NCBI GenBank assembly: GCA_030265395.1
Contig: JARFYF010000112.1
Span: forward strand, 18,108,140-18,169,709
Direction: 5' to 3'
Origin: Rhina ancylostomus
Lineage: Eukaryota
DNA: 61,570 nt
Made by a program: the position numbers and the translations under genes. A model generated the notes under the pieces. That model saw only the letters and a list, made by a program, of their open reading frames with translations. It had not been told where the DNA came from and ran no database searches. Numbering within the stretch: position 1 is the stretch's first letter; every line of letters begins with the position of its first letter. Shown one piece after another: positions 1-61,570 of the stretch.

Positions 1-310
1 AGCTTAGTGAAAGCTTGAGGAAAAGAACCTCATCTTCGGTCTTGGCAGAAGCAATATTTGGGACTTGATATTGAATTTAACAATTTGAGGTTACAACCCT
101 TTGTTTCAATTTGTTTCTCTTTAACTGCTGGTTTTAAAAGTAATTACTACCCTAAAAACTTTGTTCTCTGTACCAAGAACATTACTGCTGCTGTCTTCAA
201 CCCTCCCCCTCTGCAACTTAAAACACACTTGTTTTCTCACTTTTCCAGTTCATCCATTAACCTGAAGATTTAATTTGTTTCTCTCTCCATGGATGCTGCT
301 TGATCTGCTG
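1..310 (+). mobile_element. Penelope-like element 3' remnant (end of GIY-YIG region plus tail), continued at ~1224-1260
   Basis: Frameshifted translation KLEEKNLIFGLG..LGLDIEFNNLR resembles the C-terminus of vertebrate Penelope ORFs. The tail 'gatgctgcttgatctgctg|tatgcttccagcattttct' is split by the LINE below. Confidence 0.55.
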
Positions 311-314
311 TATG

Positions 315-1223
315 GTATTGGTATTATTTGCTATTGGTTTATTATTGTCACTCGTACTGAGGTACAGTGAAAAGCTTATCTTACAAACCGATCGTACAGG
401 TCAATTCATTACACAGTGCAGTTACATTGATTTAGTACAAAGTGCATTGACGTAGTACTGGTAAGAACAGTAACAGTACAGAGTAAAGTGTCACAGCTAC
501 AGAGAAAGTGAAGTGCAATAAGGTGCAAGGTCACAACATGGTAGANNNNNNNNNNNNNNNNNNNNNNNNNNNNNNNNNNNNNNNNNNNNNNNNNNNNNNN
601 NNNNNNNNNNNNNNNNNNNNNNNNNNNNNNNNNNNNNNNNNNNNNGCTTTCTATGGTGCATCTGTAAAAGTTGGTGAGAGTCAAAGGGGACAAACCAAAT
701 ATCTTTAGCCTCTTGAGGAAGTAGAGGCACTGGTGAGCTTTCTTGCCCGTGGCATCTACGTGATTTGACCAGGACAGGCTGTTAGTGATGTTCACTTCCA
801 GGAACTTGAAGCTCTCAGCTATCTCGACCTCAGCACCATTGATGTAGACAGGTGCATGTACACCTCCCCCTTTCCTGAAGTCAATTTCCAGCTCTTTTGT
901 TTTGTTGACATTGAGGGAAAGGTTGTTGTCATGATCCCATTCCACTAAGCTCTCTATCTCCTTCCTGTACTCTGACTCATTGCTGTTTGAGATACGGCCT
1001 ATAATGGTGGTATTATCTGCAAACTTGTACATGGAGTTAGAGCAGAATCTGGCCACACAGTCATGAGTGTATAGGAAGTAGATTAGAGGGCTGAGGATGC
1101 AACCTCGTGGGGCATCAGTGTTGGGAGTAATCGTGCCGGAGGGATTGCTGCCTATCCTCACTGATTGTGGTCTGTTTGTTAGAAGATCAGGGATCCAGTT
1201 ACAGAGGGAGGTGTTGAGTCCTA
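315..1223 (-). mobile_element. 5'-truncated Rex1/Babar-type LINE (reverse transcriptase C-terminal half plus 3' tail), 100-N gap inside
   Basis: ORF 409-1239(-) has RT motifs [53 protein letters not shown]. The tail ends in CCAATA-like repeats. Flanked by TGTATG at 309-314 and 1224-1229. Confidence 0.85.
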
Positions 1224-1539
1224 TGTATGCTTCCAGCATTTTCTATTTTTATTTCAGGACATAAGTTTGACTACTTGATTATTTCATTTGACAGCTGTTA
1301 TTCTCCAGATCAGAGAGCTATACATTCTGAATCTTAAATGTTATGTGAAAATCTTAGTTTTGAATATAATTTATCGAAGATTATGGGACTGATAGGGCAA
1401 ATGTTGAGACCATAGATCAGATCAGCCATGAACTCATTGAATGGTTGGAGTATGTGTGCAGGAACATATGGCCTAACCCTTGTCCTTTTTTATATATATG
1501 ATTTATTGCCTCATTTGGGTAAATGCAGTTAGTCAAACC

Positions 1540-2280
1540 AACTCCACCATTCAAAAGATCAGAGCTGACCTTTTACTTCAGCACCAATTTCCTATTCAAT
1601 TTCTAGAATAGCCTCATTTTCAGAAATCTATTTTTTGCCATCTTTAATATATTCAATGACTAAGCTGCCACAGTCCTCTTTAACTGAGAATTTGCAAGAT
1701 TTACTATCTTCTGCATGATGACATTTTTCTCTCATCCTAGTCCTGAATGTCCGGCCTATTAATCTGAGACTCTGACCTCTTAGACCCTTCTCACAGACGG
1801 GTATTATCATTCTCATATCTACTGTGTCAATTCACATCGGAATTTCTTGAAATTGCCTTTCATTCTTTTAAGGTCTAGAAAATATAGGCTCCGTCTTTTA
1901 ATCTCATCACCCAGGACTCAATCTGGTGAAGCTTCATTGTGTCCCTCCATCACAAGTAAATCCTTCAATAGGGAGACCAGACCTGCACAACGACACATAT
2001 ACAATGACATCCAAGTCTGAATACCCATATCTTTGAATCTTTCACATTTTAAAAAAAAAGTGCTCTTTATACCAAAGTGGATGATCTCACATTTATCTAT
2101 GTGATTTTCTAGGTGCTCACTTAACCTATCTCTTTCCTCCTTGAAGCCTTCCTGCATCCTCTTCACAACTTGCATCTTTGTACCATCAGCAAACTTGGAT
2201 ATATTATGATTGGCACTCCTGTTCAAATCACTGATAAGAATTGTGAATAGCAGGCACTGATCCCTGTAGCTCACCACAAA
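1540..2280 (-). mobile_element. Degenerate CR1-type LINE fragment
   Basis: Decayed RT motifs (LFTILISDL..ISKFADGTK, DKCEIIHFG) and C-terminal 'RGQSLRLIGRTFRTRMR' in ORFs 1918-2277 and 1628-1816. Confidence 0.7.
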
Positions 2281-2444
2281 TTCTCAACCCAATTTGTATT
2301 CAGCACAGGCATTGTGGGCTGAAGGGCCTGTTCCTATGCTGTACGGTTCTATCTTTTAAAATCAGCTTATTGAAATCTTGTTTTCTGCCAACAAATAACC
2401 CTTAATCCAGGCCAGCATATTACCCCCAATCTGATGTTTTCTTA

Positions 2445-3165
2445 TCATGGTGTCAGAACAACAACAAAATAGCCCTTAATGTCAACAAGATGAAAGAGTT
2501 GCCCTATGGAAGTGTGGGGGGGGGGGTGCTCGGGGGAGATGGTTGTGTGGGTGAAGACAATCCTGTCCTCATCAACGGAGCTGCTGTAAAGGTGGTTGAC
2601 AGCTTCAAGTTTCTTGGCATTCATGACACTAGCAACCTGATCTGGTCCCTTCATACTGATGCAGTGATCAAGAAAGTGCGTCAGCATATTTGCGTCTGAG
2701 AAGATTCAGCATGTCCACAAGGTTTCTCCTGAAATTTGACAGATGAGCTATAGAAAGCCTGGTATAACAACTGCACTCTCTTGACTGATGGAACCTAGGG
2801 AGAGTGGTAAATACTGCCCAGTCCACCTTCATGGTGCGTTGCTTCAGGAAGGCTAGTAGTATCATCAAGAATGCCTGTCACCCTGGTCATTTCCTTTTCT
2901 CTTCTACCTTCTGGGGGAAAATACAGGAGCTTAGAAGCTCAGATGGCTGGACTTAAGAACAACATCCCCACTGCTATCAGGCTTCTGGATGAATCACCTC
3001 TTTCATACCCCTTTCTTTCTGCACTACTTCATATTGCACTACAATCTTTGCACCATACTGCTATTTTGTGCATGCTGTATTATTGTATTTATTATTACCA
3101 TGTATACTGTTTACTCTGTGAGCTTCATTACGCCTGGGTCTATATGACAATAAACTAATCTAATT
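2445..3165 (+). mobile_element. Degenerate Rex1/Babar-type LINE fragment with 3' tail
   Basis: Motifs INGAAVKVVDSFKFLGIH..LIWSLHTDAVIKK and FSLLPSGGKYRSL; ends in 'tatatgacaataaactaatctaat'. Confidence 0.75.
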
Positions 3166-5151
3166 GTTTAGTGATTAGTGACCTCTTGCATGCCACCTTA
3201 TTAAAGAGCTTCTTGAAGTCCAAATTAGCACATCCATGGTTCAGGTTCACTCTTATTTATTTTTATTTATGTCAAAAAAGTTAACAGAGATACCAAACAT
3301 GATTTCCCTTTCAGAAATCCATGTTAATTTTGCCCAGTCCAATTATTATTTTCCAAGTACCTTGTTGCTACATCCTTAATAAATTCCAGCATTGATGTCT
3401 GGTAACTGGTCTGGGGATCCCTTTTGTTTTCTCTAATCCTTTGTTCTTAAAATGTGGGGCTACATTTATTTTTTCTACTGAAACAGCTTGGCTAGATTCA
3501 CAGTGAGTTTTAGAGCATAATTCAACCGTTGGGGCTTTTATTCGCAGCTAACTATTCATTATTGTACAATGAATCAAATTGAGTGAAGACTGGCTTCTGG
3601 GATGATGGCTGGCAGAGGTAGTGAATCATCAATCTGGCACTTCTGGCTGAAGGTGGTTGCAGATGCTTTGGGTTTTAATGTGTTAGATGACAGAAAGGGA
3701 TAATGTCCAGGACGACCTTCCAGCCCATCACAAACCTTCTGTTTTGTTCACTTCTCCATCCTTTCCATCTTAAATCTAATTTTTGCTCGAACTGTTATCA
3801 GTTCTGATGTTACAGGAACAAAGGCAGATGTGCAGATTTGAGCTCCTTCACTGGAAGTACAATGACATTGATAATATTGTATCAATAAAAAGTCTATACC
3901 AGGATGTTAGCAGAATGATGACAGATATTCTCTCCACTTACTTTATGCTCTAGCAATCCAATTTGGTAAATGAAGGTTAATTCTGCATTAAATTTTGTCT
4001 TAATTGTAGGTGTGGCCTCTAATTCATGTGACACTTGAAGTCAGTAACATCTTTGTTATTTTGTTTCTCCTGTGAACAGAGTTTCTCACTGGAAGAAGAT
4101 AAGTGCCATAGGAGCTTTGAAATATGCAAGAGTGCTTTGCCTGAGCTGGGAAAATGGCTCTTTCAAAGCATTGTTTACATCTCTCGTGTTGAAAGTGTAT
4201 ATACTGCATTGTGCAGCACCATTCCTTGTAATTTCTTATAAGAAAAAATGTTAAGCTTTTTCATTGTTCATGATAAATCCATGTGAGAACATGGAAGTGC
4301 ATCTAAAAGAATGTTGTTAATCACTACCATGTTTTCCCCAAAGAATAATGTTGAATCTTTGATATTTGCCTTTATTCAACTGGACTAGTTTGATGCCTCG
4401 CTTTTCATGTTGACATTTTATTTTGTAAATCAATCTATCAAGCCAATAAACTGACTGTTGTGAAACTTTAAATTTGTTTCTAATATCATGCTATCAGCTG
4501 ATGAACAATGAGTATTTGTTTATTTGTGCACCTTTCCATAATTAATTTTCTTTAGCATTGCTATAGCATCACTGTTTTGATATGCACTGTTTCCCTGCAC
4601 ATTGATGGGAAACTAGGCTCTGAAGTAAAACAACTAAACACTACAAAAAGGAGCTTGGTGGGAACACTATTTGCATTTGAATTTGCTATTTGTGGTGATC
4701 AATAGATTCCTTTGTAAGATGATCCTATTGAAATTGGGTGGTGAGAAAAGGAGTTGTTTGCAGAAGATACTGAAAGATTTCTTTACTTGAACCCAGTAAC
4801 AATTTCTCATGGAAACACTGGGGTTCTTAGAGACTTGACCATGCATTAACATTTGTAATTTAAGAAATGTTGACATTCATGCCAACTTATTCATAACAGG
4901 AAGAACAATGCAGATGTTTTAAATGTGTAATAAAGATGAATGTGTTCTTCACTTGAAAATTTCTGAAAGCATATTTAGAAACTGGAAAGCAATTTATATG
5001 TTATTATTCCCCACATTTAATTTTAAAATAGCATTTCATAATGGTTAATATCTTCACAAGCCTTCCAGATTCAAAATAGACCACCACCAGAGAACCAAAA
5101 CATTTACATAATCACTAGTTCTGCTTATAAAAATGAGAAAAGGAAAATTGT

Positions 5152-6090
5152 AGTCATAGAGTGATACAGCACAGACAGACCCTTTGGCCCATTGAGTCCA
5201 TACTAACCACTAAGTACCCATTTATGGTAATTATACACTAATATTTTATTCTCCCCATATTCCAACCAACTCCCAGTTTTTACCATTCACCTGCTTAAAA
5301 GAGGCAATTTATGGTGGGCAATTAACCTACCAACCCACTAGTCTTTGGGATGTGGGAAGAAACTGAAACCAACATGGTACAGATAGTCAAGTTGAGTTTA
5401 TTGTCCCATGCACAAGTACAGTGAGGTATGGGTTCAATGAAAAATTTGCTTGCAGCAGCATCACAGGCATGTAGGTACAGACAACACACAAAATACTGTA
5501 AAGAGGAGAGAAGGAAGGATTGTCCAAAAGCAATCACTGCTAAAAAAAGACAGATAAGTCCATGGTAGTGCAAGAGGTGGTCCATAGTGTTCTATTGCTG
5601 AGGAAGTCCTAGGATTGTGTAGGTTGGTTTAAGAACTTGATGGTAGTAGGAAAGTAACTGTTCCTAAACTGATGGTGTAGGATTTCAGGCTTCTGTACCG
5701 CCTGCCTGACAGTAGCAGTGAGAAGAGGGCATAACCTGGATGGTGGAGATCCTTGATGCTAGATGCTACCTGCTTGAGGCAGCACCTGCTGAAGATGCTG
5801 TCAGTGGTAGGGAGGGGTGTGTCCACTACACTCTGCAGCCTAGTGTTTCTGTGCATTGGAATTGCCATGATGCAACCAATCAGGATACTTTCAAAGTACA
5901 TCTGTTGAAGTTTGTTGAGAGTATTTGATGACATGCCAAATCTTAATCTTCTAAGAAAGTAGAGGCACTGGAACACCTTCTTCATGATTGCAGGGCCCAG
6001 GACAGATCACCCAAGAACGAGCAAACTCCAGACAATCAACACTGGAAGTCAGAAACGAATTTGGGTTGTTGGTGCTGTGAGGCACCATGC
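5152..6090 (-). mobile_element. tRNA-derived SINE (5152-5375 and ~6015-6090) interrupted by a Rex1-type LINE fragment (~5385-6010)
   Basis: SINE core 'tctttgggatgtgggaagaaactg' lies on one side and the head 'gcaaactccagaca...gctgtgaggca' on the other. Between them is ORF 5629-5985(-) with CLYFLRRL and FSLLLSGRRYRSLKS. Confidence 0.7.
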
Positions 6091-6129
6091 AGTCCAACTT
6101 CAATTATAGAACTCTCCCAATTTTGTTTC

Positions 6130-6176
6130 ATAATCAAATCAATTCTAGAAATAATCAAATCAATTATAGAAATAAT
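6130..6176. repeat. Short tandem duplication, 21-bp unit ATAATCAAATCAATT(C/A)TAGAA x2 plus a partial copy
   Basis: Read directly from the sequence. Confidence 0.7.
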
Positions 6177-7204
6177 TCTATAATCATATTGCCCCTCATT
6201 ACCAACTAAGTAACCCATCCCAGCTTCTTCCAATATGTTCTGCAATCCAATATATCTAAATTCAATATTTGTAAATTATCCTAACCTATGGGGTCTTCAA
6301 ATTTTAAGCACAGATACTGACATGGTTCTTTATATAATTTCTGGTCCATGTTGGATGCAGGCCACAAACTACAGAATCCCCATGTTTTGGCTTGCTCTAG
6401 TTAGCACAATACATGGTTATTGGAACTAAGTTTCTGATGTGCTCACCAAGATGTTAATTTGATGATATAAATGGCACAGAATGCTAAAGGGAGGTGATTA
6501 GGCTCATTTTTGTTGAAGATTGTCACTACTGCAGAAGGTCAATTGGAGTGTAAATGTTACTTTCAGTTTTTAGTACAAGTTTTTTTGTTATACAAGTTTT
6601 GCAGCAGATGCACATGTACTGCTTCATCAACTGATGAATTGCAAAACAATACTGTGCAATTGTCATTGATGAGACCAGCTTCTGAGTTTGTGATGGAGAG
6701 AACGTGATCAACTAAGAAATTTCTGCAGCCATGTTCTGAGATATTTGGCCCCCATAACTATGAGCATCTTTTGCACTAAATATGATTCCAGTAACCAATG
6801 CCTTTTCAATTGAACTCAATTGATTCTAATTTGATTAGGGATTCCTGGCATCCCACTTAGTTGAATACTCCTTTATGTCAAAACATCTCACATCTCAAAT
6901 TTATCTAATGGTTTATGTTTGATTGAAGGTGCAATGAGATTTTGAATGGTTGTGACAAACTCTAATCGAGGATTATTCAGGTTTGGGACAACTTGATGGA
7001 TTTTAAATTGAGCGTCATTGAGTAGATTATTACAGAATTAAGGGCTGCTTAGACTAGTCTAAAATAATGTTAATTATTCAGATTGAATTTGTACTGCTCT
7101 GAAAACAGTTGTTACTTTAATTTTCTCATTCAGTTCTCACTACCTAAAGTCCTAAAACTGTACCCTCTTGCCTTACATTTATCTGTCTTGCATTCACCTC
7201 ATGA

Positions 7205-7370
7205 ATGTCATAGAGTCAAAGTTTATACAGCACAGAAATAGGCCCTTTGGCACAACTCATTGATGCTGACTAAGTTGTCTACCTGAGCCAGTCCCATTTG
7301 CCTGCACTTGGCCCATATCCTCTAAGCCTTTCCCTATCCATGTCTAAGTGGGTTTTAAACGTTGTAATTG
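7205..7370 (-). mobile_element. CR1/HER1-type LINE 3' tail
   Basis: The motif 'catagagtc...cagcacagaaataggccctttggc...cccatttgcctgcacttggcccatatccctctaagcc' recurs at 37925, 52110 and 54725. Confidence 0.65.
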
Positions 7371-8699
7371 AGTGCCAGTTATGAAGTCAGGTTAAATACC
7401 TAAATTTTTACTGTAAATTTCTTTGTCTCTATTTCTTCCTTGCAATCTAACTCTGTAGTTTTAAATGATTTTGATAGTTTATAAGAGATTTATTTATTAC
7501 TCAATAATGTTGTATTACCTTCTTTTAACAAAAATCCATTTTTAGGGAACACCTACAAATTCAGACATGGATGGGAGTCAGACATCCAACACACATAGCA
7601 CAGCAATAGTGGAAAACTGGAAATTGTTAAACAGATTCAATAATTTAAATATGCTCAGGGCATCTAAATTAAGACAAGCAAAAAGAAACATACTCTTTTT
7701 TTCAAAGCTTTTTCAAATCTGTTATCTGTTGAGGAAAACAATTGTTTTAAAATGTTCACATTTGAAATCAACATGAATACCCATTCTCTACAAATCTCGA
7801 GTATTTTGCGATTACATTTTTTTCACAATTGTACTGTTGATTTGTTTTGTTTACATTGCTATCACAAACTGCTATCTTGTTTTCTCAGTTTTGCTTTTAA
7901 AAGTTAAGTGGCAATTTTAAGCAGTGCTGGATTGACTGGGTAGTGATCGTTATTAAATTAGGCATTCATTGGCGAGTGATTTACTCCTGTTTGCAAAATG
8001 ACAGCCTGAGTGTTCAAAGTCAAAAAGATATTTAAAGAAGCAAATTTAAACTTTGCTTTGAGTTAAATAAGACCACAGGGTCAAAATAGTGAAAAATAAA
8101 GTTAGGATTAATTTCGATATCATAACTCATTTCTATATGATTTAAATAGAAGTCGGCAATTATCACAGAAGAGCTGTTGAGTGTTCTGGATAGCGGAGAT
8201 AAAACTGAATGCCTTTCCTCGTCGTTAACTATCTCGTCTTTCACAGAAAGATGTTTTTGACTAAATGCTCTTAAATTGAATTAGGACGCCGGGAAGCTTT
8301 GAGTGCATAGCATGGAAATGAATGAGCACATTGAATGACACTGAATGTTGTTTAGAAATGCGTTCGAAGAGCCTTCAATTTATTCAAAAATCTTGAGTGG
8401 CACGGCGTGGTAAACATTGCTTTAATGAAGCGAGCTGATGGCACTACATGGAGACTCTAATGATTGAGTAGCATTGACTACATTGTGTGGAAATAACGTG
8501 CATGGCCAGAGTCTGCGTTTACACGGAGATCTATTGACCAACTGTGGGTAACATTGATTGTTGGCGTGGAAACTGGCTATGTTTTTGAAAGCAAGGCTAA
8601 ACTCCATTAAGGTGCACGCAGATACAACACACTAACTGGTGAGAAAAAACGAAATTACATTAGATTTTGGAAAGAAGCGACCCGTATTAGAAATGCATA

Positions 8700-9469
8700 C
8701 TCTTTGCGGGGGAACTAAACAAGTGGATGTTTCAGAAGTGAGGTTCTTTGAAAGTGGCAGAAGACAGGTGGGAGGCTCAGCTGATTGGAATAAAGGTCGA
8801 GCACTGGCGGGCGAACCGCCATTCACAGAGGCAGCTGACTGCGGGAGCGGCGCCGCTCCGGGGTCGTGCGAATGGGTGCGTGACGCCACTGCGCGCCGGG
8901 ATTGGCTGCTGCTCAGCGTATGAGTAAGGTCGCCTGGAGCCGCCGGCCAATTGCGGCGGAGAGTCGCCCGGTTGTGATGGTTTGGATTTAAAGAGCTAGG
9001 AGCAGGCGGCCGAGGTGACAAACACGGGTGGACGGCGGCAGTGGCCAAAGGGACGTTGGTGAGTAACGGCGGTCAACCTCCCTTCCAACTGCCGCTGGCT
9101 CTGGGCTCCGAGCATCGGGACCTGGTTCTGCCCGCTCCCCTGTCTGAAGGCGGCCGCTGCCGCCGCGCAGGCTTTCGGCAGCGAGTCGGAGGTCTCCGTG
9201 AGGGGCTGGGCGTCGTCCGCCCGTCGGTTCCCGTTTCTCGCCGCCCTCCTGTGCCGCACCCGGTGCCTGCGGGTGTCTGTGAAGCACTCGCCTTACGTGT
9301 CCCGAAAGATAGACGGTCCACCCTCTAATCAAGCTTTTGACTGCGAATCCGAGGACGGCCGCGGTTTCCGGCCCAGTCGTTCCCCAGTTTCCCTGCACAC
9401 CAACCACCCGAATTCCCTGACTCCATATCCCAGGAATTTGCCCCGTGTCAGTTTCTCACACAGACCTGG
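8700..9469 (+). promoter_or_regulatory. CpG-island promoter of NDE1
   Basis: The only strongly GC/CpG-rich stretch in the window. CCAAT boxes at 8784-8788 and 8901-8905 (both inverted) and 8947-8951; CRE-like TGACGCCA at 8881-8888; CHR-like TTTAAA at 8987-8992. It lies ~5 kb upstream of the first NDE1 coding exon and runs into a gap at 9470. Confidence 0.8.
8993..9058 (+). other. NDE1: Probable non-coding exon 1 of NDE1 (5' end approximate)
   Basis: Strong donor TTG|GTGAGT at 9058/9059 inside the CpG island. The ATG-bearing exon has an upstream acceptor, so a 5' non-coding exon is required. Confidence 0.55.
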
Positions 9470-10619
9470 NNNNNNNNNNNNNNNNNNNNNNNNNNNNNNN
9501 NNNNNNNNNNNNNNNNNNNNNNNNNNNNNNNNNNNNNNNNNNNNNNNNNNNNNNNNNNNNNNNNNNNNNNNNNNNNNNNNNNNNNNNNNNNNNNNNNNNN
9601 NNNNNNNNNNNNNNNNNNNNNNNNNNNNNNNNNNNNNNNNNNNNNNNNNNNNNNNNNNNNNNNNNNNNNNNNNNNNNNNNNNNNNNNNNNNNNNNNNNNN
9701 NNNNNNNNNNNNNNNNNNNNNNNNNNNNNNNNNNNNNNNNNNNNNNNNNNNNNNNNNNNNNNNNNNNNNNNNNNNNNNNNNNNNNNNNNNNNNNNNNNNN
9801 NNNNNNNNNNCTTTCCATCCCTGGGGGGGGGGGGGGGAAAAAAGCCACTAGTAATGTAATTGCACAATTATATGTGCAGAATCTGCCTTTTTCACTAATT
9901 TTGCTTTAAGAATGCTGAATTTTGAAATAGAATATTGACTGACTGTATAGGTCAGTGGTGTCACTGACCTGATGGAAAATTGTAATGACTTTGAATATGA
10001 TGTGGTGTTAATCCAAATTTTCTGTTTAGTTGTCCTTTATAGAGATAACATTAATGCGTTTGACAACAGCTTTTGTAATAAAGTATTTGCTTTTATGAAA
10101 TTCCAAGAAAAAACCGCTGGATTGAAACAAAAATACAAAGAAGAAAAATCAAATGCTCAGTCAGTATTGAGCGAATGTACTATGATTGACCCTCAACTCT
10201 ATATAGTGTCTTTTATGTCCAATGATGGAGTGAAATTACTTGGGCTAGAATAATATGATTACAGTATTACTTGGACCAAGTTAATTTTGAGGTAAATGGA
10301 TGGTGCCAAGGCAAAAGGCTGTAAAAGAAAGTAAAGGCAGCCACATTGATAATGAGCAAGCTGTCAAGTTGTTTTGATTTGTCAGGCAAGCTAAATTTTC
10401 TTCATCTTGCTCCTGTTAAAAGGATGAGTTTGATACTCTTATTGAATTTCTTGGATTTTAGCATGAGAATGGATGTGTGACAAAAACTTCACTGAGTTAG
10501 TTTAAGGTCTTGTGGTATTTCAAGTGTTTTGCTGGTTTATTGATTCATTGTCTGTAAAAGCTTAACCACATTGATTTCACTGAAATTGCTTTTTTTTGTA
10601 CACTGCATAATATGTAATG

Positions 10620-13160
10620 GGTATAATAGACAATGGAGAACCGGTTGTGTGGTGTATTGGGATTTTGATAGCTCTTTGGACAAGTCCCTTGGGATTAGTG
10701 TACAAAATTAAAGCATGTGGGATAACAGGTAATATCATAGCATACTATGAAAATTGATTGGCAGTCATGAAATCAGATGGGAATAAATGAGTTTTTCAGG
10801 GTGTCAGGCAGTGGCTCATGGGCTACTGCAGAGATCAGTGCTAGAACTGCAGCTAATTTGGCTTGGGTGAGGGAAGTTAATGATGTGGTGATGTGTTGGC
10901 ATTGTGAGGAGGATCTAAAGATACTTTGATCATTTAGACAAGTTGAGTGGGTGGATACATAACAGATGCAGCATGACATGGAAGAATATAACATTATTCC
11001 CTTTGGCAGGAAAAATAGGTAGTTTTTTTTCTGTTGAGGATGTGGGCTTCTCAGGCTGAGCCAGCACTTAATTGCCCATTTAACTGCTGTCATCCGTGAG
11101 GTGTGGGTATACCCACAATTCTGTAAGAGAGAGTTCCAGGATTTAGACCCAGTGACAGTGAAGAAATGGCAATGTATTTCCAAGTGACGATGGTGTGTAG
11201 CTTGGAGGACAACTTCCAGGTGATGGTTTTCCTATTGCTTTTGTTGCTCTTCTAGCTGGTAGAGGTGGTGGATTTGGAAGGTACTGCCTAAGGAGTCTTG
11301 GTGAGTTGCTTCAGTGCATCCTGTACAAATTGCTGCTACAGTGCATTAGTGTTGGAGTGAGTGAGTGGTTGTGGATGGGGTGCCTATCAAGAGGGCTGTT
11401 ATGTCCTGTATGGTGTTAAGCTTCTTGTTGAAGCTGCTCTTGTCTAGGCAAATGGAGAGTATTCTCTCTCACTCCTGACTTGTAGATGGTGTCAGGCTTT
11501 GGAGAATTTGGATTCACTGCAGGATTCCTAGCCTCTGATCTGCTCTTGTAGCTACATTGTTACTTGCCACCTATCAGTCCAGGCCTGGATATAGTTAAGT
11601 TTTGTTGCGGATGTGGACTTCTTTCTTATCTGAGGAGTCGCAAATGGTGCTGAATGTTGTGCAATCATCAGCTAACATCCTTACTTCTGACCTTTATGAT
11701 TGAAGGAAGGTAATTGAGAAAGCAGCTGAAGATGGTTGGGCCTAGGACTCTACCCTGAGGAACTCCTGCGGAGATGTCATGTAGCTGAGATGATTGTCCT
11801 CCAACCACAATAACCATCTTCCTTTTTGCTAGGTATGATAACCAGCAGAGGGTTTCCCCCTGTTTCCCATTGACTCCATTTTGGCCAGGAGGCCTTAATG
11901 CCATCCTGGATTAAATGCTATCTTGATATCAAGAGCATTTACTCTCGTTTCACCTCTGGAGTTCAGCTCTTTCTTTTCCCCCATTGTTTGGACCAAGGCT
12001 GTAATGAGGTCAGGAACTGAATGATTTTGGTGGAACCCAAACTGAGCTTCTGTGAGCATGCTCTTGTAAAGCAAGAGCTGTCAATCATCCCTTCCATCAC
12101 TTGAGGGGATGACTAGTGGGGTGGTAATTGGCTGGGTTGGATTTGTCCTGTTTCTTGACAGGATATACTTGGACAATTTTCCACATTGTTGGGTAGATGC
12201 TAGTGTTGCAGCTGACTGGAATATCTTGGTGATTGGGAGATTTTTTTTTATTTATACATCACGGTAACAGGCCCTTCTGGTCCAATGAGCCCATGCTGTC
12301 CAATTACACCCATGTTAACCTACTAACACGTACATCTTTGGAATGTGGGAGGAAACTGGAGCACCCAGAGGAAACCCATGTCGAATGTGCAGACGGCAGT
12401 GGGAATTGAACCCCAAATGCTGACGCTGTAATAGCATTATGCTAACCTCTAACCTACTGTGCTGCCTGATGTATCTGAGTGTCCTTGTATACCAGTCGCT
12501 GAAAGCAAACAAGCTAGTGCAGCAATTAAGAAAGCGAGTGATGTGCTGGCCTTCATTGCAAGAAGTTTTGAGTATTATACAGGGCCTTGGTGCAGCNNNN
12601 NNNNNNNNNNNNNNNNNNNNNNNNNNNNNNNNNNNNNNNNNNNNNNNNNNNNNNNNNNNNNNNNNNNNNNNNNNNNNNNNNNNNNNNNNNNNNNNNAGGG
12701 CCTTGGTGCAGCTACATTTTGAGTATCATCCATGATTTTGATCTCCTTGCCCAAGAACAGCTGTGCTAGAGAGGGAGTGCAATGAACATCCACCAGACTG
12801 ACTTAGTAAGATGGCAGGACTTTTGTATGAGGAGGGACTGGGTGGTCTGGTCCTACAATCGCTGGAGTATAGAAGAATTATGGGATATCTCATCATTATG
12901 ATAAGATTCTGATCATTTGAAAGGAGGATATTTTGACGATGAGGGTAATTTAGGATATGTGGCAAGATATTTGTGACTGAGATGAGGAGAAATTTCCTTC
13001 GAAGGTTGCAAATATGTGGAATTCTCTAGCACAGAAAGATAGAGGCCAAGTAATTGAATATGTTTAAGGATATTGGGACAGTGGGAATATGGTATTGAGG
13101 TAGAGAATTGGCCATGATGATGATGAATGGGGGCAGGCATAAAGGCCCAAATGGCCCATG
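10620..13160. mobile_element. Nested repeat cluster: decayed + strand CR1 (10620-11020, 12480-13160) interrupted by a - strand L2/CR1-clade LINE (~11030-12230) and a - strand SINE (~12240-12470)
   Basis: ORF 11668-11904(-) has ISAGVPQGRVLGPTIFSCFLN. SINE core 'tctttggaatgtgggaggaaactggagcacccagaggaaaccca'. CR1 motifs AIKKASDVLAFIAR and RALVQLHFEY on +. Confidence 0.7.
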
Positions 13161-14231
13161 ATTTCCTTACCCTGATTTCTCAACCCTTATTTAGTTTTAG
13201 TCTTTCACATTTACACCTACTTCCTTGAACACTCCTGCTTTCATGCCCCCTCTGTTTTTGAGATTGATTCCCAATATTCTTGCTAATCATTTCCTGATCT
13301 CTGCTAACTTGTACATTAACCCACTTTTTGAGCATGATCAACTAAATTTCTATCCAATTCTCTCATAATTTCTCCTACCAGGACTCCAACCATAGTGACA
13401 TTTCTCAACTGTGTACTCTCCCATCAAACTTGTTTTTCTTTCTCTGCTGTTCATGATTACTGATCCCATCTGACTGTATTCCATTGTGTTTGGTGCATTG
13501 ACTTGTTGCTGATTGGCCTGTGTACCAATAGAGTTGTTAATGCCAATCTCACTCTTTTCCAGCTCTGCAACTGCAGCTATTGTATCTCCAGCAAATTAAT
13601 TTGCATGTTACAAACACAACTGGATTATAGCATTGTATCCTTGCAATTTTACATAGGAAAATTAACTTGTGGATGCAGATGATATTGATCTTGATCTTGT
13701 AACTAACTATACAAGAAGTAGCAGAGGAGCAAACATTCTTTCACCTGAAGTTGTTTCTCTGCTCCCTTTCCACTAAATATCCCCATCCCTATTCACTTTT
13801 GATAAACTAATGGGCAAACTAACCCGAAGACCATTCCGTGAATCAAATTGTAGACTTGTACCTCCATAACATCACACTCCATTTGAAATCCTTATGGGCT
13901 TGTCACTTCTAACTTGAGTTTCCTTTATAATTTTCCTTGCTTCCTGAATTCATAAACTCTAATTTGTTCAAACCTGATAATAATCAATGGACTCACGATG
14001 CATTTGTGCTCAATTTCAACTTAAAATTATAATAGTGTTCATATTTGCTTTTGTTTAATATCTGTGTTACATGATTGAGAAATGGATCCTGCTAGGCTGA
14101 GAGAATTCAAACTTTCAGGTTCTCGTGACTTTAGTTGTTTTGCATGAGATGTATTTATTAAATCGTAATGATGTATGAAATATACTAAATTACCTTTCTT
14201 GATTTTAGACAGCAAGTTTGAACTGGTTGCA

Positions 14232-14317
14232 ATGGATGATTTGGGAAGAAGTAACTTCAATTCAGTTGATGAGGAAATTAGTTATTGGAAAGAGCTTGCT
14301 CTGAAATATCAACACCG
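14232..14317 (+). CDS. NDE1: NDE1 (nudE neurodevelopment protein 1), first coding exon
   Basis: ATG at 14232; MDDLGRSNFNSVDEEISYWKELALKYQH(R). Acceptor TTTTAG at 14208, donor CG|GTAAGA, phase 2. Confidence 0.93.
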
Positions 14318-14894
14318 GTAAGAATAATGCACAGATCCCCTCTGAGAATGTCATTAGTGTAAGATATGGCTCACATTGTTGCACTTCTTCTGAATATTTA
14401 ACATAGTAAATTTAGTCTAGGTATCTGCTTGTAGCTTTACAAAACAAAACACCCTTGAGGTTTACAGATGTTCTGAATGTGGATTAGCATAAATTCAACA
14501 TGTTTCCTACAGTTAGCCCTTTTCAACTATTTGACAAATTATTTGAAAACACTGATAAAAGAAATTTGTATAGAATTTACAATACAGGTTTGGCTGTTAG
14601 GCTTAACTGGTCTATGCTGTTAAATATTCCTGCATGGGTATTAATTTACTCCTATTGGTATGTGATTCTGTTCACTTCAACTTCATGAAGTTTTTTTAAA
14701 AAAACTCAGTTGCAATGAAGTGGTCTGTGTAGTAGTAGGTTGCACATTCTGACCAGTAATTGGGATAAAACATTGGGGAATTGCATTACGGGATTTGTTA
14801 CTGACACTTGTCTTAAATTTGGATTTGAGTGGAAATATCTCAAGAAAATGGTTAAACCAAAATCTGGCTTTTTCTAAATTTTCTATTTTATTAG

Positions 14895-15048
14895 AGCACA
14901 CGACGCTCGGGAAGAACTAATTGAATTCCAGGAAGGAAGTCGAGAACTGGAAGCAGAATTGGAGACGCAGCTTGAACATGCTGAAAATAGAAATCGCGAG
15001 CTGCTGTCAGACAACAATCGTCTCCGTATGGAACTTGAGTTGTTTAAG
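14895..15048 (+). CDS. NDE1: NDE1 coding exon 2 (coiled coil)
   Basis: [51 protein letters not shown]; AG/GT boundaries, 154 nt, phases consistent. Confidence 0.96.
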
Positions 15049-18004
15049 GTGTGTTGGTGGGGAAACTCTTCGTAAATATAACAGCCATGTGTTTTAATAC
15101 AACCATTTTAAATACTAGTAAATTGAACACTTGGCCTGTGGTTATTATCAGAGTTGAGCTTTAACATAAAATTTGGCCTGGTGTTCGTTGCAATGACTAA
15201 ATCGTGTTCCAAGGCCGGCCTACCTACCTGCCTAGAACTCTTATTGCAAGGACTGCATTGGGATTTGTGATGATTGCATCGAGGTAAGTTTGCCTCCATT
15301 ACTGATGTGTTCTCTGTGAAACAGAGCTATGTTTTGAGAGGTAATTTTTGAGTAGGCTTTGATCTGTTAAATACAACTTGTGAGAAATCTTTTTCTGATT
15401 CTTTGGCAGCTGGCCACCAAGCCTTCCAATGTTCTATTTTGTATTAGTTTGGGGAATAATTGTCAAGTCAGTGGATTCTTTCTGTTAACAGAAAACTCGC
15501 ACGTGACGTTTAATGAGTATGACTTTCCACATTAATCCTCGTTTTTATCTATATATTATGTTGACAGGGAAGGATATTACAATGATAATTGCATTTATTT
15601 TGGGCTTCAAGGATCACAGTCAATATGAACAGGCTGTTTATTCATTGCGGGCACAACCCTACGTCTGTGGTGGGCTCATTTTATCGTGATGTTAATTTGG
15701 CAGAAGATCAGATCATTACTGGTGGCAAGAGGTTTGTTCTGTAAATGAATCTGTTCATAGTCTGACACTATAAATGGGTATTGAATTTATTCACCAAGCT
15801 TTTTTTCAATGATTCGTTTTCAAAACTTTCAATAATACCAATTATATAAACTTTCTTAGATATGGTTTTGTCTTTGAATACATATTCTAATATTTGACAT
15901 GCTTTTGAGCATTTGTTTAAAATCTGAAGTCTTTGCTTAGTTGATAAATCTTTCATTTTATTCTGTAGAAAGATAATTTCAGAAGAATTTCTTTGAATTT
16001 GTCTCTACTGTTAGGTAACTTGTACTAAACTTGCTAACCTGTTTAAGAAATATGTTTTTAAAGTGAATAAAAAGGCATTGTTTAGACTGGTATACAGACA
16101 GTGGCCTTTCCTTTTTAAAAAAAAGGAATTGATTGCTGTAATCTGCTGTGCAATTTGCTGAATTTTGACTTGTGTAGGTGCTGGATGTAATTCTGGATTT
16201 ATAAATGTGAATAATTGGGGTAAGTTTTTGGTTGAAATGGAATAAATGAGGCCTGCCAGAGTTGCAAATATAGATCTATTTTGGTTAGTTAAAAAGAAAT
16301 CCATTGCTATCAGTGTTGTAGCTCTGTCAAAGGGGTACTGTTAGGTGCAGGATTTTTTGAAAGGCAGTGTGATCTGTGGTAAAAGAGCTTGCTGCACTAA
16401 TCATGGACTTCTGGGTTTTATTTGTAAAGAGAATTTTGACCTATATAACTGAATAGTCACTCGTATGGCACAGTTGATGATGGGTAGAAAATTGCAAATA
16501 TGAGCTTAAAACCATGTCAAGTGAGTTGATTTTAGCTGTGGACACTGATTGTGAGGAAAAATTTGATCTTGCTGATTCTGACTTGTGCAATTTTGACGTG
16601 TATAACAGGATACTGGTGATATTAAAGGTAGGCTTTCCCAAGGTGGCCCTTTTATAATCGTTCTGTTAGCAATTTGTTCTGGTGACACACTGGAGGTCCA
16701 ATATGACCAATAGGAACTTTATCTAATTTGAGGTTCTGTGTTCTGTCTTTGACTTGAAAAATTAAAAGCTAATTTGTATGGTAATATTGCTTTGTGCACT
16801 TTATGTACAAAGGGAATTTTATGACAGACTTGGTCTATTTCTGATCATATTTAACAGTTATCTTGATTTAAAGTTTTAAAAACTTTTTGAATTCCCATTT
16901 GAAGTTGTGTGCTTGTTAAATTCTGAGTCATCACTGCAAACAAAAATCCAATTTTTTTAAATTCAAGTCTATTAATGAAATGGTTCTTTATTTGCTGTTC
17001 TTGGAACTAGTTTTGGAATTGCCCTGTTTACATTCTTGAAGAATGGTCATAGTCACAAAATATAGAAAAAAGGCCCTTTTGGCCCACCAAGTCCACCCAT
17101 CCATTTACACTAATCCTGCATTGCCTTCATTATCTTCTAATCAAAGAAATTTAAAGATTTTACACATTTGCTGCAAGGACTGTAAAATGGGTTATGCTAC
17201 TTGCACCAATTTACTTCTGTACTAATTTCCTAATACTAAAATCGAAGTGGATCAGTTTTGTTTAATTGAATTTGTTTAAGGGTAGGCAGGAGCACTTCAG
17301 GTACTCAGCAGGTCAATGTTCAGCTTTGAGTTTACAGACCCATCTCTCTCTGTGACTGTGTATTAAATTTGTTTATTTGCACTTGTGTTGTAATTGCAAG
17401 ATTTTATTGCAGAAGTATTATTTGCTGGTGGCTGTTTTCACTTTGGTAGCTTGGGTTTGTAGCAAATGTGAATAAATGGGGAAAGAGCAGATAAGAGACC
17501 ATAGACTTGAATTTTTCAGCTCAAGTTCTGATGAGCTTTGCAATTCTTCTATGAAGGTGGAATTCCAAGATGTGCTGGCTGAGCTCTGCCTGGCTGCATT
17601 CCACGCTGTGCCATCCTTTGTCCAGCAGCAGAGCAACACCCGTCCTGAAATTGCCTGGCATTCACATGAGAGAATCTGCTCTGATCACAGTTGCCGAATG
17701 GTTACAGCATGGAAGGAAGCTATTTGGCAAATTGAGTCTGCACTGGCTTTATCGAAGAGCAATCTTGATGGTCCCACTCCTTTATAACCCCATGACAAAA
17801 TCTTCCTCTGTGCTACCTCTGGAGTGTAGTTATGGTCTTAACTATTTGCTGCATTTGAAAATATCACTTTTTAAGGTTCTTTTGCCATTCTGTCTTCTGA
17901 TACTTGAACACTTCAATAGAAATAGTTTCTCTCAAGCTTCATTACTTTAAATCCTCTTGCATTCTTGTTTTCAATAGAACGATCCCACAAGCACAGTCCT
18001 TCAT

Positions 18005-18527
18005 CCCTCCAAGAGAGATGATCAAAACTAACCCGACTCAAGTTTTGTCAAGGGCAGGTCCTGTCTCACGAGCCTGAGTGAATTTTTTGAGGATGTGACT
18101 AAGCACATCGATGAGGGGAGAGCAGTGGATGNNNNNNNNNNNNNNNNNNNNNNNNNNNNNNNNNNNNNNNNNNNNNNNNNNNNNNNNNNNNNNNNNNNNN
18201 NNNNNNNNNNNNNNNNNNNNNNNNNNNNNNNGGGCTGAAATGGTGGCGACAAGAGGACATGGGTTTAAGGTGCTAGGGAATAGATATAGAGGAGATGTCG
18301 GTGAAAGTTTTTTTTACTCAGTAGTGAGTGTGTGGAATGGGCTGCAGGAAATGGTGGTGGAGGTGGATACGATAGGGTCTTTCAAGAGACTGTTAGATAG
18401 GTACATGGAGCTAAATAAAATGGAGGGCTATAGGTAAGCATAGTAATTTCTAGGGTAGGGACTTGTTCGGCACAGCTTTGTGGGCCGAAGGGCCTGAATT
18501 GTGCTGTAGTTTTTCTATGTTCTAAGT
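18005..18527 (+). mobile_element. CR1/HER1-type LINE; RT fragment and 3' end separated by an assembly gap
   Basis: FVKGRSCLTSLSEFFEDVTKHIDEGRAVD before the gap; TRGHGFKVLGNRYRGDV...SFKRLLDRYM and tail 'gggccgaagggcctg...tctatgttcta' after it. Confidence 0.85.
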
Positions 18528-19965
18528 TGTAGCTAAACTGGTGTATGTTTATTATGACTTGCCTGCTCTTGTATTCTGATCAGGATCCTGTTTGCTGCAA
18601 TAACCACTTTCAACAAATTTGTCTTCTCCCCTCCCCCCCGATCTGTTTTTGTATCTTTTTTTCTCATTCTTCCTACCAAACTGTGACACTTTGAATTTCA
18701 TCCACCACATCTCAACTATTCCACCAATCTGCCTTTCGAAGTCTCTGCCTATTTTCTCATGTCACCTATTGTTCACCATGTCTCCGAGCTCTGTGCCATT
18801 TGCAAATTTGGATATTGTACCTGGTACACCCAAAGCTTTAATACAAAAGTAGTCCTGGAAGAAATTGCTTGAACTCCACTATATACATCAATCAAGTAAA
18901 TAACCTATTTGCTACTATATATTAAATTGGGCTATGTTTTGATCTATGCAGCCATGGCTTGCTTTATTCCATCAATTTGAATCTTGATGACAAGCCTATT
19001 ATTTGAGCACTTTTATCAATGCCTTTTTTTTTGGGAACTTTGGATAATACCATGTGAGCTGTCTCTATGTCAAAAAGGACTATGAAGTTAATTGGATACT
19101 ATTTGCCTTTAGAGAAAGCCAGCACAGATTTGCTAATCATTCCATTCATGTACTATTTCTGTTGCTGACTGTTTGTAGAACCAGTTCCAATAGAGATTAA
19201 ACTGACTGGGCTGTAGTTGCTGGAGTGATTCTGATGCCCTTTTATTGAACAAAGGTGTAACACTTGCAATTTCTGTGGTGTTGGTTACCATCTTTGAATA
19301 TTTAGATGCTGGATTATGGGCAAGGCCTCTGCTTTCTTCCTCTTCCCTCCACAACCTATGACACATTCCATCTGGACAAGACTATTTACTCACTTATATT
19401 GCTTTTCAAGTACTTCCCTTTTATGGAAGTTTTAGCCCATTCAGAATCTGAACCACTTTCTTTGAAACTTTGGTTCATTGCTCGGAGTTGAAAACGGGGT
19501 CAGATTCTCATAGTGTGAGAACGGAGGAGTAGCTGGTATTTTCTTGTCAAGTTTATTATTAATAAATGCATTTGAAGTTTAAATTAATATTTAATTCAAT
19601 GTAGATTATTGCAGTTTATTGTCTCAACAATTGACTTTTGTCCTCTTTCTCCTACCATCCAATAAAAAATATAGATAAGCAGTTCCTTGGGTGATAGGAG
19701 TCCTTATTAAGCTATTCTAGATTATCAATGATGGATGATCAAGGAACTCCAGATGCTGGAAATCTGAAATAAAGATAATTGTTGGAGGTACTAGAGTAAT
19801 TCTGATTGCAGGATTGATGGCCTGAAGTATTAGCTAGTTTGGTTTTGGATTAAAAAAAACGCACTGAATTTGAGTGAAGGAGGAACTGCCTTTATTACCC
19901 AAATTAGACTAGTATGGTGAAGTCTATCATCAGTTATTTAAGCGATATCTAATTTGTAATTTCAG

Positions 19966-20114
19966 GAAAAGCTAGAAGAGCATCACACAGAGAATTATAA
20001 GCAAATTAGTTTGCTGCAAGATGAACTTACTGAGACCACAGCAGTTAAAGACCAACTGCAGAAGTACATTAGAGAACTGGAACAAGCCAATGACGATTTG
20101 GAAAGAGCAAAAAG
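19966..20114 (+). CDS. NDE1: NDE1 coding exon 3
   Basis: [49 protein letters not shown](R); TTTCAG acceptor, AG|GTACT donor, 149 nt. Confidence 0.96.
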
Positions 20115-22364
20115 GTACTCCTTCAATGTATTACTATGTTGAATGTTTGCAACAACTGTAAATTTATGAAAAAGATTTGAAGGGAATCTGATGAGAGCCA
20201 TTTCCTCTGGCTGGAAAGTTTAGAATTTGGCCATATCCTGAAGATAAAGGGTTAACTATTTCTGAGATGAAATTTCTTTCACCTTGTTTCATTTACTTTC
20301 TACAAGGACCCTGAATGCTCAGGTATCAAATATACTTGAGACAAAGCAATGCTGGATCTTTGGATGCTGTGGATAATGGGGATTAAGCAGGAATGGGGGC
20401 TTGAAAGAGAAGATGAGACCTGATGCGTAAAGCAAATATGATGGTCCACTGCTATTGTCCTTGGGTTAACATGCAAGATTTATAAGCTATTTGGGCATGT
20501 CGGTGAGGATGGTTGCCCAGTAATGTTCTCTTATGTATAGTTGCACATTGTACAAAGAATTCAGTAAAGTTGTAAACTTGTACATCTTGTGATCTAATAG
20601 TCTTTGGAAACCTGACTGTGAACGTGATTGGAAACTGCATTCTTCAAGCTATTGGATAATCAGAAAGGCTAAAGAAATGGAGAGAAATAGTCTAAAGTTT
20701 GATAATAAACCAATTAATGGTAGAAAGGGCATTTGATAAAGGCTAGACAGGAATGTAGTGCTGTGGTTCTCAGTAGAAGGGTTTGGGGAAGAAGTTGTCT
20801 GTAGTTCTGACATTTGATATGATAGTGAAATGTGGAATTGTATCAGTGAAATGTAGCTGGTGCTCATTGGCTAGGTCCCATCTGAAATAAATCCAGTCCA
20901 CAGATGCTGAAACGTTTTTGATAGTTGGCTAAGTCAAAAGTCCTGATTTGTCCAACAGTCAAACAAAACATTTTGAATCTGATATTCAAAAATCCTTAAG
21001 CTATTAATTAAGTTAATTATTTGTTAAAGTTGGAATATTAAAACCTTAACTATTTAATATATTTTAAATATCCAAAGCTTAATTAACTTTATGCCCCTTT
21101 GCCATTCCTGTCCATTAAAACCAATAGTTCCTGTTGCTGGTACAAGTTCAGCAGGTGTATTTCCCAATGTTTGTGCTAGGGAAGTTTGTTCTGTCACTGG
21201 ACTCTGAGCAGGAGGAAAATACAAGCTTTCAAGGTTGCTTCAATGGGGAAAAAATACTCCACTTTTCCAAGTTTTAGATCTTTTGATAATATACATCTGC
21301 TTTGTATTTACTTGCAATAAGATAACCTCTCAAATGTGTGCTCCTCCTGAAGTCAAACATCAAAATTCTGCAGATATAGGAAGCACTTTCCAGACAGCAT
21401 CTTTTGGCAAAGGAAACGGTCATAACAAAATTCACCTGCCTAAAATGTTACATGTTGTTCTCTCCAGAAGTAATAACTTGATAGTTGAATATTTCCATTT
21501 GTTTTATTACTGTGCATAATATCTTTTGATACACAATCTACTTGTGATGGCAAAGTGTCAAATTGCATGTTAATTTGGATTGTGAGTTTGAAATTTGGTA
21601 GGATTGTTTACTTCAATTATTAAGGGATGAAGGTATTCTGTAATGTTTTTATAATGAGTCTTGTTTCTAATTCTAGCAGCCAATGAGCATTTTTTTTAAA
21701 AAGCTGGAAATGAAACACTATTTTGGGAGCCAGCTTAAAATGTGCAGCCTTGGTTATTGTGTCCAGACACTGGGCTCCCTTTAGTTTTTCCCTATATAAT
21801 CGAAAATGGTTAACTACACTTTGTAGTTTAGTATTTGAATACCTACAGTGATTTAATGAAAATTGTTTTCAGTGTCTCACTTAAAAAAAATAGTAAATCA
21901 GTTTGTATTTAGTGGGCATTTATGTAAAATAATAAGTATTGCCAGTTATGGGTGATGCATTTTTTAATCTGCAGATCAACACTATCAAAGTCGAGCATTG
22001 GTATTTTATAACACTTTCCCCAGTGTTGGAATGTTTTTTAATGAAGCATTAGATATCAGAAGATGAACTGTGAATTATGAAAACACTTTTAAGATTCTAT
22101 GCTACTAGTTCAACAGTGATTTAGAGGCTAATTGTATAGTGATTTGGCAAACATTGGTTTTAGTGGCTTTTAGGGAAGTTGTAAGTAATATAGCATCATT
22201 TTATTTCTTGAACAGTGTTTACATCTTGCAACTTAAGTTTACATTTTATTGAAGCCCAGGTTAAGTTTCAGATTGAAAATTGTAACTTTCCATCTTTTGG
22301 ACCCTTTTTGTCTTGTGACACCTGGTGTTTGCAGTGATTTATCCTAAATCTCTTCTGATACTAG

Positions 22365-22562
<198 letters not shown>

Positions 22563-22622
22563 TAATTTTGTCTGGAAAAACTATTGTCAGAAGCTTTTGC
22601 ACTAAAAATGATTTACTTCCAG

Positions 22623-22788
22623 ATCTGAGACAAGAATTGGCAGTACAGCAAAAGCCTGAAACAGTCAGAAAACCCTCAAATCCCTCCTTGGAGTCTGAAA
22701 ATACAACAATGCAAGCATCCACAACAATACCTTCAACCCCATTACTTTGCAAAGGACCCAGCAGTGTGTTTGCAACACNNNNNNNNNN
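22623..22788 (+). CDS. NDE1: NDE1 coding exon 5 (3' end hidden in the 10-N gap at 22779-22788)
   Basis: (D)LRQELAVQQKPETVRKPSNPSLESENTTMQASTTIPSTPLLCKGPSSVFAT; acceptor TTCCAG at 22622; GT immediately after the gap. Confidence 0.9.
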
Positions 22789-24663
22789 GTACTGTTCTTT
22801 CATTTGGTGGGGGGGGGGGGGAAGAGAAAATTATATTTTAGAATGACCTGGTGTGTTTTGCTCTTGGCTTCAATCAACCAGTATGTCAACAGAAATGTGG
22901 CTCACCCCAGCTAGAAATAAATTCGTAAAGTGTTTGTGAGAAATAGAAAAGGCATGGATAGTGTCTTTTCAGGAAAACGAAAGAGGGAAGTGATTTCATA
23001 TTCCAGAGTCGATTTTAAAAAAAAATCAACACTTGAGTTGTGTATTAATTAGATATTGACCTTTTTAGTTTTTCAAAGTTGGATACAAATCCAAAATAGC
23101 TTATGATAAGGAAATGACTTTTTAAACTTGGCAGAGGCATAATGAGCAGAGTGGAGGCAGCCTCACTTTAAAATTAGTTGTGTTTTAATGTTGCATCTGG
23201 GTTACTACTGCAATGACACAAGGATCAGGTTTCAGTCTATATTGGTGACTTGATGAATGGACTGAGTGTACTATATCTAAGTTTGATTAAAGCATGGTGG
23301 TAAATTAAGTATAAGGAGACTTGCAGGAAGGTATCGAGACAAGTGAAGTAGAATGTAGAACACAGAACACTTTTATAGCACNNNNNNNNNNNNNNNNNNN
23401 NNNNNNNNNNNNNNNNNNNNNNNNNNNNNNNNNNNNNNNNNNNNNNNNNNNNNNNNNNNNNNNNNNNNNNNNNNNNNNNNNNNNNNNNNNNNNNNNNNNN
23501 NNNNNNNNNNNNNNNNNNNNNNNNNNNNNNNNNNNNNNNNNNNNNNNNNNNNNNNNNNNNNNNNNNNNNNNNNNNNNNNNNNNNNNNNNNNNNNNNNNNN
23601 NNNNNNNNNNNNNNNNNNNNNNNNNNNNNNNNNNNNNNNNNNNNNNNNNNNNNNNNNNNNNNNNNNNNNNNNNNNNNNNNNNNNNNNNNNNNNNNNNNNN
23701 NNNNNNNNNNNNNNNNNNNNNNNNNNNNNNNNNNNNNNNNNNNNNNNGACCCCAAGATCCCTCTGTTCCTCCACACTGCTAAGAATCCCGTGTAACCTTG
23801 TACTCCTACAAGTTCAATCTTCCAACGTGTATCACTTCACACTCTTCCAGATTGAATTCCATCTGTCAGTAAGTGTTGACATAAAGCATAATATAGGGAA
23901 ACCTGGGGTGGTTCTTTTCAGGTGAATAGCAAAACTGCATACCCTAAGTGTTAATGTTCAGAAGCAATCTGGGTGGTATTGTCTGTTCAGGAAGAGCAAA
24001 GCAAATGGTACTTAAGCTTTTATTATGATTAAGGTATTAAAAGGGAATTAAGATAAGGAAATCTCACTGCTGTAGTACCAAGTTTGAGATTAAATGTGAG
24101 TACTCCTTGCTGTTGTAGTCTTCTGATCTGAATGTTCTTGCCTTGGAGGAAATGCGGTATAGAGTTACTGGATTAATTTATGGGGTTGGCCCTTTCTGTG
24201 AAGAGTAGATAGTTTGATGTATAATCTTGAGTGATCCCATTAAAATTTTAATTTCAGTGGAGTTGTACATAATTAGATGTTGAGTTAACTTTATCTGGTT
24301 GCAGAATTTAGACCCTAAAGCTATAATCTCAGGATAAAGTTGGCTTTGGATGCTTGGCCATTTAGTACATTTGCGATGAGCTTGTTAGATTATTAGACAC
24401 CAAGAAAATCTAAGGATGTGGAATTCAAGTGTTTTTTGGGGGCGGGTGGTTTGGGTTTGGTGGTGTGGTGGTAGATAAATAAACTTGATGATCAAATTTT
24501 GGATTGTGGGCTGACTTGTGTGTTAAGTGGCCGCCTTTGATGCATTCCCTGTAAACTGTGCTAAGATTTCCAAGCACATGGGACTGCTCAATAACTGACT
24601 TTTACTCTATTATTTGGTTGTTATGATGTCTCCTGGTTATTAACTTTGTATTTCTTTTTCCAG

Positions 24664-24746
24664 ATGGTTACACTGGCAGTCCTCTGACTCCATCAGCCAG
24701 GATATCTGCACTTAACATAGTGGGAGACTTGCTTAGGAAAGTTGGG
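24664..24746 (+). CDS. NDE1: NDE1 coding exon 6
   Basis: [28 protein letters not shown]; pyrimidine-rich acceptor TTTTTCCAG, donor GGG|GTAAGG. Confidence 0.96.
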
Positions 24747-26704
24747 GTAAGGATCACAGGGTTAATTAAATATCTTGGTTCTCTAACTCTCATTCCTGGC
24801 CTCAGTAAGTTTATGACTATATTACACAAAAATTAGATCTTAGGCAAATCTGGGCATTCCATACTGAACAAAATTGAAGTCTGAGACAGTTCATTTCTCC
24901 TGAAATGAGAAGTACTAAAAGTTTAAATACTCTTCCACACCATTTTTATATTTGCATAAGAGCTTATAACGAGAGTTTTCCTGAGCTCGTGGGCCTTTAA
25001 AAAGTTAAAATATCTACTGGTTTTGCATTGCACTTTTACCACTGAATGCTTTTGTTTTATTTTGTTGCAATTTCATTATTTATATTTCACTAGTTTATCC
25101 CTTGGTGAGTTAATTGGAAACAAAAGCCAAACAGTTGAATTATCCAGAATTCTTTTAAGAATTGCTTGATTATAGTTCTGTAAAACTGATATTTATGAAG
25201 AAGCTGAGGTTTTCGTTTTGTTCTGATGTTCAATCCATGTGACACTGAGGATTTTTTTTCCCTTTGCAGACTCTGACTCTGAAGTCAGTATCAAGTTTTT
25301 TTTTGTTGATGGGTCAGTTTATATTAAGTGGTTTTGCACCATGTTGTGGGGCTGATCATCAGTTTCATTAGGCCTATTGCCCTGTGGGGAAGCTCCACTG
25401 TTTACATTCTTATGGTCACAGTGACCCTTAAAATCAGTTGCCTTTTTTTAAGCCACCTTTATGGGGTAATTGTTGAGGGGATGGGGAGGGGAGTTGGGAT
25501 CAATGTCAATTGAGATGACGAGCATAGCTTCCTCAGTAAATTCTTGACCCTATGTGTATTAACCACATTTGACATTGTGGAATATATACCTAAGCAACTT
25601 ATTAGAACAGTGTAATAATTTGCTCACTAGTTTACTTAGTCTGACATTATATTATCAGATCACTTGCAATATGTCATATTCCTTGAAACAAATCCATTGC
25701 TCATTTTATGCTGTTTATGCAATTTAAAAAAAGATTCTTTTGGTTCTGATATAGAATCAGATGCCGCTGCTGCTGAAATATTCAGATGAAGGATCTTGGC
25801 ATGTTTACTATGCACTTTTTGTTACTAGTTGGTTCTAGTACTGAGGATTACTGCTCTCATGATGAGGAATATTCTGTTAAAATGGGGTTTTTGAAAACTA
25901 TTCCTATTTGAGTCAATTGCAGTATCTCTCAAACAGCTTCTCTATACTTTTAATTTAAATTATCTGAAGTCAACCACTTATTAGAAGGTACTTGAAGGGA
26001 TACTGCAGCATGAATGAATTGTACATTTTGCTTCCCCGTTTTTGTAGTCTGGACTTATTGATGTATGAACTCTAGAATTTGTTTCCAGGTTTGAGCCTTT
26101 ATTACAGTTTGATACTTTGTAATCTATATACTTAAAATATTCATTGAGAATTTCTAAACATTGTATCATGTAACTTCAGTATATTAATGTACTATGACTG
26201 CAAATGTTCTGCCAATCCGAAAAACATACCATTTACAGTTAATTAAAATTTCACTGTGTGCCGAATGAACAGCAAGGCTTGTAATAGATAATGTAACATG
26301 TATCTGTAGGTCAATACAGACAGCTTACAATGACATTGGAAGTCTGCAATAATAACTGTGCCCAGGAGATCTGTGAGAACCAAAGAAAACTTGCAGCCAA
26401 TTTGGCATTCCTCCTCACTTTTTTTTAAAAAACTTGCAAGTACTAGTAGAATTTACACACATCCTTCTATGAATAGTTGAAGTGGGACCTTTTTACTTGA
26501 GATTAACAAATTCTCTAGCAGAATAGCTCTATGATCCTGTAAATGTTCCTTGGAGCTGATTTGTACTGTCTAGTATGGCAAAATTAAATCCTAGTAATTT
26601 GCTCAATAACAACTGTATTTAATTCCTGGAATAATCTCTCCAATAAGACCCATGGATGACTTATCTGGGGATAGATTTTCTTCAAAGGAACAGCAACATC
26701 TGCA

Positions 26705-26990
26705 GTAAATTGGTTTACTGTTTTCACATGTACTGAGATGCAGTGAAAACTGTTTTGCATGCAGTCCATACAGATCACTTCATATCAGTGCATTGTGATA
26801 GTAAAAGGGGAAAGCAGTAACAGAATGCAGACTATTGTGTTAGTTAGAGAGAGTGCAGTGCATGCAGACAATAGGTGCAAGGCCATGACAAGGTAGATTG
26901 AGGTCAAGAGTCCATTTTATCGTACAAAAGATCCATTCAATAGTCTTAACAGTGGGGATAGAAGCTGTCCCTGAGCTGGTGGTACAAACT
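26705..26990 (-). mobile_element. Rex1-type LINE 3' tail
   Basis: Clear similarity to 330-545 ('ttggtttactgttttcacatgtactgagatgcagtgaaaac...ggtgcaaggccatgacaaggtaga'). Confidence 0.65.
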
Positions 26991-28129
26991 TTCTATTGAT
27001 CAGTCCCTTGTGATAGCTTTGCAATTGTAAAACCAATTTGGTTTTCCTGCAGGGAATTTTGGGCAGCTGAGTCAAAGGACTTATTGACATGTTATCTAAT
27101 CCTTTATTGTGAAAGTTGCAAATAATCTGCTACTACTATATTCAATAAAGCTCATTTGAGGTTATCACAACCCTCTATGCATGAAAATGAATCTTGTCTC
27201 ATCTGTTATCTTAACCTGCTTTCTGGTTGGGGTTACTGATTCTCCTAGTGGAGACATTTTCTATTAATCACTTGTACTGCAAGGGAATAAGCCATTTTCA
27301 TCAGCATGCCCAAAGTTTTTCATTCTTAGTTTCATTCTAGTAAATCCCCTCTGCACTGTTCTTCAAAGTTTTGTCAGCCTAGATGTAATGCATAGTAAAC
27401 CAACAGGTGACTGGAGAAAAGTCGAGGGCCATGAGAATTATCAGAATGTAGAGCACCTTTTCTGAAGAGGTGGTGGAAGCAGTTTTCATACAAAAGCTTA
27501 CAGAATAGTTGAAGGTGAGGAGGGGTTGTATGCAAACAAGGATGCACAACTGGTCTTTCAAAGATCCATCACAGGTGTGAAGGGCTGAATGGTCACACTT
27601 AAATGGTGGAAATTTGTAGTGATGGGATCCAAAATGTGGACTTTGCGTTTGTACTATTTCTTCTATTTAAAAGATTTGCTTGCTTTATCTTAACACAAAC
27701 TATCCCACTACTTTTCATGCACTTACCTGTACTGGCCATGGTTTATCATTCCTTACTACCCAGCAACCTTTTGGTATCATATCTATAATCTATGGCAGAT
27801 TAGAAGATTGTGGACCTACTGTTGTAAGAACACCTTTTCCATCTGCAAATCAGATGCATTCTATTTGGACCGAGTAACTTGGGTTTAAGAGCAATTACAA
27901 AAGTAAATGAAACCAAAGGCAGATTTTCCTCTTTGGTTCAATGGGCAGGTTTCTATCACAGTCTGAATTTGCTTTCCAGTCAAGACATCTGACATTTTGA
28001 AATGACTTATCAAATTTGGTAGAAAGGATTTTTTTAAAAAACAGATTTCTAAGTGGTGAGATTAATGTATACTGGTCTTCGGAGTTCTGGGTGTCCATGT
28101 ACACAGTTAGCTTGCTGATGCATTACTTT

Positions 28130-28975
28130 TTTTCATTGCAAGGGAGATTGAGTGTCAAAGTAGGGAATCCTTGCTACATTGGTTCTGGTCACTCTGATTC
28201 TGGAGTACAGTTTGGTCTCCTTGCCCAAAGAAGAATATTCATGGTGGTAGTGCTGAGAAGGTTCACAAAATTGATTACTAGGGTGAAGTGGTTATCTTGG
28301 ACGAAAGAGCAATATAAGTGGTGCATTCAGTAAAACCACTTCCTCTCAATGCAAGAGAACCGGGTTCAATCCTGACTGTGGAGATTGCACATTCTCCCTG
28401 TGACAGTTATGGGTTCCCTCCATGTTCCAAAGACATGGGTTGGTTAGTTCATTGACCACTGTAAATTGCTCCTGGTATGTAGATGAGTGGTGGAATCTGG
28501 GGGAGTTTGTAGAGAGAATAAAAAACAAAAATGGGATTGGTGTAAATGAATGGTCAGTACAGACTTAGTACACCAAAGGGCCTGCTTCTGTGCTGTATAT
28601 CTGTCTGACTCTAAAGAGTAGATTAGGCCTAAACTTGGTGAGCTATCACTGGAACATGATTCTTGACAATTGCTATGAGAATACTTCCCCTGGTGGGAGA
28701 ATTTAAAATGACTGAGGTTGAGGTGGGAGGCAGGGAAGAGGGGAAGATTAGTGTCTAAATAATTGTGTATATTTAAGGCAGAGAATTTTCACGTTGGGTT
28801 TGTGAGGTAAAAGTTAATTGAGCATCCATCACTGTCTGGCTGTGTATGTGTGGTCATTAAATACATTCATACTTATGTTTTGGACTGTACAATATCAGCA
28901 GTGTTAATATGGGAGCTAAAATTAGACCAGCTACACTCTCTCTCTGAATGGCAAATTGGGCTGAATGGCCTAATT
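28130..28975 (+). mobile_element. Decayed CR1 fragment with a tRNA-derived SINE (~28310-28615) inserted
   Basis: CR1-like LRRFTKLITRVKWLS; SINE B-box 'gggttcaatcc', core 'cacattctccctgtgac' and tail 'aagggcctgcttctgtgctgtat'. Confidence 0.55.
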
Positions 28976-31423
28976 TTTCTTTTTTGTTACTTGTCCTGAA
29001 TTGTCTTTTATAAATGAGTGCTGGCTCCAATTAAATTACTTGTCACTTTCACCACTTTGCTAACTGGGGCTGATGAGAAAGCGCTTTTCTTCACCGAGTT
29101 AACAACCTGGGATGCAAGTCATCTGGACTAAGTGACATCCCCTTGAAGCATAGCCAGTCTGTGTAGTGCATTCTGCCTTTCAATTTTCAACCTATCTACA
29201 GTCTCTACTACCAATCAGCATCCTCTTAATTAGTAAACATTGACACAGTATTTCATTNNNNNNNNNNNNNNNNNNNNNNNNNNNNNNNNNNNNNNNNNNN
29301 NNNNNNNNNNNNNNNNNNNNNNNNNNNNNNNNNNNNNNNNNNNNNNNNNNNNNNNNNTCTAGTCTTGCCCTACTTAATTGTCCCTAATAAGTACCTCACT
29401 GCCTCTTGCTACCCATTTTCAATTTACGTGCTGGTCCAAGATATGTGGGTTTGATTTTAACTTCCATTTTGTGCATATTTCTTTCTTTGCATTTTCCTCA
29501 CAGCATTTTGTATTTAGACTGACTCTTGAATTCTACACCAATATTTTGATGATTCTTCTCTTCTCTTGTAATACAAGGCCTGACACTGGTTCTTTTAACT
29601 TGTGGAAATATGCCCAGCCTCTACCTGAAAGATTGCCACCTCTATCTCCCACAGTTCTGTTGCATTTTCCCTGTTGGGCTTTGGTTCCAATTTACCCTGG
29701 CTAGATTCTCTTCTGTCCATTGAAGTTGGTAATCTTCTAATTTAAGTTCTACTTTAAATTGCATTAAAAGGTTTAGATTACTGATGAATGATAAGGTGTA
29801 ATGACAACTCTTGTCCAAGTGTTCTCCCACTGATATTTGATCCATCTGGCTTGCCTCATTCCTCAGCACCAGACAGTTGCATCAATTTCCAAACAATTCC
29901 AAAATCCTGAGTGAGTTAATGGATATTTGGGGAAGTACTTTTGTATAAGGAGTAAGGCAGAAACCAATAATTCTTTAATGGATAATAAGCATTGAAGCAG
30001 AGGCATATCAATGGCTGTCTTGAGAGCACATGGAGGGGCTTGGAGGGTTATGGGTTGAACATGGGCAACTGGGACTAGCAGGGAGGGTGCTGTGGTTAGC
30101 ATGAGCCAGTTGGGCCAACGAGCCTGTTTCTGTCCTGTATCACTGACTCTATGACACAAGTGGAATTGGTTTTGTTACTATATGGATTTGAATAACTTTT
30201 TAGTTATATGGAGTGAGCTGCAGGAAATGTAAAGGGAATGTTCAAAGTCTTCNNNNNNNNNNNNNNNNNNNNNNNNNNNNNNNNNNNNNNNNNNNNNNNN
30301 NNNNNNNNNNNNNNNNNNNNNNNNNNNNNNNNNNNNNNNNNNNNNNNNNNNNNNNNNNNNNNNNNNNNNNNNNNNNNNNNNNNNNNNNNNNNNNNNNNNN
30401 NNNNNNNNNNNNNNNNNNNNNNNNNNNNNNNNNNNNNNNNNNNNNNNNNNNNNNNNNNNNNNNNNNNNNNNNNNNNNNNNNNNNNNNNNNNNNNNNNNNN
30501 NNNNNNNNNNNNNNNNNNNNNNNNNNNNNNNNNNNNNNNNNNNNNNNNNNNNNNNNNNNNNNNNNNNNNNNNNNNNNNNNNNNNNNNNNNNNNNNNNNNN
30601 NNNNNNNNNNNNNNNNNNNNNNNNNNNNNNNNNNNNNNNNNNNNNNNNNNNNNNNNNNNNNNNNNNNNNNNNNNNNNNNNNNNNNNNNNNNNNNNNNNNN
30701 NNNNNNNNNNNNNNNNNNNNNNNNNNNNNNNTTAAAAAGCTTCAACTTTTCTAATCCTTGGCCATGTGGCTCCAATTACCTATTCAAGTTCTGAAGAGCA
30801 ACCTTTATAGAAAAGTGCTTCCACCTGTATTCTCAAGTCTATTTTAAAAAAAACTTTTAATTGTCTATAGGTCAAATTTTATATAGTCTGCAGTCCTTTT
30901 GTCAGAAGATCTTTTTCTAAATCTAATTTTAAAATGAATTTCCATGTATTGAGGTTTTTGGAGGAGGTGCAAAAAGGGGAGGTGATTTCTTGTATTTTCC
31001 AAAGGTGTGATGCTTGTGGTATCTATCTTTTTTGGAAGATCTTAAAACAAAATAGTGTGCATCTGCTCAGGTTTTTAAAGAATAGTTTTTGGTGAGATTC
31101 TACTTTTCTAAATTATTGTAAATTGTACCCAAAATGCACAGGGTAGGGAAAACTGTCTTTAAATTTAAAAAAATGCTTAAGATATAATTAAATGAACCCT
31201 TGAAATAGTGTTTCCTTTCCTTTTTTTTTCAAAAAAAAGGAAGGATCCAATGCAGGAAAGGCAGTTGAGTGACCACTCCATTTTTAAAAAAAGCGAGTAA
31301 TATAAGGAAAGTGTCTGAAATCCTGCAACAGAACTAGGTGTTTGAGGGTCTCTGAACAGTGACTTGTTGTTCACTACCTTTGTACATTTCTTCTAAATTT
31401 AGTTCTGTTTATTTTTTAAACAG

Positions 31424-31578
31424 GCCCTGGAATCCAAGCTTGCGTCCTGTAGGAATTTTGTCTGGGATCAGTCTCCAAACCGTGGAACTCTTCCATCTGC
31501 TCAGAATGGAAACCACACTATCAAAGACAACAATGATAACCGGATGTCGAATGCTAATCTACAGCAATATGACAAAGG
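31424..31578 (+). CDS. NDE1: NDE1 coding exon 7
   Basis: ALESKLASCRNFVWDQSPNRGTLPSAQNGNHTIKDNNDNRMSNANLQQYDK(G); AAACAG acceptor, GG|GTCAGT donor. DQSPNR is NDE1-like rather than NDEL1-like. Confidence 0.95.
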
Positions 31579-31739
31579 GTCAGTGAAACCTATTTTGAGA
31601 TGAATTCATTGTGATTGCTTGCACACAGCTTAAGCAACTTTTAAAAAAAAAAGTAAATGTTACTATTACATAGGGTTTCTTCAAACTCTGTCTAACTCAA
31701 CTTTTGGTGGGAGATGGGGGAAGAGGATGTTTGTATTTT

Positions 31740-31985
31740 CAGCCATGGCTCAGCAGTTCTTGTCTGAGTCGGTGTTGTGGGTTCAAGTACTATAGCAGAG
31801 ATTTGATCCAAAGCAATGCTGAATGAGAGCTGGAAGGTTAGCAGTGGAATATTTCAGATGAGATCTTAACATGAGCCCTGCCTTTTGTTTTAAATGTTTA
31901 ATGAATGCAGGATTCATTGTGGAAGAGCCAGGATATCATCTGTGGTGTCCAGGCTATGGTTTCTCCTGGTCAGCTTAATCTAACT
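31740..31985 (+). mobile_element. Old Deu-domain SINE (SacSINE1/AmnSINE1-like) in the last NDE1 intron
   Basis: tRNA-like head 'gccatggctcag...gtgggttcaag' followed by 'tttcagatgagatcttaacatgagccctgcc...gaagagccagga...ggtgtccaggc', resembling the Deu core as I recall it. Confidence 0.5.
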
Positions 31986-32501
31986 TGATGGGAATATGGA
32001 AGTCAGCTTGTTCATCACGTTAGTGGATGTAAAGGAACTGGCGATATCTGCAGACACAGACTTCACTAAATTCACCTTGACATGGCACATCACCTTTTGC
32101 CTATCAGCTGAGAGAGGAAACTCTGTCCAAGTAGAGAAAGTTCAGTGTGACGGCTCAGCCCATTTGCTTATAACCTCATCTTTTTTTGTTTTTGGTCTGA
32201 ATGTAAAAGAACAATGTTTTTCACTGACCAGAAATAATCTTACATCCAGTAATATTCATCTCTCATTGACAATATAATTGTCTTTTCTTCTGGTAATTAC
32301 ATAATATAACAATCATGTGAATAAACAATAGTTACCAACTATGACCCAGACACATAGTGGAAATTCCCTGTGGTGAATAGCTTGTGGAAAGAAGTCCAAA
32401 GCACTGTTCTTTTGAGCATAACTACTTTACAGATATCTTTTGCTGAAATGGTTCATTCTATTTCCTAAAACTAATTTGTTTTTTTTTTGTTATATTTTCA
32501 G

Positions 32502-32595
32502 GTTGGCAAAAAGACTAGAGTTTGGAACAATTGCCTCAAAAGTCTGCATGCAGGCCACTGTGTCACCACAGGGTGTTGTCAAAATCTTGCTCTGA
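32502..32595 (+). CDS. NDE1: NDE1 last coding exon (KMLL-type C-terminus)
   Basis: (G)LAKRLEFGTIASKVCMQATVSPQGVVKILL*; strong acceptor, TGA at 32593-32595. Matches the mammalian KRLEFG...QGVVKMLL isoform. Confidence 0.95.
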
Positions 32596-35350
32596 GCATG
32601 GTAACTTTAAAATTTAACATGTTTTTAAATTAATATTTTTGTAACCAAGCTCTTATTGCTTTCAGTGGGGAAGTTAGTAAAGGAAAAGTTTTTAATTTTT
32701 TTTCTGCTGGTGCAAATTGATGTTTAGTTTTTGAAAGCTAAAAGTAGATTTTTCTTTCATATTGAAGGTGTATGGCCCACATGACTATTTTTAGAAGCCC
32801 TGTTCTACCTTAGGTGTGGGGGAAAAAGGGCTCATTTAAAAAGGGGAAGTATAAACAAATTGGAAAATGCCTGTTAAACATTTAGCTTTGGAGCTACATT
32901 CTGATTTTAAAATGCTTCAATTAGTATAGTCACATAAGGGACCTGGCTAATTGGAGAAATACCACTAAGGGCAGTTTTCCTTTTCTGTTGATGTCTTTGT
33001 ATGTTTAGTTCCTTAGGAACTGGTAGCTTGAACCTTGGCATTTAAATTATTAGGTGCTAAATTGTTTCATTGTTTAGTACTTAATTGAATAACTTCTGGC
33101 TTATTTGAAGATGCTGGCTCAAGTCATTAGCTCTACACAAACTTGTGCTGTTGAGGATTGTGATGTTTATTATTATTTTCTCCCAAGCCTAGATGTGTAG
33201 CACTTGAGGGTGCTAATTTACCTTAATTATTTCAAGAAAATTGTATTCAGTGATGTGCCAGTGTACAATGTACCCGTTCTGTATATTCTCTAGGTCCTGT
33301 TCAGCTAAGGGTAAAATCTACTACAATTTGTTTATAATTGTGTAATTCCCATGTAACTTTCATTTATCAATTTATGTGCTGTAAAATCTTTTGTCAACCT
33401 GAGGATCTTGTGCATGCTTGTGTTAGCAAAGCAGTCAACCTGTCTGTTCTCGCCCATTGTAAATATTTAATCTGTTGCCTGTATATCTAAGATAACATCT
33501 TATAAACTCTTAAAGTAATCCAAATTTGTTCTAATACTTTAAATGGAAACCTGTTCAAAAACTGTCTGCTGCTTGATGCTGAGCTAGTCCAAGATGTGTA
33601 CAAGTTTAAAATGCAGCAGTGAGGTTCATTTATTGTATACTGAACAAGTGCTTTTTTTCCTCACTCGGACAACACAGGAATAGGAAGGATATGGATTATC
33701 AGGTTTGGTTCAATGAGTTCTAATTTAATAGCAAATACTAGAAGTTGTTACTGGTATTACATGCCAGTACAATGCTGCTGGTGCAGAGTCCTTTGATGCA
33801 GCCATTGCTGTTTGTAAATGGATAATTGATTCAAACATTGAAGTGATGCAAACTGCTTTAGTTGAATTTTGCACCATTCCCAAGGGAATACTGTTTGATT
33901 TTTTTTAAATTGGTGCATTGGAAAGTGTACCAAGAAAATTGGCTCGTTAGTTGGATTAGGTCAGGAAGGGGGAGCTAACAGTTTGAATATCAATTATTTT
34001 ATCAGATGTGAAATAGCAGTGAAGTTCTTGGTAATGAAGTGCTAAGTAGATGAATAAGAACATAGAATGGATAGTGCCTTAATGATCAGTGCCTTTTTTG
34101 ATTTTTATGGAAGAATTAGTTGAGGTCCTGTGATTTGGTTTGGTTGTTGAGTTGTATGCCACTGAAAAGGTAATAAATTCTAAGGATTTAACCTTGAATA
34201 ATCTACTAATAATTGATGGAGAAAATTTCTGATTTATTTTAGTGTAAAACCTATATCAAAGCTTTGATAGCAGCATTAGGAAGCAAGCTCTGAGGCTGTG
34301 TAATTTTAACAATTTGGTCCTTAATAGGGAGGTCTGGGTTGACTTCTAAGTTAAGGTCATTGCCTTGCAAAAAGGGGTTTTTTGTCTGGCTTTAAAAAAA
34401 CCTGAGTAACCAAAGCTTATAGGCACATGCAGGGTGAGCAGAGCCTTTGCTATAATTCCAAAGCTCAGTTGAAATAGAAGGAAACCTATTCAGGATCCTC
34501 CCCAAAGGCAGGAAAGTGCTAGTAAGAGGCAAATCATTATCATGAGCCAAAACTGGTATTTGTATTTTTGCCTGACACAAACTGGCTTGCCTGGAGCCAC
34601 CATGTCTTTGCAAAGACACAGATGTCTATTGTAGGGATTTCCGAGGGAGGACTATGCCTCTGAACAAATGACTAGATTGATAGCACCTGCAAACTTTGTC
34701 TGCTCAATGCACCAATGTTTTGTTTCTGTATCTACATAAAGTTTTGGATCTATGATTGTTCTTGCACTCATTTAATAGATGGTCTTTATCTTGGAGAGAG
34801 AAACATTTCCAGACTTTTGCACCTAGTGTCTGTATTTATTTCTGCACTGCCACTTGGTGCCTTAATTACCATCTGCAGCAACCACCTACTGTGATATGAA
34901 TCTATTTTCCATATCAGGCCTGTGTGAGACCAAATTTACTGTTGAATTAGGGTGATGCCCCTTTGACCATTTTGAACAAAATATGACCAACATCCTGTAG
35001 ATCAGATATTTGGTGTAATATTGGCAATGACTATTATTGTGGTAGTACATTATTTTGTTTTCCAACTTGGACAGATGATAGTTATGGGGTACTACTGCAT
35101 TAGGAGGGAAATACCAATGTTTTCATCTCTGAAAATTCTGATTTGCCTGTCTCCACCCCTTAGTGCAATATTTCATAAATTGCAAAATCACTTGAGGATT
35201 AATGTGTACAGTATACTGTTGCAGATTTGAGTTGCCATGTCTATTTTTTACAAAATGTTGCCATATTCAATTTGTAATCCTGCAATGTATGTAAATTAAC
35301 TGCATTTCTTAACCAGTCAACTGAAATAAAGTTGCTATCATTCCCCATCA
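32596..35350 (+). other. NDE1: Probable NDE1 3'UTR, with poly(A) signals AATAAA at 34172-34177 (proximal) and 35325-35330 (distal)
   Basis: About 2.7 kb of U-rich sequence with no recognisable repeats. The distal AATAAA is followed by a U/GU-rich tract, then repeats resume at ~35400. Confidence 0.6.
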
Positions 35351-35398
35351 TTGCTTGAATTCTTGTGCATTCTTTCAAATGTTTTAAATATTTTTCAG

Positions 35399-35675
35399 TA
35401 AGATAAGATATCGTTATTAGTCACATGTACATCAAAACAGTGAAATGCACCTTTTGTGTAGTGTTCTGGAGGCAGTCTGCAAGTATTGCCATGCTTTCAG
35501 TGCCAACGTAGCATGCCACAACTTCCTAACCTGTACATCTTTGGAATATGGGAGCACCCGGAGGAAACCCACACAGACACGGGAGAACATACAAACTCCT
35601 CACAGACAGTGGCTGGAATTGAACCCTGGTCAGTGATGCTGTAAAGCATTATGCTAACTGCTACACTACAGTGTC
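35399..35675 (-). mobile_element. tRNA-derived V-SINE-like element with a Rex1-like tail
   Basis: On the - strand: A-box 'tagtgtagcagttag', B-box 'ggttcaattcc', core 'gttctcccgtgtctgtgtgggtttcctccgggtgctcc', ending in ATCTT repeats. Confidence 0.8.
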
Positions 35676-36779
35676 TATAGTTAAAGCTTCAATGTCCCTG
35701 TCCTGGCACACATTGTGCCCCTGTGGATAAATGCAGTAAGCTTACAAAGTTTTAAGATCCCATCTTCAATTTTTGGTCTCAGAAGAACTAGCAACCCATA
35801 TGATTGGCCCTAATAAGCCAAATGATAGGAGTTTGGGATCCAGCTCCTGATCTTTTCTGTGGCTTTTCTTGAAACATGGATTGGACCACACTAATCCTTC
35901 CTGCTGTGAAATCTGTCTGGATACCAGCTAAAGAATGGGTCCATGACTAAGAAACTTTTTAAGGAGAATGTTGGCAAGACCTCATTTCTTTATCCATTTG
36001 GAGTCTCTTACCTGACCACAAATATCCACAGATCTCCAACTATTTACTCCAATTATAATTCTATCTTTACACTATTGTTGTGCTTTAGATTGGTCTGCTG
36101 TTTTGAGCTGTTGTTCCCTGAATTTTTTAAAATATATAATGTTGTATCTTAAATGAGCCAAACATTCTAACAAATTTCAGAAGTGCACTTATTTCAGAAA
36201 TGAAATTTTAAGAATCAGAGTTGAAGCAGTATATATGGGTGGACCAGGACTGTTCACAGATTCTGATTTCTACATCTTTTGAATAATGTTTTGCCCTTGC
36301 TGCTCAGTCTTTGGAGGTGGCCACGAGTCACAAACCAATGATTGTTCTGTTTTTAAAAACTGTTACTCATTTTGTGTTCTCTAGAACAAGTACATTCATC
36401 TTCACCCAGAAGTGCCAAACAGTTTGACAGAATACAAAATGTATTCCGTCAAATCTTAAATCTCCAACACAGAAGCCTGCCTCCAGTCAATTTGATTCAT
36501 TCTGTGGTAATGGGAAATGGCTGAGATCACAGGTTATGAGACCAGACAGTGTACAGCTGTAGGACTGAAGATCTATGCTCTGGAACTTGCTGCACCTTTT
36601 AGTCAAGCTGTTCCAGTACACTGACATCTACCTGATAACAGAAAATAGCTCAGGTATGTCTGTTAACAAACAGCAGGATATGTCCAATCTGGCTAATTAC
36701 CACGTGAACAGAACACATTAGTAAAATGTTAACTATCAAGTTTAGCTGCTATCAAATGGCACCAAAACCTGCTTGTCAT

Positions 36780-37235
36780 TGTCCAGTTTGACCACATGAC
36801 TCCAGATCACATTATGGTTTGGTCCAAAGGTGAGAATGACTGGCCCTTGACTGAGTATGGTATCAGAGCTCTGGTAAAGTAAATTGGGAAAGCAGTGTAG
36901 TGGTTATGTCTCTCTCAAAAATAGTGTCTTTTTTGGAGGTCAATCCTTTCTGCCCATTTGCTGCAGTCTATGCCATCTGCAAAGTGCAGTTGTTCACTCA
37001 GCAGCTCTGAACCTGTGACCTTTACCACCATGGAGGACAGGGGTAGTGGATATATGGGAACACTTATCTGTTGGTTCCCTCCAATTTACACATCCTTCTT
37101 ATTTGGAAGTGCATCACTGTTCCTTCCTTGTTGCTGAGTCCAAATCCTGGAACTTCCTAACCAATGGCATCCGACAATTCAAGGTGTCTCATTGTCACCA
37201 CCACCATCTTGGATGGGCAATGCCTGGATCCTGGG
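36780..37235 (+). mobile_element. Decayed L2/CR1-clade LINE fragments (same family as 11030-12230)
   Basis: HHCSFLVAESKSWNFL here versus HCHFFTVTGSKSWNSL at 11183(-). Confidence 0.5.
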
Positions 37236-38910
37236 AGGAAAAGAATGAATTTAAAAAAAAACACTACAATAGCTGGACCTTGGTCTTTCCTCCATCACTT
37301 TACTCGGGATGTATCTGGATGGATTCTTGTTCTTTGTCCATTGTTTAATGTGGGTAATCTGGTTTCCTTTTATTTTTCATTCACTGTCTCTCTTCACTTG
37401 GCTATCTTGCCATTCAACATATTAAAGACTTGAATGAACAGCAGAACACTGATCTTTTGTCATAACTTTACTTCATTTATTGTTCTTTCATTCCTTTTAT
37501 TGGGTTTCAAGTTTTCCTTTTATTCAGCAAGGGCAGTGAAGTTGCCCACCAGGAGTTAATTTCAATTTACTGAGTTCTTGCCTTTCTCTGGAGTTTCAAA
37601 TATTTTGTAAACAGTTTGAGAATCGGTTATAGTTTGCTGGAACTACAGCAAAATTTCCATTTGTTGACAAACTCAGCTTTAATTGGATTTTGCATTACCT
37701 CAAAGATTTCAAAAGTGTAGGCTATAACTAGAGTGACTATGGTTGAAGAAAAGTTGCAGACCCAAGTTAATTGGAATTTTAAAAATACACTAGCACCTTT
37801 TGAACCAAAACAATTTTTCTTTTGCTGTTTTAATTGAGGAAAAGCCTTTTTTAAGCATTGTGACAACATGCATGTCCATTGTTTAGAAAGATCTTAAAGA
37901 GACTTGAAGCATAATACATGTAGATAGTCATACGGAATGGAAACAGGCACTTTGGCTCAACTGGTCCGTGTCAAACAAGATGCTCATCCAAGTTAGTCTC
38001 ATTTGGGCTATATCCCTCTAAACCTTTCCTATCCATGCAGCTGTGTAACTGTCTTTTAAAAGTTGTTATTTTACCTGCTAAATATGTTTTAATTATTCTT
38101 GGGTATTGGAGTGAATGATAGAAGAACTAAATGTCTTGATGCTGATTTCTGATTCATGACAAAAACTGCACAAGTAATCTGCCATTGTCATTTACTTGGA
38201 AAGAGAGGATTATCTGCTCATTATTTGTATATTATATCAAATTGGATGCAACTTCACAGAAGGAAACAAAAGACTCACCATGTGCAATCACTATTTACTA
38301 CTGTCAGTCTTGCACCTCTGCACCTAAACACTGACAGTAGGACAGAGCATTCTTCAAAATGCGATTCCAGCTATCTTTGACAAATTTTAAGATTTATTAA
38401 GTCAGTGTTCTTGTAACATCTACAGTAATTTACCACAGTAGGAAAACCTGCAAACTGCTTGAACTAGAATAAAACTTTGGATTAGTTGATTTGTAATGAC
38501 ATCAAAGGATGTTGGTATGTTTCACATATGGCAAATTTTAAAGTGAGAACTGATTTCTTTTCCAGAAGATACCAACCATAATCTGAATAGCCTAATATTG
38601 AAAGCAGCTGAAGAAAAGCAAAATACTAGTGGATATTTATATTGAAAATTAAAATTGCTAGAAATTTTCTGGTGGGGTGACACTTGAAAAGGTTTATATT
38701 TCAGGTCCAAGACTTTTCATTTCTGGGAAATAGAAGAGTTAGAGGGTGGCTTTGGCTGGAGGTACCCAGACAGGAAAAAACAAAAGTGCAGGTCTCTGAT
38801 AGGGGAGAATGTTGGAGAGATTAAAAGTTTAAAGAAATGTGAGTTTGTCTGAGATGCGACTGAAGAAATTGATTACCAGTTTAACACGTATCTGGACAAT
38901 GTGTTTGCTA

Positions 38911-39995
38911 TGTTATGTACCAGCAACAAAAGAAATACACCGAGACATGTATAAGTGTTTAAAAACTACTTTATTAATAACTACTTATGATAATAAGAAA
39001 AATAAAAGTTAGAATGTTAGAACTAAAAATGTTAAACCCCGAACATTAACCCCCAAAAACTAACTAAATTTGTTGTGTGTGTGTGTGTGGCAAATACCCA
39101 AACTCCACGTCCAGGAATGGTTCTTAAAGTTCAGTTCAGCAAGCCATAAGGTGAAACATGAGTAAAGGCTTCTTCAACAACCACCGTTGTCTGGAGGTAA
39201 AATGTAGATGCAGAGATATAATAGAGAGTATACTGGCCGTCCACACAAACCACCTGTTTCCTTCTCCAGGTCAACAACCAAGTGAACTCCACTTCTTCAT
39301 TTTGACGTGTCTGACACACCCTAGAGCATCCGTGCCATGGCTGTCTACACCAACTATCTGTTTTCCTCCACAGGTTACCGACAAAGTGAACTGCACTGGA
39401 TTACTCTCAACAATCCATACATGGATTGCAGTGACAGTCACAGTTATTGTTTCCCATACATCAATAGAGAANNNNNNNNNNNNNNNNNNNNNNNNNNNNN
39501 NNNNNNNNNNNNNNNNNNNNNNNNNNNNNNNNNNNNNNNNNNNNNNNNNNNNNNNNNNNNNNNNNNNNNNNNNNNNNNNNNNNNNNNNNNNNNNNNNNNN
39601 NNNNNNNNNNNNNNNNNNNNNNNNNNNNNNNNNNNNNNNNNNNNNNNNNNNNNNNNNNNNNNNNNNNNNNNNNNNNNNNNNNNNNNNNNNNNNNNNNNNN
39701 NNNNNNNNNNNNNNNNNNNNNNNNNNNNNNNNNNNNNNNNNNNNNNNNNNNNNNNNNNNNNNNNNNNNNNNNNNNNNNNNNNNNNNNNNNNNNNNNNNNN
39801 NNNNNNNNNNNNNNNNNNNNNNNNNNNNNNNNNCTCTCTCCTTCAGACTGACCAGGACTGGTTGTTTCAAGAACAACGTCATGATGTTCTTTACCTTCTG
39901 TTGATGAAAGCACGCCACACGCACACACACACGCGCACATGCGCGCACACACACTATCTGAATGGGACACTCACTTATAGTCCTAGTTCATAACA
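38911..39995 (-). mobile_element. Putative solo LTR (Gypsy-like termini), with an internal gap
   Basis: Inverted termini TGTTATG (38911-38917) and CATAACA (39989-39995); - strand AATAAA at 38970-38975, ~60 nt from the end; internal (GT)n and (CA)n tracts. No target-site duplication visible. Confidence 0.6.
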
Positions 39996-40899
39996 CAAGA
40001 TGACTACAGCTGAAAGCTTTCACTTTCCACTTCTATCAAGGAACAAATCGCCTCTGCCCAGGAAGCTATTTCTGACGTTCAGAAAGTGGGGTGTTCCTCC
40101 GAAGGCGGGATTCACAAAACAATTGCTAACATTCCATTTTATGTATTTTTAATCCCTTGAAACGATGAATTCTTTTCTTGTGGGAAACCATGGCGCTGTA
40201 ATCAAAAGGATATTCCTTCAGGTAGTCTGACACTATTAATGAGGCATCTCTCTAAGGCAGCAACAAGATCCATTATAACCTCGCAGTCCGGAGACCTCGC
40301 TGGGTGCAATGTGTTTGCACTGGTTCTCTGCATCGTTGCAAACACACGATTGGCTGCAATCACTTGGGATCTTACACTGTGGCCCTTCCCATGGAGTCAT
40401 TGGCTCCAACTTCAGCACATCAGTCTGGGCAGAGTCCCTGAAAAAGAGAAATGTTCAGGAACATGCATCAGAGAATGAATAGATTTCCATTGGGTAAAAT
40501 AATTCCACGTGAGTTATTGGGTAAGAATTTGTCAACGTTCCCACCTTCTGTCTGCCCGTCTGTCCCACTCACTGGTAGCTCACTGTCTGTATCTCAAGCC
40601 CTCTCATCACCTCACATACTCTGCTACTTTACCCCTCTATAATATACCACCCTTTGTGACTTTCTGCTTTGCCCTCTCTCTCACTCTCCCTCCCATCCTT
40701 GTTCACCCTCTCTCTCGTTATCTCACCACTCCCCCCACTCCGCATTTAATTTATGTCTTCTCTTGATCTCCAGGAAGTCCTCTCATCCCCTCAAATCGCC
40801 GCACAACCTGTGTCCACCATTCATGGAACCATCTCCACCTCTGTAACTTCCTGGAACCTGAGTTGCAGTGACGGATCGTGAGGTTCCCCCTGCAGTCTG

Positions 40900-41354
40900 A
40901 TTAAATTATTCCACATCTTAGCTGCTCCATTGACATTGAGGTGAAGAAGGCGGAGGGGGTGTTCAATATCATGGGTGGTTCTGTCATTGTTGGCTGCATC
41001 AAACCTTTCCCCTCGGCAGAGATGCCGATAACCAAAGCTGATTGAAGGTCACGAGATTGGATGGTATACGTGCAAACTTTATTTTCCCCAGTGTGCAATT
41101 GGTATTTGGAACGCACATTGCCTGAGAGGGTGGTGGAGGCAGAAAGTCTCACAACGTTCATGAATTACTTCGAACTAAGTGAAGTGTGAAGGCCTGCCAG
41201 GCCAGTGACCAAGTGTTGTGACATGGGATTAGTTTCAATGGCTTCTTGATGGGTGCCATGGGCAGAGTGTCATGGTGCTGAGTTCTGGCCCTCAATTTGG
41301 CTCCTTTAATGCCTTGTTGTCCAGCACATGGATTCCATGCTGGACTGATTGTAT
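40900..41354 (+). mobile_element. Decayed CR1 3' fragment
   Basis: CR1 C-terminal motif 'gtatttggaacgcacattgcctgagagggtggtggaggcaga' (IWNxLPERVVEA). Confidence 0.55.
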
Positions 41355-43759
41355 NNNNNNNNNNNNNNNNNNNNNNNNNNNNNNNNNNNNNNNNNNNNNN
41401 NNNNNNNNNNNNNNNNNNNNNNNNNNNNNNNNNNNNNNNNNNNNNNNNNNNNNNAGAGATGATCATCACTGCCTGGTCAGTAATATTTTTATAGTATGGT
41501 AGCCCTTGCAGCTAAATATCAGCCTCCTTTTGATCTTGTAAGAAAGTTGCTTCTGATGATGGTGAGAACTCCCATCTATATCTAGAAGACCGTGTAATTT
41601 TGGTGTATGCTGATCTCTCGGATGTCTTTGAAGTTGTGCAAACTTTTACCATTAAACTTGCATTTGGATGAGGAGCCTGTGTAATTTAATTACACTTTAA
41701 AAGGATGGGAAAGCATTTTATTTTCTATATTTTAAACTTTTTAAATGAATGTATCTTTTTCTGCAGATCCATTTTAGTGTCTATTAATTGGAAAATCACT
41801 TGCAGTAATGGGACAAAGATCCAACAAAAGCGGTCATTAGAATTGTTTAGGATGCACTCTGATTATTTTCCAAGAGATGATAGACATTTGGAGAAGCATG
41901 TTGCTGATAATGTTTGGTGAATTCTGATTCACAGAGCACCTTTGAGAAAGCTGGATGCATGCAATCAAGGTAGGAACTCTGATAAATAATGTTCAGTGTA
42001 GTCTGCAGCATATTTTGATGGTTTAAAGGGGTTGATGAGATCCCCTTTCTCCTTCTCTCATGCTTCTACATCCCCCCTCCCCCCAGGTGTGTCAGCTTCT
42101 TTCTTTTGTGTCTCTCCAGTGTTTACAGATAGGGTAGAGAGTCCAATGTGATGCAGTTCATTTTCCCTTACCATGCCTGGTGTCTGTGAAGATAGCACTA
42201 ACTTTAGACAGGTTAAAAATTTGATTGCACCTTTCAATATAACGCGGACAGTGCTAGCATCACATTGAGACCTGCTCTTCCCCAAAAGGTTGTGAAATTG
42301 GTAAGGGTAAGTGTACAACAATGTGAGTGTGGTTGCTGTCTTAAAAGCAGGGTTGAATTATGACCCTCGTGGTCCCAACAGGACCAGCATCATTGTCTCT
42401 CAGCTTTTTGTTGTGCAGCAATCAGAAAAGATCATTAGCCCTTCAAGGCACAGTCCCCATGGCAACTGGAAACCATCAGCACACAGGCTGCCTGAGGAGT
42501 GAGGGGCTGCATGGGAGAATGTTGTCAGAATGGACTATTTTTCTCCTACCCCAGGGTCAGCCACCCTCCTGGACTCATCTGTTGCACCTAGCCCCACACT
42601 CTGCCTGCCACCTGTGGAATGATCATCAAGCTAAATGGTGCATGTTTTTTCCTCATTAGTCATATTCTCCAACAAAAGCACTTATTGGTAATTTGAATGC
42701 AGACTGAACACTTAAGGATGAATGAGAATTCAATGAATTTTGGAGCTGCTTTATGAAATGTCCTGAAGTTAGCAAAGTGACTTTCTAAAAGGCACCTGAA
42801 TAAAGAACAAAGCACATTGCGCACCTTGTTCTCCCGTGACTGTTAAATCAGAAGTGTTTTTCTGGACATTTTATGGTGCCAGAGGTTGAAATATGCCTTG
42901 CACTAAACTGCCATCATTAAGTGCAGTTAGTTGCTGGACATCCTGAAGTTGTCACTGGAATTGAATGGGCTAATTCTGGGATCGGCACTATTTCATCTGG
43001 AAATGATCACTGATTTACTTTGGGTAAAGTCAAATTTGGATTGTATAGCGCTGAGAAAAAACAGTACTATGCAATCCAATTTCTAGACAGGACTGTTAAG
43101 TACATTGAAATTCAATAGGCACCAACAGTCATAGCAATTGAGTTCTTAACGTAGCAGCAGATACTAACATTTCAAATGGAAAGAGGAAACACATAACTGC
43201 TATAGTTGATGTGTCAAACTACTTGTACCAGCATTATGTTAAGTATGAAGCATTCTGCTCAATTCTATAACTGTGAAAAGCTGTTCCAATCCTGTAATAT
43301 GAAAGGTTGAATCCAGTAATCAAAGTTTCCAAATCTTATAAAACCCTTCTTGGCACAATGGCATTTCAATTCCCTACAATATTTGTTTCAATGATTTCTT
43401 CACCCCACCCACATAAAGTTTCTAAAGTTTTAGTTCAGTATCAAATCTGGGCAACTTTGTGCACACTACATTCTGAGAGAGATTAATTGGGTTGCATAGA
43501 CCCATAGCTGATTGTAGTGGATAGAATCCAACCCAGGTTTTTGGAAAGGAATGAGCTTCCTTTCAAAACGGCTCCCTTGAATTGAAAGAACTGTTAAAAG
43601 TCAACATACCTAGCCCCCTTAAACTTCCATTTTGAGTGGTAGTTCAGTGATTTATTTTGTGCAGGTGTTTGATAGATAGAAAAAAGATGACAAAATAACT
43701 GTGTTTATAGATGTAAGAAAGAATAATTGTAAAGTACATGAGTTTGTGATTTAAAGTCC

Positions 43760-43765
43760 TTTATT
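43760..43765 (-). terminator. Probable MYH11 polyadenylation signal AATAAA
   Basis: TTTATT on +, ~650 nt past the SM1 stop and followed by a U-rich tract on the - strand. Alternatives at 44076-44081 and 43651-43656. Confidence 0.5.
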
Positions 43766-44409
43766 TGTGATGGTGGGTCATAAACAGCTTCAGAGATACT
43801 TTGCAGACAGTTTAGCAAGTTATGAATATATTACTGCAAATAATAGATTAATTTTAAATCCAGTACTTCAAGTGGCTAAAAAAAAGCACTTCTCTAGAAC
43901 TCTGTGACCAGTATTGCTATGGTCTAGTAGGCATGTATTGCAAATAGTACAGTAATGTGCTTGGTTCTTTCTATAAAGGCACAGATGGGCCACCCATCTC
44001 TAATGAATCTGTGTCGATGAGCAAGATCAAATCATTTCAGTAAGGGAAGTGTGCATTCTTATAATATTGATCTATTTTATTCATGGTCCAGTGGCAAAAT
44101 AATCACCTATTTTAGAATCTTATCCCATCAGGCAGTGCACTTTTAGGGATACATGTTTTAGCCTGCATTTTTACAGTGTATTTTAAATGCTAGAATATTT
44201 GAAACTTTGATACCTGTAAAACATTTAGTAAAATAAAATGGTTTTGACTACATGCATGTGAAAATAGTTGTTTTATCATGATGGGGTAGTTTGAAGGGTA
44301 GAAAAACTGTGCCCTGTTAAATACCGTGTGTGACCTTTTTAAAGCTTTTTCTAAGCATCTATATATATTTTCCCCCTTCTATACCGTAGTACTGTATGCT
44401 ACACTGTCA

Positions 44410-44551
44410 TTATTCAGTAGATTTTGTGCTGTTGAAGTCTACATCTCGTCCTCCAACGTCTTCATCAGAGTTTTCTAGTGAAGCGTTATCAATCACTCCG
44501 CGTCTGCCACCAGATCTCCGAGCACCGCCTAGCACAGGCTCATTTCCACGC
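44410..44551 (-). CDS. MYH11: MYH11 terminal exon (SM1 non-helical tailpiece)
   Basis: (R)RGNEPVLGGARRSGGRRGVIDNASLENSDEDVGGRDVDFNSTKSTE*; TAA followed by TGA; acceptor GTAG. RRGNE/RRSGGRR/DFN match the MYH11 SM1 tail rather than MYH9 or MYH10. Confidence 0.94.
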
Positions 44552-46624
44552 CTACATCAGAAAATGCAGCATATTAGCAGATGAGAAGAGTCAGCGCCAA
44601 CAATAAGTAATCCAATATTTAGCCAACCTCTCCGAACCACCCTGGCAGCATTTTTGCATATTGGGCAAAAAAAAAAGCCCAAGATGTGGTTAATCAAACA
44701 CTATATGAATGTAAGGGCTCCCCATGTTTGAGATCATTCATCAAAAAACTGTTTCGTTCAACAATAAATTAGTTCTGTGTAAGTGTCTCTCGGGTTTGGC
44801 TGGTAGATTGCGCTTATATTTTAAGATTTTTTTAAACGATGCAGCACTTTTAAAAACCTGTTCTGAAGGATTCTAAGAGTTAGGGCTTGACATTAGATTT
44901 GTCAGTCCTGGTATACACTTGATGGAATATTGCTGTTTTTTGTTGACTGTTGATCTTGGAGACTTGGTGAGATGAAGATTTGCTTTTATTTTCAAGTTTC
45001 TAACCTTTGTTGTTGAATGACAGCCATTCTCACTATCAGTCAGACAGCACAAAACTGCAGTGGTCTCTCTGTGCCTGTTGTGCCACATTTAACTATAGGA
45101 ACTTTAGAACATGCATATTGACTTGCTTGGAGACTACACATGCAAGGAGTACCAATGGCTGTATAGGTACTTTTGTTTCTCAGAATCTACCTATGCAAAA
45201 TCTACAGCTATGTTCAAGCAGTTTAATTCCAAATACAAGTGAAGTTAGAAAAACAGCATCAGTGAGTCTAGCTAGTTGATTGTGTGTGACAGGGTAATAA
45301 TCTATTGTGTATTTACTTTCCGGCTCCAGTGTTTTGATAGGAACTGTAGAGAACTTAAAACGGGTACAAATCAAACCTAAAATCCTACATTATTTCAGTT
45401 TAAATAAATTATATATATTTTTCTTCTGTTTGTCTTTAAATGAAGATATTTCAGTGAACAAGCTTTAGCCATGCTTCCTGATTGGCATATGTTTCTTTAA
45501 CCCTTTGAGGACCAAGGGATTGTTATAATTTCCAAGATATTCATCTCAATTAAATCATCAGTTAATGTCTAATTTATTATTTGAATATTCCAGAATTAAA
45601 ATTATAATTTTATTGAAATAATATGGTGAATATTCACTTCATTGCAATGCTTATATAATCCTCAAAGGGCTTGGGAAAATAAAACAGCTTGATAATATGG
45701 AATTAATGAAGCAAATAGGGTCAAACCCTTAACTGCCGCAAAATTGTGTTTTGAAAAATTCCAATGGGAATGTTTGCTTTCACAGAAAATATCCCAAATT
45801 ATTGTATGGATTATATTTCCAGCAATGTGGCCTACTTTGCTATGGAGTTGTGGGAGCTAGTTTAAGTTCTGGTCATCCGTAATGTCTGTCTTCAAAGAAA
45901 TAAAAACAGAATGTTTTCACCAAGGTCAGCTATCTGGAATACAATCACCCCCAAGAATGAATTAGTCTGTGGCACTGTTCTCAGATTTTATCTATGTCTA
46001 GCTACAAAAAGTCAGTTCCAAATATTGAGGGAAAAAATTCCATCCAAATCCAGGCTAAAGTAGGTTTGACTAATCTCTTGGCTGATTTGGCAGTGTAAGG
46101 GTTGGCACAATGGTTAGTGACAGCCTTGAGAGTGTGCGAAGATTGCACAGTTCACTGCACGTACATAGCAGTATTAAAAGTATCAAGCTTTTTTCTGTAA
46201 CAATCCATTAGAATTTTATTCTGTTTATTTTACCACATGCAATGTCATTTTCATGAAAACTAATTCAGGCGTATCAAAATCAAGATACATTTAAGTGCCA
46301 TTCACTAGGAATAACTGGCATTTCAGCTCAATGTCAGCTTGAAGCATTATAATCAATGCCTATTTTATCTAACATGTGGTATAAACAGAACACATGATGA
46401 AAAACCATGAGATAAGATTTATATTTCTCTAGGATGCTCACTATAATATGTCATATATAAATCGCATCCCGTGGCTCTTTCATCTTTAGATCACTTTATT
46501 TTCTAACATCAATCCTCAGACTTCAGAGTTTTCAGAAACTTGTCAGTATTTAAGGAGGAAATGAGATGGAAATTTGAGCAATATGGAAAGTTGCATAGCT
46601 GAGGTTTGGGAGGTACCTGGATGT

Positions 46625-46649
46625 TCACTGAGCAGGCTCATGTGCACCT
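46625..46649 (-). CDS. MYH11: MYH11 SM2-type alternative exon (exon 46617-46649, 33 nt; coding part given)
   Basis: On the - strand: cttgtctttattacag|A GGT GCA CAT GAG CCT GCT CAG TGA ACATCCAG|gtacct, encoding (R)GAHEPAQ*. Same position, phase and early-stop layout as the mammalian SM2 exon (GPPPQETSQ*). Confidence 0.82.
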
Positions 46650-48760
46650 CTGTAATAAAGACAAGATTTCCCTCATGGTTACATGTCATTCCCATCATAA
46701 ACAGTTCTTAAAGCAAATAATAATCAGATCCCATTGATGTTGTGCAGAAGTCTACAGGCTGAAAATCTCAGCTTGTCTAAATCTACTATCATTGAAACCA
46801 CTCCATATTAGATGGTGTATACAGTATACAGATAGTAACCATCTAACAATGGTTATTTTACATTGCATGATAGCTGAAGAATGGAATCTGCACTGACCTC
46901 TCAAAAGTGTTACACAGATCAATTAGAGTAAATATGTATAGCTCATTAGCTTTGAAAGTTTTCCTTGGGCAAATGATGTTAAGTACCTAGTCATGTAATG
47001 GTTATGATACTAGACTAAGATAAGATTATTAGCCTAATATTATAAGTCAAAAGGTTTTTTAAAAATTGGAACAGCACAATAAAAGTGACTATAAAAGCCA
47101 CTGAATCAAAACAACCAGAATACAAATGTCCTCAGGAATGGGAAAATGCCACCTTTGATATTCTGAGCTACACAAAACGTTAATTCCTGAGATCTGTGAT
47201 TGAGGCTTAATGTCTCTTAAAGTAGCCCTAATTGCCAATCATTTGTGTGAATACGAAGGTTCCCTCCCATCACTTAAGTCCAATTAGGAAAGGGTGATTA
47301 ATCACAAACATTCCAACCCTCCCAAGATTGACCTCCCAAGAACGGGGGTTTATGCCTTTTACTGGTAAACTATCTAGCCTAGTCCTGGCATAGGCACAGT
47401 TTTTCCAAAATCGATCATGGACTGATCATAGCAATTGGGAGACTTAATTTGCTTGCCTTTCCTCTTTTCCTCATCCCAAAACCCACCTTGTGAGGGATTT
47501 TGCCAGGTACTTTCTCTCATTTTCCCTACTGTTTGTATCACTAATGTATGTTCATCCCATGAGGTCCTAAATGGTCCTTCCAGGCACGCCCCCTTGACTT
47601 TCTGCCATAGACTGATAAACAATAGGGAACAATGGCAGTGATGAGGCCCCCTTTATTTCTCATTTCCTTAAGTGAGTCTTAATAACAGTTTTAAAATGAC
47701 ATTTCACTTAATCAAAGACGCTTGAAACCATCCTCCTCCCCAGTCTAAAATTATTCCAATGTTCTTTATGTAAGTGTAGTTAAAGCATGTATATTCAAAA
47801 AAATGAAAAAGTTGATCAATCTCTTGTTGCATGGTCTGTATCTATGTATATTTTTACAGAAGCAGATATTTCAGGTGTGGAACAAGTGGACAAAAAGGGC
47901 TGCTGTTTGTAGAAACAGGCAATCTGAGAGAGGTATGGTCACATGACCATTATAAGCAGCTGGTAATTCAGCAGTGGCTTGTGCAGACATCATACGTCCA
48001 CTTTAAATGAGGCAAGTTTGGAGCTGTGGGTCTTGGCCCTGTATACTCGCATCTGTTGGGTAGAATTTCTCTGACTGCTTGCCTTGAACCCCAGGCTACC
48101 TTCTGAGCACTATCATTCATTTGTCTCCTGTTTCAAGAGAATATTATTGGTTCCCAATTTCTCCATTTTTGGATTAGATTTGTTCATTTCTTGTTAGTTT
48201 TTTTTGTGTAGTTGCTTGGGTCACCCCTTCCAGAAATATCTTGTGTGTCTGTCTTGCATTGCTCCTTTTTTTGTACCAACCCTCACCTTCAGTTGTTGGA
48301 GACCTAGGCCACATTTAACAGACATGTTGTCCATTTCCCTTCATTACCTTGTTCTTGATGCAGCTGTCAATCCGAACCCGGATCATGAATCTGACCGCTC
48401 AGTTAATTAGGGAACAGAGCTGAAATTTGACAGCTGCTTTCCATTCCTCACTGTAATTGCGTCGTGACTAGCATGAAGTGATCAGTGGCAGTGGAAGTGG
48501 ACAGAGCAGTGAATGGGACCAGGAGAGGAAACACCAATTCTGGGAGATTTGTGAACAAAATGGGAAAGACAACCATATTGCTTTAAGGTAGGGGCACATG
48601 CAGGGTGGAACCAGCAGAGATATAGCCTGAGGGCACATGTGTATAAAATGTGTGGGTTTAAATGCCCCTCTGAAAGGAGTCAAATTTAAATTCCTGTGTG
48701 TGCCCCCGGCAAAGTAGAATTCAAACCAAATCTACTCAATCCTATTAAGGAAATTAAATA

Positions 48761-49131
48761 CAGGCAGTCTCCAGGTTACGACAGGGTTTTGTTCCTGAGA
48801 ACTGTCCGTAACCTGAACTGCTTGTGAATCGGATAGGAGTAGTTCACAGTAGTGCATGGGAGTAGTTCACAGACACAGCTGTGACAGGAGAGCGAGCAGG
48901 TGCAGGAAGAGTGCTGCCAGCCAGCCTCACTGATTCAGTGAGTGAGTGATTGAATGGGTCTGCTCACTCTGATTTTTTTTCTGGCTCAGGCTGGGTGGGG
49001 GAGGCTGTGGTGTGGGGAGAGAAGGCACACAGAAATGCCCTGTTCCCATCCCCATCCTAATGGTCTCTTAAACGATTGTTGGTATGTAGGGGGTGTCCAT
49101 AAGCTAGGTGTTGGTAACCTGGGGACGACGT
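48761..49131. mobile_element. Tc1/mariner (Tigger/pogo-like) MITE
   Basis: Left end TA|CAGGCAGTCTCCAGGTTACGAC; right end GTTGGTAACCTGGGGACGACGT|TA (imperfect inverted repeat). Internal direct repeat GGAGTAGTTCACAG x2. Confidence 0.6.
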
Positions 49132-49523
49132 TATCCATGGGAAACTATGGAGTNNNNNNNNNNNNNNNNNNNNNNNNNNNNNNNNNNNNNNNNNNNNNNN
49201 NNNNNNNNNNNNNNNNNNNNNNNNNNNNNNNNNNNNATTTATAACATTACAAAATATCAAAATTTTCATCTTGCCACTCTGAGAGGGAAGGTTACAGACT
49301 GGAAATTTCCATGGAGCTGTTTACAGTCTGCCCCTGTAAGTCCAGTGGAAGTCCAGGAAACACCCAGTTAATATCTATTAACCAAGGTATCTCCAGTGGC
49401 AAAGTGTCAGTCATGGAGATCAACCTGGAGGAAAGTCACAGGAAATCATCAGCGCTTCAAAGCAGACACTGTGATTCCATCTGTTTAAGGAGTTCCTACC
49501 CCACTGGTTGAGGTTGGATTTAC

Positions 49524-49696
49524 CTTAGTTTGTTCTTCAGTGTGTTACATTCACGGGTCATGGTTTCATTCAGTTCTGTGGCTTCTTCAAGCTCTCGTTG
49601 AAGCTTGCGCCGAGATGCGTTGATACGCTGGGATTCTTCCTCTGCCTCTTCCAGCTGCCGTTTGAGCTGCTTCATGCGGGAATTGCTTTTCTCTGC
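49524..49696 (-). CDS. MYH11: MYH11 last common rod exon
   Basis: [57 protein letters not shown](R); 173 nt, CAG/GT boundaries, ends in phase 2. Confidence 0.96.
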
Positions 49697-50789
49697 CTGC
49701 AGTGGATGAGATATTTTAAGCTTGTATTTCAGTAACACTAGAATTGTAGGACTTCCCAAACAATGGGACAGTGTTGAAAATACTAATGTATTACGGAAAG
49801 AAATCAGAATTTACAAGAGACAAGAAGATTGATGCCTTCTGGTAGGTAATTGAGTGTATGAATTAGATTTTGTATCAATGCCACCATATGATGTTAGCCA
49901 TTCATTCCTTTTGCATTTTGCCCACAGACTTTCAGTGAGACTTTGCACTGGGATTTGTTGTATGTTATAGGCATTAGAGTACAGTGCACTCTGTGGGGAA
50001 CTGGAGATCTGTGTGAACATGAGTCTCCTTTAATCAATCAGACAGACGAATCATTAATAAGCAGCTCAATAGTCTGAACCAGGAAATTTCAGAATGATGA
50101 ATTTTATGCAAGATCAGATGCAGAAGAAAGAAAGGATTAAGATAGAGAAATGTGATGGAATATGTAATAAAAACCTGCAACAATATTTAGTCTGAAAGAA
50201 TGAGATCATATGGCTATAAAAGTTAATTTTCATTAGCAGAGGGTTCGTTCGTCAGTAGTTAATACTTAATTATGCTGTTGAAAGTTTGCTTACACAGGAA
50301 TGGATAAGTCCTAGGAAGGTTGACATTTAATGATTTCTTTTTGGGAAGTTTAATGGGTATTATTTGTACAAATAAGGCACTTTCACACCTTTCCATTTTC
50401 TTCAAAGGCAGATTTCTCTGGGGAGTACAGGCATAATGAAGTTTCCAGAAAAAAAGGGATAGTGACTTCCAAATGTCTGTGTTTAATTCTGCAGTTGTCA
50501 GAAGGTGCTGTCTGATTTACTCTTGAGTTCACGATAAGTGTTGACCTCACGACAGCAGAGACTAGACATGACTCTCAAAAATTAGTCTGAATTAGCACAG
50601 GCAGGTGGGTATAGTGAGCACTTGATGCAGAGCGGGCTGAGGCCGCTGCCCCAGTTTACACAGAAATGATTGCACTATGGTTTCCACAATATTGATATAG
50701 TTTGTAGATTTGAAGTTTATTAGAAATTTAAACTAGGACCAGCTCCTTAAGTTGGTTGTAAATTAGGTTATTGTTTATCATTTAGTGAT

Positions 50790-51198
50790 AGTTGAGTGAG
50801 CTAGGGCTTTTCTCTTTGGAGAGAAGGAGGATGAGAGGTGACTTGATAGAGGTGTACAAGATGAGAAGAGGCATAGATCGAGTGGAGAGAGTCAGAGACT
50901 TTTTCCCCAGGGTGAAAATGGCTAACACAAGGGGGCATAATCTTAAGGTGATTGGAGGAAGGTATAAGGGGGATATCAGAGGTAAGTTTTATTTGCACAA
51001 AGAGTGGTGGGTGCGTGGAACGCACTGCCGGCAGAAGTCACGGGGGCAGATACATTAGGGATATTTAAGACACCCTTAGAAAGACACATGAATGATGGAA
51101 AGATGGAGGGCTATGTGGGAGGGAAGGGTTAGATAAATTAGAGCAGGATAAAATGTCGACCAAAGGGCCTGTACTGTGCTGTGATGTTCTATGTTCTG
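50790..51198 (+). mobile_element. Relatively intact 5'-truncated CR1/HER1-type LINE 3' end
   Basis: ELGLFSLERRRMRGDLIEVYKM..TRGHNLKVIGGRYKGDIRG; tail 'aagggcctgtactgtgctgtgatgttctatgttct'. Confidence 0.88.
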
Positions 51199-51625
51199 TA
51201 ATTATGGAAATACTCAGCAGATCAGGCAGGATCCATGGGGACAGAAGCAGAGTTAAAAATTTGGGGTTAATGATATTTCATTTGCAATTCAGCATCACCA
51301 GCATACCTTGGAGTCATTGAGAAGCTCAGGATAAAGTTCATTACTCTGGCGAGTGAAAAAGTGGAATTTGTGACCATGTGCTACAGCTAGGTAGCACAGT
51401 GGCATTTCAGGGGGAAGAGTACAAGGGAGAAGATAAAAGGATTCATGGATGAGATTAAATTAAATAAGAGGTGATCCACGTGGAGTGTGCATACTGCGCT
51501 GATTATATGGGCTAAATGCCCTGATTCAGGGGTGATTGCAGTAAATTTGATGTAATTTTAAGGAGTGCCTTAAAGGAGGAGTGAAAAACAGAGAGGAATG
51601 GGAAAAATGTTCAAGATTTGAGGTT

Positions 51626-51955
51626 CATAGAATTGTCCAGCACACAGACAGGCCCTTTGCCCACTGAGCCCATGCTGACCATCAACCAGCCTTTGACCCG
51701 TCCCGTTCTATTCCCCCCACACTCCAAATCCTTTCTACCACTTGCTCACACATTCGGAACAATTTACAGTGGCTAGTTAACCCACAACCCACACATCTTT
51801 AGGATGTGGGAGGAAACCAGAGCAGCTGGAGGAAACCCACCTGGTCACGGGCAGAATGTGCAAACTCCACACAGACCACACCAGAGGTCAGGATTGAACC
51901 CGGGTGGCTGGAGCTCGTGGCAGCAGCTCTACAAGCTGTGCCACTGTGCCGTCCC
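51626..51955 (-). mobile_element. tRNA-derived SINE (HE1/V-SINE-like) with a CR1-type tail
   Basis: On the - strand: head 'ggcacagtggcacagc...cgggttcaatcc', core 'gtttgcacattctgcccgtgacc', tail 'gggcaaagggcctgtctgtgtgctg'. Confidence 0.75.
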
Positions 51956-52109
51956 ACTGTGGGAACACATACTACGACAGAAAATGCTGTGAATTAGGAA
52001 AATCAGGACCCTGCCTCACTCTCAGGACAACTAGGGATAAGCAATAATTGCAACATTGCCAAAACTGTGTCCAAATATGAAGACTCAGATGCTCCACTTT
52101 GGAACTTTG

Positions 52110-52835
52110 GTCATAGAGTCATAGAGCAGAGAAATAGGCCCACCCATCCATGCTGACCAGCAAGTGCCCACCCAAACCAATCCCATTTACCAGCACTTGG
52201 TCCATAGCCTTCTATGCCTGGGCAACTCAAGTGCTTGTTTAGATACTTGTTACATGTTGTAAGAGTCTCTGCCTCCACTACATGCTCAGGCAGTGCTTTC
52301 CAAATTCCAACCACCCTNNNNNNNNNNNNNNNNNNNNNNNNNNNNNNNNNNNNNNNNNNNNNNNNNNNNNNNNNNNNNNNNNNNNNNNNNNNNNNNNNNN
52401 NNNNNNNNNNNNNNNNNTATATCATGTGAGGAGAGATTTCTTTAGTTTAGAAAATGCAAGATGATCTCAATGAAGGGTATAAAATTCATGCGAGGCTTGA
52501 CCTGGTAGCTGCAGTTGTGTTTTCTGTGGGTGGGATATCTAGAACCAGGAGTCACAGTCATGAAATCAAGGGTCAGCTATTCGGGGTAGAGATGAGAAGA
52601 AATTTCTTCACCCTGAGGGTAATAAATCTCTGTAATTCTCTATCCAAAAGGACAACTGAGGATAATTCAGTGCAGAGATTGACAGATTTTCAGATAATAA
52701 GGGAATCGAGGAATATGTAGCTCATGTGGGAAAGTGGCTCTGAAGTCAAAGGTCACCTGTGATTTTATTGAATTTCACAGTAGTCATGGGGGTGAGAATA
52801 ACCTACTGCTTCTATTTGTCATGTTCTTATGTCCT
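52110..52835. mobile_element. Two CR1 3' fragments in opposite orientation either side of a gap (52110-52317 on -, ~52420-52835 on +)
   Basis: RVVGIWKALPEHVVEAETL on -; SRTRSHSHEIKG...RRNFFTLRVINLCNSL on +. Confidence 0.7.
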
Positions 52836-53728
52836 TCCAGAACTGATGCTACATTTTAACAAGGCAAAATATTGTGGATCCAGCAAATCTTAAAAATCAA
52901 CATAGAATGCTTTAAGTACCCAGCACGTCAGGCAGTGTTTATGGAGGAGAAAACCAAGTTAATTTTTTAGATCTACGATCTTCCATCAGAACTGGAAAAC
53001 CTTATGACTTTAAGCAGTTGGAGATGGAGAAAGTGTGGAAGCTGGAACAACGGTGGAGGTTTGAGGCAACATTGAAGGCCAGAGCGATTTAATGAACTCA
53101 CAATCTGATATCTGAAAAAAAATGGGAGCAGTGGTTATGATGTGAATTTGTCTGCCATGATGTTGGATAGGAAGGTTAAGGAGTTCTTGGAAATAGTTAG
53201 GGATTTAATGAGGCCATGAAAGATGCAACAGGGTGCAAGTTTGTTTCTATTTTTTTGGGGGGCAGGTGATGAGATTTTTAACCCTTTGAGGGTTAAAAAT
53301 TCAGGGCTAGAGCTGTGGAAAGCTTTAAAAGTGTTGAAACAGATGGTGTACAGAAGTAAAGGTGTGGACAAGATGTGTAAAGAATGAATAACAAGTCTTT
53401 GGTAAGAACTTGTCAGCAAGTGGTTGTAGATGTCCTTGTAGCTGAGGATAACAAGCAGTACGAATTAAGGAGTGACATTGTAGACCACCATGGAATGTGA
53501 ACACCCCCATTTCCCACATACTCAAACTGTAGAAATCTGTTAGCTAATCAATGTACAGACAGACTCCCTTGGTCTCTGACCAGCTGTAGCCCACAGTGAG
53601 TCAGGGTAACAACGGAGTTCTCTATCTCTGAAGAGAAATAAAGGAGTTTGGTCCTGAAAATTACTATAAACTAAAATCATCACTCAGAGACATTAAGAAT
53701 TTGGCAATAACAGAGGTTGGTACTGTAC

Positions 53729-53837
53729 CTGTTCTTTATACTGCTCCCCATGTCTTCGCTCATCCTCCACCTGCATCATGACCTCCTTCAGTTTCTTCTC
53801 TGTACGACGAGCTGCCTTGGTGTATGCTTGTTTCTCC
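53729..53837 (-). CDS. MYH11: MYH11 rod exon
   Basis: (K)[36 protein letters not shown]; 109 nt, TTCAG acceptor, CAG|GTACAG donor. Not in the ORF track. Confidence 0.95.
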
Positions 53838-55316
53838 CTGAAGAGCAAGATGTTTCATGTGAAACAGATCAAGAGACATTGCAGTAAGAGGTTTAGGCAA
53901 CATTAACTGCTATATCAGCTGCAGTTGAAAATTTTGTCTGGTTTACAACCTAACTGAATCTCTTTAATTCCATTAAGATTTCCTAACAAAGGGCAATTTG
54001 GTATTCAGAGTTTGATATTAATCGGATTGTCTTATTAAAAATAAACCCGTCCAGTCTTCTAATATGTATAAGCCATGGAAATACAGAATCTGGAGAAAAT
54101 CAATGCAGTGTACACACAGGGAGACCTAAGGTTTAATCCCACAATGTTTCAAATACATAAACTACAAAAGTAAAGCTTACATGGTTTATAGGCAACAATG
54201 CTGTTGCCAACATGTAATTATTGCCTCAAGCTTTCTGCCAATTATTACTTATAGTGTGCTTATCTGAGTACAATATTCAATTTGAATCCTTTGCTTTTGA
54301 AGGTGGTAGGTGAATTGTTAGTATATTACAGATAAGCAGAAATATAAAGGGGTCAACAATATACATCTGAATACATATATTTTCTACATGATAACTTTTT
54401 TAAAGTTGGGATAAAGCTGTACACCCACATATTAGTGAGCTCTGATGCACAGCTGTTTATAGGGATGATTCCTCACTACGTAATCCTCACTGTTTTTCTT
54501 GCCAGTCCAAGAGGAAATTAGGACATTCTGAAAACTGTTCTCAAGTTATCAGATGACTATTTAGTTTCTGTGATAATTACTTGGCTGGAAAATGCTAACA
54601 GTTCCCTGCTGAATCGCTGTATTTATCAGTGTAAATGCCATCAAGTTTGGCGGGAACAACCACATCCTGACCAGCTGGCTGCTCTTTGCTGGTGACTCTC
54701 TGATAGCGGAGTCCAGCAGAGTTATACATAGAGCATAGAACAGTACAGCACAATGCAGGCCCTTTGGCCCATAATGTTGTGCCGACATTTAAACCTCACC
54801 TAAGACTATCTGACCTCTTCCTCCCACATATCTCTCTATTTTTTTATGTGACCTTGCTGCAGTCTGCCCACTGATCCTGTACCAGGTGACAAGGGCTTGA
54901 ATTAATTGAGTTTGCATAGAAGTTTTTAGCGTGTTTTAATTATTTTTCTGATTGTCGAAAAGTTCAATGGTTTCTAAATTGCAGGGACATTTCAAAAGTT
55001 TGAGAACTGGTTATAGCAGGGATGGGGCTTGGGTGACTTTCTAAGTTTTTTTCTACCATTTTGTGAGTGGGGTTTGTTCAGGCAATAATGTTATGGCATT
55101 ACTTTGTACCGGTCCCTGCTGTCACATGGGGCCTCACCATTTTGAATTGCTTGGCTCCAGGCAGCAAGTTAACAGTGGCAGCCCCAGAAAACATCAATCA
55201 ATAGTGAGCATGGCTGGCTTGTTGTTACCGGCAAGTTATGCATTGGGCTACAGAAGTAAACTAATGCAGTGGGTTACCCGCAAATAAAAATGATTTATCA
55301 GGACAAGTCCTCTTAC

Positions 55317-55525
55317 TTTGCTTCTGCTTCCAGCTGCTCTTCCAGCTGGGCAATCTTTGCCTCCAGAGAGGTAATTGTTGATTTGAACTTGGACTTGACA
55401 GTGCCTTCCATTTCTTGGAGCTTGGCCTTCAGCTCTTTGTTCTGCCTCTCAAGCTGCTGTCGAGCACCATCATTCTTCTGGTTTGCACTGCGCTCAGCAG
55501 CCAGTTCATTAGATAGCTGTTCTGA
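55317..55525 (-). CDS. MYH11: MYH11 rod exon
   Basis: [69 protein letters not shown](K); 209 nt. Confidence 0.96.
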
Positions 55526-57392
55526 CTGATAGTTTAAAAGAATTTTTGTAAGGTTTTGCAAACATAACAGCAGAAAAATTACAGCAATGGGAAACAATGG
55601 TTCTATCAAAAAGCATTTGTTATCCTGTATGGAACTCTTTTTAACAGTTGATTGCATCAGAAATTTTATGGTTTGCATGACTGTTGTACAGCACAACTTT
55701 AATTAACATACAAAATGTTAATTAGGCAACTTGGAGCATTTCCTCACAAATGGTATTTTAAACTGGAGTTTAACAGACAGCAGATTCAGATTTAACAAAC
55801 AAAGTTCAAGCATTTGCTCTGAGAATCCCACTGAGGAAGAATTAACTCAAAAGTAACATATTGTAGGTTCTCTGGNNNNNNNNNNNNNNNNNNNNNNNNN
55901 NNNNNNNNNNNNNNNNNNNNNNNNNNNNNNNNNNNNNNNNNNNNNNNNNNNNNNNNNNNNNNNNNNNNNNNNNNNTCTGGTTGAGTTCTACCAATATGTT
56001 TGATGTTTATGTGTATTAAGTATGTGGACTACTTTCTCTTCCCTCTGAGGGTCTGCCCACCCATGTACACTGCCTTTAATCAAGGAGACCTTTGCTGCTT
56101 TGCAAATCATTAGAGTACCATTTGCGGGAGAGAACAAAGAGGAAGGAGTTATTCTGTTTGAAGTGATAGTTGACAAGTGAAGCAGTACCTGGGCAAGCAA
56201 ACAAATGCCTAGAAAGTAGATTTGTGGATTTCCCTCTTATTTGGTGTGCCGAATAGATGCTGCATTTAGCATTAACTCTCAACTGGAGGGCACCCTTGTT
56301 CCAAAAATCATAAAGTTAAAAAAATGTACCATTAGGAAATTGTCAGGTTGTTTTCACCCCAAACTGCTGCATGACAATAAGACCCATCTGAAGGTTCACA
56401 GCCACTGCATCTTTGCTGCCTGGAGGTGTGGGAAGCGAGTCAAAACTTCAAAGATCTTGCTTCACGGCAGCTACATTACAGCAGTATTAAAGGCTGCAGT
56501 CATGGCAACGGGAAATACAAGGTGGGAGGGAAAAGTATCTTTAATGTATGTAGTCGTACCTGCTCCCGCACCTTCGCCTAATTGTCCTCACTGATTGAGT
56601 GCAATGCTGCAAGTGGCCCCACTGTGAGCCATTGGCTCATTATTTAGGCAGGGATTGCAGGATATCAATGCTGTGCAGGATTTTGAAGATCAGCAGTAAG
56701 CACCTGTGAGACCCAGGAATTATGCAAAAAACATGCATAACTTTACAAACCCAGACAGGGACATTCAGATGGCCTTCAATTGTCCTTGAATTAATATCTC
56801 CCGGCTGACACATCAATGTTTTGTTTGTGTTTTATCCTGAGGTAAAACAAAGGTAGTAGGTTGCACATTATTGCTCCAATCTCTGCTGTTGATGATGTTT
56901 ATGTCCAAAGGTGACTAGTATCTGGAAGTGCCCAGTCCAATTTTCTGCCTCTGGTCAGCAGTTTCACTGGAAATAGGCTCAATAGTATTACAACATAGAA
57001 AGCACCTTTTACTACATGCACGCTATGTACTTCAATTTCTAGACAATAGCTCTGAAGATCTGTGCTGAGGCAATGTATGTTCTGATGGCCTATATAAAAA
57101 AAGCCACGGCTGTTTTTATCATCCCCAAGATTAGAACACACAGACGTTTAACCTATTGAGAGGTTTATGATAATCATCTCATAGAGTTACATAGACTTAG
57201 TGTGGGATATTCCCAATATTTTATTTGTGAGTTCTAAGTGACAAGTTGGTATGTTTATATATAGAATTAGATATAGGTAACTGATTTTGAAAACTTTCTT
57301 GTTCTCTGGGCAATGATCTGCTTTATGGAATCGCAACTATTAGAAGGTAGACTCAGTGAGGCGATGTGATCCGAGTATCTCCAGTATCTTAC

Positions 57393-57437
57393 CTGCTGAA
57401 TCACTTTCCTGAGGCGATCATTCAGTGATTCCATGTT
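57393..57437 (-). CDS. MYH11: MYH11 rod exon, partial (5' part lies in the gap at 57438-57543)
   Basis: NMESLNDRLRKVIQQ followed by donor CAG|GTAAGA. Fills the sequence expected between the flanking exons. Confidence 0.88.
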
Positions 57438-57811
57438 NNNNNNNNNNNNNNNNNNNNNNNNNNNNNNNNNNNNNNNNNNNNNNNNNNNNNNNNNNNNNNN
57501 NNNNNNNNNNNNNNNNNNNNNNNNNNNNNNNNNNNNNNNNNNNAACTTGAACCACAAACTCAGAGGTTTTCAGAAAGCAGTATTTGTGCTCATTTTATTA
57601 CAGCTAACTTTTATATTTATTTTACCCTTTATCATAGTTAATAATAATTCTGAATTCCAGACAATTGAGAACATTTACTTATTTAGTAAAATTGGAATAT
57701 GTTTATGATGCATATGGTTGAAGAGCTACCATTCACTTTACTCAACAAAATGTGAAGTTTTCAGATGGAGTTGGAAACAAGTCCACAACATGACTCCTGT
57801 TTACTGTATAC

Positions 57812-58052
57812 TTAAATTTTATTTACAGCATGGTAACAGGCTCTTCAGGCCCAACGAGTCTGTGACGCCCATTTTAAACCCCAAATTAACCTACTTGTAC
57901 GTCTTTAGATTGTGGGAGGAAACCGGAGCACCCAGAGGAAACCCGCACAGACACGGGAGAACGTACAGACTCCTTACAGACAGTGACGGGAATCAAAACC
58001 CGATCGCTGGCACTGTAATAGTGTTGCGCTAACTGCTACACTACCGTGCCGC
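57812..58052 (-). mobile_element. Well-preserved tRNA-derived V-SINE-like element with a CR1-type tail
   Basis: On the - strand: 'gcggcacggtagtgtagcagttagcgc...gttctcccgtgtctgtgcgggtttcctctgggtgctccggtttcctcccaca...gggcctgaagagcctgttaccatgctgtaaataaaa'. Same family as 12240-12470. Confidence 0.82.
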
Positions 58053-58163
58053 GACACATACCGTGACAGTTTTCAAATCAATGAAGCAAATATTTTAAAA
58101 GGTAGGACAGCAGAAAATTGCACTTTAGCAGGACTATACAGAAATGAGGTTCTTAATACATAC

Positions 58164-58252
58164 TTTCCAGAGACATTGCCTGCTAACTCCTCAGCTAGCT
58201 CCTCTTTTTCCTGCTCAGCGTGACGGCGAGCACGTTCTACAGCTGCCAAATC
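58164..58252 (-). CDS. MYH11: MYH11 rod exon
   Basis: DLAAVERARRHAEQEKEELAEELAGNVSG(x); 89 nt, AAG acceptor, AA|GTATGT donor. Confidence 0.94.
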
Positions 58253-59095
58253 CTTCATGAGGAAGGGGGAAATAATTAATTCAAACAAAGGGAATATTAC
58301 ACATTGGAAACATTATTGTGGTAATCATGTTTTACTCTCGCTTGAACATTTAGTCCTTAACCACTTTATAAGGTTTAACTACTGGGCTATAAATACATAC
58401 ATGGTACGTATTGGATAAATACTTGAAGGCCATAAAAATTGCAGGGCTTGGGAATTAGCAGGAGATGGGGGCAAATTGTACAGCACCAGAGCTGGCACAA
58501 ATAGAATGGAACTGTTGAGAGAGACACTATGGGATGGAGATTCATGCTCAGTAACTTTTAGTAAAGGCACGATGGAATAAAATTTTGCAAGTAGGGAGAG
58601 ATGAAGAGAAGATCTATTGTAAACATGGTTGAACTTGGGGAAAGGAGGTCAGAGGACTACACAACTTACACATCCAATAGGGATCTGTGTTGAGCACACC
58701 CTGCACCATTCGTTGGCATCCAAAGCACATGGTGGTAGTGTCAATGAGTCTGAACAGTGTCATTTTATAATTTTTAAACAGAGTCTGAATTGGAAAATGT
58801 GATTTCAGCTCTGGATTAATGAGATTAAATGCATGTGTTTCTTACATTTGCGGTTTGAAATTTGCAGTGATTGAAATACAGGTGGCTAAGAATTGTTGTC
58901 CTGCTGCATTGTACAATACATCTTTTCCTTCCTGGTTACCTACCTATGCTCAAACAGTCGTCCTAGATTTGATTTTGAAAATATGGTCGTCCTGCCTTAT
59001 TCTGGGGTCATACATTGCCCAATGAAGAAAAGAGTCTTTAGACTAAAGAGGAAAAAGGGCAGATGCTTTGGTGACATCCATTTCTTGATGCTCAC

Positions 59096-59224
59096 CTCCT
59101 GGAGTTGGAGGAGTTCTGCCTCCAGACTCTTGTTTTTCTTCTCATTCTCTTTAGCCTGAGCCAGGACCTCCTCTCTGGAGTTGCGGGCATCCTCAAGTTC
59201 ACGCTGGTAATCCTTCATTTGAGC
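59096..59224 (-). CDS. MYH11: MYH11 rod exon
   Basis: [43 protein letters not shown]; 129 nt, GAG|GTGAGC donor. Confidence 0.96.
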
Positions 59225-59498
59225 CTGTTGAATGAAGCCAAAGGTGTTCAACTGAACTCTTGAAACCAACCCGTGCTTTTAACAAGATGAATGTAGCTAA
59301 TTATTTTAGAAATTACATAATGTATTGCAATGATGAAGTTTCTGAACTGTATTTTTTATATATAAATTAAACCATATGATAAATAAGACTTCACATCAGT
59401 ATAAGTTGTTAGCTGTAAGTGAATTGGCTTATTCTTTGGCATAGTTAAAACCAATTGGTCTTGAAACAGCTCTTGTTAATCAAGTTGCAATCATCTAC

Positions 59499-59660
59499 CT
59501 GAAGTTTTTTTAGTTGCTTTATGGCCTCCTCACGGCCCTTGATGGCAACTTCCACCTGGCCTTCAAGGTCACTTAAATCAATCTCCAGCTTCTTCTTGGC
59601 AGCTGCCACCACCGTGCGCTGTTTACGTTCATCTTCCAGTTCAGATTCAAGCTCGTGCAC
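59499..59660 (-). CDS. MYH11: MYH11 rod exon
   Basis: [54 protein letters not shown]; 162 nt. Confidence 0.96.
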
Positions 59661-60270
59661 CTAAGTGTGTACAAAGTTTGAGGTACTGACTTAAATCTTT
59701 GTTCCCGGTTATGAAATTTATTTTGATAATGCTGTTGTCATTTTATTTAGCACCTACATTTAAGAATTCCCCTCGTAAAGTCATTGGGTTGCTGTGAATT
59801 AAGTGGTGTAACATATCACTGAACTGCTTTGGTGTTTTTAATTTGTTATTCTATTATTATTTAGTAATTTTAAGGTTACACTCCAGCAGTTCATTTTCTT
59901 TCCATCCTTCTGAACAATGCCGTCTTTGGTTTTATTGTACTATTTCACTGAGTACATGTGGAAATATTGACATGTTATTTATATCACATTCATTGCAAAA
60001 AAAATTTTAAAAACATGGTATGCCATAAATTCTAAATATAATTGCTACAAATGCAGCTGATTGATGCTATGTAACTTATGTTGTAAGTACATAAGTCAAT
60101 ATTGTGAATAAACTCATGTAGAAGGCAACTTGTTTTGCATCATAGATTGCAAGATTTCATGGCCACAGTGGAGTAGAAGACTCTGGCAAAGCTGTGAGAT
60201 GTCAGGTGTGTAAATCTTTTCTGTACTCTTTCCAGTTCATTAACGTCTTTCCTTCAGCAGGNNNNNNNNN

Positions 60271-60446
60271 NCTCCATCACCTCATGTTTATCAGGATTAA
60301 ACTCTACCTGCAATTTCTCAGCCTATTTCACCATCTCTTCGATATCACCTTGTAGCCTAAGACTACCCTCCACGCAGTTAACAGCTCTACCAATCTTTGT
60401 GTCATATACAAACTTACTGATCACACCTCCTACATCCACATCCATC
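60271..60446 (-). mobile_element. CR1-type RT fragment next to a 10-N gap
   Basis: The - strand reads DVGGVISKFVYDTKIGRAVNCVEGSLRLQGDI...FNPDKHEVM (decayed KFADDTK motif). Confidence 0.7.
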
Positions 60447-60809
60447 ACACCCTTTCTCTGTTTCTCTTGTTTGTTTTCTCTTTATCTTTTGTTTTAATTT
60501 ATTTTCTTGATCTTACAACTAGGTCAAAACACCAGTCAACATTTGCCATCCAGATTTGAGTAGTGATGCTAATTGTGTAATAATTCTGTATAATTGTGTT
60601 ACATGTCTTTCAGATAATTACAGTAACTGTAAAAACTGACAGTGTTTTCCTCTCCATAACAGAGAGAGAAACTAATGTTCTATTGAAGACAATGCTTCAA
60701 CAAATTGAAACACTACCACCTTGAATCCAAAGTTGATTATTTTTCAGGAAAGAAACATAAATGTTGAATTTGTTGAGTAAGTGAATTCAATTTTGGTTAA
60801 TTATTTTAC

Positions 60810-61022
60810 CTGCTTAACAAGCTGCCTCCTCTTTTCCTCATTTTGCTCATCACGGGCCTGTAAGTCACGCTCAAACTGTGCTTTCAGGGCTTGCAAGTTG
60901 ACTTCTAATCTTAGCTTGGCGTCCTCTGTAGCCTGGAGCTCATCTTCAAGTTCTTCTAACTGGGTCTTCATCTCCTCCACTTGTTGCTCCAGGGTACGTT
61001 TTGATTTTTCCAGATCATGGAC
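60810..61022 (-). CDS. MYH11: MYH11 rod exon (most 5' exon in the window; the gene continues beyond the right edge)
   Basis: [71 protein letters not shown]; 213 nt. Confidence 0.96.
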
Positions 61023-61274
61023 CTTAATTGTAGAGGGATAAAGTGAGGTGGTGAATTATTTGAGCCAATAAATTCCAGGGGGAAGAAATGTTTCCTTCCC
61101 TAAATGCAAATATTACATTTTAAAAATGAGACACTGTGGTTTCAGTTTATGAGATGCTAAAAATTACCATCCCAAACATACTGAAGAAGAAACATTTTCT
61201 TTGTAATAATAGTCTGGTAAGATTTGTGAAAAATGCACAAGTGCCTATTGAGATTACTTTAAAGGTCCAAGTAT

Positions 61275-61570
61275 TGTTCTTGCCTCACCTCTGCACCTCC
61301 CGTTGTTCTATAGCCCTGCAGTTCTATAGCCCTGCAGTTCTGGTCTCATAGTCATCCCTGAATTGAAAGAACCGATACTAACAGCTGAGCCTTCAGCTGA
61401 TCAGGCCCATGCTCTGGAATTCCCTCCTTAAATCTCTCCACTTCTTTCCCTCTTTAAGATACTACTTAAAAACTTTGTCAAGGAAGAAGCATTAAATCAT
61501 CTGCTCTATTATCTCCTTTTGTAGCTCTGTATGAAATTTTATTTACTGATGCTCCTGTGAAATACCCTGG
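61275..61570 (+). mobile_element. L2-type 3' tail remnant, containing a 16-bp tandem duplication (GTTCTATAGCCCTGCA x2 at 61305-61336)
   Basis: 'gccttcagctg...ctctggaattccctccttaaatctctcc...ctttaagatactacttaaaa' resembles L2 3' ends. Confidence 0.5.

Follow-up and report, generated by a model that had tools for sequence, protein, structure and literature searches.

An alternatively spliced, stop-containing exon of the SM2 type in the last MYH11 intron of the ray Rhina ancylostomus

The last intron of MYH11 in Rhina ancylostomus contains a 33-nt alternatively spliced exon of the SM2 type, located on the minus strand at positions 46617 to 46649 of the 61,570-nt stretch of genomic DNA analysed here (hereafter the window). 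We propose that its inclusion replaces the 46-residue tail of the heavy chain with one of 7 residues and that this exon and the mammalian SM2 exon are likely orthologues, passed down from the ancestor that jawed vertebrates share; a probability of about 0.92 is assigned to this reading as a whole. The exon is identified by its sequence, by joints in assembled contigs and by the presence of the same peptide in database models. Together with the identity of the host gene, these bear out the original prediction of an SM2-type, stop-containing MYH11 cassette exon in a cartilaginous fish. It must be noted that the gain is modest and the novelty low, since this is a known and ordinary feature: the SM1/SM2 switch is textbook knowledge in mammals and birds, and the SM2 exon is already modelled in public databases for fishes, including many cartilaginous ones with the same peptide.

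The cassette lies between the final rod exon and the exon coding for the SM1 tail. The last rod-coding exon (49524 to 49696, minus strand) ends in LKNKL plus the AG of an Arg codon, at the donor CTAAG/GTAAAT. The first base of the cassette completes this codon, and translation continues as GAHEPAQ followed by a TGA stop, leaving 8 nt between the stop and the donor which become 3′ UTR. Directly 5′ of the cassette the minus strand reads ...CTTGTCTTTATTACAG, a pyrimidine-rich tract (pyrimidine fraction 0.73) with an AG of the YAG type (ACAG; acceptor at 46650 to 46665, minus strand), and the donor GTACCT (CAG/GTACCT; 46611 to 46616, minus strand) is supported by both the sequence and a contig joint. 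The coordinates, acceptor, donor, phase, R-GAHEPAQ reading and stop-to-donor distance all agree with those given previously. The terminal exon (43743 to 44551, minus strand) starts at 44551, preceded by TGATGTAG, and has an AATAAA about 20 nt ahead of the poly(A) site near 43743. Skipping of the cassette lets it code, according to its translation, for the 46-residue tail of SM1, whereas with the cassette included it is wholly 3′ UTR. The cassette stretch is single-copy in the genome.

Splicing was assessed in six sequencing runs (X1 to X6), all without an RNA label on their records, a gap that carries no weight either way. Runs X1 to X4, which belong to one organism and one study, act like assemblies of poly(A) transcripts: their best contigs follow the exons with CT..AC ends at the joints, and one X2 contig has a poly-T loose end at 43743. 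Given 10 to 11 differences from the window in about 780 to 810 nt of the last exon, the organism is considered a close relative. Both inclusion joints, 46649/49524 and 44550/46616 (cut +1), with CT..AC ends on the plus strand, were found in two of these four runs (X1 and X3) and the skipping joint in the other two (X2 and X4); as assembled contigs they attest presence only, without tissue, strand or level, and their RNA label is a guess, X1 being flagged as probably DNA. The clearest case is a single 2478-nt contig of X3 which comprises the upstream exon, the cassette and the last exon and whose shorter flank measures 34 letters at either joint. Run X1 carries both inclusion joints as well, one of them with just 27 short-side letters (the bar being 31). 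The junctions expected from the sequence, 49524 to 46649 and 46617 to 44551, are therefore present in transcript-like contigs of a close relative.

The two remaining runs were DNA-like and extend over the intron. A 1963-nt contig of X5 (45504 to 47466) runs unbroken and with no differences across the cassette, although the assembly may derive from X5 and the contig therefore does not count as independent support. No match to the splice joints appeared among the 15 joints listed for X5 and X6, a statement limited to those 15 (62 more were unlisted) and not a claim of absence. In X6, which represents a second species, an 864-nt contig spans the cassette; counted in favour of the exon, it had 14 substitutions, compared with 78 over the 2240 nt of five further intron contigs (Fisher p 0.006), in a single comparison made after the fact on listed pieces only, with two contigs containing exon or UTR excluded. 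Separately, all four RNA-like runs have a contig at about 47930 to 48140 with the same loose end before 48020, whose loose letters have no second place within the window; these contigs are probably a repeat transcribed from another locus.

By sequence comparison, the host gene is MYH11 and not MYH9 or MYH10. The last rod exon matched positions 1025 to 1081 of the 1081 of Pfam Myosin_tail_1 (E 2.4e-22), its best database matches were ray and shark myosin-11 models (88 to 98%), and all 59 residues were identical to those of Pristis pectinata myosin-11, while the SM1 tail was identical to Pristis isoform X1 at 46 of 47 residues. In tblastn searches with the Pristis protein, the MYH11 exons of the window gave blocks of 86 to 100% identity, including the upstream rod exons between 53723 and 61022 (minus strand; approximate blocks 61022-60807, 59660-59499, 59227-59096, 58261-58154, 55528-55316 and 53839-53723); a weak block of 40% identity (57437-57294, minus strand) lies beside an N stretch. 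A midpoint-rooted tree was built for 24 chosen proteins from the final 600 residues of their rods; Pristis stood in for the window exons, and the tree held neither chondrichthyan MYH9 or MYH10 nor any MYH14. All 17 MYH11-labelled proteins (six of them chondrichthyan) fell on one side of a branch with 100/100 support, vs. five MYH10 and two MYH9 proteins on the other.

A gene of the NUDE family (NDE1 or NDEL1; 14878 to 22562, plus strand) stands tail-to-tail with MYH11, with Pfam NUDE_C at 22365 to 22562 (E 1.7e-19) and, for 19960 to 20139, best PDB matches to NDEL1 and then NDE1. This synteny was rejected as proof of MYH11, given that NDE1 and NDEL1 were not told apart and that MYH10 adjoins NDEL1. 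Elsewhere in the window, the open frames at 646 to 1242 (minus strand), 2406 to 2696 (plus), 5632 to 6006 (minus) and 50792 to 51055 (plus) read like fragments of LINE reverse transcriptase.

Short tails of this kind were widespread among the database proteins. A total of 401 proteins were fetched, of which 327 had at least 1500 residues and 320 a rod-end anchor; 64 of the latter had a tail of 1 to 14 residues, and removal of three unlike tails left 61 that were SM2-like. These 61 of 320 anchored full-length proteins, which are records rather than independent events in a sample steered by the choice of queries, carry their tails after the same rod-end Arg and come from all main groups of jawed vertebrates (chimaera, sharks, rays, sturgeon, teleosts, lungfish, amphibians, reptiles and mammals). 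The tail has 7 residues in 50 of them, among others in sturgeon, eels, zebrafish and other teleosts, lungfish, caecilian, frogs, gecko and alligator, and 9 residues in the other 11, from mammals, salamanders and salmonids with pike, in which the extra residues occupy different places. When the 20 distinct 7-mers are compared, all of them carry E or D at position 4, and G occupies position 1 in 16, P position 5 in 15 and Q position 7 in 17. The tail of the ray is, as had been noted, two residues shorter than the mammalian one (7 vs. 9), but this is not a peculiarity of sharks, 7 being the common vertebrate length. Since 50 of the 61 tails have this length, the proline-rich 9-mer of mammals is likely a derived form and the 7-residue tail the general one in vertebrates, as far as the sequences indicate.

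Automated gene models carry the short tail in 15 of the 20 cartilaginous species among the matches listed, which does not agree with the expectation that annotation would easily miss the exon. Four of them (Pristis, Amblyraja, Mustelus and Pristiophorus) have exactly GAHEPAQ and ten other elasmobranchs differ from it by one or two changes. No short-tail model was present among the matches listed for Leucoraja, Cetorhinus, Scyliorhinus canicula, Rhincodon and Chiloscyllium punctatum, species that may merely be unlisted because one cluster displayed 15 of its 30 members. As a side observation, the chondrichthyan models are paired, with lengths that differ by 7 residues (e.g., 1982/1975 and 1943/1936). 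The SM-A/SM-B head insert has this size, and the SM-A/SM-B switch, whose head exons lie outside the window, may therefore be equally old.

A loss of SM2 in ray-finned fishes was also considered, prompted by the lack of an SM2-length NCBI model among the listed ray-finned members and by zebrafish cDNAs, and was ruled out by the short-tail models of teleosts and sturgeon. In the accessible text of PMC4892660, only SM1A and SM1B cDNAs were recovered from zebrafish larval intestine; these count against a wide use of SM2 in zebrafish, although a RefSeq model of the SM2 type exists nonetheless.

The presence of SM2-type tails in both cartilaginous and bony vertebrates argues, by parsimony, for an SM1/SM2 switch in their common ancestor. 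This supports the original prediction that the switch predates the split between sharks and bony fishes, and from these sequences the jawed-vertebrate ancestor likely had it already, with a tail of 7 residues. The sequences covered are those of jawed vertebrates, with which the switch is likely coeval, and the short tail has a conserved core. In the literature searched, mostly outside subscription journals, there was no printed statement on the age of the switch in fishes. Orthology of the exon itself is likely, judging from its position after the same Arg and from the likeness of short peptides in predicted proteins. It could be argued that the exon is real and yet has two separate origins, one in cartilaginous fishes and one in bony vertebrates, given that any short stop-containing exon at this place gives a short tail and that peptides of just 7 to 9 residues offer a statistically weak likeness. 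We consider this very improbable: the column pattern G-x-x-E/D-P-x-Q is common to the groups, STQEPAE (chimaera), GTQEPSQ (lungfish) and STQDFSQ (sturgeon) bridge the shark and tetrapod forms, and short tails occur in every jawed-vertebrate group sampled.

With regard to mechanism, skipping joins 49524 to 44551 and gives SM1. Inclusion joins 49524 to 46649 and 46617 to 44551 and gives SM2, in which the exon that codes for the SM1 tail becomes 3′ UTR. Both outcomes are seen in the contigs of the close relative. Under the rule by which nonsense-mediated decay acts on stops more than 50-55 nt ahead of the last junction, the SM2 message is predicted to escape decay, because its stop sits 8 nt ahead of that junction. 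The same distance bears on the notion of a poison exon that lowers MYH11 output through decay, with the short peptide as a by-product. Such an exon would carry a stop in frame ahead of a later exon junction, as this one does, but the stop is just 8 nt from the last junction, two of the four transcript-like runs assembled into the inclusion form, the tail peptide is conserved across groups, and mammalian SM2 is described in the accessible part of PMC7901143 as a stable 200-kD protein. This possibility is even more remote than that of independent origin.

The splice signals taken alone are not beyond chance. Scanned under loose criteria (YAG with at least 60% pyrimidines upstream, AG/GTR donor, 20 to 60 nt), the 4972-nt intron yielded five candidates, the cassette included, and the remaining four encode nothing resembling an SM2 tail. 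Even so, a chance resemblance within the intron or an error of the assembly, to which those four candidates might point, is practically ruled out by contigs joined at the exact sites, by the unbroken genomic contig and by the identical peptide in models of four other elasmobranchs. None of the three alternatives (independent origin, poison exon, chance) accounts for the joints together with the conservation of the peptide.

Possible regulators of the cassette were sought with five motifs (RBFOX, MBNL, RBPMS, QKI and PTB) in four regions, i.e., 20 tests. None of the five was enriched within 300 nt of the cassette, and therefore no regulator is proposed. The one signal to stand out was paired CAC over the whole upstream intron, which occurred 18 times vs. 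9.2 expected (3 of 300 shuffles), a weak excess after 20 tests; downstream TGCATG occurred three times vs. 1.0 (28 of 300 shuffles). The upstream intron holds a high-copy repeat at about 48750 to 49130, with a mean depth of about 1500 to 1750 in one bin vs. about 5 in the flanks in the DNA-like runs, and the CAC excess may come from it. The accessible portion of PMC9343278 contains nothing on the control of the SM2 exon.

As for function, partial texts of PMC2173570, PMC7901143 and PMC13102872 report that, among expressed smooth-muscle rods, SM2 packs differently and assembles less stably than SM1 or than a rod without tail, and that SM1 and SM2 favour homodimers and have equal motor speed; the available text of PMC2173570 adds that SM2 assembled worse than the tailless rod. 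By analogy with these rods (PMC2173570, as available), the short tail of the ray would alter the packing of thick filaments and lower their stability, leaving motor speed unchanged. The natural variants of the SM2 tail make it possible to ask whether the effect is due to its sequence or only to its shortness. We tentatively suggest, with somewhat less than even confidence, that the ancestral tail was a 7-residue G-x-x-E-P-x-Q older than the shark/bony-fish split and was lengthened to 9 residues three times independently (in mammals, in salamanders and in salmonids with pike), that sequence and not mere truncation weakens filament assembly, and that the human exon acquired its proline run and C8 tract late.

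The mammalian SM2 exon is 39 nt long, a figure that our literature search did not turn up. In the accessible text of PMC12633039, human MYH11 exon 42 belongs to the SM2 form and encodes 9 residues and a stop; in common with the ray, it is a last-intron cassette that SM2 retains and SM1 leaves out, and it adds a short peptide and then a stop. The splice point after the last rod Arg is likewise shared (PMC2173570, as available), while the tails differ in length, 7 residues in the ray vs. 9 in mammals for SM2 and 46 vs. 43 for SM1 (PMC7901143, accessible part). The ray exon has neither the proline run nor the C8 tract, its longest C run being two, whereas in colorectal cancer the C8 tract of human SM2 is a hotspot for frameshifts, according to the available text of PMC4892660. 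Among the cartilaginous RefSeq and UniRef entries, the short myosin-11 models of Pristis pectinata (XP_051878535.1), Amblyraja radiata (XP_032896169.1) and Mustelus asterias (XP_078097037.1) end in GAHEPAQ as in the ray, and that of the chimaera Callorhinchus milii (XP_007891913.1) ends in STQEPAE; these are automated predictions, called just isoform X2 or X3 and without an SM2 label where seen. The short myh11a isoforms of teleosts and sturgeon, such as those of Danio rerio (XP_073809106.1, GNPEPTQ) and Acipenser ruthenus (XP_033886318.3, STQDFSQ), also add 7 residues after the same Arg and differ from the ray at positions 2 and 3, with salmonids and pike having 9 residues.
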